Of a stretch of 64,000 bases of DNA, positions 1 to 64,000 are shown one piece after another. The notes under the pieces were generated by a model, which saw nothing but the letters and a program-made list of their open reading frames with translations, made no database searches and was not told the origin of the DNA. Each line of letters opens with the position of its first letter. Positions within the stretch are counted from its first letter, which is position 1. Origin of the DNA: Oopsacas minuta (Eukaryota > Animalia > Porifera). The stretch spans positions 357,690 through 421,689 of the forward strand of contig JAKMXF010000354.1 in the NCBI GenBank assembly GCA_024704765.1. Reading direction: 5' to 3'. Position numbers and translations under genes: made by a program.

Positions 1-335
1 GAAAGTGATTTACGAAATTTTATTCTTTAAAGTTTTAGTTATTCCCCACAACTTCTACGATAATATCTGAATTCTTTTTGCTTTCCTCGAATTGTAAACA
101 AATTACACTTATTCCACTTCCCAGAATGCTATTTAGAATTACGTCACCCTGCAATCATATAACATAGAGCGTTAAATACAAACAATCGTCCTGTTTTAAG
201 AATAGGTAGAGCTTCCATTGATATTGTTTAAATAGATCGTACCTTTGCTAATATCTATTAATATTTTAGTTATTAATTTGCTATCGTTGAAAAAGAAATT
301 TATGGCCAAACGAAAGCGAGGACAATTGGATACTT

Positions 336-663
336 ACTTACCTTTGTGAGATGGGGTTTTTCAACAATGAGCATTATCAAAACAAAGTATAGGAATTCTC
401 TGGATGTCAGATCTCCACTACGTGTGGCACTTCAATCGAACCGAGGCTAGATAAGCTCGTCAAATCGAAGCAAGCACACAGTTCTCATTAGTATAATTAA
501 TCTTATAATTATATCACAATATACCTCTTACTACTTAACACTGATATAATACAATAATAAAAACAAATTTTATTTACTAAAAATGAGACCAACAAGCAGG
601 GGTCCGTGGAATTGTAATGGAGAAACTTTGGGGCCGCGACATAAAAAAGTTTGAGAAGCACTG
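336..663 (+). mobile_element. Decayed 3' end of a hAT (Buster/Charlie-type) DNA transposon
   Basis: 336-491 reads, across two frameshifts, TYLCEMGFSTMSIIKTKYRNSLDVRSPLRVAL-SIEPRLDKLVKSKQAHSSH*, the typical Buster-type transposase C-terminus. The right TIR gtttgagaagcactg ends at 663 and is followed by atcTAgtg (central TA, as in Buster target sites). Left end not found. Confidence 0.8.
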
Positions 664-1289
664 ATCTAGTGGACATTACAGACTTCTCCCAAAACTGAAG
701 ATCTGGAAGATATCAGGAGAGATATCTAATTAAAGGAATAACCATCGCATCCTCCCTCATAAATCAGCTTAAGATACTCGTACAAGCACGTAAAAATAGA
801 ATGTAGTTTTCGACGTATGACTTATAAAACTGAATGAATGATCTTTAACCAAATATAGTAGCCTTGATCCAAAATGGCGTTGTTAGAATAAATTACTAAT
901 TTTCAGAAAATCAACTAAAATCCTCTAAAATTGAATTTGAAACAAGATTTGCTATATGTATTGCAATTCAGAGCACCCAGAAAATATTAATAAATAACCA
1001 GCCAACAAGTGTCATAAATATATTAGCATAGATAAACACACGCTGTAGCATAACAAACCACGAATTGGACTAGGTCCAAACAACAAAGACAAGAACAAGT
1101 GAGACTTATTATACTTAGAATGAATTAACAAAATATACGAAATGTATGCTAGAATTGTAAATAATTGTCTTTAGTAAAACATATAGTATTGACCAGCTGA
1201 AAGTGCTATTCTTTAATACAAACAATTTTAACAAAGTGTGTCAGCAGAAGCCCAACTAATTATTCTAAAGGATTAAATCATGAAGAGAA

Positions 1290-4200
1290 TCATTTGCTCA
1301 TCGACTGTGACTCTAAGAATTGTTTGTACCTCTTAGCCAGTTCAGCATGTATTTCATAACCGTCAATGTGTCCTACTTGGCCCTTTAGGTAGTATATAAC
1401 TTCCATAGCATTTTCATGTGTATCCACATCTATAAACACTATAGGACTTCCTGACCTAGTGTCTGGTACAATATTTGTGACATTGTCGTGGAAATCTTTG
1501 AGGATATCAACCATTGTTTTGTTGACAACAGAAGGAGGATGGTTCGAGAAATATTCACACTTGAGATAGAGACTAGGGAGACATGTGTATTGTCCAGCTG
1601 GACCTCTAGAACGGGGATAGTCACCCTTCCAGGAATCGTTTGTTCTCCAGCTTTGCCCTCCCTGACCTCTATTGTACCTATCCTGATAAGATTGATATCG
1701 GTTTTGCTGTTGATGCTGGTATCTACCTTCCCTCTGGAAATCGTTATCCTGGTCACGAGATTGGATTCTGTTCGGATAAGCGTGCCTAGTAGGAGCACCG
1801 CTGTAATCAGAGGGGCGGCCTGATTGCTCGTGTCGTTTCTCGTTGAATTCTTCTGAATGTTCCGGTTGTTGTTTGAACACGGGATGTGTCCGCTCAGCCC
1901 CTGCAGAAGAGGAAGGGAACGGATGTGTGTTTTCTGGAGAACTTGGACTCTTCATAGCGTCTGCCCATGACTTGTTAGTCAGCTCCATATCAGGGACATG
2001 TAAATCTGATAGAAAAACCTCTTCATTCACATCCAACTTAGTATCAGAATTATTAGGGGTAGTTTTTGAGATATTAACAAAGTGTATAGGTCCCTCAATG
2101 CGTTTTACAAGACAAGAGAAATGCTTCGCTCCCTCCTCTTCAAGCAACTCAGAGAATTTCTCTCTCCGCGGCTTTGTCAAGGTTACGTCAGCTGTAAAAT
2201 TCATGGAGCAGAGGATAGCCTGGAATGGTAGCTGACAGAACTGAGGAGGCAGATGTAGCAAGTGTCCAAGTTGCGTTAGTTGAGAATTACCGTAGTCTAG
2301 GAATCGTACTCGTGCTCCCTTTTCTTCCTCCAAGCACTCCACCAGAGCTCTGTACCATTTCTTGTCCAGGTAGAACTGAGCAGCGCACAGTGATCCCACT
2401 TTGAAGCTTTGCTTTGTCTGTGAGTTGGGTGTCTCAGCATATATTTGTAGTTGTTCAAAGAGATGGTCAAATATTTCCATACGAAATTCCTAAGATACAA
2501 ACTTGTTGCTAAGAAGTCTCAAAAGAAAATGATTAAGTATGTATACTAACCTGTGTGTGCTGTTGTAGACCCCAAAAAGTTCCATTCTGATTGAGAAAAG
2601 TAGCTAACTTCATGAATATTGTAGAATCCAATTCTATCTTCCAGTAGGAGCTGTCCATATTTTTGAGTTCGCGCCACGCCTTCTCATCCCACTTCAGTTG
2701 TTCAACTACCAGCTCCAAGTCTCCGTAATTTATGTCATCAGTACTAGAATCCTAGATTAATTATTGAAATAAACAACTCTATACGTTATTAAGCTAACTT
2801 TTTGGAATCTATAAAACCACTGGAGCTGCTAGCTGGACTTATTTTGAAAGTAGGTCTAAGTTCCAAACCTTCTCATATAATTACAATACGTATATCATAT
2901 ATTGATGCTGTGTATGGGTAGATGACTAGACACATTCCAATACTTCATCTACTAGAAGTTTTATTATAACAACAAATAGTAGATTCTACTAGAACCACTA
3001 CTGGATAACTAAATACAGAGAAAGATCTCTGTATAAGAAAGGATTATGAGAAATGATTGCACAATCCTCTCTAACAAAAACTTACCAGAAACTTGTACAG
3101 TCAAATAAGTTACTACATGATCCCATACAGTTACATGCAATCACAAGATTGCAAGCATTAGCTAATACAATAATACAGCAAAACTCTACTTCTAAGAATT
3201 GGATACAGAGAGCATTATCAGCTGTAATCAGATCCAATACTTCTAAGGGATTGTATTTGTATGGTGATGTGGGTGTGGGTAAGACAATGATAATGGACCT
3301 GTTCTATGAGAGTATTCCTCTCGAGAAGAAGAAGAGGACACATTTTAGTAAGTTTATGCTAGAAGTACACAGTAGAATTCACAGGGAGAGATTATTACAA
3401 CCTATAAATCAGTTAAGAGAACAGAACAGAACTAATATAGCATCACTGAGTACGTTCAGGCAAGATCCTGTTAATCCAGTAGCTGTTAGTTTGAGTGAAG
3501 AAACCACTCTGTTGTGTTTCGATGAGTTTCAAGTGACAGATATAGCAGATGCCATGATACTACGTAGTCTATTCACGGAACTATTCAAGAGAGGAGTTAT
3601 AGTAGTAGCTACATCTAACCGTGCTCCAGAGGATCTGTACAAACACGGGTTGCAACGATCTAGTTTCCTTCATTTTATACCTGTGCTGAGAGAGTACTGC
3701 GAGATACACAGAATGACGTCAGATACAGACTACAGACTGATAGGAACTCAAGATAATACCAGAACATACTTTAATCTAACAGAAAATAAATCTATTTCAT
3801 ACAATGACATGTTCAAGCGAGCAGTTAAGAAGGAGGGAGTAGAAGTAAGAACCTCTAAGCTAGAGTTCTTAGGGAGAGAACTACAAATACCTGAGTCATG
3901 TGGAGGTGTGGCTAGATTCAATTTCACTGAGCTGTGTGAAGGGAAGCATAGTGCAGCAGATTACCTACAGATCTGTCAGTATTACAGAACAGTATTTATA
4001 TCAGGTGTCCCTAGGATGGGAAGGAATGATAGAGATCCTGCTAGAAGGTTTATTACCCTAATCGATATGTTCTATGATAACAGAGTGTATCTGGTGATTA
4101 GTTCTGCAGTAGACATAGAGGAATTATTTGATCTGTCAGGATGGAATATTGTTAATACAAATCAAGAGTTAAATCACACGAATAGAGAATTAGAAGATGA

Positions 4201-6588
4201 GCTACAAGATAGAGGAGGAAGCGTGACAACTAAAAGTCTCTTCACAGGAGAGGAGGAGAGGTTTGCAGCTAGGAGGACTCTGTCTAGATTACGAGACATG
4301 CAGAGTAAGCAGTATAAGGAAGAGACAGGCATACAGTTTTAACCATTGAAATTGTGAATATTCCAAACCAGTAATGTAAGCAATACTAATGTTGTGCTGT
4401 AATATTTGGATGAACAGAACCTGTATTATATCTTGATCCGAATTACATACCTGTTGAGGTGGAGGTGTATCTTCGTGTGTGTCCTCTGTTACTGAGTTGG
4501 TGACAGCCTTTGCTCCTGCAGGAACACGAGGTCGATTCTCAGGAACCTCTGGAATCGGAAGGGGGCTAGGAGGATGGGGTAGAGGAGGGGATACAATTGG
4601 TTCACTTGATGAAGGGGGAGGTGTGTGATGAGATCTGACAGCTGTCACAGGTAAATATCCTGAATAGTAAATTGATGGCATTTGTTGCACAGGTTGCTGG
4701 TAACCATAACTAGGTATACTGTAAGGCATAGCAGTCCTGAATGTAGGATATTGTACTATACTAATGTCAGATGGGTAACCAAATGTAGGGTCAATTTGGT
4801 GAGGATTCTTGATGGGAGGAGTGTGAGACACACCCTCATGGGAGTTCTGTAACACTCGGATATCTTGTGACTTAAAGTTTTCAGGTTTAACGCGTCCAGC
4901 ACCTGCCTTGTCTACTCTCTCCTGGAGCTGTGTCATGAGAGGTTCAGATTCAGGTGGAGAGTCATTATCCTTCAGGTCTATGTAATGTAGTGCTATGCCA
5001 GTCTTCAAGAACTCCTTTCTTTTCAGGCAAGCTGTTAGGCCGTTATTTCTTGGAGTTAAGTCTCGTAGGAACCAACGGATCTACAAACATCAAACGATAT
5101 AGAGTTAATTGATTCTATCTCAAAATGTTAAATAAGAGAACTATTGAGTACTTTTTATCAAAACGATTAGGATCCAAAAATAATTAAAGGAAACTCTCGT
5201 TATAACCAAATGCTCGGTACGAGGTCTCATTTGCTATGAGCGTCAAAACGTTGGTCCGGTTGAATCTGACCAACTGGACTTTCTCATACCACCATAATAG
5301 ATATTGCAGTATGGACAGCGTAGAGCTCCTGACTATAAATAGTTAATCCATTCACCTGTCTCTCTATAGTTTTGTTATGTTCATCATAATCCAAATCAAT
5401 CTGACAGTAGTAACAAGCAAAAGGGTAGAATAGCAATTTGTTATCAAGAGGGAATACACAAGACTTCTGTGAGTTATCAACAATCCCACTATCTCCAATA
5501 TCCAGATAGAATACCTTCACTTTATTCTTATCATCTGTCACTCCTTCAATTATTGCTCTCATCAGACAGTTATTTTTTGTTACAGCAATACACAACTGCC
5601 CTACGTCAGGAGAAGTAATAGGAGACAAGTTGTGACGGAAACTCTCATGTATCCTATAGCTGTGATATAGTACATTTTGTCCTATTTGTTCAGCAGATTG
5701 TTGTCTATCCATTAGAAAGAATCGACAGCTGTTCTCTTGAATATAAACTACCTATTAGCGTAAAATGGTTAATACTATAACCAGTGAATACATATAAATC
5801 TGATTTATCCTATCTTACCTTAACATCTCTGGATACATTAATCTTCCATAAATTTATTATTGGCATAGTGTTGAGTTGAGTTGTCAGTGTATTTTCGAGT
5901 CTTTTAGTGTCTGGGAGGGTTACACATGAAATACAAGGTAATATAGGAGCCTGTATATATCCATTCCGTTCTATCACCTCCAGTTGATGCTTTAACATCA
6001 TCAAGTCTACCTTAGGTGTTTTAGGAGTAACTACTTTGAGTCTTTCTAGTGTGTCTCTCATTTGTCGTTCTGTAACTTCAAGAGATTGTATAGAATGAGA
6101 GCGTAGATCTTCTAGTTCAGTCTGACGAACATTACGTATCTACACAAGTATGATAATAATATCATTGGTTGGATATTTATAGTAGCTCAACTAACTTGAC
6201 TGATATTTAGCATAAGTGTAGTCTCCTGCGTGTCAATAGAATTCCTTAGCACATTACACAGTGTCTTGACTTCATTCTGTGCCTGAGACAGATGTAAGTC
6301 AATTTCAGACTTTTGTCTCTCGCACTCAGCTTCTATCCTTAGTCTTAATCTCTCTATATTGAGCGAGGTATCTAAACTGTGTGCTTTGCTCTCTAACTCA
6401 CTGAGAAGCTTAGCAGTGAGTCTAACACAAGTGTGTTTGCTAAGACCCCCCTTATGCACAATCGTATAACAGTCATCACAATACAGACTGCATTTATTCT
6501 CAACTATACACTCACTACACTGAATAGATGCTTCATTCTTCTGACATCTACAGCAACCTTCTGTTTCCAGACCGTTACTAGTAGCCAT
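1290..6588 (-). CDS. B-box + coiled-coil + two Tudor domains + Pro-rich and RG/Q-rich regions + C-terminal RRM-like domain (RNF17/TDRD-like), about 1046 aa, 6 exons
   Basis: Manual exons 6588-6196, 6139-5819, 5751-5356, 5080-4451, 2751-2551, 2489-1290; all junctions phase 0, GT..AG, frame preserved. B-box CSEC..YCDDCYTIVHKGGLSKHTC; Tudor motifs LMRAIIEGV..KVFYLDIGDS and CAAQFYLDKKWYRALV..RFLDYGN. Confidence 0.8.
3053..4342 (+). CDS. AFG1L: AFG1-like ATPase (AFG1L/LACE1, ZapE family), intronless, nested in an intron of the Tudor gene
   Basis: Walker A GLYLYGDVGVGKTMIMDLFY, Walker B LLCFDEFQVTDIADAMIL, TSNRAPEDLYKHGLQR, ARRFITLIDMFY. Confidence 0.93.
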   Translation: MIAQSSLTKTYQKLVQSNKLLHDPIQLHAITRLQALANTIIQQNSTSKNWIQRALSAVIRSNTSKGLYLYGDVGVGKTMIMDLFYESIPLEKKKRTHFSKFMLEVHSRIHRERLLQPINQLREQNRTNIASLSTFRQDPVNPVAVSLSEETTLLCFDEFQVTDIADAMILRSLFTELFKRGVIVVATSNRAPEDLYKHGLQRSSFLHFIPVLREYCEIHRMTSDTDYRLIGTQDNTRTYFNLTENKSISYNDMFKRAVKKEGVEVRTSKLEFLGRELQIPESCGGVARFNFTELCEGKHSAADYLQICQYYRTVFISGVPRMGRNDRDPARRFITLIDMFYDNRVYLVISSAVDIEELFDLSGWNIVNTNQELNHTNRELEDELQDRGGSVTTKSLFTGEEERFAARRTLSRLRDMQSKQYKEETGIQF

Positions 6589-7286
6589 TAGATATTGTTG
6601 TAGGTAGAAATGTAAGTATGTCTGAAATAAATATCCTAACTATTTTAGATAAATACAAATAATTACATATACGTACAGTAAGACCGCCATTAGGGAGCAC
6701 CTCCGATAAACGAACCTGAGCTTAGGGATAACAGTCACTCAATCATGATTCACTTTTTAGTCAAATGGAAACTTTGTCGAAGTATCCCACCGTAGAAGAA
6801 TATTCCTATCGACCAAAATTTTCGACGGAAATTCAGTCGACGAATTTTCCTTTGACAAAACTTTCGGCACCCCTCAAATCATTTTACAGTTTGTTTCGGG
6901 CCACAGTAGGTACAATACCAAGAATATTTATGTAAGATGGAACTATTCACGTTCACGATAGCATGAAAATGGTCTTCCAATTCTCAGTGAATACTTAGAC
7001 ATAACTGAGATACCTAGGAGATGTAATTGAATATCTATGCTATGTTTAGAGATTGATCATGTTGGCAGTTCGATTATGTCCTGTCTTTTAATAACAATGT
7101 GAAACCATTCAACACAAAAGATACACAAATACAATCGAATAAATAATAACTATACTAGCAAAGCAAAGATTGTTATAAATTCACATAGTATGTATTCATC
7201 ACATTCATTGTATACACGAGAGAACCAACAATGTAATCAACCACATAATAGCTTTATAAGAAGTTAATCCTCAATGCGTAATAGAA

Positions 7287-8529
7287 ATGAGAGACCTTCC
7301 AACTTTCCTCGCAGCAACTTCATGCTACATAGGAATAATCATAGTATCCTGGGGATTTTCTCGCTACCATGATTCAAATAGGAGGTGCAGCAGCAGTCTT
7401 CCTAACAGTATTCCTTGTTAAAAAACCTGAGATTAACATTATAGTGATAGCAGGCACTGTTATAGGTGGTATTGGTTGGTATTCGATAATATCAGCTGAT
7501 TTGGCTGTCAGTTTAATAGCAGCTATGTTTCTACTCGGTTTTATAACAAATTATTTCTGGTCTGTTTTCCTGGCTATTTAGCAGAATTAACTTTGAATGA
7601 TAGGAAGAAGGTCTATTCCGCGAGTATTGGCTTCATGTTCCATATTGGAGTACTGCTAGCATAAATTGTAGGAATATGGTTCCCATTTCGTTGGTTAGCA
7701 ATTACTACTATGGTACTTGAACTCATCTTGGTTTGTATTGTGTTTACAAATCCATATTCTCCTGCTTGGTTAGTACAGAGGAATCTGACAGCAAGAGCAA
7801 AGACTAGCTTGCTGTATTTACATGGAAATAGATTTGATGCAGATCAAGAGATAGTGAATATCAAAGGTAGATTAATAGCAAAAGAAGGAGACTTGGTGGG
7901 GAGCTATAAAAGCGTTTCGTAACAAAAAATTCCTAAAACCTATTTTAATCGTTTCATTGCTGACATTTTTCAAAGAAGCGGGAGGGCATGATGCAATGGT
8001 AACATTCTCTTCTCATATTCTTGAAGTACAAGCAAGTTTAGAACCTAATATTGCTGCTATTTTCTACCCAATATTTCTGATTATTGGTGGGATAATATCA
8101 TTAAGTATTGTCAGTCATAGCAATTTGAGAATAATGCTGATGCTAACAACTTTACTCCAAGCTCTAGCACATCTACCAATGGTTATATATTTCCTTGTTA
8201 CAGATTATCTATTATATTGTGAAACTACAATGAGCAATAATATATGTTCTAGTCTCACTTTCTGGCCAATAGCAAGTATAGCATTTTACGCTTTATGATT
8301 TTCGCTAGGCTGGGGAACAATAATATTCCTTCTTTATGGAGTACTATTCACTTCTTATCAGGATGCATCGATGATAATTATGGGATTAGTGAAGAGCTTC
8401 AGTTCGTATAAAACTATATTTGTGTTCTATTACTTGTTTGAATTCGTTGGAGGAACATTTGCATTCTTACTTCTATTCTTTGCTCTTATCGCTGATCTAA
8501 TATTCCAATATTTCTTTATAGATTTTTGA
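7287..8529 (+). pseudogene. Degraded MFS sugar porter (GLUT6/8 or Tret1-like)
   Basis: Sugar-porter motifs persist (PYSPAWLV for PESPRWL; FSLGWG in TM10). The frame is broken by a frameshift near 7575-7580, TAA 7662-7664, TAA 7920-7922 with a frameshift near 7950, and TGA 8296-8298 inside FYAL*FSLGWG. Confidence 0.8.
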
Positions 8530-8635
8530 GTATATTCCAAATAAGCTAATATATTTACTCAATTAAATGTTAATAATAATTACAAGAATACTTTCTCTTA
8601 ATTTATAATTCAAAAGAACATAGTAAAAATTAGAG

Positions 8636-8827
8636 CAGGGTTTCTCAAAACCTCATGAGATGTGGCCATACTTTGGAGATAAGTATCATAACCACGCCAA
8701 TTCGACTTGGTTGTTTAAGTTGGTCAAGATTCGTCAAAATGGCATAACTTCACTTCAGCCAAAAATGACGAAACAATCGCCGCACTGTGACCTAGTTTGG
8801 TCATATAAACACGTGTTGAGAAACCTG
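8636..8827. mobile_element. Non-autonomous hAT MITE, about 192 bp
   Basis: TIRs CAGGGTTTCTCAAAAC ... GTGTTGAGAAACCTG; flanks aattagag / aattatat (6 of 8 match, central TA). TIR resembles the one ending at 663. Confidence 0.7.
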
Positions 8828-8915
8828 AATTATATCAATCATATCTGCTTTACTTCATAGAATCTGGAAGAATAATTTTCGAAATCTAATTGCAACAACT
8901 TTACAATAATATACA

Positions 8916-11231
8916 TCAAAATATAGGATTGGAAGGCGAGAGATAACGTTTATAAATGTTGTGGGCGGATTTATCAAGTTTCCATATCTTATGCATTCCT
9001 TTAATGGGTACAATCATTTTGAGAAAATGCGGATCTTCACAAATAAAACCATATGGAGATTCAGACTCATCACTAAATGGGAGTGACGTATAGTCCTCTC
9101 GGATGAGGCAATCTTTCAGATTTACACATCCTAGTAGAGTGCTGGTAGGATAAGAATCTGGGAATTCTATAGGCCCATATAATGTCCTATAAAAAGTTTC
9201 AACATCATTAATGTCATTCTCTATTGGTGTACGAGCAGTGGAAGCAATCCATAGTCTACCTCTGTGAGTTGTGTACCATGTTCTTCCTTCTATCCGTTTG
9301 ATACCACATACCAGGAGAGAGGCCCATGGCTGATGCATACTCAGACAAGAACCTCTATCACTAAGCTCTGCTAGATGTGAGTCCTGTATTCTGTAATTGC
9401 TAAGCTTCTCAGACGATAAATCCTGATATTGTGATCGGGATGGTTGATGACTTTTCAGCAAGAATTTTGGGGTAAATGGAATGCTAGGATGAGCTAGAGA
9501 GTTTGTGTTAAGCTGAATATCATTATGAGTATCTTCTAACTGTGTGTGTTGGTAGTCGCTCCCTCTCTCTATGAAGTCTCTTGCAGCTTGTTCAGAGAGT
9601 TGAGGTTTCTCCTCTTCAATTGCCTAACACAGTCTGTCACATGATTCGCAATATAAAGTACAGTATATTAGCCTACCTGTTTCCCAGAGATATCTAAAGT
9701 GACTGTAAAAGCTCCCCTCTTTGAAGGGTGTTTGAGTTTATGCTGAGTATCTTCTATCTCCTCAGCTCTAGCTGCTTGTTCTGGAGACATCCATTTGGTA
9801 GCTCTGTAGTAATCACTCTCATCATCGTACACCTTGGTTCTCTGCTGGCAAGTCCTATCATATTCTAACAACCTGTTCTTGTAGGCTACTGCAGTTTTGA
9901 AAGAGGAAGGAGCTAGCTCGTTTTTCTGTTGTGAGTTATCAGTAAAATAATTATTACAAATATAATTGTTAATGAATACATATCGTATTACCTCAAATAA
10001 TAGCCGGAACGATTATTCGAGGTAATACGGTATGTACTCACTTTATCGACAACAAAGTCATCAGAGTTTTGTATATCAAATTTCCTATTTATATTGTCTA
10101 GGATGTTAGACGCTTTCTTGCCACCCTTATTCAAGGTTTCCTGGTCCTGCTGAGAGACAACAAGAGCACCACAGAAGAGACAGGGGCCAGCACCCTCCTG
10201 CGAGCAGACAATCCTCCCACACTCTGTACAGTTGTTTATTAGGGCATGTTTCTGACCAATACACTGACAAGCGTGCCGACCTGGGAGTCTAGTTGATACC
10301 CGAGATCCTTCTGAGCTAGTAAATGGGACAAACTTATGAGATGATCGCTTCTTGATTAAATTTTCTTCTGTTCCATATGCACTACTATCACGATCTTCTA
10401 ACAATAACATTAGTAGTATGTAATCTATAGTGATCGGCTAAGATTTTCTGTCGGAACGGGATCGACCCAAGACTGTCGAATTTTGCAGGGATTTAAAAGT
10501 GCATAAACATACGTAATAAAGAAACGTAAACTATTGATTCAACGACTTGTGAACTATTGTTAGAGGAAATTGACCTCAAATCTAAAAGAATGGCTGGAAT
10601 TCAAACTACAAGTGCAAAGTAATTACTGAAAAGTAACGGTATCTGGTAAAATTAAAACTTCATTAAACCATAAATATGAGTTTGGATTAATTCATTCGGA
10701 TTCGCATTATATAAAGGTGTTATAAATTCCCGGCAATAACCGGAAATTAACCACGATTCCAGGTTGATCCCTAATATATTGTAGTATTAACTTACTCTGT
10801 ATATTATTAATGTGTTTCCTCTCTGGCATGTATACTAATTGGTCTTGTGAAGGCTTCATGTAAGGCTTGGGAGTATCTTGACCCTCCCTAACAACTGCAG
10901 GATTTTGCTTCTTACTCCTCTTGGGAGCGTCTGGTATTAAAGGCATTGAAAGTACAGGTTGATGTGGGTTGATTTGGATTTTACTTTTTTCTATTTTAAC
11001 AGAGGTCTCATGAGTAGGAGGGGGATGTATTTTCCTGGCTCGGAGCTGGTTAATAAACTCTGTAATATCTGTAGGTAGTGTGTTAGGAAAGAGATCTTTG
11101 AGAAATTCCTGTGTATCTTCATCAGATTCTAGAGTTAGAAAATAGTGTATGACAGCCTCGTCCACTTTAGTCCCAATAATCTTGATGAACTGTCTATTTA
11201 CCCATGCAAATAAATCTGCTTCTGTCGTCAT
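8916..11231 (-). CDS. TRIP4: Activating signal cointegrator 1 (ASC-1), 4 exons
   Basis: Exons about 11231-10796, 10398-10042, 9925-9677, 9623-8916. zf-C2HC5 CQCIGQKHALINNCTECGRIVCSQEGAGPCLFCG, RTKVYDDESDYY motif, C-terminal ASCH domain CLSMHQPWASLLVCGIKRIEGRTW. Confidence 0.93.
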
Positions 11232-12161
11232 TGTTACAATGTTAGTCTAGTCAGTGTGGTAATTAATTAATTGATGCCCACTATACTACAAGTATAATAT
11301 ACGACAGGTTATTTCTTACTAATCCAAATATTAACTACAAATAATAAACTATATAGTTATTATACAATTACGCAAAACGTGTCTCGAAATTTCTGACTCA
11401 GACAATGATACATATTAGAGCCATCAATTTTGTAAAATTTGATATAAAATTCAGTCTGGTTTAAGCCAGGTAAGCATCATATCACCAGAAACTATTCTGC
11501 TAAATAATGTTAGATCCAGACTTTAGTATGTTACGTATGTACTAGCACTTTAGATGTTATGTATTCGTATGATTATAGAATGATACTAAAGTCTCGGAAG
11601 GTAGTTCAAATTGTTTGTGTGGAGCAAATAACAGCCATTCAATATAAGAATTATATCCACGAGCATAGTAGCATAATTATGTAAGACAGGTATCTGGGGA
11701 AAAGGAGACAATGTTATAGCCATTTAAGGGTACAGTAATTACTTAATGTATATTTAGGTAATTAGGTATCATATTCGGCAACTGTATTTGTAACCCTTTC
11801 AATATCAATGTAATTACAGGTGTAGCCAACGTCAATCAAATTCTACAAGGATATCATCGGAGAATGAAACTGGACGGTTGGACATTTGAAAACGAAATAA
11901 ATCCTTATTAGAGAAAATGATTTTTCTTATGATACAATATAACACCTCAAAAAGGATATGAGCTCAAATAATGAATGGAACCATACAGGAAATAGATTGT
12001 TCATAATTAACAAAGTAGTGAGATCTATTATATATCATTATAGAATTACTACGAAGTTAAATATACACTCTAAAATAAATAATTCTGAATTCTGAATTCT
12101 AAATTATAACAAATCACTAAAATTTAAACAGATCAGCACACAAATGAAGATGAGAATATCC

Positions 12162-15100
12162 TTACAGATCAGCAATTGAGTGACTCCAAACTCCTTTACT
12201 GACGTCATAATCTAGTTTCAGTTCTCGAATTCCAGGTTTAACATCCAACTGAATTTCAAAATCTGGTTCATTGTAATGTCCATGGAAGACTAGGACTAGA
12301 GTTAACTGGGATCCTGCTATAGCATTGAGCTTGCAAGTGAATGGCTCTTTATCTATTTTATTCTCTCCCTCCTGATTCGGTAACTTTGTGTAGAGCGCTA
12401 TATAAGAATAAATATAAAAGAATATATCGAATTTAAAATGTATTTCTCAATTGGACAAATGTATTGTAAGGAGTATAATAAATGTCCAAAATTAGACAAC
12501 TGTTAATTCCACCGTCCGCATCAAGTTTCGATCATACACAAATATAGCAATTATTATCCACAATGGCGGGGCGTTAGTAGGTGGTGTAAATGCACGACAT
12601 TGTTATGCAAGGCTGGCCACGCCACTGGCAATATGTAAAATAATGTAATTTGGTTACATAAGGTAAGAACATAATAATAACAAATAAGATAAAGAGTATG
12701 ATATGATTCAGCGTATCTAAAATTAATTATTCTAAAAAGTTCTATTTTAAAATTAGAAATTATACCACTACCACACTTAAGGAATTAACGTATTTAGGAT
12801 ATGAATAATTTGTGCACGAATACGTTATGAAATAATTAGATAATATAATGTAATGCCGTCAGGAGGCTAACAGGGAAATCTAATCGATCTGAAATAATTT
12901 CAACTTTATTAAGACAATATTTTCTCTGTTAAAATATACAGCAAATTAGCTAATAGATGAAACTCTAATATTGTAGATACGTATGTATTAAGATGTAATT
13001 ATTAATGATAGAATTCTTTGCACTTTATTAATTGTAGACAGTACTGACGTACAGAATAGGACAGTAAATGCAATAAGAAAACTAATTAGCTAAAACATAA
13101 TTACTAGAATTAGAATATTTGTATCCAATTCTTGTGAGACTCAGAAACGATTACAATTCTACCAGACTTAGTTACGGCTACTCCCTTAGGAGTTTTCAAT
13201 ACAGTTCCTGTTCTAGGATCACTACCTATACTGCAGAACACGTCTCCATCAGGATGTGCAATATCTACTGTGTCGTTTTTCCAATTGCTAATTAGGAAAT
13301 TACCCATACAGTCAATGGTGAAGTGTTGGGGAGATTCAATAGTAAAGCTAGAATGTAGTAAATGTATGTCTGATATAAGTCTTCCTGACTTGTTGAACTT
13401 ATGCAAACACGGCCTACTATAGTCCACTACGTACACGAAATCTTGGTAAACTTTAACGTCTGATGGATGAATAAGATTGCTTCCGAATTTTCTGAGGAAA
13501 TTAAGATCTGAAGAGTAGACTAGCACAGAATTGAGCTTAGCATCTGTCAGGTATACTTCTCCAGTGAATGCGTCTACAGTAATACCGAGAGGTCTTCGTG
13601 GCTGATCTTCTAAATTGAAATTGACATCGTGTAGGCTCTTAATGTATACGGGATGAGAAGTACAATCATATTTGAACACATTATGCAAGGTTGCGTCAGC
13701 TACATAGATACTGTTTTGAAAATATGCTATTCCACACGGCTCTTTAAGTCTCTTGCTGTCGAACTCGTTAATAAATTCACATTCCATAGAGAAGATTTGG
13801 ATTCTATGGTTACCCGTATCCAAAACGAAAATTCTTTCTGAATCATCGTCAACAGCTACACCTGTCGGGCGATTAAATACACTAGAAATGCTTCCGACTT
13901 TCCCAATCGATGTAATGGCTTGTTTTGACGTAGAATATTTTGGAACAACTTGTTGGATAATTCTTCCTAAATTAGAGATTTTTCGTAAAATTTCGTTAGT
14001 ATTACAGAAAAAATTGACATAGCCTTGTTCCTTCTCGTCCAATTCAAGACGTAGCTTTTCATCATTAATCTGCTCTGATATCTTACTCTGAATATGTTCC
14101 AATTTGTTAACCTTAAACGAGCTTAAAACACTTTCTAAACTCTCAATTTTTTGTAAAGTATCCATTCTCTCAATTTCTTTATTTGTTAAATCGATTTTCA
14201 ATTGTTTAACTATGGACAGCAATTCAGATCTTCTTCTTTCAACGCTACTTATTATATTATCGAATTTCTGTTCGATCTGTTTCTCAATTTCTTCAATTTG
14301 GCCTTCCATATTCATGTAAACCATACATGTCGCCATTTTATTATAAATATAAATGTAATGAGTTTTCTTATTGATTGTAACTTCTAGAATATCAGTGGCT
14401 ATTTATCTATTTTGTGCAGTTTCAGTTTAACTAAGAATTGGCCTACTGGATTAATCAATTAGATGGTAATTGGACACTGTTCAAAGGAAAACGAATGTGC
14501 AAAGAACTTTATTTTATTTCTCTTAATAAGCGTGCAAAGCAAACAGCTACGCAAATAAGAATGAATAAATACCTGCTGACTGGCATAGTACTCAATTGTA
14601 AACTAAATAAATAAACATTCAATCAATTACAGAATATCATAATGTTGTCCAGAATTAGAACAGTAAGTAAATAATATGCGCAATCAGCAATCAGCAATCA
14701 GTATCTTGAAATTATATTAATTTATGATATCTGAATTTGAATTCTAATCAGATGGATAATCGCATATCTTCTAAAGATAAATTGATAACTTATTAGCAAA
14801 AGAACTGCAGTTTGATCAGACCATGTCAACCAGTAGGCGCAATTCATATTGATAAGATACAAATGTTGTTAGCATAATTGAAAGTTGGATAAAATTACAA
14901 TACTTATTGGAGAAGTATTATTAGTAAATAGTAACTAAGAGAATAGCATAGCAAGCTAACTAGCATGTACAGTTATTTGCAGTGGCTAGAGGATGAAGTT
15001 TCGAGTTCACATTCAAAACCATTGTATTGGCTGTGTTTGGTGTATTTTATACAGTTTTTATTATGTACTCGCTTTCCCATGGGTGTTGTGCTGGCGCGGA

Positions 15101-17848
15101 TTGAAGAGCAAACCTTGTAAGAAATACTGTACAGTTTGTTCAACAGGATTAGTAAATGGAATGATCAGTATTGTAACATGTTGTGGACTCGCGTATATAC
15201 TCACAAGATGTTGTATCAGAAATGCAGCGGATACAGAAATCACTGATGGTACAGCACCGAATTGTACAACCAATCAAGAAGATGTGTAAGGAACTGTAAA
15301 GACATTTTGGGACTGAGGAGGCGAAATTATGAGGAAGAAGTGCGGATACAGAACTGGTTTGTATTAAATATATATGATAATTTTTAAACAAATGAACAAT
15401 CATTTTGTTACTACTCATTTATTCGACAAGATAAATTATAGAATTTAAATGGATATGAAGAAAATATTCAATTACACTATAAGTGTTGGCAATAATTGAT
15501 TTCACAGCCCCCTTTAGTAATGGATATTTGTGATATCAAACAGATTTACCTCATAACAATTGATTCTAACTAGCTAACCTTGTATAATAGAATAAGGAAT
15601 GTCTTCGAATACATCTAAGCCTTGGAACCTGAATTCCCAATCATTTGTCATAGAAATTTGTGAGAAAGACAGCTTAGCACGTCTTTTCAATTTGAAACTA
15701 GGAATTGGAATCTTGAGTTCGTCTTCCACCAATTTTTTCTACAAACCACGATATAAAACACCTCAAATCAAAAGAACAGCTACACATATAATATAGCCTA
15801 CCATGAACACATCACACATACTGTGTACATTAATGGTAGCTAGATTGTATAGAGGAGTTTTCTGAAGATTACAAATAACTAATTTTCCTCTATTGGAGCC
15901 TACAGTAGCGGGTATAGTTGCTGCAGGCTGTACAGTAAGACTGGAGCCTAGCACTACACAGACGTCTGCTTTCCCTCCGTGATCAAATGCTGATTTTATT
16001 TCATTCTCAGGCAGTTGCTCTCCAAAGTTAATGATTGAGTCTAGTAGGATATTTCCGCAAGCTGGGTCATCACAACGACGAGTAGTCTCATGGTTAAACA
16101 CACCGAACTAAAGAGAACATCAAACAATCAAAATATGCCTAGTCAGATATCTTTTCAGTATAAATAAGAAATAACTTACTGCCTCACGTGTCTCGAAGTC
16201 TCTGAGATACTGAACACCACAAACAGAACAAGATTCAAGATTAGTATTACCATGTAACTCTGCAAGTTGTTTCGGATTCATACCGCTTCTCCTATGCAAA
16301 CCATCTACATTCTGAGAAACAGTGAACTTGATGAGGCCTGCTTCATGCAGAGCTACCATTGACATGTGTGTAACGGTTGGTAATGCACTGATTAGCTTAA
16401 CTGGCTTACTGCGACGAGAATGCGCCTGTCCATGTGCTCTCAGCTCCCAGACGCCAGGACCTAATAGAAATAGATATGGTGTACAGTAAACTCATGTATT
16501 TTGAAGCTCAATAGACTGCGACAATTACTTTAGCATAACCGATGACATTTATATTACTTTGACGAGTCTGGAACCATATTTGTACCATTTCAGACCTCGA
16601 TATATCCGTGTTCGATATAATGGGAATTGACTCGCTGTAATTATAAAAATGTACATGCTACGTATGGTCATACTATGATTTATAATAAAATTAAATAATG
16701 TATAGCTCTCCTACCTGTCTCCAACATAGTATTCATACCACTCCTGAAGTCTGGTATCCCTGCACTTGTACTGATACCAGCTCCTGTGAAGAATATCACA
16801 TGTTTCCCCTCTCTGATAAATTTAGCTACCATTTTAACTTTCTTATCCAAATCCTTAGCAGAGTCTACAAATTCTTTCTTCTGCTCCTCATCCTCTATGT
16901 TGTACTGCCTGCCTGCACCAGAATTAGCACCAGGTTTAGAACCAGGGATAACAGGGCCATCTCTCACGACTGTCTCAGTGGGTTTAAGTTTGTCTTTCAT
17001 ATTTCCAAGTTTTTGTTGAAATTCCTGAGTAGACTCTACAAGAGGTCTACATGCTTCTTCCTAAATAATATTCTAGAATAAAAACTAATGACAATAATGG
17101 ATTCAGTGTTTACCTTTCCACTAGAAGCAGTATCACCAGTATTCGAAGCTATTTTCCCACCAGTTGCAGCAGGAGGCTTATTTCCTACCTTTTTATCAAT
17201 TGACTCTTGTACCGTTCCGATAACCATCTCCATCATCTTATCCATTGCTTCTTCTTGCTTCTTATCCATTATTTCTGCCTGTTCTACTGTAGAAAGATAT
17301 CCTCCTCTCCTGGTGAGTACATTAACAGCCAATTTACCAGTAGATCCTCCTTCCCAGTTCAGTAAGTACTGAGTAGAATCATCACATTTACTCTAAATAT
17401 AAGAGGATAATCCAATAAACAATAAGGCATAAAATCCTAAACTTACCAGATCAGGAATACTCTCCAATGGATAAGGATAAACCAGACAATACTTCAGATT
17501 AACACAGCTCATAATAACAATTCTCTGCAGCTGATTTGGCTTTTTAAGTTGCAATACAACTCCATCGGTAGCCTCAATAGTGACAGTGTGTAGTTGGTGA
17601 ACAACATCAGGAACAAGGATGATATCTTTACACTTGTATACTTCCAATAGAGAAGACATAACCTTTACATTTACTACTATCTTACAGCCAATACTCTTCT
17701 CGATATACAACTTCCCAATCTGTTTGTTGATTATGAATGTACAGCCCTGACATCTGGATATATACACCATGTTGGATGGTTTTTCGCTTTCTACATTAAT
17801 TTCCTTATCTTTCTGAGAAGTGTACTCTATAAGCTTTCTTGACGACAT
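12162..17848 (-). CDS. C-CAP/cofactor C-like domain fused to a class IV (SIRT6/7-like) sirtuin, 669 aa, 7 exons
   Basis: Exons 17848-17447, 17392-17114, 17060-16715, 16460-16180, 16107-15802, 15738-15579, 12397-12162 sum to 2010 nt with compatible phases. Sirtuin motifs FFTGAGISTSAGIPDFR, TGPGVWE, SQNVDGLH, ELHGN, DSIINFGE, VLGSSLTVQPA, CNLQKT. Last exon has EPF..VFHGHYNEP..YDVSKGVW. Confidence 0.85.
13110..14336 (-). CDS. Coiled-coil + NHL beta-propeller protein (TRIM71/brat-like C-terminal half, no RING or B-box), intronless
   Basis: N-terminal heptad region followed by NHL repeats (FNRPTGVAVD..IFVLDTGNHRIQIF; PLGITVD..VYLTD; LKTPKGVAV). Lies inside the last sirtuin intron on the same strand. 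Confidence 0.88.
   Translation of the reverse strand: MATCMVYMNMEGQIEEIEKQIEQKFDNIISSVERRRSELLSIVKQLKIDLTNKEIERMDTLQKIESLESVLSSFKVNKLEHIQSKISEQINDEKLRLELDEKEQGYVNFFCNTNEILRKISNLGRIIQQVVPKYSTSKQAITSIGKVGSISSVFNRPTGVAVDDDSERIFVLDTGNHRIQIFSMECEFINEFDSKRLKEPCGIAYFQNSIYVADATLHNVFKYDCTSHPVYIKSLHDVNFNLEDQPRRPLGITVDAFTGEVYLTDAKLNSVLVYSSDLNFLRKFGSNLIHPSDVKVYQDFVYVVDYSRPCLHKFNKSGRLISDIHLLHSSFTIESPQHFTIDCMGNFLISNWKNDTVDIAHPDGDVFCSIGSDPRTGTVLKTPKGVAVTKSGRIVIVSESHKNWIQIF
14993..15289 (+). CDS. Small Cys-rich putative membrane protein, 98 aa, function unknown
   Basis: ATG-initiated ORF with two hydrophobic stretches and many Cys (CC pairs). A tttgcag acceptor-like site lies 10 nt before the ATG, as in neighbouring real genes. 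No family recognised. Confidence 0.45.
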   Translation: MKFRVHIQNHCIGCVWCILYSFYYVLAFPWVLCWRGLKSKPCKKYCTVCSTGLVNGMISIVTCCGLAYILTRCCIRNAADTEITDGTAPNCTTNQEDV

Positions 17849-18123
17849 CCTGAATAATTTTCTAATTCCTGAACGAGCAAACTAATGATTATGTATAGTA
17901 CGTATTATATCTAACTAGTATTTATAGATTTTAATATTGAATACTTTCTATAATAAAATGCAATACAAAACTAGTAACAAGTTATGCTAGCAAAAGGAAG
18001 ATACAGAACCTGAGCCTGATTTTATAGAAGAGAATTGCTTAACGTATATACGTAGGCAAATATGCATGTATAATATCAGGTAATATATACATATTAGTAA
18101 GCTGATCTCAGCTTGTGTCTGCA

Positions 18124-18687
18124 CTATTTAATTCTATGAACTGATCTCAGCCTATGTGAGGCAGGCTCATCTTCAGAATCTAGTAAGATAGGAGAATCAG
18201 GAGGTTGAGAATGAGAGAAGTAAGGAGGAAGAGAGAATTCATTTGGCTCATCAGATAAAGGAAATGGATTGAGTTCATTACCTGCTAACAAATCGAGATC
18301 ATACCATTCAGACACTCTATCCCATAGAGTGTCGACAGTACAGAGAATACCCGAGTTTTTAGAAAATGCATCATGGATACATAACATATGGAAATACTTG
18401 TTGCTACCAACCAACTTATGGTTTTGTAATGCATACAACAGGGCTAGGTCTAACTCAGGTGTCCAGTCTATCTTGGTCAGAATAGCAACTGGTTTTTGAT
18501 CAACTTCAGATATAATTAATTCTTCATCTAATTCCTTACCTGACACACCCTCCTTCAATTCTGTATTTGTTGGAGGTGATTTGTCAGCTGACGGCTCGTG
18601 AGTACTAGAGTGAGGGGATTCAGGGTTAGTAAGGGAGTTTGGTTCACTTATCATAATTGTTGTGATTTGTGAATCATCTTTAGACAT
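18124..18687 (-). CDS. MRGBP: MRG/MORF4L-binding protein (Eaf7/CT20 family, NuA4 subunit)
   Basis: WTPELDLALLYALQNHKLVGSNKYFHMLCI..LWDRVSEWYDL..PFP..EFSLP matches the CT20 signature. Confidence 0.85.
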   Translation of the reverse strand: MSKDDSQITTIMISEPNSLTNPESPHSSTHEPSADKSPPTNTELKEGVSGKELDEELIISEVDQKPVAILTKIDWTPELDLALLYALQNHKLVGSNKYFHMLCIHDAFSKNSGILCTVDTLWDRVSEWYDLDLLAGNELNPFPLSDEPNEFSLPPYFSHSQPPDSPILLDSEDEPASHRLRSVHRIK

Positions 18688-19017
18688 TATTAAATTCTAA
18701 TATTCGGTGTCAATATTTATACATGCATTGTTGGAACAAAAATTTCCCAAATACTACACTACAAAATTATAACTAGTCATTTCATTATATTATTTAATCT
18801 CTAAAAATAGATTCCTAATTATTAACATATATGTATAATATTATTAATTGAATAAGGAAATGTTTGAAAAATCTGTAACTAGTCCACAAATTATAAGTTC
18901 TATGTATAAAATTCCAGGTTTAAAGATTCGTCATTGAGAATTTGAGTACAGCTAGGGGAGATATAAACTGAAATTCATATATAGCAATCGGAGGTTTGCA
19001 TGTGGTGTGTGAATTAA

Positions 19018-20280
19018 TTAAGAAGGTGATCTTTCATAAAATAGCATGTAAGCTTGCGCTTTCTTAACCCGGTCTGGAGTGACGTGACGAACTGTCTCAT
19101 CTGAGCAGAAAACCCAAGATTTGGGGTCTCTCAATCTACAGTAGGATACGTAGTGACCAGTAGAGGAGTCCTCTCCTAGATGCTCAACTACTGACTTGAG
19201 GTTATATGTAGCACGAGAGGGAGTGGCAGATGAAATTGTTTGACTAGTGGGGAGAGAGAACGAAGGGTGAGAGAGGGAAGGTAGCTTTTGGTTTTTGAAA
19301 AGAGAGTTTGATTGAAACACACCCCCATTCAAATTAGAACATGGTCCTAGAGACATAGAGGATAGAAAATGAGGTTTAATCGGGTCTGCGTGTAAGTTCC
19401 CAAGATCCAGATTAATTGGGAAATCCACTTGTGTTTGAGTTTTATATAGGAAGCCATATGGATGGAATTGAGTACGTTGTAGATGAATACAAAGACATTG
19501 TGGTATCTTTCCCAGACAAGTTTTGTAAGCACAACTAGTTCTGCTATAATCATTACGTAATGCACACAAACGACACTCCACCATATCTACTCTACTAGTC
19601 TGTAGATAGTGAGATATGAGTTGACTAAGAGGTACTACACCCCCTGTATAAATATTAGGTAATTCAAGGGATATACTAAGAACTGATTGGTAGCGGGATG
19701 GCTTACGTGTGTGACAGAGAGAACAAGTTATGTCAGTGAATATTGTACCGTGGAAAGGGAGAGGAGTTATACTCTTGTTCAGTGCCATAAAACCGATATG
19801 TTTAGAGAACTGAACTCCGGGAATTGAAACCGGATCAAGTCTAGGCATGAGAAGTAGGTTTGAGAGAGTTGTTTCTTGCTGGTGAGCTTTGGAACGTTCG
19901 TACTGTAAGGTAGAAGCAAGGAATTGAAAGAATTCATGTGCATCTTGTTGCTCGTGAAGTGAACGCTTCCATCCACTATGCATTAGCGTAGAGAAGAGTT
20001 TATCTGTAGCATGGGGCTGTGAAGTAGAAGAGTGCATTTTATGTAGCAATTCTGATAGTACAACATGCACCTGTCCACCTAGATTCTCATCTGAACTTAG
20101 CCAATCATCAAACGAATTTAAAGATACCAAACTCTGAATAACACTATTCAAAAAGCAGGTGTTGCCATGATTCAGCAAACCTGTTCTGGATTTTGAGCTA
20201 TGAGATTGACCAAAGATGAGAGAATCAAGACTTGTGAGGAGAGATTGGATGGGAGAGGCAATTGAAGTGACGTAATCCAT
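19018..20280 (-). CDS. USP30: Ubiquitin-specific protease, USP30-like, intronless
   Basis: Cys box GLLNHGNTCFLNS, QQDAHE, PFHG, PQCLCIHLQR, His box HLGEDSSTGHYVSY, AYMLFYER. Confidence 0.8.
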   Translation of the reverse strand: MDYVTSIASPIQSLLTSLDSLIFGQSHSSKSRTGLLNHGNTCFLNSVIQSLVSLNSFDDWLSSDENLGGQVHVVLSELLHKMHSSTSQPHATDKLFSTLMHSGWKRSLHEQQDAHEFFQFLASTLQYERSKAHQQETTLSNLLLMPRLDPVSIPGVQFSKHIGFMALNKSITPLPFHGTIFTDITCSLCHTRKPSRYQSVLSISLELPNIYTGGVVPLSQLISHYLQTSRVDMVECRLCALRNDYSRTSCAYKTCLGKIPQCLCIHLQRTQFHPYGFLYKTQTQVDFPINLDLGNLHADPIKPHFLSSMSLGPCSNLNGGVFQSNSLFKNQKLPSLSHPSFSLPTSQTISSATPSRATYNLKSVVEHLGEDSSTGHYVSYCRLRDPKSWVFCSDETVRHVTPDRVKKAQAYMLFYERSPS

Positions 20281-20724
20281 TAACAGCAGAATCTTTTGTT
20301 ATAGAACAATACTATACTCACTACTCAGTAAATAATGAAATTTAAATTTAATTCCTAAATAATTTAGAAATTGGGGAATAGAAGATCAAAGTGTTAAATG
20401 GCATTATATAATTATTAATTAATTAAAATACTCTCAATACAGTATGAAAATTAAAAACTGAATTAAGAAGCAAAGAAAATAATAGCGAACTGCTGATAAT
20501 TAAATTTTTGTAACGAATACATAAATCGATTTATAGACATATCACAATTTTATGCACATGTAAAACGTAAGATACGGTATTAAAGAAAAAGAATTCGAAA
20601 AAGACAAAGCAAATAATTATTTCATTATACAACTACAACCAATACGCTCACGAGACTTTGCTACATAATGAGTATATATATAAAGTACATACAAATGCTG
20701 AATCTGAATATGGAAAAGTGAAGA

Positions 20725-23700
20725 ATGATCAAAGTTGCAGGTCAAGATATAATACAAGTTACATTGGAAGAGTTAACGTCATCAATTGATACATTGAAAA
20801 CTACTAACTACCATGAGGTAGAGGAGTATAGGGAACATCTAAACCATTTAGATGTAGTGAGACTAGCAGCTAGCTCACTCATACAAACAGATACAGTTAG
20901 ATCAATAGGGTCTAGTGAAAACTTAATTCAATATAAAATGGATATGAGTAAACTCATGCAATTTACTTGTCTCATTTGTATTTGGGAGGATATGGCAGGT
21001 GTGCTATTAAGCTATACAACTGATATGAGAATATCTTTAGAATCACAGAAACAGTGCTACAAATCATTAAGAGATATGGTCAGGTACTCTCTTAATGATA
21101 CTCAGCTATTCTCGGTTATGTTCAGAAAATTGGAATATACATTCCTAAGAATAGATAATCCCGCTCAGAACAATATAGACTCAGATAATTCTGAATTAGT
21201 AGGGGACTTAGGGAAGAGGTGGAATAACAATAGAGATTGCAGTTTCGATATCGTCTCTAATAACATGCAATACTGGAATAACAATGATATTAAGAAATTA
21301 AAGTTAGCTCTTCAAAGAGAAAAGAGAGTTTTATGTGTGGAACAGCTAGCAATAAAATGCTATACATTTTGGCGTCAGTTAATACCCACAGACATAGGAG
21401 ATGAAGAGAGTAAGGCAATGTCATTTCAAATTGGAGATAGATTGATTTTTCTACAGAGAGTATCGTGTGAATTGGTTAGAGGGATAGAAGTGTTATTCCG
21501 AATAATATCATGCTTAGAAAATGGACGATTAAACTCATTTGAAAAGATTGCATTTGATGTAATTGGTTCTGCATTTGTATTAATTGAGTTAGTCAATAGA
21601 ATATTGAAAAAGAAGTCAACAATCCCAAACAAAATAATTGAGTTTGTTTGGTTAGTTCTGGCAATCGAACCGAATCAACAATTATTAACAAACATACATG
21701 ACCTCCTTCATAAGGTTATCCCAAAATTTGTCAAAAGAGAGCTCGGATTTAATTCTGGGAATAGTCTAGAAGAGCTAATTGATTTCATCTTGTTCTACTG
21801 TACAAGATGTATACAGCAAGACAAAATGGATATCTGTAATGAAGTCACAAGTCTCTATAAATCTGTAATAGACATGTCAAGGAATTCACTACATTGTACT
21901 TTCATTAGTGAATGCTTTAGGTTTGCAGCATTTAGTATGAAATCGTCAATACACGACTCAGCTGATATTCTGGCTGTAATAACAAAGATTACAAATAAAT
22001 TATTCCACCCTTCAGACAGATACAGGAGTACAACTATTAAGTTGTTAGTTAATCTGTGTACAGAAATCTGTCTTGCTGGAGAGAATCCAGTTTCTTATCT
22101 TCAACTGTTAATAGATGTTGTTGCACCAATTGAAATCTGCAAATGTTCTCAGGGATTGACTCGGTTGGTAAGAGACTTTGTTATAGCTGTAACAATAAAA
22201 TTAAATAGAAACTGTATCTCAATTCATGATACAATACGAATACTTGTTCCCTCAGTCAGTCAGATAGTTAATCAGTTAAATAGAATTCCGAAGATAACAA
22301 GAGCATTACTCACAGTAGAATGCTGCACCAAGCTAATCACCCATGTATCAAGCATACACGATTTTGAAATACTACTATGCCATGGATTGCTGTTAATACA
22401 ACATGTTGTGCCAGATGAGTTGACAATTCAAAAAGCAAGTTGTTTCTTCAAGAAGTTAATAAATAGATTCCTGAATAGAAAAGATACGTATCTTCTCCAA
22501 CTTGCATACATAACATACGAAAAGTTCATCAAACAATTCCAAACTGAGTATGTTGAAATTAACACTCTTTTCTATTACCTATTAACGGAAGCTCCGCTGG
22601 CTAAAATATCCCACATATATCATGCTTGTCAAAGCCCTATCCTTGAGAATAAACGGCTATCAGGTCTACGCAGTATATTCTACTTACGGGCGATGGAGCC
22701 TGTTATACTTAAGATTTTCGCAGATATCTCTACTGCACTCTGTTTCATGCAAAATAACAAATATCAATCTCTCTCATATCCTATGGAAGATCTGATGTAT
22801 TCATTTGTTGCTGATATTCTAGAGGTTATACAGGCAGAACAAACTGAAATTCATATATGGAATCATTTGTATGAGAGGGTTATGCAAGTTAGCTTTATTT
22901 TCATAGGAACTGCAGATGCTGAATTGGATAATTCTAACTGTTACAAAGGGGATTTGCTACATCTGTTGGATGTAGAAATGCCAGTGCAACTGAGACAATT
23001 AATTGTTACAATAATGAAGAGAATTATCTATCTAGACATGGACGGATACTCTCAATTACAGAGCAAACTCGCCCAGCTAATGGTTAACTCAATGTATTTG
23101 AATAAAAATACACAAAAGAAAAGTGAAAATGATCATCTTCAATTTAACATGGTGAATGTACTTGAAAGTATACAAGAAAACCTCCTTGTAGATAAATTCA
23201 ACCAGAATACAATTAAAAAACTCATTTCATCTGGATATAGTAGCAAACTTTTCAAATACAACATACAGCAACAGGCTCAAACATACTCACATCATATTGC
23301 AACGAATGAGCAAAAACAAAATACATTTATATTATCTCATTACAGAGAATTTCAACATATTATAAAAACCCTCCACATTGGCGTGTACTGGTTCTCACAC
23401 AATAAAGTTTATGTACACGACATATTCAAAGGAGAACTCAGTCCTGAATTGTTTCAAGATAGATTGAGATATGCTAAGATGTATTTATTCAAATTCGTTA
23501 ACAAGGGTAAGAAATATTCACAACATTTGAAAGCGATACAAGCACTTGAACAAGAAAGGAATTATAAACATAATCTCAAAAGCAAAAATCTAATCAACAG
23601 TCGACACACTCTAACTATCACCCTTCTGACACAATTTTACCACACACTGATATCATCAAGTGACACAATCGACCACTCAATTAGACCACTAGGAGCACAT

Positions 23701-25290
23701 AATGAGATCCCTCTTGAAATCGCAATTCGACAGGACAGAGGAATTGTAAGTATAAGAGATTCATACAGCAATATAGAAGTAGAGATATGTGAGGTGATAT
23801 TCATGAGTGAGGGGATGTATGTAATGGAGAGTCAAACAAATGGAGAGGGGATAAACACTACACAAGTCTGGTGTCAGCTATTTGCGAAACTTCTCACTAC
23901 AGATCATCTCGTGCCTAGCATTATCCTTCCGAAAGGAAACCCAAACATGAATACATGGGTATATGTGAATAAGAGCATTCGCAGAGAATCAATTAATTCC
24001 AATTTAACCTGGTCTCCATACTATTCCTATGAATGGATCACATACTACCCAAAACTTCCAAATAAGGTACATGCTATGGAGGATATCGTGTTACATCCTG
24101 GATACAAGGTTTATACAGGAGGTTTAGCTCAAAGAATGACTCCTGTGTGGAGAAGAAGGACAGATCTGGTGGGTATCCTCTTCTATCACGTGTTAACAAC
24201 ACTTTCCCAGAAATATCTCACTAGTGTCTACTGCAACTATTCTGACTATATATACTCTTTCCTGAAGGATTACTTGAATGATCCAGATGATCAGAAGTAT
24301 AATAAGTTAAACACAGATCTTGAGGGAGAAATACTAATAATAGTACACAAGTGGATATTATCAGTAAATATTGAAAAATTATTCCAAAAAGATAGCAAAT
24401 CATTCTTTGAATTGAAATACTTCTTAGATGCACATTCAGCTACCAGTATCAAAAAGTATAAAGACGTACGTGCAGAAATAAAGATAAGAATACTAGATTC
24501 ATTTCATATATTCGTGTTAAATGAACTCCCGTTTGAAATCCAAAAAGCATCGATTTTATGGATTGAACAATTAGATGAGAATCTCTGGCTAGAGACAGAG
24601 AGATTAGAAGAACCTTTTAGATATCTGATAAACCAAACTGAACAGGGATTAAAGTTTTTCCCAGGAGTAGTATCCTTCTTTCTACCACAGTACAGAGATA
24701 GGAGTTCTATTCCTATAACAGCAGATGTGCTTACACCTGATAAGATATCAGGATATGTGGTGGGAAAGGTAATCGAGTTAAATCTTAGTTATGACGTATT
24801 GAATAATGACAGAACAAGAAATAATCAGTTGGATGGGAAATCGGTGGAGACATTCGAAATGTGGGGGAGCTGGGTAGGACCTAAATACCGTAGACTAGGG
24901 ATTGCAGTTGACATGTACAGATACACCTTTAAAGTTCTACCAACTCAATATCTTACAGTGGATATGAATGAAGGAGTGCAATGGAAATGTGCAATCAATG
25001 CTAAAATAGGGAGCTTGTTTATATGGCTAGGTATAGTGGATTACATTATGGATAACATAGTAGCAAAAGAAGTTGCTTCAAGATGGAATTTTTACTTGGG
25101 AGGTGCTGACCGAAACTTTCAGAGATATTTGTTAAATAATAAATTCATGAAACCACTCGTATATATTGATACAGCTATGAACTATTGTAATAAGAAATAC
25201 GCCAGATGGAGAAGGAAGAAATCAGTGAAATTTATGTACATTTGGGTAATTATAGTAATATTATTGTTAATATTGCTACTGATAATGTGA
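20725..25290 (+). CDS. Large uncharacterised protein, 1521 aa: long helical region, C-terminal GNAT-like domain, C-terminal transmembrane tail
   Basis: Uninterrupted 4.56 kb ORF. GNAT motif A-like FEMWGSWVGPKYRRLGIAVDMY. Ends RWRRKKSVKFMYIWVIIVILLLILLLIM*. Confidence 0.85.
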   Translation: MIKVAGQDIIQVTLEELTSSIDTLKTTNYHEVEEYREHLNHLDVVRLAASSLIQTDTVRSIGSSENLIQYKMDMSKLMQFTCLICIWEDMAGVLLSYTTDMRISLESQKQCYKSLRDMVRYSLNDTQLFSVMFRKLEYTFLRIDNPAQNNIDSDNSELVGDLGKRWNNNRDCSFDIVSNNMQYWNNNDIKKLKLALQREKRVLCVEQLAIKCYTFWRQLIPTDIGDEESKAMSFQIGDRLIFLQRVSCELVRGIEVLFRIISCLENGRLNSFEKIAFDVIGSAFVLIELVNRILKKKSTIPNKIIEFVWLVLAIEPNQQLLTNIHDLLHKVIPKFVKRELGFNSGNSLEELIDFILFYCTRCIQQDKMDICNEVTSLYKSVIDMSRNSLHCTFISECFRFAAFSMKSSIHDSADILAVITKITNKLFHPSDRYRSTTIKLLVNLCTEICLAGENPVSYLQLLIDVVAPIEICKCSQGLTRLVRDFVIAVTIKLNRNCISIHDTIRILVPSVSQIVNQLNRIPKITRALLTVECCTKLITHVSSIHDFEILLCHGLLLIQHVVPDELTIQKASCFFKKLINRFLNRKDTYLLQLAYITYEKFIKQFQTEYVEINTLFYYLLTEAPLAKISHIYHACQSPILENKRLSGLRSIFYLRAMEPVILKIFADISTALCFMQNNKYQSLSYPMEDLMYSFVADILEVIQAEQTEIHIWNHLYERVMQVSFIFIGTADAELDNSNCYKGDLLHLLDVEMPVQLRQLIVTIMKRIIYLDMDGYSQLQSKLAQLMVNSMYLNKNTQKKSENDHLQFNMVNVLESIQENLLVDKFNQNTIKKLISSGYSSKLFKYNIQQQAQTYSHHIATNEQKQNTFILSHYREFQHIIKTLHIGVYWFSHNKVYVHDIFKGELSPELFQDRLRYAKMYLFKFVNKGKKYSQHLKAIQALEQERNYKHNLKSKNLINSRHTLTITLLTQFYHTLISSSDTIDHSIRPLGAHNEIPLEIAIRQDRGIVSIRDSYSNIEVEICEVIFMSEGMYVMESQTNGEGINTTQVWCQLFAKLLTTDHLVPSIILPKGNPNMNTWVYVNKSIRRESINSNLTWSPYYSYEWITYYPKLPNKVHAMEDIVLHPGYKVYTGGLAQRMTPVWRRRTDLVGILFYHVLTTLSQKYLTSVYCNYSDYIYSFLKDYLNDPDDQKYNKLNTDLEGEILIIVHKWILSVNIEKLFQKDSKSFFELKYFLDAHSATSIKKYKDVRAEIKIRILDSFHIFVLNELPFEIQKASILWIEQLDENLWLETERLEEPFRYLINQTEQGLKFFPGVVSFFLPQYRDRSSIPITADVLTPDKISGYVVGKVIELNLSYDVLNNDRTRNNQLDGKSVETFEMWGSWVGPKYRRLGIAVDMYRYTFKVLPTQYLTVDMNEGVQWKCAINAKIGSLFIWLGIVDYIMDNIVAKEVASRWNFYLGGADRNFQRYLLNNKFMKPLVYIDTAMNYCNKKYARWRRKKSVKFMYIWVIIVILLLILLLIM

Positions 25291-25436
25291 TTTATGCTTA
25301 TATATTACCCTGTTTAGATGTGCACTGAATAAACAATACTAGTGAGATATATATTAATATTAATATACCCACTGAATTGAAATAAATACATTCATGCATT
25401 AAAACATTCATCATTTAAGTCTTCAGAAAATTCACA

Positions 25437-26342
25437 TTATTTATGTTCGTATATGCCTGAATAATAGTGAGTTATAATTCCATAGTCTGTAGCTGTAATT
25501 ATATGAAATTCATTACTCAATGCTAAACCAACTAATCGAGAACTATAGCCACCAGGATTTCCGTAGTATCGTAGTCTACCATTGAGATACCAAACTGCTA
25601 GCTTATCACATGTGTAGCTACCGATGAGTAAATTACTCAGAGGATCGAGACAGGTAAAACCCATAAGGGGACTTTTGAAATGAGAGCAGTTCAATTTTAC
25701 AGTTTGCAAAAGTTCTTTTGTAGATAATGAATAGCGTAGAATTATATTCCGTCTAAGTCCTGAACACAGAACTACCATATTATCATCCTGTATTCTAATA
25801 GCAAGAGGACGACACATTTGTTGAATAGTGAAAGCTCCAACCTTATCTAAATCCAGTGAATAGATATCAATTTGAGTATTTTCTAGGGCAATTAATGGTC
25901 TAGGATCGAAAAATGTATAAATTTTATCGTCTTTATCGCAATAGAAAATATTGATTTTCTTGCTCTTGGCATTATAACCATTCCATCGAGTTAGTTCATC
26001 ATTTATCCCTGTTGTTAGCATTATGTTATCTGATAAATGCAAGCCTATTAGACAAAAAGAGGGAAATATGTCATAAATTGTCACCAAGTCTCCATCTAAA
26101 GTGTAGATCTTAACCAAGGTATGGTGCCTATCGAGGGTTTCAGTGAGTACAGCCATTAGTGATCTGGTAGAGTGAAGACAAAATGCTCGGAGAGAGCTTA
26201 AAGTATCAAATTCTCTATATTTGTTCTTAGTAAACCGATAAATTTCTTTGAGTTTATGAGTAGAATTTGTTTCAATTTTCTGTTTCTTAATTATTGCCTC
26301 TTTAACTTTTACTTCTTTGTCACTGGAAGTACGTTTTGGCAT
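25437..26342 (-). CDS. Lineage-specific 301-aa beta-strand-rich (possibly propeller-like) protein, intact copy of a tandem pair
   Basis: Intact ATG-stop ORF with a paralogous decayed copy immediately upstream; fold is a guess from repeated short beta-type segments. Confidence 0.7.
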   Translation of the reverse strand: MPKRTSSDKEVKVKEAIIKKQKIETNSTHKLKEIYRFTKNKYREFDTLSSLRAFCLHSTRSLMAVLTETLDRHHTLVKIYTLDGDLVTIYDIFPSFCLIGLHLSDNIMLTTGINDELTRWNGYNAKSKKINIFYCDKDDKIYTFFDPRPLIALENTQIDIYSLDLDKVGAFTIQQMCRPLAIRIQDDNMVVLCSGLRRNIILRYSLSTKELLQTVKLNCSHFKSPLMGFTCLDPLSNLLIGSYTCDKLAVWYLNGRLRYYGNPGGYSSRLVGLALSNEFHIITATDYGIITHYYSGIYEHK

Positions 26343-26597
26343 AATAACAATAATATAGATTATCTAGCATAAGCCTAAACTCCTAAATAACAAAAAGATG
26401 GCCCGTGGCCACCTCTATTACCCTAAATAGTACATGTATACCGCAATAAACAATATTAATGAGATACCAGTAAATATTTCCTCAAATAGCAAGAGTCGCG
26501 TATTAGCAAGGAAATTCTTGCCAAATACGAATAATAGCGAATTTCACTGAATTTCATTATAAAATTATTACAATCTCACTAAACACGTAAAATAAGA

Positions 26598-27503
26598 TTA
26601 TCTAAGTTCATATACACGAATAAGACCATTAGAAATTGAGTAAATTATGTGAAACTCATCAGTTATGGATAAACCAACAAATCGACACCCACGGCCATAG
26701 TTCGAAATACCAACACCAGGACATCGGTAGTATCGTAAGCTACCATTGAGATACCAAACTGCTAGTCTCCTGGTTTATCACAGCCAATGATTAAATTATC
26801 CAGAGGATCAAAACAGAGAAACAACCTAGAGGTAATTTGGAAAAAAGCTGAGTTAAATTTAACAGTTTGAAGAAGTTCTTTTGTAGACAATGAATAGCGC
26901 AGAATTTTACTCCAGTGAGGTTGAAGTTTTGAACACATGACCACCATATTATCTTCTTGTATTCTAATAGTAACAGGACAACACAATTTTTGAATACTGA
27001 ATGCTCCAATATTTTCCAAATCGGGTGAATAAATATAAATTTGAGTATTTTCTTCTTCAGTAAATGTTTTAGAACCTACAATTACATAAATGTTATCGTC
27101 TTTATCACAATCGAAACAAAAATCTTGCATAAAACTGAAGTTCTTAACATTATAACCATTCTGAAGAGTTATTCCATGATATGACTCTGTTGTGAGCATT
27201 ATGTTATCTGATAAATACATATTTATTGGAATCAGAGATCGAGGCGATGTGTTCACAACTTGTTACTAAGTCTCCATCTAAAGTGTAGATTCTAATAAAT
27301 GCATGGAGGTTCCAATAATTAGCTTCAGCGATTACAGCTATTAGTGATTTGGTAGAGCGAAGACATAACGCTCGGAGAGAGCTAAAAGTATCAAATTCTT
27401 TATATTCGTTCTCATTAAACAGATAAATGTGACGAGAATCTATACCTTCTATTTTCTGTTTCCCAACAATATTCTCTTTTACTTTTGTGTCAGGTTTTAG
27501 CAT
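26598..27503 (-). pseudogene. Frameshifted tandem paralog of the 25437-26342 gene
   Basis: Shares EFDTxSSLRAxCL, IYTLDGDLVT, LSDNIMLTT, ILRYSLSTKELLQTVK and AVWYLNG. Homology continues across a frameshift near 27210-27250 and another near 26765-26775, ending at TAA 26598-26600. Confidence 0.8.
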
Positions 27504-27952
27504 AACTATACAGATTACGTAATTAGTATACATACCTATGTTCAATTCATCACTAATCTCCCTATAAAAACTGCTATAAACTATAGTATTTGTGAAAACT
27601 AACATTCTAAATGCTATTAGGCTATTACGTATACATACCGACAGTGTTACCTCTAATTTCAGGGGTAGCGCATCTGACGGGGGGGGTGGTGTCAAAATTC
27701 TGAAGAGAACAACCAATAATCTGGGTGATATGTACAGATAAACATTTTTGAGCAAAATATCCCACGATTCACACTGCATAACTAATTTGGCAATTTATCT
27801 GTTCAAGTCACTAAGATTGTGACAGCAGGTAAAGTTGAAAATATTCTAGCTTAGAATTGTGTATTTATATCCTACAATAATCTAGAAGTTACTACAATCT
27901 GTTTACACTAGGTAACAGATGAGAGAGAGAGAGCTAAAATCTTACAATAATT

Positions 27953-28861
27953 ATGGCTGAATCAAGAGAAGACAGACTGGGAGAGTGTCCAGCTGATACA
28001 GAATTTGTCGGTAAAGCTGATATCTGCAAAGGTTGTCCTGGAAGAGATTACTGCTCAAAGAGTTCAGGCATTGATCCAGATCAGAAGTTCATTGATGTAC
28101 GTATGAACGCAATAAGAAATAAGATATTAATTATGTCAGCGAAGGGTGGAGTAGGAAAATCAACATTAGTCACGTGTCTGGCTATTTCCCTGGCAAAGAA
28201 TGGATCAAAAGTTGGTGTAATTGATTTAGATATATGTGGACCTAGCATTCCATTAATGTTAGGAATTAAACACGAGAATATAATACATTCTGAATACGGT
28301 TGGAAACCGATCATATCTCCTTATTTCGGGATCAAGGTAGTTTCAAGTCAATCTCTCCTAGAATCCTCAGATTCAGCTGTCGTATGGAGAGGGCCAAGGA
28401 AGACAAATCTAGTAAAGACCTTTGTGAAGGATGTGTTCTGGGGCAGGCTAGACTATCTCCTATTCGATCTTCCACCTGGTACTTCAGACGAGCACTTAAC
28501 CTCGACTAAGGTATTAAAAAGCGTGAAATTAAAAGGAGTCTTGCTAGTTACAACTCCACATAAGTTAGCTAAAGACACGATGTGCAAATGTGTAGATTTC
28601 TGTAGGAAAGTGGATGTACCAGTAATAGGAGTTATTGAAAACATGTCACTATATAAATGTCCTTGCTGTGGAGAAACTACAGAAATATACCCAGATGGAG
28701 GAGTAAGCGAGGTGCTGGAGAGAGAAATGGGAGTACAAATGCTAGGTAAACTACCTTTTGAGGACAAACTATCAGAACTAGGAGAGGATAAACTGCTGGA
28801 GGAAGATAGTATCAAGAAGATTGTGGAATATGTCCAGCCTATATGTAAATATATATCATAA
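27953..28861 (+). CDS. NUBP1: Cytosolic Fe-S cluster assembly factor Nbp35/NUBP1-like P-loop NTPase
   Basis: N-terminal Cys cluster CP..CKGCPGRDYC, deviant Walker A SAKGGVGKST, DLDICGPSIP, DLPPGTSDEH, ENMS..CPCCG. Confidence 0.85.
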   Translation: MAESREDRLGECPADTEFVGKADICKGCPGRDYCSKSSGIDPDQKFIDVRMNAIRNKILIMSAKGGVGKSTLVTCLAISLAKNGSKVGVIDLDICGPSIPLMLGIKHENIIHSEYGWKPIISPYFGIKVVSSQSLLESSDSAVVWRGPRKTNLVKTFVKDVFWGRLDYLLFDLPPGTSDEHLTSTKVLKSVKLKGVLLVTTPHKLAKDTMCKCVDFCRKVDVPVIGVIENMSLYKCPCCGETTEIYPDGGVSEVLEREMGVQMLGKLPFEDKLSELGEDKLLEEDSIKKIVEYVQPICKYIS

Positions 28862-29504
28862 TTCGTAATACTGTATTCTGTATATAATAATATAAGGCGA
28901 TGATCGTTCCGCAAGATGAACACCCTTTTGTTAACAGTAGTTTGATAGCAAAGGTGACTTTTCAGGATTTTTGAAAAGTGACCTTTCGCTGTTGTATAAC
29001 GTATTTCCATACTCATTTGTGTTCTTCGTTTGAACGCTCATCGCCGTTAGACAAACCCATAATATAATATAAAAAGCATGAATACAGAACCAACGGGTAG
29101 TCAAAAGCCAAAAAATATATGATTACATGGCGACGGTACTGTTAAACTGGTCGCTAGTACAGGTATCAGTTATAGAGAGTAAACAGATGATGACAGAACT
29201 CTAACTATAAATACATGAAAGAATTATAAAACAACATACAAACTACATACCTACAAACTTCTTGTGATATACCATAGCTCATATCTGAATAAGATTCTGT
29301 GACATCATGATCCTCTGTGTAGTTCAATAGCTACTCCTCCTCCTACAAGAATAACATTGTGCGTCCTATATTACTCAAACAAGGTATTGTTTTGAATTGA
29401 GAGTTTATGAGAAATTATATCAATTTATTAGTCGAAGAAATATAGGTTTATAGTGATAAAGAATAAGTTATCATAATCCTACTCAGTCACCTTGTATAAT
29501 AGCT

Positions 29505-30327
29505 CTAAACTCTTTTCTCAGTCTTCAGTTTAGGAGGTTTAAGGCCTTTGCTCTTCTTTGTTTTTCCGCCTCCTTTCTGGAAGTCTCTCCAATCAGATAC
29601 TCGCTCTCCTCTATGAGATTCCCATTCTACATCCCACTCCTTCTGTTTCTTAGCTTTATCTTCTTCTTCAATTTCTTGCTCTCTCTGTCTCTTCTTCTCA
29701 CTCATTTCTCTTGTCTCCAATTCACGTCTACGTCTCTCAAGGTCTGCAAACATTTTAAGAGTTGTAGCACGTAGATACTGTTCAAATTTAGCTGGATCAT
29801 CCTCATCTATCTTATCACGACCTTGTTTCTTTGCTAATCGTCGTCTTTTCTTAAGCTCGTCTTCACACAAGGACTTAGCATCCGATATTACTCTTTGACA
29901 TTGTCCCAACATTTCCTCATCCTGTAGTTGTCTAGAACATATGAGATAGAATATTGTGAGTCACAAATTAGAACCTTAAAACTGACTTGTACGCTTTGCT
30001 TAAAGCTTCAAAAGCTACTTGTGCCTTATCCCTGTTATCAATATTCTTATCCGGATGAATTATCATAGAGAGACGTCTGTATATCTTCTTAATCTCCTCC
30101 ATACTAGACTCAGGATGTACCTGTAGAACCTCGTAAGGATTAAGATTGAAGTATGATGCTCCTTGTTTGGTTAGACGTTCTATCTGTGTTACTGCTGTTA
30201 GAACAGAATCTCTCTTCTCTATTGATTTAACTTCACTTATAAATTCAGTTAATGTGTCTTCTGATTGAGAATCAAGCTCAGTTGTTGGTGGATTATTAAC
30301 TGGATTCGCATGAATGCCTTCAGCCAT
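29505..30327 (-). CDS. DNAJC8: DnaJ homolog subfamily C member 8, 2 exons
   Basis: QIERLT..YFNLNPYEVLQ, HPDKN, EDDP..F, RVSDWRDFQ, KPPKLK. Phase-2 intron 29932-29986 (GTCAGT..TTCTAG) joins the two ORFs. Confidence 0.95.
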
Positions 30328-30551
30328 CTAATTATTAATAACATAATATTATCTATTAATTAACATTCTTATCGTTGTCATGGTAGTTACAACATTTGAT
30401 TTAAGACAAACGATAATTAATTGTTCTAGAAAATACTGAATAATAGATAAATACGATTTAATGATGTAGTATTCAGAAATGTATATATATATATATACTC
30501 TACGTATACGTAAATAGCCATTTGATCAGGTAGGTAGGTAAAGTGACTGGG

Positions 30552-31676
30552 TTACATCTTGAGACGCTCCAGGGGCTCTGATAACTCCTCAAGTCGTTTG
30601 GAAGGCTTACCCTTCAGTGCATTAGTAGATACTTTGAATGCATCTGGGTTGAATTGTAGATGATCCATGGTTTCTCGTTTGATCGGTTTAGCTAATTCTT
30701 CTAGTCGATTAGAAGCTACTGCGTATAAAGAGGCTTGACTCACAAACCAGGCTACATCTCTAGAGGGCTGATATCTATCAGACAGACTCTTACTCTTGCT
30801 TAGATCGATAGTGCGAGAAGAAGCATTCGCGCTTTTTGCCACCTCAGAAACATCCCATTGTGGGGACCGTACTTGTTCAGGGTAGCGATGTTTGGGCTTA
30901 GAAAGCTCTTCAGTCCTTTCAGAGGAGGAGTGCATCTTAGCTGCAGTGCTTACAGCGCTCTGAACTGACCGGGGCTCCTTATAGTCATAGTGAGTGCCTT
31001 TAGCTGATGCTAGTCTAGCTGTATGAGGACGTACTTTAGCTGTACGAGCATTATCACAGACCTGCCAAATTGGAGAAGAACGTCCACAAGAGAATGCATT
31101 ATTGGGACGGTCCATGGTGTCTATAAAGTCTTGTGGAGGTTCTTTGTGTTGTGCCAGGCGTAACAAACGATCAGTGGGACGAGCCATCAGAGCAGCATCT
31201 CCCACCTCCCATATAGGGGAGGACCGTCCACATGAGAAAGCATGTTCAGAGATATGCTCAGTCTCCATTCTAAAGCTCTTCTTAGCTAAAGCTAAACTCT
31301 CCACACGAGATGATGGATTGGCAATGAGAGCATACCTACTGATTGGACGGATAGGTTCCTGATTACCCCAGCGGAGTTCTGGCCAGAACGAAGTCTCCCA
31401 GGTAGATTTTGTCTGTTTCGGGAGGGATAGGGTAAGGAACCGAGTAGGAGCAGGAGAACTCTTGATTCTACGTACGTGATGTGTGTGAGGTAAGTGAGTA
31501 CGGTGAGCTTCTACAGAACTGAATGCCAACTGTCTAGATTTGTTACTTCTGGTGTGAGGAGCTGTCTTAGAGGCACTGTTTGGTTTGTTTAAATTGTCAG
31601 TAATAGAACCGTCACTCTCTGAACGCTTATGGGACTGCTTTACACCCATAGTATCATCTGAAACTGAGGAGGGCAT
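30552..31676 (-). CDS. THEG: THEG / sperm microtubule-associated protein 2-like
   Basis: Repeated R-L-x-x-L-A-x-[PH]-K units (RVESLALAK, RLLRLAQHK, RTEELSKPK, RLEELAKPIKR) and duplicated AFSCGRSSPIW motif. Confidence 0.8.
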   Translation of the reverse strand: MPSSVSDDTMGVKQSHKRSESDGSITDNLNKPNSASKTAPHTRSNKSRQLAFSSVEAHRTHLPHTHHVRRIKSSPAPTRFLTLSLPKQTKSTWETSFWPELRWGNQEPIRPISRYALIANPSSRVESLALAKKSFRMETEHISEHAFSCGRSSPIWEVGDAALMARPTDRLLRLAQHKEPPQDFIDTMDRPNNAFSCGRSSPIWQVCDNARTAKVRPHTARLASAKGTHYDYKEPRSVQSAVSTAAKMHSSSERTEELSKPKHRYPEQVRSPQWDVSEVAKSANASSRTIDLSKSKSLSDRYQPSRDVAWFVSQASLYAVASNRLEELAKPIKRETMDHLQFNPDAFKVSTNALKGKPSKRLEELSEPLERLKM

Positions 31677-32022
31677 CAGCTAATTAATCAGAATAATATA
31701 GGTTAACAAGATTAGGTAGGTTATTAACATTATAAAACGTCACGTCGATAGACTGGAATGCTATCATTTCTATTGAATAGAAGCCTGAAGGTGTTAAATG
31801 TGACTGTGGAGGTGTCGCACTGCCGCACGGACACAAGGAGGTACTGACTGTCGCCGCAAATCGTTATCGCTATGTGAGCATCTATAGGAGCTGCACTCAC
31901 CAGTAGTATACTTCATCATTATATATATTCATATATGTTTATACAATATAATATATATACAACTAAGAATGTAAATATATTCGACTGACTGTATATAAAC
32001 AGCTAAGATCAGCAGTTTGTGA

Positions 32023-32931
32023 TTAATCACAATAAATATCTAACGGAATCGCTCTACTTATAAATCTATCAACCTTACTTTTCATATCCTCTACAACAGG
32101 ATACCAAAATGAATGAGGTACAGTTATTTCCAGTATTACAACAAGAGTTATACATATTCCATCTCTATCTCCTCCCGTGTGATCTACCCCCGCTACTCCT
32201 ATTACTTTAGGCTCAGCTTTCTTATCCTTCAAAATATCCCTCACTTTCTCACACACGTGATGTCTGACTTTACCAGCTGTAGGTACCTGTATTACAGGTA
32301 AACTCTTGTTGTCATTGAGTAGTACCTGTGTCACACCTTCCTGTCTATTCACACATATTAATCTAACTATAAAGAATTTGTAAGGTAAGACACCAGGTAG
32401 ATATTCCAGTTTATTTTTATTCATTAACCATTTCTGTGTACAGTCTATGAGAGGAATAACATCCCACATTCGCATATTCTGTGTAATGCTATAACTCTTC
32501 AAATCAAACCATCCAGCTTGTATGGACTCTTTATCAGCTTTATCTTTACTCTTTAACTCACCACCAATTACATTACAGTAAAATGTGAATCTTAACCATC
32601 TTCCTCCTCCAGCTTCTACCATCACTAGTGAGACAGGTTGTACCTGTAGTCCTGTCTCTTCTAGTACCTCTCTCATACATCCTTGTTCTATGGTCTCACC
32701 GAGTTCCATGCGTCCAGCTGGTAGGTACCATGTCCCTCTACAGGACTCCTTAGCTTCTTGCATTAATAGTACTTTACCATTGTCAATACAAACTCCTGCT
32801 ACAATGTAGTTAATGCTTCTCTTTACTTCTAGAGGTATGCCTACTTCAATTTCTGGACACGATGAGATAGGATACGGCTTGTAGTCCAGAACGGAGGATA
32901 ATTCCTCCAAATGCTTATCCTTCTCAGCCAC
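32023..32931 (-). CDS. NUDT18: Nudix hydrolase 18 (8-oxo-dGDP phosphatase); start codon unresolved
   Basis: VLLMQEAKESCRGTWYLPAGRMELGETIEQGCMREVLEETGL Nudix box, WLRFTF, KADKESIQAGW. The ORF begins GTG directly after TTAG, with no in-frame ATG before the Nudix domain. Confidence 0.88.
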   Translation of the reverse strand: MAEKDKHLEELSSVLDYKPYPISSCPEIEVGIPLEVKRSINYIVAGVCIDNGKVLLMQEAKESCRGTWYLPAGRMELGETIEQGCMREVLEETGLQVQPVSLVMVEAGGGRWLRFTFYCNVIGGELKSKDKADKESIQAGWFDLKSYSITQNMRMWDVIPLIDCTQKWLMNKNKLEYLPGVLPYKFFIVRLICVNRQEGVTQVLLNDNKSLPVIQVPTAGKVRHHVCEKVRDILKDKKAEPKVIGVAGVDHTGGDRDGICITLVVILEITVPHSFWYPVVEDMKSKVDRFISRAIPLDIYCD

Positions 32932-33324
32932 TAATTCAAGTAAAATATTATTGCATCAAGAGTTGTATATTTTAGCAGATCTATATTTATGTCCAAAAGG
33001 CCAATCCTTATATGAAAGAGCGAAATGTGGAATAAGGGGAAACGGGACCCCAGAATTCAAGGTCACATGAAGTCTCTGATGGAAGTTTAACTATTCGATT
33101 TGCTGTATGGATATGAAATGATTAGCTCATCTCAGGGGGTAATTATCTCAATTCTAAGTTAATGTTAAGAGATTACCGTAGCTTTGACTGGGCAAAATAA
33201 TGCTGTTCTGTTAATTAGCGGAACAATATATACAAGAAACATTCGTGTGGAGCAAATATAGATTATACGTAGAATATTCAAATATGTTTTGGATAATATA
33301 AATCTAAAAAAAGTGGAAATATTT

Positions 33325-35097
33325 TCATACACTCTCAGATCTGACTATCTCAATAGCTTCTCCCAACCCTTTTATACAAAATGCGTATTCAGCTGTAGCC
33401 AGATGGACTAGAGTTGGAATTCTAAAGGGAGGGGGTTGGAATCGAGCCACAAGCTGTAGCATAAAGGGACCGATCAAGCGATCATTCTTATAATTCCAGG
33501 ATAAATATATGAGATATCCGTAGAGATCTTCGTCTAGAAATAGTCTACGATTCTCCTCTTGTAATAGCATAGCTGATAACAAAAGCTTAGCACACTTCAA
33601 GTATGCAGTGAGTAGCTTATTATCATGAATAGATTCGTTTCTAACTGGAGAGTTATTAGAAACGAATAACAGATCAAGAAATGGTACCATGGAAGCCCAA
33701 GAAGTCTGTTTCTCTTCCTCCGAGTCAGCTATGCTCTGATCTGTATTATATATGTAAAAGTCTTCAAAATAATCCACAAAATTCTGAACTTCATACTCTT
33801 TAGGAATTATATATACTGGGCTTTTCAAGAGGTACATAAAGAATAGAATTAGCGTGTAATTCATATCGAGATTATTCACAGATTTAAACTCTATCTGATC
33901 AATATCAGGCTTGAGGGTCTCCAGGATATGAGCATTTAACATGTAACTAGGCACGAAATGACACGAGGCAAGAGATGACACTAATCCTCCTATTACTGTA
34001 GCCATAAACGGGCTGCTTGTAGTACAAAACAAATTAGCTATCGCTCTAAGGAATTTATCATTTTTACCGAGTACCTTTTGACCTTGTGAAAACTCCCCAA
34101 ACCCTGCAATCAGTCCGAGAGCTGCTTCTTTTGTTTCCTCACAATTTATAAGAGGATCTAAGAACACATTCAGAGAAATGGTAAGTACACCTCGATTTAA
34201 TAGGTACACTCTCTCGGCCCAATTTTCACCAAAATCCCACAGTGTTAGCATACAAGCACGAGTTGTATCATAATCAGAATTGTCAATTGACCATTGCCAT
34301 ACCTGAATTATCTTATCTAATAATCCTTCTTGTACCAAGTATAGTCGTTGACACAGAGTGCCTTCGTCTCTCCAAGGTAGCAGAATATTAGAGTACATGT
34401 AGTTAAGACACCATTTTACTCGGTTAGCGTCACTCATTAATTCGTCATTAGTATAAGCAAGTGGTGAAGGAGTTCTGTCCTGGAGAATCTCTGAAGAATA
34501 TCTTTTTCTTTGAGGTGATATCTTTTTCTTCTCTTTCAATCCTAATCCTTTCATAATCTTGTATAATCTTGATTTGCTTTTCGATTTCTTATCATCATCT
34601 GGTGGAATTGGGTTTGACATTGTTCTAGAATCTATTGTGTTACTATTCAAATAAATTTTACAGAATCTAGATATTGAGTGTCCTTGTTTCACGAGGAGTC
34701 CCAACTTGTCCGAACTACAACGTCCGAAATAAATTAGTTGGAGCTGATCTCCCCCTCTGAGAGAGACATCCTGAGAAAGAGATTGGTAGTCAAACAGTAT
34801 CATCTCTTTGACAGACAGCTGTAGTTGACAGATGATAGGAATCTGTAATTTGTCAGAGATGAGTTGTTTCAGATCTCTAACTGTTTCTGGGAGTTCTTCT
34901 ATACGCAATAGCTCATTGTGTCTACGTGCTGTGTCTTCACAGTAACACTGTATAGTTAGAATAGCTGGTAAGTGGAGTCTACAACGTCGAAAATTCTCAT
35001 GCTTTGCTTGAGGAATAACTTCAAACGAACTTGTTAATTCCCGTGAATCCCTTCCTTGAAAATCTTGACCATATTCATCAGGATATCTCTGGGCCAT
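33325..35097 (-). CDS. Uncharacterised 590-aa protein: ubiquitin-like N-domain, ARM/HEAT-like region, C-terminal BC-box-like motif
   Basis: ETVRDLKQLISDKLQIP..QLQLSV..LRGGDQLQLIY fits a beta-grasp pattern; helical repeats follow; ends IPTLVHLATAEYA. ATG 35097 is 3 nt after a CAG. Confidence 0.7.
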   Translation of the reverse strand: MAQRYPDEYGQDFQGRDSRELTSSFEVIPQAKHENFRRCRLHLPAILTIQCYCEDTARRHNELLRIEELPETVRDLKQLISDKLQIPIICQLQLSVKEMILFDYQSLSQDVSLRGGDQLQLIYFGRCSSDKLGLLVKQGHSISRFCKIYLNSNTIDSRTMSNPIPPDDDKKSKSKSRLYKIMKGLGLKEKKKISPQRKRYSSEILQDRTPSPLAYTNDELMSDANRVKWCLNYMYSNILLPWRDEGTLCQRLYLVQEGLLDKIIQVWQWSIDNSDYDTTRACMLTLWDFGENWAERVYLLNRGVLTISLNVFLDPLINCEETKEAALGLIAGFGEFSQGQKVLGKNDKFLRAIANLFCTTSSPFMATVIGGLVSSLASCHFVPSYMLNAHILETLKPDIDQIEFKSVNNLDMNYTLILFFMYLLKSPVYIIPKEYEVQNFVDYFEDFYIYNTDQSIADSEEEKQTSWASMVPFLDLLFVSNNSPVRNESIHDNKLLTAYLKCAKLLLSAMLLQEENRRLFLDEDLYGYLIYLSWNYKNDRLIGPFMLQLVARFQPPPFRIPTLVHLATAEYAFCIKGLGEAIEIVRSESV

Positions 35098-35294
35098 AAT
35101 CTGTATAATTGTCAACTTCAAGTACTGTAGAGTATTTATACAATGCTACCCACGTAATATCTAACAGGAAATTGAAACTAATGTTTCAATTGCATTATTT
35201 CAATTTGAAGAAATACGCTGATCAAAGTACCCTTAATGTTAACGTATAAATATTAATGAAACCAAAAATCTAATTATAATACTATTTTCGATGT

Positions 35295-38200
35295 TCATAT
35301 AGGAAAAGTGAACATAACATCCTGCTGCGCAAGCTCGAGAAGCATCGGGTCATCAAAAAATTTATTAATCGATACGTCTTCGCTCAATCCTTTACGTCTT
35401 CGTGTCTTAACCATAAACTCTCTGGCTAAGTAAGGGACAGGCTGAGGCTCCAATGGGCGGATTATGATACTCTTATCTAATGGGTCTCCTGGTACGATTT
35501 GCCAGTGATTAAACACAGACAGACAGAAAGATTGTCCCTGTGTGTGTGTACGGAGATCAGTTTCAAAACCAAACGAGTCAATCGCAGGCATATATGCTTT
35601 GATTAGGTAGAGAGGAGACCCGGGGATAGGAGCATCTTGTGTTGCATGTCCTCTCCTCTTGCCGAGCACTGTATACACAGCTGATACACAATCAGCTGGT
35701 CCTACAACCTCTACATAGTTGTATGGTTCCATTATTCGTGGGGTAGCCATTAAGAAAGCAGAATAAGCACATCGTCTAGCTGTAGGGATAATCTGACCAC
35801 CAGCTCGTTGCAGTTTATCAAGACTAATCACAGCATCAAGAATCTTAAACTTAACGTTTCTAATAGGTTCGTCTGCTAAAGGACCCTCTCTGCTACCCCA
35901 CTGGAACCCCTGTATAATGGAAGATTTGACAGAACTTAAAAGAGTTTTGTCTACCTCAGAGGGAAGGGTATCATCCACCAGGATATTAGGACCATTTGAA
36001 TCTGGACCAAACGCCCAGATGGAACGAGCTGCGAATAGATCCCAATCATATTTGCTACGGAAGAATTCTCCGAGATCTTTGTTGTCCCAAGAAGTTTGTA
36101 CCACTTCGTTCTCTATGTCCTCAGCTAATCCCTTATCCAGGGGCTCAGCTATCATAGTTAGTTTATTCTTCTTGTTAGGAGTTTCTGCGAAACATTTCAG
36201 GGAAGATGTCTCAATTACTGTCTCACAGAATGTAACAACTGGATCTGAAACCTAGAATGTAGCAAAATAATAATAGCTGAATAGGAATTATTCAAAGTTA
36301 GAAAATATTAGATATCAAATGGCAAGCTTCCACCTTTTGTGTAGTTTATGATGAATAATATCTGAACTGATAAAGTGCATAAGAAATACTGAAACAGCTG
36401 TAGTATAACATAGTATACAATAAATAGTTGTTAGCAATTAAGTCTTATTGAATATAATTAAAACATATTTAGAAAGCAGAATAAGGCTACGTAACATTAG
36501 AATGGCACAAGAAATATTAACGAATAACTGAATTAATGTTAGATAATTAATCAGTGAGAAATAAATTAAGTCAGAAAGATGTCATTATTATGCCATTGTT
36601 CCATAGATATGACTAAATGTATCATTTACCTTAATATCTATATCCGCGTATACTTTTCTGAGGTCATGCATGACACAATCGAGGTACAGCTCTCCTGTCC
36701 CAAGCACCACGTGTTCACCTGATTCCTCCACGCGTGTGGACAACAGAGGATAACTCTTGTTGACTTTACGCAGTCCATCTAGCATTTTAGGCAGTTCACT
36801 AGGGTTAACAGGCTCTACTGCTATCTTAATAGTAGATTTAGTATTAAATCTAAGCTGTTTGAATACTTCAGCTTTCTCTGATTCTTCTATAGAAGTGATA
36901 GTGGCAGTTTTGAATATAGTTTGATCAACTCCTTCAATCAATACCCAATTCCCAACAGGTACACGGCTAACCTAAATACTATAGAGTAATCATACTTAAG
37001 ATAATTACAACTAAGATATAGATATACTCACTTGTATCCGGTATCTAGCTTCTAATATCCATAACCTCCCCACAGTAGCAAATGTACTGTCCTCTTCATC
37101 CTCTAATGTGTACCCCTCCCCCAGGACCCGTACATCCTCTCCTGCCTGTAGAGTCCCACTCATGACGCGTCCAAAAGCATGGAAAATAGTCCCATCCTCT
37201 GAGGAGTAGCATTTGGTTACGTGTACCATGACAGAAGCATCAGGATCACATGCCAACATAGACTTAGCTATTCCTGTAGTGAGGTTCCCTGTGTAACTGC
37301 TAGCTATCTTCTCTGCTGCACCAGCTGAAGGAGAAGGAATGTGTTTAGATATCATCTCAATTAGGCCACCGTGTTCACCGAAAAACTTCCTGCAAACTGT
37401 ACGCAATAGAGTACGTATATTACTGTCAAGCTCTGCTCTGGATAAACTGATGCCTAGCTCATCTAATGTATAGGATAAACCCTCTTCTGCATCTCCCACT
37501 ACCTAGTTTATTATATAAATTGTTACAACAAATTATATACAAATAACAAACCTGTGAAAAGATCTTGTATAGAGGTTCTAGAATGAATTCTACAAATGTC
37601 CTTTGAGCAGTAGGATGGGGAGGCTTCTTTACAAATGTCCTACGAGTAGACATGAAGTACATGTCACCCCAGAGACGACGAGCTAGTTCTTTAGGAGGGA
37701 ACCCACCCCCATAGTGATCATGGTACAGTTGTGCGAAACTGTTCAGAGTGAATGAGAATCCGTACATTCCTGAAGAGAAGCAGACGTTGCCAAGCAACGG
37801 AGAAACAACGTATTTATCAGAACCATCGTTATACACTGATAATATATTGTTAACTTCATCTAAATAGAATAAATGTATTGATAGTATAGTTGAAAGAACT
37901 TAAAACAATTGAATATAGAAAATAGTAAAACTAACTCACCAATAATATGTCTAAGCTTGTGGTATGCATCGGTAGGAGGCAATTTAAGCTCCACTATTAA
38001 TCTGTCAATCTTGCTAATACATAGCGTAACAGCTAATCTCTCTTGTACCGCATGTTTCAGTAATCTCTCTGAATTCATTAACAGGCCCTCATGTGCATCT
38101 ACCACTAACACTAAACCGTCACTCAGACGGAATGCTGCAGTAGCTTCATCTGAGAAGTTCACATGACCTGGTACATCCATTACATTTACTAGATAGCTTT

Positions 38201-38920
38201 TATCCCTGGTATCCTATATATATATATCAGTATTAAAACTACCGAATTGATATGAAATAGGACTACTACTGCACACCTGTAGACAGAGAGAGAATGGAGT
38301 AGATTTTATACTTAGGCCTCTCTCCTGCTCAATCAGTAGAGTATCTGTGTAGCGAGGAGATGTATTCTCAGTGAAGAATATATCAGGATGTGTTTGCTCG
38401 AATAGACAGTCACAGAGAGTTGTCTTACCGTGATGGAGATGTCCTGCAAAAGATACGTTGCGTACCAATTCAGGATTATCCATAAGATCAGCTAAGAACT
38501 CCAGCTGATATACTGTCTCAGGAACAGCTTGTACTAGAGAAGCAAATTTCTTCTTTTTCACCGGCTGTATAATCGGTTGAGTTAAAGGCTGAGTGTCCTC
38601 TTCCTGTACTACTGTCTCTACATCTGGTCCATAAACCTAAACAACAGACTAAGTAAATCTCTTATAGCATAATAAAGCTATATTCTATGAATTAAACAGA
38701 CTTCCTGAGCAGTTGGATAATATTTCTTATCTTCGTGTAGTACAACTTCCATACCAGTATCATCTACGATATCTAATTCTTGTCCTGCCCCAGATCCTTG
38801 TGACCCCTCGTCACCCTCTCCCTCCCTCTCGGGCTGGTCTTGTTCAGAATTACTCTCATCACTGCTCTCTAGCTCAGGCCCGATATACGTACCAAACTCA
38901 TCATATTGGTCCAAATCCAT
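35295..38920 (-). CDS. EFTUD2: U5 snRNP 116 kDa GTPase (Snu114), 7 exons
   Basis: [83 protein letters not shown] pieces join through GT-AG introns. Confidence 0.97.
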
Positions 38921-39051
38921 CCTGTAGCTATTTATACGCAAGTAAGATATGTAAAGCTTGTTACGTTTCTAAAATTAATTAAAATCTATTTTAATGAAAA
39001 AATCATTCAAAAGAAACTCCTAAAATGATATTTGTATTCAAATTGTTCTAA

Positions 39052-42000
39052 TTAATATTCTGGATAGTAAGTAGGAATCTCATCGCATTTTGATAACATA
39101 GAATGTTGAAGTAGCTGGTATGGAGTCTCGAAACATAACAAACAATTATGACAAGCAAAATTTCTTCTCTCCTGTCTGGCATATATAAGAGTTTCTTTGA
39201 GAGAGAGCTGTACTCCAGGCTGAGGCTTTGCGTAATCAGTATTTCCTTTAATAGGAGGTTGAGTGATTTCTTCAGCTCTCATTTGTGGGTATATAGTTTT
39301 ATACAAGTTGTGATAACGCTTTTTAACGTGAGCGATGGTTTGTTGTTTTCTTGTATTCATATCAATATCACTATTCTCTGGAGAAGTTGATCTTCCTCGT
39401 GTATCAAATGGAATATCAGTAACATGTCTTACATATCGTTTGCCTGTTATACTAGGAAGTGTAACCTTATCCTTAAGGACAGCTTTAACCATTACAGATC
39501 CGATAACACGACGTGATCTGATTTTAGTTCGTACTCTACTCTTCAGCCTGTTAGGTTTGTGTTTCAGTTTCTGCTTATAAGCGATCTGTACTTTACATTT
39601 TTTCTTGTGTAGTTTAGGTTTCTTGCGAGGAGAAATAAGATTTGATTTAAGTTTATCTTGATTAAAGAAGTCTGGATTCTCTCCTAATGCAATAGCAAAA
39701 TTAGAAAGATATTCTTGTGTATTTTTAGATTCTACTTTCTGTGGCGTAACAGTAGAATCAGTAGGAATGTCATTCCCTGTCTCCTTTGGATTGGATAGAG
39801 GTGTCATTTGATTAATATCATCCCTGGAGATTTGTTGTGCGTGAGGGAGCACAGTATCTTCATCCTTATCTGATTCAAACTGGAGATCCAAAGGAGAAGA
39901 TGGAATGATATCAATATTGCTATCAGAAACAGGAATTTCTTTTGAGGAGGAAGGCAGTGTATTACTTGTATTTATATCATCGAGATTGTCAACACATTGA
40001 ATGTTTGTATCGTCTTGAGAGTTTATGTCAGAAAGATAAGAAATTTCAATGTCAATGGGAATATTCTTCTTTGTTCTAGATAGAGAAAGTTTTGATTGAA
40101 TTAAATTACTATTATTAGGTAGAATAAAGGTGGGTGGGAGTTTAACAGGAGAGAAAGAGTCCTCAAAGAGTTCATGACCTATTTGACGTATCACTACAGA
40201 GGGGGGATTAGATTTTAATCTTTTAGAATCTTTCCTCCTAGTTTTTGTTAGTTTCCTCTTAATATGAGATGTGTTTATTGTCTTATCTAGTGGGTTGATA
40301 AGGCAATCAGTTAATGTATTGGTAGAATTAGAGATTGTGTTTAAACAGTTGAGGAGAGGATTTATAGAAGGTTGAAATTGTTCATGTTCATTAGAAGTAT
40401 GCACTACATCTGTTATACCAGGATTATCTGTTACGTCAGGAGATGACGTAACAAAATGCTCTGTTGTAGTAGGAATAGTATTTACTACTAAACCCACTAG
40501 ATCTGTGGTGATATTTACTTGTGAATTATCCGAAACAGAATCATTATTTTGTATTGTGGAATTCTCGATTGAGTTAGTATCGCTTTGAATTGGTTCATTA
40601 TGTGAAGTGGGTATTGGTGGATCAATTACACAAGGAAAAGTATTGATGTGATTACTAGTGGAATTATTTAACTGAGATAGAATTCCATCATCAGAATCAG
40701 GTAGCTCTGATAAGTCAACTAGAAACTCACTAGGTGATGACGTCATGATACTAGCTACTGTATTTTTGATAGGAGTAAACTGAGAGATGTCAATCTTCTT
40801 AATTGACAAGATGGGAGATGATTTTTCTGGAATAACTTTATTAATTACTGGCAGTGTATCTGTATTAGTTAGATAGGAAGAGCTTGATATTATAGGCCTA
40901 GTGGTTTGAGAGTGAAACACAAACACGCCAGGAGAGGATATGTCATTAGGCTGAGAGAGGGTGCGGTCTTGTTCAATATCTGTGTCAATTAAATCTTCAT
41001 TAATAATAGGGCTGATCTCTTCAGACATGTGAATGATGGGAGAAGAACTAGAATGCAGGGTGTGTGGAGGAGATATACTGGGTAATCTGGTAGAGTCAAG
41101 TAATTCATTAGGAAATCTGGTAGGTATTGGTATTTCATGTAATTCAATGGGTTCTTCAATTGGTTTGGTGGGTTTGTGAGAAATAGGGATTACAGATAAT
41201 GTCATGGGTTCTTCAATTGGTTTGGAAGGTTTGTGAGAAATGGGTATTTCAAGTAATGTTAGGGGTTCTTCAGTTAGTTTGGTGGGTTTGTGAGAAATAG
41301 GAATTACAGATAATGTTATGGGTTCTTCAGTAGGTTGAAATAATTTGCTAGATTTAAGTGATTTAGTAGGTAATGGGATAGATACAGGTAATGCATCAGG
41401 TAGTTGTGTAGGGATTGATTGAACTTTGCTAGTCACAAGTGTTGATCTTTTATTTTTAATGTTACGACGTTTCTTTTGGAAACTAGGCTGAGAAGAAGCA
41501 CAAGTCTTTCGTCTTGTCTTTTTGTTTGGAGCTGGTTTATTGGATATATTCTTACAAACTGTGCTGGTAGTAGCATACACTGTTTCTGTATAAGGCTCTA
41601 TGTCTAGCTCTCTGTCAGAAGTAGAATCGTTAGAGTCAATTACAGACTGTTGAAAGGAGGATACTCCTTGTCCATTAGGAATAATTGTAAGGGGTGATGG
41701 GGCTAGATTAGGGGGTGGAGTTGGAATACTATCAACAGGATCTTGTGTATTCTCTACTGTAACCTGATGAAGAGATGGAGGACTGTTTTGTATCGTAGAG
41801 GGAGGAAATAGATTGTGGATAGTAATATTTGGAATAGTTTCTATAAAGTGTTCTTTAAATTGAGATTGTTGTGAATCTGTTATCACTGTGTTATCGCTAT
41901 GGTTACTGAAAGTATTTATAGCTATAGCTGTTTGTTTCAGAGAATAGCAGCTGCTAGAGATGTTACTGATAGGGAAAGGACCAGAGGGAGAACATATAGG

Positions 42001-42228
42001 AGGATGAGAAAGGGGAGATAGTAACTCTTTAGCTAGCTTCTTTATCATCATGAAGTGACCCAGTTTAGATATACCGAGATAACTCATATAGTCTGGCTGT
42101 AGCTCTGGGATCATTTCTAGTTGCATTGAGTTCTCCGTGAATGAACGTGAGTAATATTCAATCCATTCAGGAGGTAGAGACAGCTGAGAGAAGAAGTCGG
42201 ACCATTGGGGAGACGAGCTCCTGTCCAT
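39052..42228 (-). CDS. SAM-like domain (C19orf47-type) + long S/T/P/I low-complexity region with 19-aa repeats + C-terminal C2H2-like finger, about 1058 aa
   Basis: WSDFFSQLSLPPEWIEYYSRSFTENSMQLEMIPELQPDYMSYLGISKLGHFMMIKK; C-terminal CHNCLLCFETPYQLLQHSMLSKC. Likely ATG 42228. Confidence 0.7.
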   Translation of the reverse strand: MDRSSSPQWSDFFSQLSLPPEWIEYYSRSFTENSMQLEMIPELQPDYMSYLGISKLGHFMMIKKLAKELLSPLSHPPICSPSGPFPISNISSSCYSLKQTAIAINTFSNHSDNTVITDSQQSQFKEHFIETIPNITIHNLFPPSTIQNSPPSLHQVTVENTQDPVDSIPTPPPNLAPSPLTIIPNGQGVSSFQQSVIDSNDSTSDRELDIEPYTETVYATTSTVCKNISNKPAPNKKTRRKTCASSQPSFQKKRRNIKNKRSTLVTSKVQSIPTQLPDALPVSIPLPTKSLKSSKLFQPTEEPITLSVIPISHKPTKLTEEPLTLLEIPISHKPSKPIEEPMTLSVIPISHKPTKPIEEPIELHEIPIPTRFPNELLDSTRLPSISPPHTLHSSSSPIIHMSEEISPIINEDLIDTDIEQDRTLSQPNDISSPGVFVFHSQTTRPIISSSSYLTNTDTLPVINKVIPEKSSPILSIKKIDISQFTPIKNTVASIMTSSPSEFLVDLSELPDSDDGILSQLNNSTSNHINTFPCVIDPPIPTSHNEPIQSDTNSIENSTIQNNDSVSDNSQVNITTDLVGLVVNTIPTTTEHFVTSSPDVTDNPGITDVVHTSNEHEQFQPSINPLLNCLNTISNSTNTLTDCLINPLDKTINTSHIKRKLTKTRRKDSKRLKSNPPSVVIRQIGHELFEDSFSPVKLPPTFILPNNSNLIQSKLSLSRTKKNIPIDIEISYLSDINSQDDTNIQCVDNLDDINTSNTLPSSSKEIPVSDSNIDIIPSSPLDLQFESDKDEDTVLPHAQQISRDDINQMTPLSNPKETGNDIPTDSTVTPQKVESKNTQEYLSNFAIALGENPDFFNQDKLKSNLISPRKKPKLHKKKCKVQIAYKQKLKHKPNRLKSRVRTKIRSRRVIGSVMVKAVLKDKVTLPSITGKRYVRHVTDIPFDTRGRSTSPENSDIDMNTRKQQTIAHVKKRYHNLYKTIYPQMRAEEITQPPIKGNTDYAKPQPGVQLSLKETLIYARQERRNFACHNCLLCFETPYQLLQHSMLSKCDEIPTYYPEY
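41122..41335. repeat. Coding minisatellite, 57-bp unit, about 4 copies
   Basis: gggttcttca recurs at 41149, 41206, 41263 and 41320; encodes EEP-x-x-L-x-x-IPI-SHKP-[TS]K units. Confidence 0.9.
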
Positions 42229-42458
42229 CTCACATACAGCTACATAGATTACTAATATTATATTATAATAATGTATAGGTATTTCGCGGATTCTCAATTT
42301 CGTTGGCTATCAACATTTCCAATATTTAAGTCAATCTATAGGAAATATAATATGGTAAAATCGATAAATATACTAAAGAATTTCGAAAACACAAAATAGA
42401 GATAAAAAATGTAACAATAATATATGACTGGGTTGCAAGAATAATTAAATATAATCCA

Positions 42459-45062
42459 TCATTTAATCTTGTCCAATTTGATACTCATCTGTCTCATCAT
42501 ATTCTCAATAGAGCTTAGTCTCTCATTAACAGTAGCTTTCTTGCTAGCTACAGAAGAGAAGCTATCCTCTGCGGAGGGTTGTGTCAAAGCCTCGACCTTT
42601 TTACGCGCTCTTTGTTGCTGTTGAATTGAAGATAAGAGATTTTTCAAGTCCAAATCTTCCAGCTGATTATCATGCAAATACGTATTGAGACTACAGCTGT
42701 TATAATAGTAGCTACACGTATTGCTATCAACAGATACAGACTTAGTAAAGAAACGCTTCCTGAAATCAATACACAAAGACAACATAGAACTCTTCTGTAT
42801 TTGAATTACATAGTTGAGACGTTGCCAAGCAAAACTACGCTTCGCATTGAGTTTAACATCAGCATATGTATCAGATAGCTGAGCAATGAACACGTTAAGA
42901 TACACTACAACTGTAAGGAAGAAAAATGATATGTAAATCATGCATGCTAGCCAGTTAAGACTCATGTATAGGAAGTTAGAATCTCTGTACACATCTCCAT
43001 CTAGTACTATTCTAATACCAGATAGGAATACCCACCATATCATGTCGTCTACTCCAGCCTCTCTCCGACTCAGCTCTAGGAGGGAGGAGTTCCTGAACCC
43101 CTCTGAAGTATGAGGTACACGCAAAGATATAAAGAAAGTACCCGAGAATATTATTAGTGTCAGGAGCAATAGCATAACGAAACGAGGTAAGTCTTCCACC
43201 AGGATTTTGTATATAATAGTTGTGTATGGACCAAGGACTGGTATAAGAGCAACTAGTTTAAACAGACGAAGTGAGTTGAAGAAAAACGCTAATGTAGCAA
43301 ATATCCATTGAGCAGGCTGCCTGGTAGCACGAAGAATAAATAGAACGGTTAGCATTAGTAGACCTACTACATCGAAGTAGTTACTCTTATCTCTGAAATA
43401 GTCGTAGAAGACTCGTATAAACACAGAATCAGTTATCACTTTATGACATCTCTTTGAACAAGTATTTCTCACTGTCTCCTTCACTCCTACGCTCTCTTGT
43501 CGTTTGGCTTCTTGTTGGAGAAGTTTACGTTTGTCAATAATGTGACTCCGAGCTATGAGGAATATACGAATAAATTCTCCTGACTCTGTAATCAAGTTAA
43601 TCAGGTAGTATAGCAATACATACACGTCACATGCTAAACGTAGATAATGGAATCCGTCTATAAAGTAGCTACCTAACGGCTCTCTTACTCCAGTAGCTAG
43701 TATGAGAGAATATGCTAGACAGGCAAGAAATAAGACAAAGAAGAAAGTCCTCAGAGATAATATCATATACCCAAACTTCCTCATTTTCTGATCCACTATA
43801 ATACGAACAGTTCCGTGGTAAGCTAAACTATCTTCTCCTATCTCTGATATTCTTTGTAGGAAATAATTCTTAGATTTGGAGTATGAATCATCTGTAGGAA
43901 GCTTGTTCCCACCATCTAAATCTAGGTACTTAATATGTACTTTTCCATCACTGTTACGAGTTAAATCATGAGGTACAATCATTCTGTCCAATAGAGCTCG
44001 TATAGTCTCTTGCATTCCATACTTAACTATCTGGATAACCATAATCTCCATACTATTTAGATAATATTTTAAGAACTTTCTTTCCGGATGTAAACGAATA
44101 TAAATAGCAGCTGCTGAATCCTGCTTATTCTGTATAGCTCTCTCTAATCCGCTGTACCTCTTTCTATCTGTAACCTCCATAGAGGCTCCGTTAAGTATCA
44201 ATTCACTAACAGTTTTAGAGTGACCTTTGGCACAAGCTATAATGAGAGGGATGTCGCCCTCAATGTCAAGAGCATCCAGATTAGCTCCTACAGATGCTAG
44301 TACTGATATGATACTGGCTCTACCGTTCTCAGCTGCTACGAACACAGGACCCCTACCATTTTCATCAGTAGCATTTACATCTGCTCCCCAGGTGACCAGG
44401 AGCTGGATGGTGTCCTCTTCAGCTGTTTGACAGGCTAGATGTAGAGCTGTCAGTCCCCGCTTCGTACGCTCTCCGATTTGAGCTCCTCTCTCAAGGAGGA
44501 AGCGGACAGTATGGATATGTCCTCTACTAGCTGCACAATGCAATGGTGTGTAGCCCTCAGCGTTCCTTTCCATGATAAGTTCTCTAGAAAGTAAATACAT
44601 CTCATTGAGTACTACCCAGCTTCCATGCTTAGCAGCTTCATGAGGATGTATTGACTTATTTATAGGCTTACCACTCTGTAGAAGCAACCTGAATATAGGG
44701 CCATAGTTTGATTTACATACACGATCGAGAGCATCTATCAGCTGGCTTTCAAATATGGCGCGTATTTCTGGAGAGTGTCCATTCTTCTCTCGACTGTCTC
44801 TATTGAGGATGACTTCCATTATATCAGCTCTACTATAAAAGGCTGCTAGATCTAGTGCATGTTGTTTATATGGATCTGGAGTAGCATGGTAGTAAGGAGC
44901 TCCGTTCTTGAGTAATTTCTTAAGTTTATCCAGATCGAAAGTTTGGAGTGTAGCTTCTAGCTCTGCGAAGTTTTCTTTTGTACCCTCCCACATAGGCTCC
45001 ATAACATCTCTAGTGCGTTTATGAGTTATGATGGTACTGGGGGATACGCCAATATTGTCCAT
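42459..45062 (-). CDS. Ankyrin-repeat TRP cation channel (TRPV/TRPA-like), intronless, about 867 aa
   Basis: Several ankyrin repeats (GYTPLHCAASRGH, GLTALHLAC, GRGPVFVAAENG), six hydrophobic segments, S6/TRP-helix VVYLNVFIAQLSDTY..AWQR. Confidence 0.88.
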   Translation of the reverse strand: MDNIGVSPSTIITHKRTRDVMEPMWEGTKENFAELEATLQTFDLDKLKKLLKNGAPYYHATPDPYKQHALDLAAFYSRADIMEVILNRDSREKNGHSPEIRAIFESQLIDALDRVCKSNYGPIFRLLLQSGKPINKSIHPHEAAKHGSWVVLNEMYLLSRELIMERNAEGYTPLHCAASRGHIHTVRFLLERGAQIGERTKRGLTALHLACQTAEEDTIQLLVTWGADVNATDENGRGPVFVAAENGRASIISVLASVGANLDALDIEGDIPLIIACAKGHSKTVSELILNGASMEVTDRKRYSGLERAIQNKQDSAAAIYIRLHPERKFLKYYLNSMEIMVIQIVKYGMQETIRALLDRMIVPHDLTRNSDGKVHIKYLDLDGGNKLPTDDSYSKSKNYFLQRISEIGEDSLAYHGTVRIIVDQKMRKFGYMILSLRTFFFVLFLACLAYSLILATGVREPLGSYFIDGFHYLRLACDVYVLLYYLINLITESGEFIRIFLIARSHIIDKRKLLQQEAKRQESVGVKETVRNTCSKRCHKVITDSVFIRVFYDYFRDKSNYFDVVGLLMLTVLFILRATRQPAQWIFATLAFFFNSLRLFKLVALIPVLGPYTTIIYKILVEDLPRFVMLLLLTLIIFSGTFFISLRVPHTSEGFRNSSLLELSRREAGVDDMIWWVFLSGIRIVLDGDVYRDSNFLYMSLNWLACMIYISFFFLTVVVYLNVFIAQLSDTYADVKLNAKRSFAWQRLNYVIQIQKSSMLSLCIDFRKRFFTKSVSVDSNTCSYYYNSCSLNTYLHDNQLEDLDLKNLLSSIQQQQRARKKVEALTQPSAEDSFSSVASKKATVNERLSSIENMMRQMSIKLDKIK

Positions 45063-45268
45063 CGACCAACTTACAGAGCTAATTAACACATTTTAGTGAA
45101 ATATTAAAGTTTAAAAAATCCCTAACAATTCGTAAGAGAAATTATCTGACCCTAAAAGATGAATTTAATACCTATTTTTATTATACAGATATCAGCATTG
45201 TTAACTACACCCGCTAAATAATAACTAATGTCACTACAATCTCACCTACAAAATCACCACATAATACC

Positions 45269-45802
45269 TTACATGAACATGTTAGGTCTATGAGCCATGA
45301 AGATAGATTTGCTCCTGTGAGGAACTCTCTGAGGCAGGGGGAACCTAATCTTGGAATCATGGAATCGTTTCACATGCTCCCTCCTGCACTTAGATGCTGC
45401 TATCTGTTCAATACGTATTATATGGATGTCATGTACTCTTGCTCTATGTCTAGCAGCCATATCTCGATAGCAGGAGGTTATAGCTCCAACCTTAGTCATG
45501 TCACGATATTCTCTGTACATGTTATGAGTACCTGATCTAGAATCATATCTGAGCCATACGCCAAAGTTCTTTATCATGTTAGGAGCTTTCTGTACCAGCT
45601 CTGCACACTCTAGAATTACACCATTAGTCTTCTTTATCTTCTGCATTCTCTTCACATAGTACCAGAACCTTGATTTAGCAGATACAGAGTTAGTAGCGAA
45701 TATATGCATCTTGTAAGGAATATTCTCTACTTGTTTCTTGGTAGAGGAAGGTGCTCTAGCACCCACGATACGATACTCGCGTAGCTTACCTCGGAAACGC
45801 AT
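45269..45802 (-). CDS. RPL18A: 60S ribosomal protein L18a (eL20), intronless CDS
   Basis: [46 protein letters not shown]. Confidence 0.98.
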
Positions 45803-46151
45803 ATCGATAGCAGAACAGCTAATAACAATTATAGTTAAGATTAATTATATTATATAAGAGATATTAGTGATGTTCACCTCCTCCATTTTGTATTGGAAAT
45901 AATTCCTCTAATAGCAAGTTTACATATTAGCGAGGAAAATTCTTGTAAAATACAACTTGCTAATATAAGAACTTCACTATATTTACGTATATACGTATAC
46001 GCCAGAAACAGAGCAATCATAAAAGTATTTAATAGTATTATTAAATAATTTTGCTGAATGATTGAAAATAGTAAAAGGCAAATGAGGAGCGAGCCTCAGC
46101 TGTGATAAGTCATCTCACTATGTAATTAAAGCACTAATTGCTAGCTGTTAG

Positions 46152-47471
46152 CTAAATAGGAATCTTAAGCACAACTGATTTCTTTAGTTTACGCCATTGT
46201 TTGGTACTGTAATCCATTTCAAATAGAGTTTCTACTTCTGTCTTCTCGGAATCATTTTCATGGATTGTCTTGTTCAGGGTGAAGGTTAGTTTATCACCAG
46301 ATTCAAGATAGGGCTTGGTAGCTTGTCCAACCATAAAATCCATGATAATTTGTTTCTGTTTCTCAGAGAGTAGATCTGCTTCAGCGAACATATCTTCCAT
46401 GAATCTGTGTTTTTTCTCCTGTATCTTGAGTAGCTTCTTGTGTGAGGGTTTAGAATGGTGAGGAGGAGGAACAGGGCTAGGAGAGTCAGTAGATGAGTGG
46501 TGCTCTGTGAGGTCCGTAGATCTACTGGGGTGGGGAGGGGAATTGTATCTGGTCAGGGATCCCTTCTTACGTTTACCTTTATCTGTATCAGTCAGTTTGA
46601 GAGGGGTAACCAGAGATTCTTTTCTCTTTCTCTTCCCTGCTGGTGCTACAGATGCAGAGCTAGCTAGGTCCTCCATATGTAGGAGCTTAGTAGTGCTAGA
46701 CCGGGATTGAGGGGTGTGTCCTTTCTGATGGTACATAGATGGTACAGGAGGTTTGATAGAAGCTCGGTAACCAGATGTGTGGGGCTTATCTCTAGAGCTG
46801 GAGGTAGGAGGAATGAATATATCTCCACTCTTTCCAGAACTGAGAGAGTGTGTGGGGTGATTATGAGTGTCTTCATCAAGTTTATGTTGATCCTTAGATT
46901 TGATTAGAATATCATCTTTAATAGCAGAAGTCCTTAGCTTCTTCTTGAGTCGGAAATGCCCTCCTCCCGTGCTGACTCCATAGCTCTCAGGACTGAGAGA
47001 AAGGGAATTTAGAACTGAATAGTTCAGGTACGTGAGTTCAGGGGAGAGCAGGGGTTTGCTATAAGATGATGTACCTCTAGAGAGGTCTTTATAACGTAGC
47101 TTCTTAACAATTGATTCAGCACCCTCTAGCAATGAACCTATCTCAGAGGCAGGTAGGGACTGTATGAGAAAGTGCTCTACTAGCATACCTAGTTTACTGA
47201 CCCACTCGTCTTCATCCTGTCTAGCTAGAGACAGGAGATTAGAGAACTGATCTCTGTCTCGTTCAAACACCAGGGTAGATATCTCCAGCATAGCCAGGAG
47301 AATCTTTACTCTCACATATTGCTCTAAACCCGAGTAGGATGAGAGAATGTGTCTCAAGAGATCAGAGTGCAAATAACTAGCAAGGTGTCTACTGTTCCAA
47401 CCGTCCTCTCCCTTGAGACGGGCATCAAGCCAGGTGATTACCTCTTCTCGACTTTTATTGACAAAATCCAT
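46152..47471 (-). CDS. NELFA: Negative elongation factor A
   Basis: N-terminal WLDARL..W..LASYL..VRVKILLAML..DEDEWV and C-terminal MFAEAD..IIMDFMVG..ETLFEMDYSTKQWRKLKK match the two conserved NELF-A ends. Confidence 0.85.
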   Translation of the reverse strand: MDFVNKSREEVITWLDARLKGEDGWNSRHLASYLHSDLLRHILSSYSGLEQYVRVKILLAMLEISTLVFERDRDQFSNLLSLARQDEDEWVSKLGMLVEHFLIQSLPASEIGSLLEGAESIVKKLRYKDLSRGTSSYSKPLLSPELTYLNYSVLNSLSLSPESYGVSTGGGHFRLKKKLRTSAIKDDILIKSKDQHKLDEDTHNHPTHSLSSGKSGDIFIPPTSSSRDKPHTSGYRASIKPPVPSMYHQKGHTPQSRSSTTKLLHMEDLASSASVAPAGKRKRKESLVTPLKLTDTDKGKRKKGSLTRYNSPPHPSRSTDLTEHHSSTDSPSPVPPPHHSKPSHKKLLKIQEKKHRFMEDMFAEADLLSEKQKQIIMDFMVGQATKPYLESGDKLTFTLNKTIHENDSEKTEVETLFEMDYSTKQWRKLKKSVVLKIPI

Positions 47472-48207
47472 TCCTTTGAAGTGAGGTCAGGGAGTCGTTC
47501 TAAGGAGAACCATTTGACCAGTCAACAATCAATACTGATACCTAGCTTACTAACTTGTGGACTAAATGTAATCGATACTGCTTTTCGTGAGGAATTTCCG
47601 TAGAAAATTCCAACTACCAAACTCTACTTAAGTTATCGCGAAAGTATATTAAAATCTTTCTTATGGTGTGATAACGCGAAATATACGTATAATCAGAATT
47701 TAACCATTAGCACACAATACAAATGCTAAGCATTTCTAACAGAGAGGACATCCTTTCTACCAGGGCAGGCAATATTAAAGCGTTTTGAAACTTTCAAAAT
47801 TATTCAAAGAATGAATTTCACGCCATTTTATGGAGCTCATTCATCTGTATCCTTCCGTCCGAAGATCTGCGGCTCCGTCGTGCGAAATCTAGCAGTCCGA
47901 TTTACATTTCTCATAACTGCGTAATACAAATTTGGTTAGATTATTTTCCGATTGACATTGTGGTTTGCATACATGAATAACTTGTATACATAAGCGAGGC
48001 GAAATTTTACTTTCTGCAATTTGAGCCAAATATTGCAGTGGAATAATATAATGATTCAATTCACTATTATTTTATGTTATCTACTTGAGCTGGGCCTGCT
48101 TCTTACAATAATAAACAATACTAATTTCCCTAATACATAATGTATATTATCAAATCTAAGTATCAATCAATACATAACTAAATTCTAGAATGTCAAAGCG
48201 AATACTT

Positions 48208-48873
48208 CTAACGGTTGGACTTTGCTACTCTCTCAAACTCGTCCTTACGCTTGATAGCATAACTATTAGAAGATCCCTTGTATGCATTGATAAGCTCATC
48301 AGCTAGACACTCAGCTATGGTCTTGATATTCCTAAAGGCAGCGTCTCTTGCTCCGTTACAGATCAGCCAGATTGCTTGATTCACTCGTCTCAGAGGGGAT
48401 ACATCTACAGCCTGTCTCCTCACGGTGCCAGCTCGACCTATACGGGTACTATCTTCTCTGGGACCTGAGTTGATAATAGCTTGTACCAGTACTTGGATAG
48501 GATTCTCATTTGTCACGAGATGGATTATATCAAACGAATGCTCTACGATCTTCATTGCCATCAGCTTCTTACCATTATTTCTTCCACGCCTCATAAGAGA
48601 GTTAGCCAGTCGCTCTACAACAGGACATGTAGCTTTACGGAACCTCTTCTTAGCATACCTACCAGCTGTATGAGGTATGTACACAGCTCTTTTGTCCTTG
48701 AATGCTATGTAGTCTTGTAAGCATAAGTCTTCACAGGTGACTCCACTGGGGTCCCACTTGTTGAACAGCTTCACGTGAACGAAGGGATCATCTGCTAGGC
48801 TATCAGTCACCATAGCGTAGGTTGATGTAGTGGCTACAGGGCCAGAAGCTATCTCATCATCCCAGTCTGTCAT
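48208..48873 (-). CDS. RPS5: 40S ribosomal protein S5 (uS7), intronless CDS
   Basis: [64 protein letters not shown]. Confidence 0.98.
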
Positions 48874-49603
48874 TTCGTCTAATCACAATACTCTTATGAC
48901 TAATTTGTGACTAAATATGATGGGATGAAAGTGTATGAGAATAATAATTTGTACTCTCAAATGTTAGACACTAAGATACATACCCTATAGACAATGTGTT
49001 CTAACTTCAAATACTAATTATAACATCACTTGTGATGTTATTAATATCCTATAAAATGTATTACCTATAACATATTATGGCAGTGAAAATAATGTATCAA
49101 AAGATGGTGAATTCGAAGAAATACTTCAGCATAACATTCGTTGATTTATGTCAATATATACGGAACTAAATATTTGTAGCGAATTTATATTCGCAACAGG
49201 ACAGTAAATATGACGAAGTGTTATGTCCAAGTCCTGTTGTCCCAAACACGAAAAATATATATACTTTAGAGAATGATATTCTATATCCCTCAAAAATAAC
49301 TAAGAGAATGATAGACAAATAACATACTTAGCTGTTGCTAAGTAACGTAAGAACAAAGAGGTTTATGCAGTATAACTCTACCTAGAAATACAACAGTACT
49401 CCAATACTCACCACCTGCACCTTGTATAGTTCCTGATAGCTGCAACTGCAGAATACAATTACAAACTATACAACAGATAGTAGGTAAACTGATGCAGGGG
49501 GTATCCCACTGCTACTCCTGCACTATACCACATGAGTATATATGCGAGGGAGGAGATGAAATTTACTATAATCAACAAACAATATTCTATTCGCAGGAAA
49601 ACA

Positions 49604-50547
49604 ATGCTTTCTCTAATTCCTACTTCTCCTACCCCACGTGTACCTCGCTCTAGATGTTCAAGCTCTGGTAGCAATGGCCCCTCTCCTCCCTCAAACTTAC
49701 CGACCCAAACTTCTGATGACCTCAGCTCGTCTTCCTCATCTTCAGGAGATGAATTCTCTACTAGCTGTAGACTATATGTAGGCTATATACCCCGGGATCT
49801 GGGGAAATCTCATATAATATCAGGACTTAAGAAGATAACCACTAATGTAAGGATATTTTCTTTATATAATCACACACATTTTATATTTGTATCTTGTAGC
49901 TTGTTGACGTCATAATGTACCCGAGCATGCTAGGAGGGACTAATAATAGAGGATTCGTATTCGCGGAGTATGAGACACACGCACTGGCAGCCCAAGCCCT
50001 CAATCACCTGAAGGGGTGTAACGTTAGTGAGGTGTGGCCCTCAACCGGCGCTACTTCAAGGAAGTTGAGTGTAGACTGGGCTATCCCAGAAATGAACGTA
50101 TGCACCAATCTTATGAAGAATGTTAAAGTAGCTTTTGTACGCAGATTAACGATAGATACAACCGAGGAAGAACTGACATGTCTATTCTCCATGTGGGGAG
50201 AAGTAGAACGAGTTAAGAAACTGAAGGATTTCGCATTCGTACACATGGAGTCTCACGAAGCAGCAAATCGAGCTGTACAAGCTTTAGATGGACAGCTGAT
50301 GAAGGGATCAGTTATGGAGGTATGTCTCTCTAAACCAGTTGACCGTCGGCGATACCGTCAGTGGAAACAACAAAAGCACCTAGCCTCTCCTACCCAATCT
50401 CCTTGTCCTAACACCTCACCGGATATGTTCTTCCCTACTACCCCAAGTAGTCCCCTACTTCCTTACGACGCCTACTATCTCTCTTCACAGCTAAGTGAAA
50501 TGAGTCTTACCCCTCACCAGCAGATACAGTCTGACTACTATCACTAA
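49604..50547 (+). CDS. hnRNP R/SYNCRIP/RBM46/47-family RRM protein with two RRMs, 2 exons
   Basis: Phase-0 intron 49847-49899 (GTAAGG..TTGTAG) fuses the two ORFs: CRLYVGYIP..N|LVDVIMY..NRGFVFAEYETH..VDWAIPE..VKVAFVRRL..VERVKKLKDFAFVH. Confidence 0.85.
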
Positions 50548-51563
50548 CCACTACAAGCAAGTCTGAAATTATTAGGTATATCGTATACCAATACAAGATA
50601 ATCCTCAGAGAATTCTACCTCCTCAGTTCTCGCAGAAAAATTAGTCGAGTTATGAGGTCTTAGATTAATTGTGATATTATTACAAGTGTGATATTATTAT
50701 ATTATTAAATATCATATTTTCAAAATTAATGTATAAGGATAGGACGCGTGGCTAACAATTGTAATATCCAATAGGATATGCTAGCTAATCCGAAAATATT
50801 CTTGCAACTAGACTACAGGCCCCTGACTAAAATTATGAAGAATTAAACATTTCATTGACTGAATAATATAAAATTTGCATCAATTATAAGAGTTATAACA
50901 TAAAAATGAAATCTAATTTATCGCTTAAAAGTATCCTCTTCGGAGCAGCAAATTTTATATTATAACCAGTGTAAACTATGCAAGAGTATATGAGAACCGT
51001 TTTTCAAGAGGATGTTCCTTATAGTATCCAATTTGTTCTTATAACCGGTGTTGTTAGAAACAATACTTACTATATACTTCGTCGACAATAGAAAATGCTT
51101 AGAAAACAACAATACAAATCGTTACAAACATGTTAATCTTTGTTAATGGATATTAACCTCATGGGACATTAATACAGTTAAATTTAGAAACTATATCATA
51201 GCAAGTATTTTCTAAATTTAGCTGTATTGACGTCCCATGAGGGAAAAATGGTAACACAGAACACCAATACGTAACAAATCATAATAATATGCTAAAACAG
51301 ATACACAAGCACATTACACATACTACGCTATAACCATTAATCAGCATTTATCAAGTGGGCAAATGATTGAATACCAGCACTTCAGTAAACCTATGAAACC
51401 GGTCACTTGATAAATATAATTCTCAGAGAGAAAGATATAAAATTACAAATCTTATATGCAGAGAATAATGAAATAAATACTGCTGGTTATCAAATAATGG
51501 TATGCGGATGTACAAGATAAATAGATAAGATAATCTCAGTATTTTATTACTTCGAATAAGAAA

Positions 51564-53375
51564 ATGAGAAGCGTGGAGAAATCTTATGGGTCTATCGATA
51601 CTAACTCTACTCCCTTTAACTCTACAATAGAAAGGTCAGCGTCAGAGAGATCTCGCCAAGAATCAATGTGTTACAAATTGGTGACGTATTTCAGTGAGGT
51701 CAGGTACATACCTGGTTTTAGACAATTCCCTGGGGTAAAGATTTGTCTCTTGATAGCATTCTTACACAGAATGCATCTCTATTCGGTATTCATTTTCCTA
51801 GCTAATCTACAAGTTGTGAGAAATGACACTGCAGAATGTAATATAGATAATCTCAACAATGCCTCGTATACATATTCTCATATGAATAATACTCCTTGTA
51901 AGAAATTCATTCCTCCAAAGAACCGTTTTGCAGAAGAAAATACAGCAGTTATAGCCTCCATCTTCATGGCTCTCGTGTATCTACTAGCGCCCATCCCTGG
52001 ATTTCTAGCCGACCGTTATTTCTCACGACACAAAACCGTCCTCGCCAGTTTATTCCTGTGTATTCTAGGCTCTCTCTCACTGAGTGCATTCCATACATAC
52101 TATGAGCTGATTAGGATGCAGAATGAGTTAATTGATAGTATTTATGACGTCATACACTTCGGTTCTTTATTAATACTAGCATGTGGATCTACTGGCATAA
52201 TAGCACTGCTAGTACCTCTAGGTGTAGACCAGATGGAAGGTGCAGGAGAATCGACAATAAAATCCTACTTTAACTGGCATTACTGGGCTGGGAATCTAGG
52301 AGGACTATTAGCACCTGGAGGGTACTTCATATACAAAGCTAGTGTGACCAGTAAATATATTCTCCTGGCTGGTAGCTATGCTGCAATCATTACCATAGCT
52401 CTAGCATTAATCCTCTGCTTCATATCTCTCTATTGTAACATTCTACAAATGCACAAACCAGTAGGTAGTCCTATATTAAAGATAGCTAAAGTATTGAGCT
52501 CTGCTACTAAGGGGTATAAACAGGAGAGAGATGAGTATGATAGGAAATCTCTATTAGATTATGCGGTAGGAGATGTTAGAGGAAAACACAGCTTTGAATC
52601 AGTTGATGACGTCAAAACTTTCTTCAGGATGACAATGGTGTTCGCAACAATGGTTTGGTACTTTGCAACTTATGACTTACTGACTTCAGTATTCCCATTG
52701 CAGGGTCAAGCCCTGTCATGTTCTGAAAATAGTTTCTTCGCCAGCTGTTTCATAGTGCTAGTAGATGGAACTGCGGTTATGATCACCATCCCTATAATCG
52801 AATTCGTGAGAAGAAAGTACTATTCTATCCGTGTTTCTAAGATCCTCTATAAATTCCTAATCGGTGTATTGCTCTCTCTTGCTGCAGTATATTATGCATG
52901 GATAAGTGATATGACACAATACTTTACTCAATTCTCTAAATGTCCGCAGCCTCAGCCTCGATCTATTCTATCAATGTTCAAACTTGATCTAATATTATTG
53001 CCACAGATAATTCTAATCGGAGTTTCAGAGTCATTTTCCATGGTAGCTGCTATCGAGTTTGTGTATGCGCAATCTCCTCATGATATGAAGGGGTTCCTAT
53101 TCGGACTCATGAACTTTTTCGTAGGAATAGGATTCTACATTCCAACTACCCTGCATAGTGTTGTCAAGGAACTAACCTGTGATCAAGACTATTCAGATTG
53201 TAGTTTTTGTATGGCATACGAACAAAAATGTTTCCTTCACTACCAAACGCCTAGATTCATGTACTATTTCATATTCGCGATTATTACCACTTTATACGCG
53301 TTACTGATGTATGTAGTAGCTGTTAAGTACAAGCGCAGACAAAGGGAACCTATTTCTAACTGGCTAGTATACTGA
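51564..53375 (+). CDS. POT/PTR2 proton-dependent oligopeptide transporter (SLC15A4-like), intronless
   Basis: GFLADRYFSRHK (PTR2 motif), GVDQM..YFNWHYW..NLG, PQIILIGVSE..EFVYAQSPHDMKG; multiple TM segments. Confidence 0.9.
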   Translation: MRSVEKSYGSIDTNSTPFNSTIERSASERSRQESMCYKLVTYFSEVRYIPGFRQFPGVKICLLIAFLHRMHLYSVFIFLANLQVVRNDTAECNIDNLNNASYTYSHMNNTPCKKFIPPKNRFAEENTAVIASIFMALVYLLAPIPGFLADRYFSRHKTVLASLFLCILGSLSLSAFHTYYELIRMQNELIDSIYDVIHFGSLLILACGSTGIIALLVPLGVDQMEGAGESTIKSYFNWHYWAGNLGGLLAPGGYFIYKASVTSKYILLAGSYAAIITIALALILCFISLYCNILQMHKPVGSPILKIAKVLSSATKGYKQERDEYDRKSLLDYAVGDVRGKHSFESVDDVKTFFRMTMVFATMVWYFATYDLLTSVFPLQGQALSCSENSFFASCFIVLVDGTAVMITIPIIEFVRRKYYSIRVSKILYKFLIGVLLSLAAVYYAWISDMTQYFTQFSKCPQPQPRSILSMFKLDLILLPQIILIGVSESFSMVAAIEFVYAQSPHDMKGFLFGLMNFFVGIGFYIPTTLHSVVKELTCDQDYSDCSFCMAYEQKCFLHYQTPRFMYYFIFAIITTLYALLMYVVAVKYKRRQREPISNWLVY

Positions 53376-53744
53376 ATGGAAACGCTACAAGAATGCAAGT
53401 TAAAAATTTGTTCCAACATCTAATATTGTATATTTGTTACTTATGGCCTGTGTAAAGTTTGTTATATGTATGCAATCTGTTGCAAACAAACAATAATAAT
53501 GACGAATAATGAAATCGATAGGATAGGGACAAGTGTATATATAAAGAGCACCTATCTAGCTGATCACATTATCCATAAATTGATCAACGGGCGGGTATGC
53601 ACACAATTAATTTTCTTATGAATTCTCTCTCCATCCAATTAATTCACCATATTAGGAAGTGTTGTACATATTGTAATAGCCAGAAAAAATATTGTTTCAC
53701 AGGTCATAAGTTTATATCAATAATAATTATCACTCAAACAGCAT

Positions 53745-55214
53745 CTAATCTTTGTCTCGAATAATCTTCATAATCTTATTAAAGTCTCTGTCTATTTTAG
53801 ATTTATGTTTGTCTACAGGAGGTCTTCCAGCTGATTTCCTAGTTCTACGTCCATCACTCATTTTAACACCATACTGAAATGCAGCTTTAGGCATAGCTTC
53901 TCTCTGTAGCTGGTAATCAGAGTAAGCTTCCTCATTAGCGAAGTCCCATCTAGTGATAGGTCCCTTCTTGGTACCATTATCCATCTTAGAGTAGTCAGCC
54001 TCATCGTCAGAATCTCCCAGAGCATCAGTGAACTCTCTACCTCCTGGATAACACTCTGCATAAGTACCTTTGTTAGAGTATTTATACTTTTTAGATTTAT
54101 CACAGACGTAGTCGCCTACGTCAGCGTATATGTCCTGTTCTGTACTGGTAGCTGTAGGAGGAGGGAGAGGGGGAGGAGGAGGAGGGAGGGGAGGGGGATT
54201 ATTCTCAGGTAGGGCAGGTAAGGGAGGCGGTATGGTACTAATTGTACCCTCCTTAATAACAGGATTGAGACGATCTTTTCGTTTTAATTTCTTGTTATAA
54301 CTTCTGACATCTTGACGTAGATAAGAGAGCACTTGTGTGAGTTTATTAATCACAAACATATCCATCTCTCCTGATCCAGAAGCTACGCTTATCCCCTTAC
54401 TACGAGCAGAGGAGGGTAGTTCAGATTTAGAGCGTATTAGAGTTATAGGAACATCTGAATCTTCTGGAGTTTCATCTTCAATAGAGATTGCATAAGCCAT
54501 TCTTCCTGCTACGAAGAATTCGTTCTTTTCAGGAGGTTTGTATTGGAATAAAATTCTATAGACATTCTTAGCAATAGCAGAAGTTATTTTAGATTCATCT
54601 GTCTTCTCTATCTTCTCTTGTTCAGTTTGTAAAACCTTCTTTTCTCTTTCCCTAGTGGAAATCTCACTTCTAACTTTCTGCAGCAGAGCATAGTCCAGTC
54701 CCTTCACTAGATGGGTGTGTTCCATATCTCCTCCGAGATATTTACTCTCCTGTATAGCTTGTTTCCTGAGCTCTGCATTAATAGAAATATCTCTAGCAGT
54801 TGGTCCTACTGCTCTATAACTTCCTGAATTAAGAGACCCCGGTTCAGTATGCTCGTAGTCTGGGTTCTTGCCATCTCTCCTCTCCTTAGCTCTGTCTCTG
54901 TATTTAGCATCCATCTCAGCTTGTCTCTCTACTTCCTCTTTACGGAGCTTAGCATAGAAAACCTTTTTCTTTCTTCTCCGTTCAGCAGCTTCTCGTAGTT
55001 TCATTTGTTCCTGTCTGCGGTCAGTGACTGGTTTGACAATTTTGACAGTAGTTGGATCTCTGGGAGTCATTAGGAGTTTTCTGAAATCTGAATTGGAGAG
55101 TTGACTGGGTGTGTTTTCTATGTCCAATCTACCAGAGAAGTCCCCTCCAATACCAGCTGTGAAACCATCCGGAGCTTCTGGGTTAGCATATCTCTCTGAC
55201 CCAAATTTCATCAT
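53745..55214 (-). CDS. IK: Protein RED / IK (spliceosomal B-complex factor)
   Basis: LSNSDFRKLLMTPR, YRDRAKERRDG, IQESKYLGGDMEHTHLVKGLDYALLQKVR, YAECYPG, MDNGTKKGPITRWDF, AAFQYGVKMSDGRRTR. Likely ATG 55214. Confidence 0.95.
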   Translation of the reverse strand: MMKFGSERYANPEAPDGFTAGIGGDFSGRLDIENTPSQLSNSDFRKLLMTPRDPTTVKIVKPVTDRRQEQMKLREAAERRRKKKVFYAKLRKEEVERQAEMDAKYRDRAKERRDGKNPDYEHTEPGSLNSGSYRAVGPTARDISINAELRKQAIQESKYLGGDMEHTHLVKGLDYALLQKVRSEISTREREKKVLQTEQEKIEKTDESKITSAIAKNVYRILFQYKPPEKNEFFVAGRMAYAISIEDETPEDSDVPITLIRSKSELPSSARSKGISVASGSGEMDMFVINKLTQVLSYLRQDVRSYNKKLKRKDRLNPVIKEGTISTIPPPLPALPENNPPPLPPPPPPLPPPTATSTEQDIYADVGDYVCDKSKKYKYSNKGTYAECYPGGREFTDALGDSDDEADYSKMDNGTKKGPITRWDFANEEAYSDYQLQREAMPKAAFQYGVKMSDGRRTRKSAGRPPVDKHKSKIDRDFNKIMKIIRDKD

Positions 55215-55607
55215 TATGATACACTTATAATATACTACGTCGTGCACGATACGACTATGTATAAGTGAGAGAATTGATAATCACAAGATTTTCTCAAAAA
55301 TAAGTTCAATATACATAGTATAAAATGATTATACGCGGTGTTATAACTACCATAAATACATTCTCTACATGGAATAATATTAAATATATCAGACATCATC
55401 AATATTGTACATTTAAGAAAATGAAAAAAACAAAATAATAAATATCTGGAATATTTAACCGATTCTAACATTCAATCAATCCAGACATAATAAAAATTAA
55501 CAAAGGCATAAAACACATCAATATATGTATATTTATACACACAAATAATCTCTAACACCTATATACAACCTATAATGAATTAGGATAAAAGCACTGCATT
55601 AAAATAA

Positions 55608-58600
55608 TTAAGCAGGAGCAGTAGATCGTACTACGAGTAGTCCCTTCTGACTGCGGTTAGTAAAGTTGTTATTCCTAGAACAGATATAGTTGTAGCTTCC
55701 TGCTGGGAACCGAAGGAGAGGAGCACTGAATGATGCATATGCGTTATCTAATAGGTTATTCAATGTCTCTTTATTTTCCACAGAATCTGTGGCACAACCA
55801 GTGAAGCATTGATAATAGCCAACTGAAGATAGGAGGAGAGCAAGATTCTTTTTAGATTCTTCAAGACTAGGAATCAAATTAATTTCATCGTATGTACTCA
55901 TGTCGTACCAAACTACTTGAGCTGATTTGAAAAGAGTTGAGTTATGAAAAGGTACTGGATAGTTCATATCTGCATTTGCAATTTCTACAATGTTATGACG
56001 ATCTGTTCCTGTTTTGTAAGAAAATTAATAATATCACAAATCACATCCTATCTTTATAAATAAGCTATATAACAACAAATACTAACCTCCTCTCCCCTCT
56101 CCTGCATCCCCTGCTTGTCCATCTCCAGCTGGATTTTGATTGTTGTGTGTGTTAGAACCTATATACGTATATAAAGACAAACTCAAATATATGTGTGTAC
56201 TTTTTCTCTTTCGGAGTATGTTAAGGTCAAATATTACTAAATCTGAAAGTATGATTAAAGGGCTAATGCACATACATGAAGGTTTAGAACAAATTATCAG
56301 GGATAAAAATCATAAAATTACTGGAAAATCCGATATGTTCTTAGAGTTTTCTATTGATAGTCAGTTGTATTTCCGTAGGCTAATTATAGTAAATTACTCC
56401 ATAATCAATCCAGATGAGTAATAACTAGGGCAAGCATTAGGATCGCTCGATCACGATCGCGATACTTTTTTGTACAAAAATTTTCGATCATTTTTGTATA
56501 CTTTGAATGCTACTATTATTAGCGTTTTTTATACTTAGGTAATTGTTCCAAATTTGTGTTCAACAATCAGTAATATTCGTTCGTAGAATGCGTGATTCTC
56601 CACCTATGTTTCTTTTGGCATAAGAAATGATGTAATTATCAAAAATATATGTCTTGAATATTACACAAACGATCGGAAAAAATGATCGAGATCGGGATCG
56701 CGATCTTGTTTAACACGATCGACTAATTCCTTAGACTAATAACAAACCTGTCCATTGAAAGTGTACGATATCATTTTCAGTGATATACAGTCTGTTCGGG
56801 ATAAAGTCATATTCCACAGCTGGATACACCTGCACTATGTTACCTCTCTTACCTCGTACATTAACATTATATATGTCAACTGTATCCATATTCACTGTTG
56901 TATCAGGAGTAATAGCATTTGTTGGTCTGGGTATGAACATATGTACATGAGAACGATCTTGAAAAGTTCGACCAAACTGAGCTGTATTTATAGCTAGCCT
57001 GAGAGCTCCGTTAGTTATAGAACCAACATCAACATACGGGTTCTGAATAACAGGGGATCTGATTCGGTTAAATCTACAGGAAAATTATATTAAAGTACAA
57101 TATAGACAAGATACAGCTGTCAATATATATAAATAACTCACCTATCTTCATTGTAACTGGAGTTTGTATACCAAGGATCATAGTCATCAGTAGATATGTT
57201 GTATCTATAAATCTATATTATTAAATCTCAATGATTGTTTGCTTGTCTGTTGTCAAGGAAAGGATTTACGGTATGCAATTTTGAAATTGTCGCATAACTA
57301 TGTATTTATCGTGTTTATCAAGGAAGTAATAAGAATTCAATAAAACTTTACCAAATATATCGAAAATGCTGAATCCGATTTTCACACTTCTGGATTAATC
57401 ATATGTAAATTTATTGTTGTTTTTATGAATATAAACTAAACAAATTATCCTAATCTCAAAATATAAGTACAGGCTTGCTCTTAACGGCTACACAGGGTTG
57501 ATCTTACAAAATATTTCAATAATATATATGCCATATACGTATATTTTGTGAATTACATTGTTCTAAATATATTTATATTATAATTCTCAAAGTGGCCGTC
57601 AATTTGGAGAATAATGGATACCTCGGGGCGCAATGCGCCGAGTTCATCGCGAAGCGACGAGCTAAAGGCTCGTATATTCTTTAAAATTCCATCCAAAGTT
57701 AATTATTCAATTCAGCTTAAGCAACACTAACCTTATCCTTAGAACACATCTCCTAGGTGCTTGGTCTAGGAAGTAAGGTAGTGTTATAGTGTAGTTGAGG
57801 GGGTAACCAGTTCTACTGTTACCCAGATGGTTAACTCGTGTCCATCCGGCCTGTTGACAATCTGGTTCTTGCAGAAGGATGAGACAGCTCGGTGTAATGC
57901 TAGGATAAGGACGAGCCCATTTACGAGTAATTTGATCATTGTTATCATTTTCACAATTGGCCTGATTACGTCCCTCGTCTATCTCTAAGTAATTGTAGAA
58001 ATCCAGCCATTCTCCTAAGTATAATATACCATGGATAAGAACTCATTTCCTATACAAATTAAATAATTTAACTTACCTGCATTAGCAATGCATTCAGCCT
58101 CGTTATTCCATTTGCTAGTGTCACGATAGATTTCTGTACCCTCAAACTTCTCTCTACACAGATATTTCGGCTTTACGTTAAAACTCTCACTCTGATAATA
58201 TGAACATCGATCAGTGTCATCTACTAGTACAGCAACATCCTACAGGTTAATTAATTGAATCATATATGGGAATATATAACCTTAAGGTCTAACTTACCCT
58301 CCATGGTGTAGGATGCCAGTAAGGATAGTAGTCTCTCTCCTCAGGACACTCATATCCTCTCCTGTTGGCGTTAGGGTTCTGTCGGGTGAAACGAGCCCCA
58401 GCATAACCTAGACCAGCGAATTGACCGCTATTTATGATCTGATCAGCCAAGAAAAGACCTTTAGTAAACAAGTAAACAAATTTAAACAAACATAATATGT
58501 GTATAAATAAATATAACATATACCTGAATTTCTCTCTCTAACATAACAGTCATCATAGTACCCAAATGTCTCATGTAGACCCCTGTTATTGGATACTGAA

Positions 58601-59339
58601 TTAGCTCTTCTGTTATTGTACTGATTCTGATTCTCGTTTAGATTATCAGGAGCAGTGTAGTCTTGAGTATTTGTTTCCTTTCCATCTCGCAATACATCCA
58701 AAGTATCGTCAGAGCCAGCAGCAATATCATTATTTACAGCTAACATAATACCGAATTAAACTAATAGGAATGTCTACATAATAAATGAATAAAGCAGGAG
58801 TCATTTATTATGTAGACATAATAACTCACCCTCAGGCTCAGCTTGACATGTATACTGTATCACAATTTGACAGTTCAATTTATGTGGATCGTTATTATCG
58901 CTACCCCCACATCCATGCTGATTAGTCCACTCAGCTGTTAGGAAGCTGCGACCAACAGATCCACTTTGGAAGTAATTCTAGAGGAGAATAACAAAGATAA
59001 TAAATGAACAAGTATATAACTTCTAATTATTCTACCATATAGTATATCTCAGTCTCTTCTGTGAAAGGATCATCTGTTTTGTCACCAGTGTTATATCCAC
59101 CTCTGTTGTTATTCTGTAATACAGTAATAGGATAAATAACAAAGTTCATAGACTATAATATTCAAAGGAATATTCACCTGAGAATCAAATAATCTGTTAG
59201 CATTATTTCGGTTAGCAGATCGCTCGTTGAGCCTGTTGTTACTACCTCTAGGGTTATGCATGTAGCAATCTCCATTGCTCTGATGCACAAGACTGATAAG
59301 CACCAGAATAGCAGCTAATATGGGCGTTACACCTCTCAT
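55608..59339 (-). CDS. Secreted DD3-3-like protein, about 11 exons
   Basis: Signal peptide, then [31 protein letters not shown]|[74 protein letters not shown]. Exons verified at both ends; some middle boundaries not mapped exactly. Confidence 0.85.
56441..56723. repeat. GATC-rich imperfect inverted repeat (possible MITE relic) in a DD3-3-like intron
   Basis: Two CGATC-rich clusters; tcgatcattttt near 56485 is the reverse complement of aaaaatgatcga near 56680. Confidence 0.4.
57622..57673 (+). mobile_element. Possible 3' end of a non-autonomous Helitron/Helentron-like element
   Basis: Short GC-rich island ..gcgccgagttcatcgcgaagcgacgagc..ctcgt in an AT-rich intron; resembles gcgaagc hairpin ends followed by CTAG-like termini. 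Confidence 0.3.
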
Positions 59340-60218
59340 AGTCTGACACAACAAGAATCTCAATTGAGAAATATACACGTTTCTATTTTAGTTAAACATA
59401 TTCGTAGAATTGTAGAAAGTAAGTATTATAAATTTACATTCAGAATATTGACAACAATAAAATATCTAAGATAATCTAATAAAATGTTTTGAATATAAAA
59501 TGGTCGCTTTTAGTGAAATGAGAAACAAAGAACTAATATCTCTGTACCCAAATTAATGGAGATTCTGCCTTAGCATCTGTGTGCATACTACAGAGACTTA
59601 TACAAAGATAAATAATTCCCTCTTATATATACCACCGAATCACGTATCAGCGTATCAAATCTTCAAATAGTGCCTGGATCCGATGTCGTAAGATCAAGCC
59701 AAGGGAAACACGAGGAAATACTAATTAAGGAATTTGCTAGTTTATTAGTAAATAGATGATTTTAACGGAGTATAGATAATACAATATACAACCAAATCTG
59801 GAATACTTAAGAAAAACATTCTCTGAAATAATGAAAGTAAAGAAATCATTTGACCCAGAATCATAACCGATAAAATGACATATTGCAGATAATATTAGGA
59901 CAGTTATGAAAGTAGATACAAATACGTCTGTATTACTATATAAGATGAATTTGGATACTTCAATTTCAAGAATTCCATTAGTACGTCATTAACAAAGGTA
60001 ACAAAATATGTAACATACAGAACATCGACATTATATAATACGTATATAGGTAGTGGCAGGAATGAGTAGTGACTCCAAAAAGTTGCACCGATCCCGATAA
60101 GTTGAGAACTAGTAGTCATGCACGCATATCAAAATTCAATAATTTCCTCAAACTTTTTCAAGTAAAACGAATGCAAATATACAAAATTAGAAATATATAA
60201 AATACAAACTAATTCAAT

Positions 60219-61415
60219 TCATTCTTCGCAACATTTAGCTACAAATTTGTTTCCTTTACTAGGAGAAATGGGCGGAGTTGGAGTGGGTACCAATCGTATA
60301 TTATCTTGTTGTGTCCCTGCTCTAACACGACGACGAGATACAGTTGCAATGTTCCTATCAACATCATGAAAGATCTTAACTAGAGTAACGAATGCACTTT
60401 GTATATTTTCACCGTTATTCACAACCGAAGTTTCCTGAAAAAATATACCTTCCCTTCTAGCGAAATCAGCACCCTCTTGGAAGCTAACCTCTCTATCCGC
60501 ATCTTTCTTATTACCTAGAATAATATACACAGGTAAAGAATCCATGGTACACTGCCTAGCTTTATTCAGCCAGACAGGCAGATCTTCAAAAGATTCTCTA
60601 TCATTACAAGAATATACCAACACAACTCCATTAGCATTCCTATAGTAAGATGCTGGTAGTGCGTTATATCTCTCTTGCCCAGCTGTATCAATAATATCAA
60701 GATTTACGAATTTATTATCCACAGCCATTCTCCTTGTGAACACGCCTATGCCAATTGTGATGCTAGGGGTATTTGTCCTAATTCGACCATCGTACAGAAA
60801 CTGAGCGATTGAGGTTTTCCCTGTGCTAGCATTACCAATTATTATAATCTTAAGGTTACGATATTTATGAGAGTTCTCAGGTTGTATTGGTTGTGGAACT
60901 GATTGAGTGCGTTCCCTAGGTTGATCAAGCATAATCCCTTCATGAATCCTAGAACTAACACTTCTCCCTCGTCCTAATGTATTATCATCTCCCATTAAAG
61001 CATTTTCATTAAAAGTATCTAGAATATCTAGGATGTTTCTAGCTACACATATAACCTCACGTGAACGGATTAGAACTTCTATTGTCGCAAAGCAATATAC
61101 ATAACTGTTCATGACATCTTGGTGTATATCTTCCCCAACCCAAGCAACGAGATATCTCTTTCTTGCTCTACCCTCCCCAAAACTCTCCACATTAATATAC
61201 ATGTACAATATCTTATCTGCAGTCAGTGAACGCCTAAAGTCCATGTTATCACCTTTGTCGTAAACTGATAGACATAATACTTGGTTTGGATCTGAAGGTC
61301 TATCAAATTGAATGTCAGTGTATGCAAAAACAACCCAAGTATTTGTTGTAGATCTACGAATGTCTTGAATTGCTTTCTGTATATATTCCTGGTTTGTATA
61401 GACATCAATTGCCAT
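60219..61415 (-). CDS. ADF-H (drebrin/Abp1/coactosin-like) domain fused to a Rab-family GTPase, 398 aa, intronless
   Basis: N-terminal ADF-H pattern TWVVFAY..KILYMYINV..RYLVAWVGE..CVARNILDI. G1 GNASTGKT, G3 DTAGQERY, G4 GNKKD, G5 ETS, C-terminal CCEE. Likely ATG 61415. Confidence 0.85.
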   Translation of the reverse strand: MAIDVYTNQEYIQKAIQDIRRSTTNTWVVFAYTDIQFDRPSDPNQVLCLSVYDKGDNMDFRRSLTADKILYMYINVESFGEGRARKRYLVAWVGEDIHQDVMNSYVYCFATIEVLIRSREVICVARNILDILDTFNENALMGDDNTLGRGRSVSSRIHEGIMLDQPRERTQSVPQPIQPENSHKYRNLKIIIIGNASTGKTSIAQFLYDGRIRTNTPSITIGIGVFTRRMAVDNKFVNLDIIDTAGQERYNALPASYYRNANGVVLVYSCNDRESFEDLPVWLNKARQCTMDSLPVYIILGNKKDADREVSFQEGADFARREGIFFQETSVVNNGENIQSAFVTLVKIFHDVDRNIATVSRRRVRAGTQQDNIRLVPTPTPPISPSKGNKFVAKCCEE

Positions 61416-61761
61416 CAGATTTCCCAACAAACTATACAAGTTTAATTAGGATAGACAGACTTAAGTTTGGTAAGGAAGTAACTATACTCATGAATTCCTG
61501 CCGAGGGCACAACCCCTTGGGAGCGGTCAATACAATTCAAGTAATAAACCAAGTTTAAAATGTAGTTAATATTAGATATCAGGTAAATAGGACTCGATAC
61601 CTAGGGATGGTACAGCTAATTTCCTATATCCTACGTTCTAAATTTTGTACTGTTTGTTATAGCTGAAAATAAGAACAGAAATCAGAATACTTAAATAAAG
61701 TTACAACAAAGTTTGAAATGTCGAAACTAGAAATATATAAAATTCGAAATTCCTAAACTAA

Positions 61762-62935
61762 TTAATTATTGGATAGAACTAAAGAAGACTCTCCCAATAT
61801 TTGACATAGCTCTCTTAATCTCTGCTGTTTCTCTGGTATACCAACTAATTGAACTTCTAACAACTCCTTTTCTTCCTTCAAACTCAATCTAGCAGAATAA
61901 TTCAGGTCTTCAACATGCCAGTTACCTGTTCCATCAAACTGAAGCAAATGTGTGTGGAATTTCCTGATTACAAATTAAGATAAATTATATGTGAGAGTAG
62001 CAATAATTGCATAGGAAATACTCACCATAGAGATGGTCTGTGAGATATAGTTAGTAGAGTAATGCCTAGATTAAGAGCTGTCTGATAGATTGAAGCTTCT
62101 GCATCTAGACTAACAGCACTAGAGCATTCATCTAACAGAGCGAATCGTGGCCTAAAATTCACATATAATTCATACTGGTGTTAGTTTATATAATAGGGAA
62201 TTGAGAATCTATGAAATATTAGATCATGAATTTCGAAGATATTATCGGCATTATACAAAATATGTGAAAACTGAAAACTACTCAATTCGAATACAGAAAA
62301 ACTCGGATAACACGTAGCCCCTCGGGAAAACATAATTAGTACGTAGATACTAACCTGGTGTGAGTCTTATCCAAATACAGTGAAAACTCGTTAATACGAA
62401 TTTCCGGTTAAGACGAACAGAATTTTACACAATTTTAGTCCGTGCAATGGAAATTCAATTGTTTTACTCCGGTTAATATGTACTCCGGATAAGGAGTACA
62501 AATCTCGACGGTCCTTTTGTGTACGTATTAACGAGGTTCTACTGTAGGTAGTGCATAACAATGAATGATAAATAACTTTTTGTGATATAAGAATAGTACG
62601 ACATAATTACTATACACTCTTACATATGGTAAAATATCCTTGCCATGCCAATTCTCTGTTTCTCTCCTCCTGACAAGACATCCTTCCAATCATTTATTGC
62701 ATCCCAACCTATTTAATAGAATAATTCCAATTTAAATTTATTAAATCTATAAATATATCCGTATAAGGAAATAAATTATATTAACTCACCTCCTTCTCTT
62801 TCTACGAGATATTTCAAGTGAACAATCTTCATAATATCATCCAATTGACCAATAGTAACACCTTTACGTATTAGATCTTCATTCGTATCAGGATAAGTCA
62901 CTTGATTTTTCAGATTACCCAAGCTCATATATGGC
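61762..62935 (-). CDS. Peroxisomal ABC half-transporter ABCD1/ABCD2-like, last four exons only
   Basis: Exons 62935-62790, 62708-62624, 62151-62026, 61963-61762 splice in frame: [78 protein letters not shown]. Confidence 0.92.
62378..62544. mobile_element. Tc1/mariner (pogo/Tigger-like) MITE, 167 bp, in an ABCD intron
   Basis: TA|CAGTGAAAACTCGTTAATACG ... CGTATTAACGAGGTTCTACTG|TA: about 21-bp imperfect TIRs with TA target duplication. Confidence 0.88.
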
Positions 62936-63868
62936 CTAAAATAACGGTTGATAAAAGAAATTCAACTTTCGATTGTAGAAATGCCAGGGAAATACTAAGT
63001 TATCAAAAGTGTGGGGAATACGAAAAATCTTTCTTACAAAATAAATACGTATCATATTAGGGACATATGAATGAGAGCATATTATGTATACGGTAAAGAA
63101 TATTAACATAACATCTGGATTCTAAAATCTAAGGGATTATCGGGCCAACTTTGCTTACTTATATCAATATATCAATGAAATTCGAAAACAATATGATAAC
63201 AGAAAATGAGTGGAATACAATTACGGATATCTACCATAGTATAATAGTTGAAATACTTTGATGAGAAATTAGAGAATACAGGGTCTTAGTGAATACAGTA
63301 ATTCGGTACTCTTCAATACTGAAAATCTTGTTATCAGTGTACTCAATCTAGCAATGATTACCTTACAAATCGCAGGAACACAAATAGGCAAATGTAAACA
63401 TATTCAAAATAAAATTCGATCAAAGTGAAATAAGGAATAATCCAAAATGGATATTAAAACTATTCAGTGACAAGCTATACTGAAACATAATACATTGCTG
63501 AGTTATGCTTTCAATCTCAAATTAACCATAATGTAATCAGAAACAGGGACAATAAAATGAGAACAGAAAGTTTCTACACAGTAACGGTTTAGTGAAATAG
63601 CAAATTTAGAATACATAATAATGAATGTATTGGAGATTGAAATGGGAGTGTTGAGATTAAATGGGGGTGTTATTTACTGAAAATGACAATAAATTATTCT
63701 ACACTAATATTGAGTAGATATAGTTATGTTTGTGGAGCAAGCATTGGATGTGAGCAGCTTGTGACTTGTAGAGAGCAGTATTGGTAGTAGCAGAAATATT
63801 GAAATTTTGTATAAATAGGATCAGACAGTTAAGATAAATAAACAAATAATTAACAGTAACAAACAAAT

Positions 63869-64000
63869 ATGAACTCATTTGAAGAAGTTAGTGATTTCGC
63901 CATTAGAACTTCAGGAGAATGCAAAAAGCTAGAAATGGTAAAACAAATTCTTAAGGAAAATTACAGAGATTTGATAGAATTCCCGTTACTACAGCTGATT
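63869..64000 (+). CDS. 5' end of an unidentified ORF running off the window
   Basis: MNSFEEVSDFAIRTSGECKKLEMVKQILKENYRDLIEFPLLQLI, open for 44 codons to the window edge; aattaacag 12 nt before the ATG. Confidence 0.5.
   Translation, partial: MNSFEEVSDFAIRTSGECKKLEMVKQILKENYRDLIEFPLLQLI

Follow-up and report, generated by a model that had tools for sequence, protein, structure and literature searches.

A sirtuin gene of the glass sponge Oopsacas minuta that probably splices across a same-strand NHL gene to a distant last exon

Results

Organization of the sirtuin locus

The window analyzed here is a stretch of 64,000 nucleotides from the genome of the glass sponge Oopsacas minuta, and it carries on its minus strand seven sirtuin exons that, as read from the sequence, sum to 2010 nt, or 669 codons and a stop (Table 1). 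Introns 1 to 5 measure 54, 53, 254, 72, and 63 nt, and intron 6, which is far longer, holds an NHL-propeller gene on the sirtuin's own strand together with a short ORF on the opposite strand. An acceptor-like sequence, TTATTCAG, whose CAG occupies positions 17852-17850, lies one base 5′ of the sirtuin ATG.

Table 1. Features of the sirtuin/NHL locus, in window positions (a slash marks a splice cut)
Feature	Positions	Strand	Description
Sirtuin exon 1	17447..17848	-	134 codons; C-CAP/cofactor-C-like N-terminal domain; Pfam CAP_C 1.5e-9, over the curated cut-off
Sirtuin exon 2	17114..17392	-	93 codons; linker, no Pfam family match
Sirtuin exon 3	16715..17060	-	Start of SIR2 domain, GAGISTSAGIPDFR motif; phase-1 donor; Pfam SIR2 positions 1-18
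Sirtuin exon 4	16180..16460	-	SIR2 core, LHG catalytic-histidine motif; Pfam SIR2 1.5e-10
Sirtuin exon 5	15802..16107	-	End of SIR2 domain; Pfam SIR2 1.9e-7
Sirtuin exon 6	15579..15738	-	53 codons and 1 base; first strands of predicted C-terminal β-sandwich
Sirtuin intron 6	12398..15578	-	3181 nt, phase 1; encloses NHL gene and 98-aa ORF
AATAAA	15418..15423	-	~150 nt past the read-through stop; possible poly(A) signal for an isoform without exon 7; motif only
Cys-rich 98-aa ORF	14993..15289	+	Opposite strand in intron 6; coding status unproven
NHL-propeller gene	13110..14336	-	Intronless, 408 aa, coiled-coil and NHL; Pfam NHL 2.8e-23
NHL-internal donor of NCBI model	13161..13163 (cut 13163/13162)	-	Phase 1, TCTG/GTAGAA; judged an annotation artefact
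Sirtuin exon 7	12162..12397	-	2 bases, 77 codons, and stop; remaining two thirds of predicted C-terminal β-sandwich

The SIR2 domain extends over exons 3 to 5, and the PDB entries that best match an orthologous sirtuin, P0002, are those of human SIRT6 (E 1.3e-38) and, after it, SIRT7 (1.3e-34), which places the enzyme in class IV (the SIRT6/7 type). Of the motifs expected of this class, which were located by eye, exon 3 contains GAGISTSAGIPDFRS, taken to be the NAD-binding GAGxS..GIPDFR motif, and exon 4 contains AELHGN, taken to include the catalytic histidine. The predicted gene product has three parts: its N terminus is a C-CAP-like domain, its catalytic center is of the SIRT6 type, and its C terminus is a β-sandwich. 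The alignment of SIRT6 with P0002 stops at the IPxP..F/W segment that begins exon 6, and compared with the human enzyme the sponge sirtuin would possess, besides the CAP_C-like N-terminal domain, an extra folded and conserved β-sandwich of ~120 residues.

Signals and reading frame at the exon 6-exon 7 junction

Exon 6 ends ..PYSIIQ at 15579 with the phase-1 donor AAG/GTTAGC, and exon 7 begins at 12397 after the phase-1 acceptor TTATATAG/CG. These two sites, the 77-codon frame that lacks a start, the 3181-nt gap between them, and the 2010-nt total had all been described in an earlier note on this DNA, and all of them can be read in the sequence as that note gave them. Counted from a TGA at 12449-12447, the exon 7 frame stays open over 94 codons without an ATG, GTG, or TTG, and it is because the frame holds no possible start codon that the exon is missing from the list of ORFs. 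It is hidden in that sense, as the note had put it, but it is present in the NCBI annotation, where it has been spliced onto the NHL gene (see below). The acceptor tract is similar to the gene's five other acceptors, all of which are T-rich, and the G+C content of the exon is 39%, compared with 28-30% in the flanking DNA. At position +3 the exon 6 donor, GTTAGC, carries a T, unlike the gene's five other donors, which read GTAAGT (twice), GTAAAC, GTAGGA, and GTAGGC. By a rough estimate, an open frame of 94 codons would occur by chance ~0.15 times per strand in 3.2 kb of DNA with 33% G+C, so that the frame taken by itself is suggestive and it is homology that decides.

If exon 6 is left unspliced it reads through one Gly into a TAG at 15576-15574. 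The in-phase acceptors that lie nearer than 12397 open tails of 1-60 amino acids without homologues, and the AAG near 15513, which the earlier note had named as an example of a nearer acceptor, was rejected on this ground. A sirtuin-NHL fusion through the acceptors at 14384/14381, which are in frame with the NHL ORF, was likewise rejected: the linker is AT-rich and resembles a 5′UTR, and no homologue is fused in this way. The sense strand of intron 6 contains seven AATAAA hexamers where ~5 are expected by chance (an estimate for DNA as AT-rich as this), and no AATAAA or ATTAAA occurs in the 930 nt that follow the exon 7 stop. A search of the O. minuta assembly (61,460,524 nt in 365 contigs) gave no paralogue of exon 6 or exon 7, both of which are single copy.

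Homology ties exon 7 to the sirtuin

The exons were queried one at a time, and the natural orthologue P0002 was used in place of a joined protein. When the exon 7 peptide was searched with HMMER/phmmer against 1.84 billion representative proteins there were seven matches, the best being P0001 (81 aa, E 9.4e-24, 65% identity) and the second P0002, a sirtuin fragment of 326 aa (E 3.3e-21). The last four exons of the gene are laid out in order along P0002, with exon 4 equivalent to residues 1-92 (84% identity), exon 5 to residues 93-194 (79%), exon 6 to residues 197-246 (68%), and exon 7 to residues 248-324 (52%). Residue 247 of P0002 is Ala, as encoded by the codon split G/CG across exon 6 and exon 7, and because the orthologue runs from residue 246 (exon 6) through 247 (the split codon) to 248 (exon 7), it leaves no space for an additional exon. 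P0002 lies on a contig of 1.74 Mb that also carries P0008, P0009, and P0010. A protein almost identical to it, P0012, is encoded on one Logan contig of 1085 nt, so that the order of exon 6 and exon 7 is physically contiguous in the nucleic acid of a relative. The alignment to the C termini of related sirtuins that the earlier note had proposed as a check therefore sets exon 7 directly after Ala 247, and the distant last exon that it had postulated is supported, at the level of sequence, by colinear homology across exons 4 to 7.

Of these two matches, P0001 is the closer relative of the window's exon 7 (65% identity vs 52% for P0002), and its N terminus, MYSNIA, aligns gap-free with IYSYIA, the in-frame end of the intron in the window, which suggests that in this relative, too, an intron boundary lies at that position. 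A distant homologue from raw metagenome contigs (P0007/P0015) is 39% identical to exon 7, and in this case the final part of the catalytic domain is encoded together with the entire C-terminal domain in a single ORF, which is preceded by an exon that opens directly with the SIR2 NAD-binding motif. A metagenome scan with the exon 7 alignment found no relative. These comparisons support the view that the sirtuin gene truly has its last coding exon at 12397-12162, and the coding exons that flank the NHL gene, 6 and 7, would accordingly be parts of one host gene.

The C-terminal domain has a YEATS-like predicted fold

P0002 was modeled with AlphaFold on a 19-row alignment, and in this model the truncated catalytic part is poor. 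The C-terminal domain, residues ~208-326, has block-mean pLDDT values of 75-90 and is modeled as a nine-strand β-sandwich, one strand of which (residues 245-251) crosses the exon 6/exon 7 junction. On this model exons 6 and 7 jointly encode one β-sandwich domain, and a transcript that stopped after exon 6 would supply only its first strands. The residues that are near-invariant in the family are F-x-G-H-Y-x-E-P and Y..G.W, and exon 7 retains every invariant residue.

Conservation of this kind also bears on the idea that exon 7 is a decaying former exon that has lost its expression, for which one might cite its position 3.2 kb away from the other exons and the lack of a canonical poly(A) hexamer after it. 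With a frame still open for 94 codons, 65% identity to a relative, all of the invariant motif residues retained, and a G+C content that is exon-like, we regard a relic of this sort as extremely improbable, and we continue with exon 7 as a working exon of the sirtuin.

In a VIA-align comparison of the domain with 48,161 PDB representatives, the top eight matches were all YEATS domains (Z 10.8-9.2 over 97-108 residues), and the next fold scored Z 8.1. All matches listed by Foldseek were likewise YEATS-domain entries (E 1.6e-5 to 8e-4), and the top one is a chain of a Mediator-Pol II complex that is presumably Taf14. A model of P0007, which is of low confidence (domain pLDDT ~62-75), again ranked YEATS first (Z 6.3-4.4), and the predicted models of both P0002 and P0007 fit the YEATS topology, which is that of an eight-stranded Ig-like β-sandwich. 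The Pfam YEATS family (PF03366) had no match on the exons or on P0002, P0007, or P0011, and a PF03366 scan of the O. minuta genome located only three YEATS loci, all of them elsewhere and canonical. A custom profile HMM run against exon pieces of these canonical sponge YEATS genes gave insignificant scores and inconsistent registers, and so did three hhalign comparisons.

The likeness to YEATS domains (AF9/ENL, GAS41/YEATS4, YEATS2, Taf14, Yaf9, and Sas5) is therefore one of predicted fold. The motifs of the aromatic acyl-lysine pocket of YEATS domains, LHxSF and GWGxF, are not recognizable in the sirtuin domain, whose own motif is FxGHYxEP, and the loops that match the YEATS pocket loops by strand order, which were aligned by eye only, appear to be without aromatic residues. 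Since the structure aligners favor YEATS whereas the sequence methods do not, we use the term YEATS-like for its predicted fold alone. A search of the accessible literature returned nothing relevant on sirtuins whose C-terminal domain is YEATS-like or a β-sandwich.

The gene and the ORF within intron 6

The stop of the NHL gene is followed by two AATAAA hexamers, one at 13029 and the other at 12910. Its ATG is preceded, at a distance of 31-48 nt, by AG sites that are candidate acceptors and end at 14384, 14381, and 14367. Its orthologues in related assemblies are 405-409 aa long and 53-69% identical, and orthologues of 64-69% identity stop where the ORF itself stops; the two that were read, P0022 and P0024, end in ..SGRIVVVSE(S/T)H(K/R)NWIQ(I/M)F, like the last 17 residues of the unspliced ORF itself. 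The genome contains more than 100 intronless NHL paralogues, each of them at most 34% identical to this one (the closest at ~30%), and since no paralogue exceeds 34% and the orthologues are well kept, the gene appears to be old and selected and not a recent copy or a fresh insertion. A search for terminal or inverted repeats, such as a mobile insertion in intron 6 might have left, gave only short, AT-rich ones at the level of chance. The guest gene is thus intact, conserved, and on the strand of its host. Its orthologue P0024 is on a contig of 879,451 nt, and the exon 7 orthologue P0013 is on a contig that also measures 879,451 nt, which suggests that the linkage of sirtuin exon 7 with the NHL gene may be conserved in a relative. 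An exact-match look-up of the NHL protein for genomic or RNA context returned no record.

The earlier note had counted two genes in the intron, and this holds for the NHL gene, which is intact and on the same strand. For the antisense ORF of 98 aa, neither Pfam nor the Atlas gave a match, and searches for homologues and for paralogues in the genome were negative; what speaks for it is how long it is and that a CAG and a TAG, both acceptor-like, lie 3-11 nt before its ATG, and as a gene it is unproven.

A public protein model joins the NHL ORF to exon 7

The NCBI protein P0021, "E3 ubiquitin-protein ligase TRIM71-like [Oopsacas minuta]," has 469 aa, and the NHL ORF is 100% identical to most of it. 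P0021 follows the NHL ORF as far as ..KGVAVTKS, then has Ala, and then the complete exon 7 peptide; the underlying model therefore uses the sirtuin exon 7 acceptor from a donor within the NHL ORF. When the part of P0021 that derives from exon 7 was used as the query of a word search, P0021 alone was recovered. Neither the NHL ORF nor P0021 contains a RING or a B-box, and Pfam finds only NHL-type propeller families in them, so that P0021 departs from the TRIM-NHL plan of TRIM71 (RING, B-box, coiled-coil, and NHL repeats) and the name "TRIM71-like" is a loose one.

Taken literally, this model would mean that the sirtuin ends at the TAG at 15574, as a protein of 592 aa, and that the NHL gene splices from its donor at 13163 to exon 7. 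P0021 has precisely such a structure, and the sirtuin and NHL donors are both phase 1 and both contribute G; in addition, the donor of the sirtuin is a weak one, with an AATAAA 150 nt past the read-through stop. The fusion would, however, remove the last 17 residues of the propeller, which are kept in both orthologues read, and would provide in exchange two thirds of a predicted β-sandwich without its first strands, although exon 7 retains all of the residues that are invariant in the family; moreover, Augustus as run does not nest genes. We consider it very unlikely that the NHL gene has captured the exon in this manner, and retain exon 7 as the end of the sirtuin.

P0021 is instead best explained as an artefactual join of the NHL ORF to exon 7 by a predictor unable to nest genes, and we judge it so because the orthologues keep the end of the NHL ORF, because exon 7 alone is an incomplete domain, and because the annotation settings disfavor nesting. 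The O. minuta annotation was made with BRAKER1/Augustus and unstranded RNA-seq hints, and the model may have been based on RNA-seq hints for the exon 7 acceptor. The sirtuin itself most likely stands in the public annotation without its last 78 residues. In the passages of PMC10282587 consulted, the low count of nested genes in O. minuta (83 vs 2432 in Aphrocallistes) is attributed to the annotation method.

Discussion

The gene described here very probably comprises seven exons, with a last coding exon, 12397-12162, that lies beyond a phase-1 intron of 3181 nt enclosing a complete NHL gene on the same strand, a reading that is drawn from sequence comparison. Under such an arrangement RNA polymerase II would transcribe through the NHL gene and through the AATAAA hexamers at 13029 and 12910, and the spliceosome would join 15579 to 12397 to produce the full-length sirtuin. 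The NHL gene would most likely have an mRNA of its own, whose 5′ end could be set by a promoter within the intron or by the trans-splicing of a spliced leader to one of the acceptors that lie 31-48 nt 5′ of the ATG, and this mRNA would presumably be cleaved after the AATAAA at 13029. Trans-splicing could release the NHL mRNA from the host precursor, and competition or co-regulation between host and guest may reasonably be expected from the layout of the two genes. A parallel is found in human F8, in which F8B is a same-strand gene nested in intron 22, and there is the same need for the host pre-mRNA to run through a same-sense guest and to be spliced across it. The two cases differ in that F8B uses downstream host exons, whereas the NHL gene appears from its sequence to be self-contained. 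For glass sponges, spliced-leader trans-splicing is reported in the passages of PMC10282587 consulted.

The T at +3 of the exon 6 donor, the immediate stop, and the AATAAA 150 nt further on make some short sirtuin transcripts plausible. One can go further and suppose that splicing of the long intron is balanced against intronic cleavage and polyadenylation, with full-length and short sirtuins both produced, and that some transcripts from the NHL promoter splice into exon 7. The weak donor with a stop directly after it would fit such a scheme, as would the seven sense-strand AATAAA hexamers of intron 6 and the read-through chimeras that same-strand nesting makes possible; the number of hexamers is nevertheless near chance (~5 by estimate), and a truncated β-sandwich would probably fail to fold. 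We therefore think it rather unlikely that both forms are made, and give preference to the seven-exon sirtuin that ends in exon 7.

The passages of PMC10282587 consulted report 2432 nested genes in Aphrocallistes vastus (12.4% of genes), many of them conserved, and there too the guests are intronless, the hosts are multi-exon genes that carry them in an intron, and the genome is that of a compact hexactinellid. They also show that at the glassin locus a nested gene has been wrongly joined in the O. minuta model; they contain no mention of the sirtuin/NHL pair or its chimeric public model, and they do not take up the relative strands of host and guest. The earlier note had remarked that same-strand nesting is rarer than antisense nesting, an argument from rarity that fails in glass sponges, which according to these passages are rich in nested genes. 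Because nested genes are already frequent in these animals, the present case amounts to a gene-model correction and possibly to an undescribed sirtuin domain. What is new is the corrected sirtuin model, the exposure of the chimeric public model, and an unnamed conserved C-terminal domain in this sirtuin lineage.

With respect to that domain, it is quite possible, and we put it forward tentatively on the basis of predicted structures, that exon 7 completes a YEATS-fold module on a SIRT6-type deacylase, so that an acyl-lysine eraser would be permanently fused to a domain with the fold of acyl-lysine readers. In glass sponges the C-CAP-like N-terminal domain would be part of this combination as well, and the SIR2 domain would be kept together with the C-terminal domain, which has no entry in Pfam or in the literature searched, from sponges to a metagenomic microbial eukaryote. 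This may point to an undescribed, possibly ancient, class IV domain for the targeting of substrate or chromatin.

Two public protein models of O. minuta are probably wrong, the "TRIM71-like" chimera and, by extension, a shortened sirtuin, and anyone who relied on them to study the domains or the phylogeny of NHL families or of sponge chromatin enzymes would be misled. The case shows how automatic gene prediction is defeated by same-strand nesting, a common arrangement in glass sponges. It also draws attention to a C-terminal domain of SIRT6-type sirtuins that is conserved but has no name, that is predicted to have a YEATS-like fold, and that is open to binding and structural assays.

Gene models and signals around exon 7

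The public protein model P0021 of Oopsacas minuta (NCBI; 469 aa, named "E3 ubiquitin-protein ligase TRIM71-like"), whose junction runs from 13163 to 12397 on the minus strand of the window, is a chimera, in that it joins the NHL ORF, lacking its last 17 residues, to exon 7 of the sirtuin gene. Downstream of exon 7, the next gene on the same strand has ORF pieces of 174, 140, and 181 aa; judged by eye, with a Cys-rich zinc-finger piece and an ASCH-like C terminus, its product resembles proteins of the ASC-1/TRIP4 type. The 930 nt that run on the minus strand from the exon 7 stop codon to the ATG of this gene (11232-12161) contain no AATAAA or ATTAAA, and the nearest hexamer variant after the stop codon is AATAAG at 11909 (minus strand). 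Acceptor-like sites precede the start codons of the sirtuin gene, the 98-aa ORF, and the NHL gene, an arrangement that, judged from sequence, would fit a spliced-leader signature.

Coordinates of features in the window and in comparison sequences
Feature	Position	Strand	Remark
Acceptor-like CAG/TAG site	17850-17852	minus	1 nt upstream of sirtuin ATG
Acceptor-like CAG/TAG sites	14982-14991	plus	3-11 nt upstream of ATG of 98-aa ORF
Acceptor-like CAG/TAG sites	14367-14384	minus	31-48 nt upstream of NHL ATG
Next gene downstream of sirtuin	8916-11231	minus	same strand as sirtuin
Short phase-0 intron, sponge GAS41/YEATS4-like gene	L008:1666-1716	minus	O. minuta assembly G000, contig C309
Distant sirtuin homologue	L013:262-1470	plus	eukaryote, metagenome contigs; also L012, L014

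Intron 6 flanks and sirtuin homologues

The flanks of sirtuin intron 6 (EDIPYSIIQ on the 5' side, (A)LYTKL on the 3' side) resemble by eye, without statistical support, those of the GAS41/YEATS4-like intron (EDMPYIHQ and VEFRLH, respectively); the former intron is in phase 1 and the latter in phase 0. The heptamer TTATTCT occurs twice on the minus strand: the copy at 15589-15595 precedes the donor of intron 6 by 10 nt, and the copy at 12405-12411 lies 7 nt ahead of the end of the acceptor. The pair may be a weak direct repeat of the two intron ends, or it may have arisen by chance in AT-rich DNA.

In the distant metagenome homologue, a compact SIRT6-like gene that lacks the CAP_C-like N-terminal domain of the sponge sirtuin, a single ORF joins the end of the catalytic domain directly to the C-terminal domain. 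Uninterrupted ORFs are also found in a related species, where at least four of them, near-identical yet distinct (P0002, P0008, P0009, and P0010), span the equivalents of sirtuin exons 4-7 and are all located on one ENA contig of 1,739,404 nt, with a further fragment (P0011) on a separate contig of 399,267 nt. The set has the appearance of an amplified, intronless 3' part of the sirtuin gene that may have been retro-copied.

Follow-up and report, generated by a model that had tools for sequence, protein, structure and literature searches.

The window, that is, the whole stretch of 64,000 nucleotides that was analysed (G+C content 36%), contains at 60219-61415 a single open reading frame (ORF) on the minus strand, which runs from 61415 to 60219 and codes for a product of 398 aa. 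The first ATG of this ORF is located at 61415 and its stop codon at 60221-60219, and the frame is bounded upstream by an in-frame stop at 61448-61446. A preliminary description of this DNA had reported one uninterrupted ORF; its position was correct, but its strand was missed: the plus-strand translation of 60219-61415 is riddled with stops, and all the peptide strings quoted in that description were found in the minus-strand translation. The locus is a real, intact, single-exon gene (the ADF-H/Rab gene), and its product is composed of four parts, from the N-terminus: an ADF-H domain, about 45 residues of disordered linker, a G domain of divergent Rab4-like type, and a variable CCXX tail. The features of this gene and of the one adjoining it upstream are the following (in brackets, the evidence used to delimit them):

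60219..61415, minus strand: whole coding sequence, single exon, 398 codons plus stop (ORF and counterparts)
60996..61415, minus strand: ADF-H domain, residues 1-140 (AlphaFold, Foldseek, hhalign 97%, Pfam 23.4 bits)
61155..61184, minus strand: F-loop, the loop between strands 3 and 4 of the ADF-H domain, residues 78-87, with basic RKR (alignment)
60861..60995, minus strand: linker, residues 141-185, predicted to be disordered (pLDDT 26-33, omega 0.90, alignment)
60894..60917, minus strand: linker motif RERTQSVP (invariant columns in the alignment)
60351..60860, minus strand: Rab G domain, residues 186-355 (Pfam Ras, PDB sequence matches, Rab alignment)
Within 60351..60860, minus strand: G-domain motifs, namely G1 (194-202), switch I (T220-F226), I242 (the Rab Trp site), G3 (D243-E248), YYRNA (257-261), G4 (N302-D305), and G5 (E328-V331)
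60222..60350, minus strand: variable tail, residues 356-398, ending in CCEE, Cys codons at 60228-60233 (translation, alignment)
61762-62170 and beyond, minus strand: 3' exons of an ABCD-type ABC transporter gene, ending 346 bases upstream of the ADF-H/Rab gene

Neighbouring genes in the window are of animal type, coding for NELF-A, a TRP-type channel with ankyrin repeats, a Tudor protein, and RED. Searches of 58000-64000 against Rfam, and of the small ORFs adjoining the ADF-H/Rab gene against Pfam, gave no match. Published glass-sponge genomes are compact, with less than 40% G+C, many single-exon and nested genes, and strong microsynteny (PMC10282587), and the features of the window fit these traits.

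Evidence for expression was sought in sequencing runs. None of the runs on record as RNA holds the ADF-H/Rab stretch. Four other runs hold it, and one of them, X4, was alone in showing three GT..AG joints (minus strand) in the upstream ABCD gene, which confirmed introns of 62, 81 and 472 bases; because of these joints X4 behaves as RNA. The X4 contigs span the entire ORF and both flanks with no joint inside the ORF, and their depth over the ORF is 150-470, a value not clearly above that of the ABCD intron (150). The ADF-H/Rab gene is likely transcribed. Two other observations were made in the flanking DNA. In the three DNA-like runs, the segment 62283-62596 within an ABCD intron has a contig depth 20-35 times that of its surroundings; loose ends and variant joints are numerous there, and the segment looks like a high-copy short repeat. 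On the other side of the gene, the depth of X4 reaches a maximum of about 8600 between 59300 and 59456; an ORF (59109-59378, minus strand) opens with a signal-peptide-like stretch, and pieces of minus-strand ORF follow downstream to about 55600. The region 59109-59456 probably represents exon 1 of a strongly expressed gene for a secreted protein, and Pfam gave no match for the ORF in it.

When 5.8 billion proteins were searched, either with the single sequence or with a profile of the family, only one small family was retrieved, all of it from ENA assemblies. Full-length counterparts are 44-56% identical and retain the start, both domains and a CCE[EDV] tail. The order RPS26, DPH4, ABCD transporter, ADF-H/Rab gene, RED, and PTR2 transporter is conserved, and AFG1 shares a contig with the ADF-H/Rab gene in the relatives, as it does in the window; on the basis of this shared gene order, the family members were considered to be counterparts in related species. 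For AFG1, seven relatives are 58-79% identical, and beyond these come named animals from many phyla, none of which exceeds 44%; this pattern indicates an animal that lacks a close named proteome. Judging from the aligned sequences, the joint conservation of the ADF-H and Rab parts across the counterparts is well beyond chance.

Half of the copies are nevertheless disrupted, a fact that the preliminary description had passed over. Four of the eight are intact (those of the window, L001, L003, and L006), and the other four carry a stop (L007) or frameshifts (L004, L002, and L005). L007 (4121-5329 in assembly ERZ25072730) has one frame throughout, with 69.5% identity to P0002, in which a TGA at the variable position of the conserved R.RT.SVP leaves an ADF-H-only ORF and a Rab-only ORF. 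The L004 copy contains at least three frameshifts, and AFG1 on the same contig is intact; L002 contains two; and L005 contains one, close to codon 6 within a T run, where an assembly error may be the cause. These data were weighed together with those on expression to establish if the fusion could be an artefact, either of two adjacent genes or of transcripts that start downstream and encode the Rab only. For such an artefact speak the lack of the stretch in runs on record as RNA, the X4 depth over the ORF, not clearly above that of the intron, and the stop that parts the two halves in L007; against it, the single frame is free of stops and conserved end to end, the Met-Ala start is conserved in four species, the N-domain is under selection (see below), and no splice joint lies within the ORF. 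We regard this explanation as extremely improbable. Conservation of one ORF in several species shows that, as had been claimed at the outset, the fusion did not arise from a faulty gene model.

Selection was estimated from the pair L003 and L006 only (dS 0.35), the pairs that include the window being saturated (dS of about 1 or more). Omega for this pair was 0.31 for the ADF-H domain, 0.23 for the G domain, and 0.41 for the tail; the overall omega was 0.34. Both domains are under purifying selection, yet loosely for a Rab. The locus could then be thought of as a fast-evolving and largely dispensable member of a lineage-specific expansion, intact by chance and with little function. This would be in line with the four broken copies out of eight, one of them beside an intact AFG1 on the L004 contig, with the overall omega, and with an identity of 52-56% versus 66-79% for AFG1 in the six closest relatives. 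However, the ORF has remained intact in the window and in three other species, with dS reaching about 1 or more; omega in both domains is well below 1; the linker motif is conserved, as are the start and the tail; and one of the disruptions (L005) lies in a T run where an assembly error is possible. Dispensability of the locus is therefore judged to be improbable.

The N-terminal part of the product had been proposed to be an ADF-H domain of the drebrin/Abp1/coactosin type, and sequence, profile and fold all agreed with this proposal. In Pfam, the Cofilin_ADF family (PF00241) has a curated cut-off of 22.4 bits; residues 12-98 scored 20.4 bits when the whole protein was scanned, just below that cut-off, and 23.4 bits (E 5e-5) when residues 1-150 were scanned alone, which is a marginal pass. 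Three of the six family members matched Cofilin_ADF at E up to 0.1. When 1.84 billion representative proteins were searched by phmmer with residues 1-150 as the query, ten matched: three family members, two low-complexity proteins, and five proteins with four to seven bona fide Cofilin_ADF domains each. Two candidates from the N-domain scan, P0018 and P0019, were rejected as relatives, being low-complexity or repeat matches. The nearest relatives of the N-domain outside the family are P0020-P0024, proteins of 676-1504 aa with four to seven consecutive Cofilin_ADF domains; we know of no protein with more ADF-H domains per chain.

Profiles were then compared. A profile of the six family N-domains (A2) was aligned by hhalign with a profile of the ADF-H repeats from multi-ADF-H proteins (A3) with 97% probability and an E of 1.1e-10 over 88 columns. 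Among solved structures, A3 matched drebrin, drebrin-like protein and coactosin at 3e-17 to 1e-10, with drebrin at 3e-17, and A2 alone matched the ADF-H domain of drebrin (E 0.005) in an ungapped alignment that spans the WxGE motif, helix 3 and helix 4. The N-domain was modelled by AlphaFold using the six family sequences only as input, and hence the model is independent of any ADF-H input; a merged alignment (A4), mis-aligned in the helix-3 region with a 15-column gap, was excluded from folding. Secondary structure follows the ADF-H succession in the model (pLDDT 80, pTM 0.75), with helices at residues 9-21, 60-63, 99-115 (the long one) and 128-139, and strands at 26-33, 46-56, 69-77, 85-93 and 121-125. 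When it was compared with the PDB by Foldseek, the best 50 listed matches were all ADF-H domains. The top one was drebrin (5y1z; E 1.3e-7, TM 0.72/0.81), followed by HIP-55, Entamoeba coactosin, yeast Abp1, and coactosin-like protein, with GMF also among the matches. In the ESM Atlas, 40 out of 40 feature hits of the N-domain were Cofilin_ADF clusters, and a structure match to drebrin-like protein was obtained (TM 0.81). Pfam, the profile-profile comparison and the family-only fold model thus establish residues 1-140 as a true ADF-H domain of the drebrin/Abp1/coactosin class.

The C-terminal domain matched Pfam Ras over residues 189-347 (E 4e-37), and its best 60 PDB sequence matches were all Rab/Ypt proteins, Rab4A being the first (1.6e-31) and Rab4B, Rab2, Rab14, Rab1, Rab18, and Rab11 following at close scores. 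It is about 36% identical to a Rab4-like protein from a choanoflagellate. The window protein contains GNASTGKTS as G1, DTAGQE as G3 (with the catalytic Gln present), NKKD as G4, and ETSV as G5. Its tail ends in CCEE, and every counterpart that reaches the end has CCEE, CCED or CCEV; CCXX is a listed substrate motif of Rab geranylgeranyl transferase (PMC2652301). The earlier identification of a Rab with a CCXX tail was thus confirmed. On sequence grounds, this domain is a divergent Rab, nearest to Rab4, which probably still binds and hydrolyses GTP.

Deviations in switch I and G5 had been noticed previously and taken as a sign that nucleotide cycling may be altered. They exist, but are minor: the switch I Thr (T220) is present in the window protein, and G5 reads ETSA in three of the five counterparts whose alignments reach it. 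The switch I Thr is unaligned in counterparts P0003 and P0004, and therefore this region evolves fast. A larger departure, which had been overlooked, is the replacement of the interswitch Trp of KLQIW by Ile or Met in all family members. In comparison with ordinary Rabs, the family retains the P-loop, DTAGQE, YYRNA.G, NKKD and ETS; it has TIGI[GD][VM]F versus TIGV[DE]F and YSC.D versus YDIT, and one additional residue after G5. With regard to the RabF motifs (RabF1-F5), YYRNA and LVY are retained, the Trp of KLQIW is changed to Ile or Met, and the others are partly changed. Since the interswitch Trp is replaced, the partner-recognition surface would be expected to differ from that of ordinary Rabs, and with RabF motifs only partly kept, recognition by the Rab escort protein could be impaired. 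Three proteins from Tulasnella (P0006-P0008, 535-668 aa) were rejected as family members, as they matched in the G domain only (36-46% of the query) and no Cofilin_ADF was listed for them. The GTPase part of these proteins scores far above single-domain Rabs against the family profile, and two of the three are named 'Insulin-like growth factor 2 mRNA-binding protein 3' at NCBI, which looks like a misannotation.

The linker between both domains is poorly conserved, with a nearly neutral omega of 0.90 (L003 versus L006, the one unsaturated pair), except for two Arg/Ser motifs. Residues R149, R167, R169, S172, and P174 are invariant in six out of six aligned proteins, and the family form of the second motif, also passed over in the preliminary description, is RxR[T/S]xS[V/F]P. 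The consensus of AGC kinases is RxRxxS, and one type of 14-3-3 site is RSxSxP; the linker motif looks like a candidate basophilic-kinase and 14-3-3 site.

Based on these features, a mechanism can be proposed in which a prenyl-anchored Rab switch with its own F-actin-binding module would couple a membrane to actin in cis, a proposal to which we give an even chance. The geranylgeranylated tail would anchor the protein on an endomembrane, the G domain would alternate between its GTP and GDP forms, and the ADF-H domain, with its basic F-loop and an equivalent of coactosin Lys75, would bind actin filaments, so that a Rab with a built-in actin-binding effector would link a vesicle or organelle membrane to F-actin. 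Phosphorylation of the RxRxxSxP motif in the linker and 14-3-3 binding might gate this link, as suggested by the invariance of the linker Arg, Arg, Ser, and Pro.

The equivalence mentioned is that of K86 in the F-loop, which aligns with Lys75 of coactosin, a residue needed for F-actin binding in human coactosin-like protein and dispensable in Entamoeba coactosin (PMC4161475); the latter fact counts against an actin tether. Also against it, divergence within the domain is greatest in the third that contains the long actin-contacting helix (both Pfam and hhalign align only residues 3-99), and some ADF-H domains bind other partners, as in 5y1z, which is the drebrin ADF-H domain in complex with ZMYND8, a non-actin partner. 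The partly kept RabF motifs, the four disrupted copies out of eight, an omega high for a Rab, and the ambiguous expression weigh on the same side. The ADF-H fold might instead have lost actin binding and serve as a docking or autoinhibitory module, which would bind Arp2/3 or another partner, or would be folded onto the Rab switches until the linker is phosphorylated. The divergence of the C-terminal third with its long helix, the Pfam score of the whole protein under the cut-off, the best structural match being a drebrin domain solved with a non-actin partner, and the presence among the matches of GMF, an Arp2/3 binder, would all suit such a repurposed fold, and the conserved linker motif would suit a regulated intramolecular switch. 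However, every method places the domain closest to the F-actin-binding classes of drebrin, Abp1 and coactosin, and not to GMF or twinfilin; the basic F-loop and the Lys75 equivalent are retained; and the full-length model, which is poor (pLDDT 55, pTM 0.36), shows no confident interdomain contact. This last model is uninformative on such contacts, and the N-domain model alone was used. Overall, we consider loss of actin binding possible, although unlikely.

Returning to the coupling of membrane and actin in cis, its most complete form would be a Rab that is its own actin-binding effector, that is, a geranylgeranyl-anchored, GTP- and phospho-gated organelle-actin tether, invented and multiplied in one early-branching animal lineage; this fuller version is put forward only tentatively. 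In the cases known to us, Rabs reach the cytoskeleton via separate effector proteins. If the proposal is true, the ADF-H/Rab protein would be a one-protein membrane-to-actin coupler and a second, independent kind of large Rab beside the EF-hand ones. It would offer a small testable protein for studying how a GTPase switch can be wired in cis with a filament-binding module and a linker under phospho-regulation, and an instance of trafficking parts being invented, and often lost, within one little-studied lineage of animals. In a glass sponge, it might anchor organelles in syncytial tissue or couple membranes to the actin scaffolds of the silica; such scaffolds have been reported in glass-sponge silica by work cited in PMC10280926.

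A combination of ADF-H and Rab in one protein was not found described in searchable literature, and two papers on glass-sponge genomes (PMC10282587, PMC10280926) mention neither Rab nor cofilin. A survey of Rabs lists only three with an additional domain, two of which are Rab44 and Rab45 with EF hands (PMC3425129), and a review of large Rabs includes only EF-hand and coiled-coil types (PMC8303950). The preliminary description had stated that known large Rabs carry EF-hand and coiled-coil extensions and not ADF-H, and both sources bear this out (PMC8303950, PMC3425129). The large Rabs (Rab44, Rab45/RASEF, and Rab46/CRACR2A) are built like the window protein, with a functional domain at the N-terminus followed by a spacer and then, at the C-terminus, by the Rab and a prenylation site (PMC8303950), and they are its nearest whole-chain structural neighbours in the Atlas. 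Unlike them, with their N-terminal EF-hand and coiled coil, the window protein carries an ADF-H domain and gave no EF-hand match in Pfam. It resembles the large Rabs in layout and is not a member of the Rab44/45/46 group.

The ADF-H domain finds its closest matches, by sequence and by structure, in drebrin, Abp1/HIP-55 and coactosin, whose fold it shares, and it retains the WxGE motif as well as the Lys of the F-loop. However, its identity to them is only 14-19% and its long helix is divergent, and those proteins bear SH3 or other tails or stand alone, and none of them is known to be joined to a GTPase. The G domain finds its best matches in Rab4, Rab2, Rab14, and Rab11, with which it has DTAGQE, YYR.A.G, NKKD and ETS in common; it differs from Rab4 and its kin in the Ile or Met in place of Trp and in TIGI[GD][VM]F, and it shows clear orthology to no Rab subfamily. 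In the Rab27a-melanophilin-myosin Va system, a Rab-marked membrane is held on actin in trans by separate effector proteins. The presumed outcome is the same, but here a module of actin-binding type lies within the Rab chain itself. The ADF-H and Rab architecture is real, conserved, and new to the searchable literature, and represents a large Rab with a new N-terminal module.
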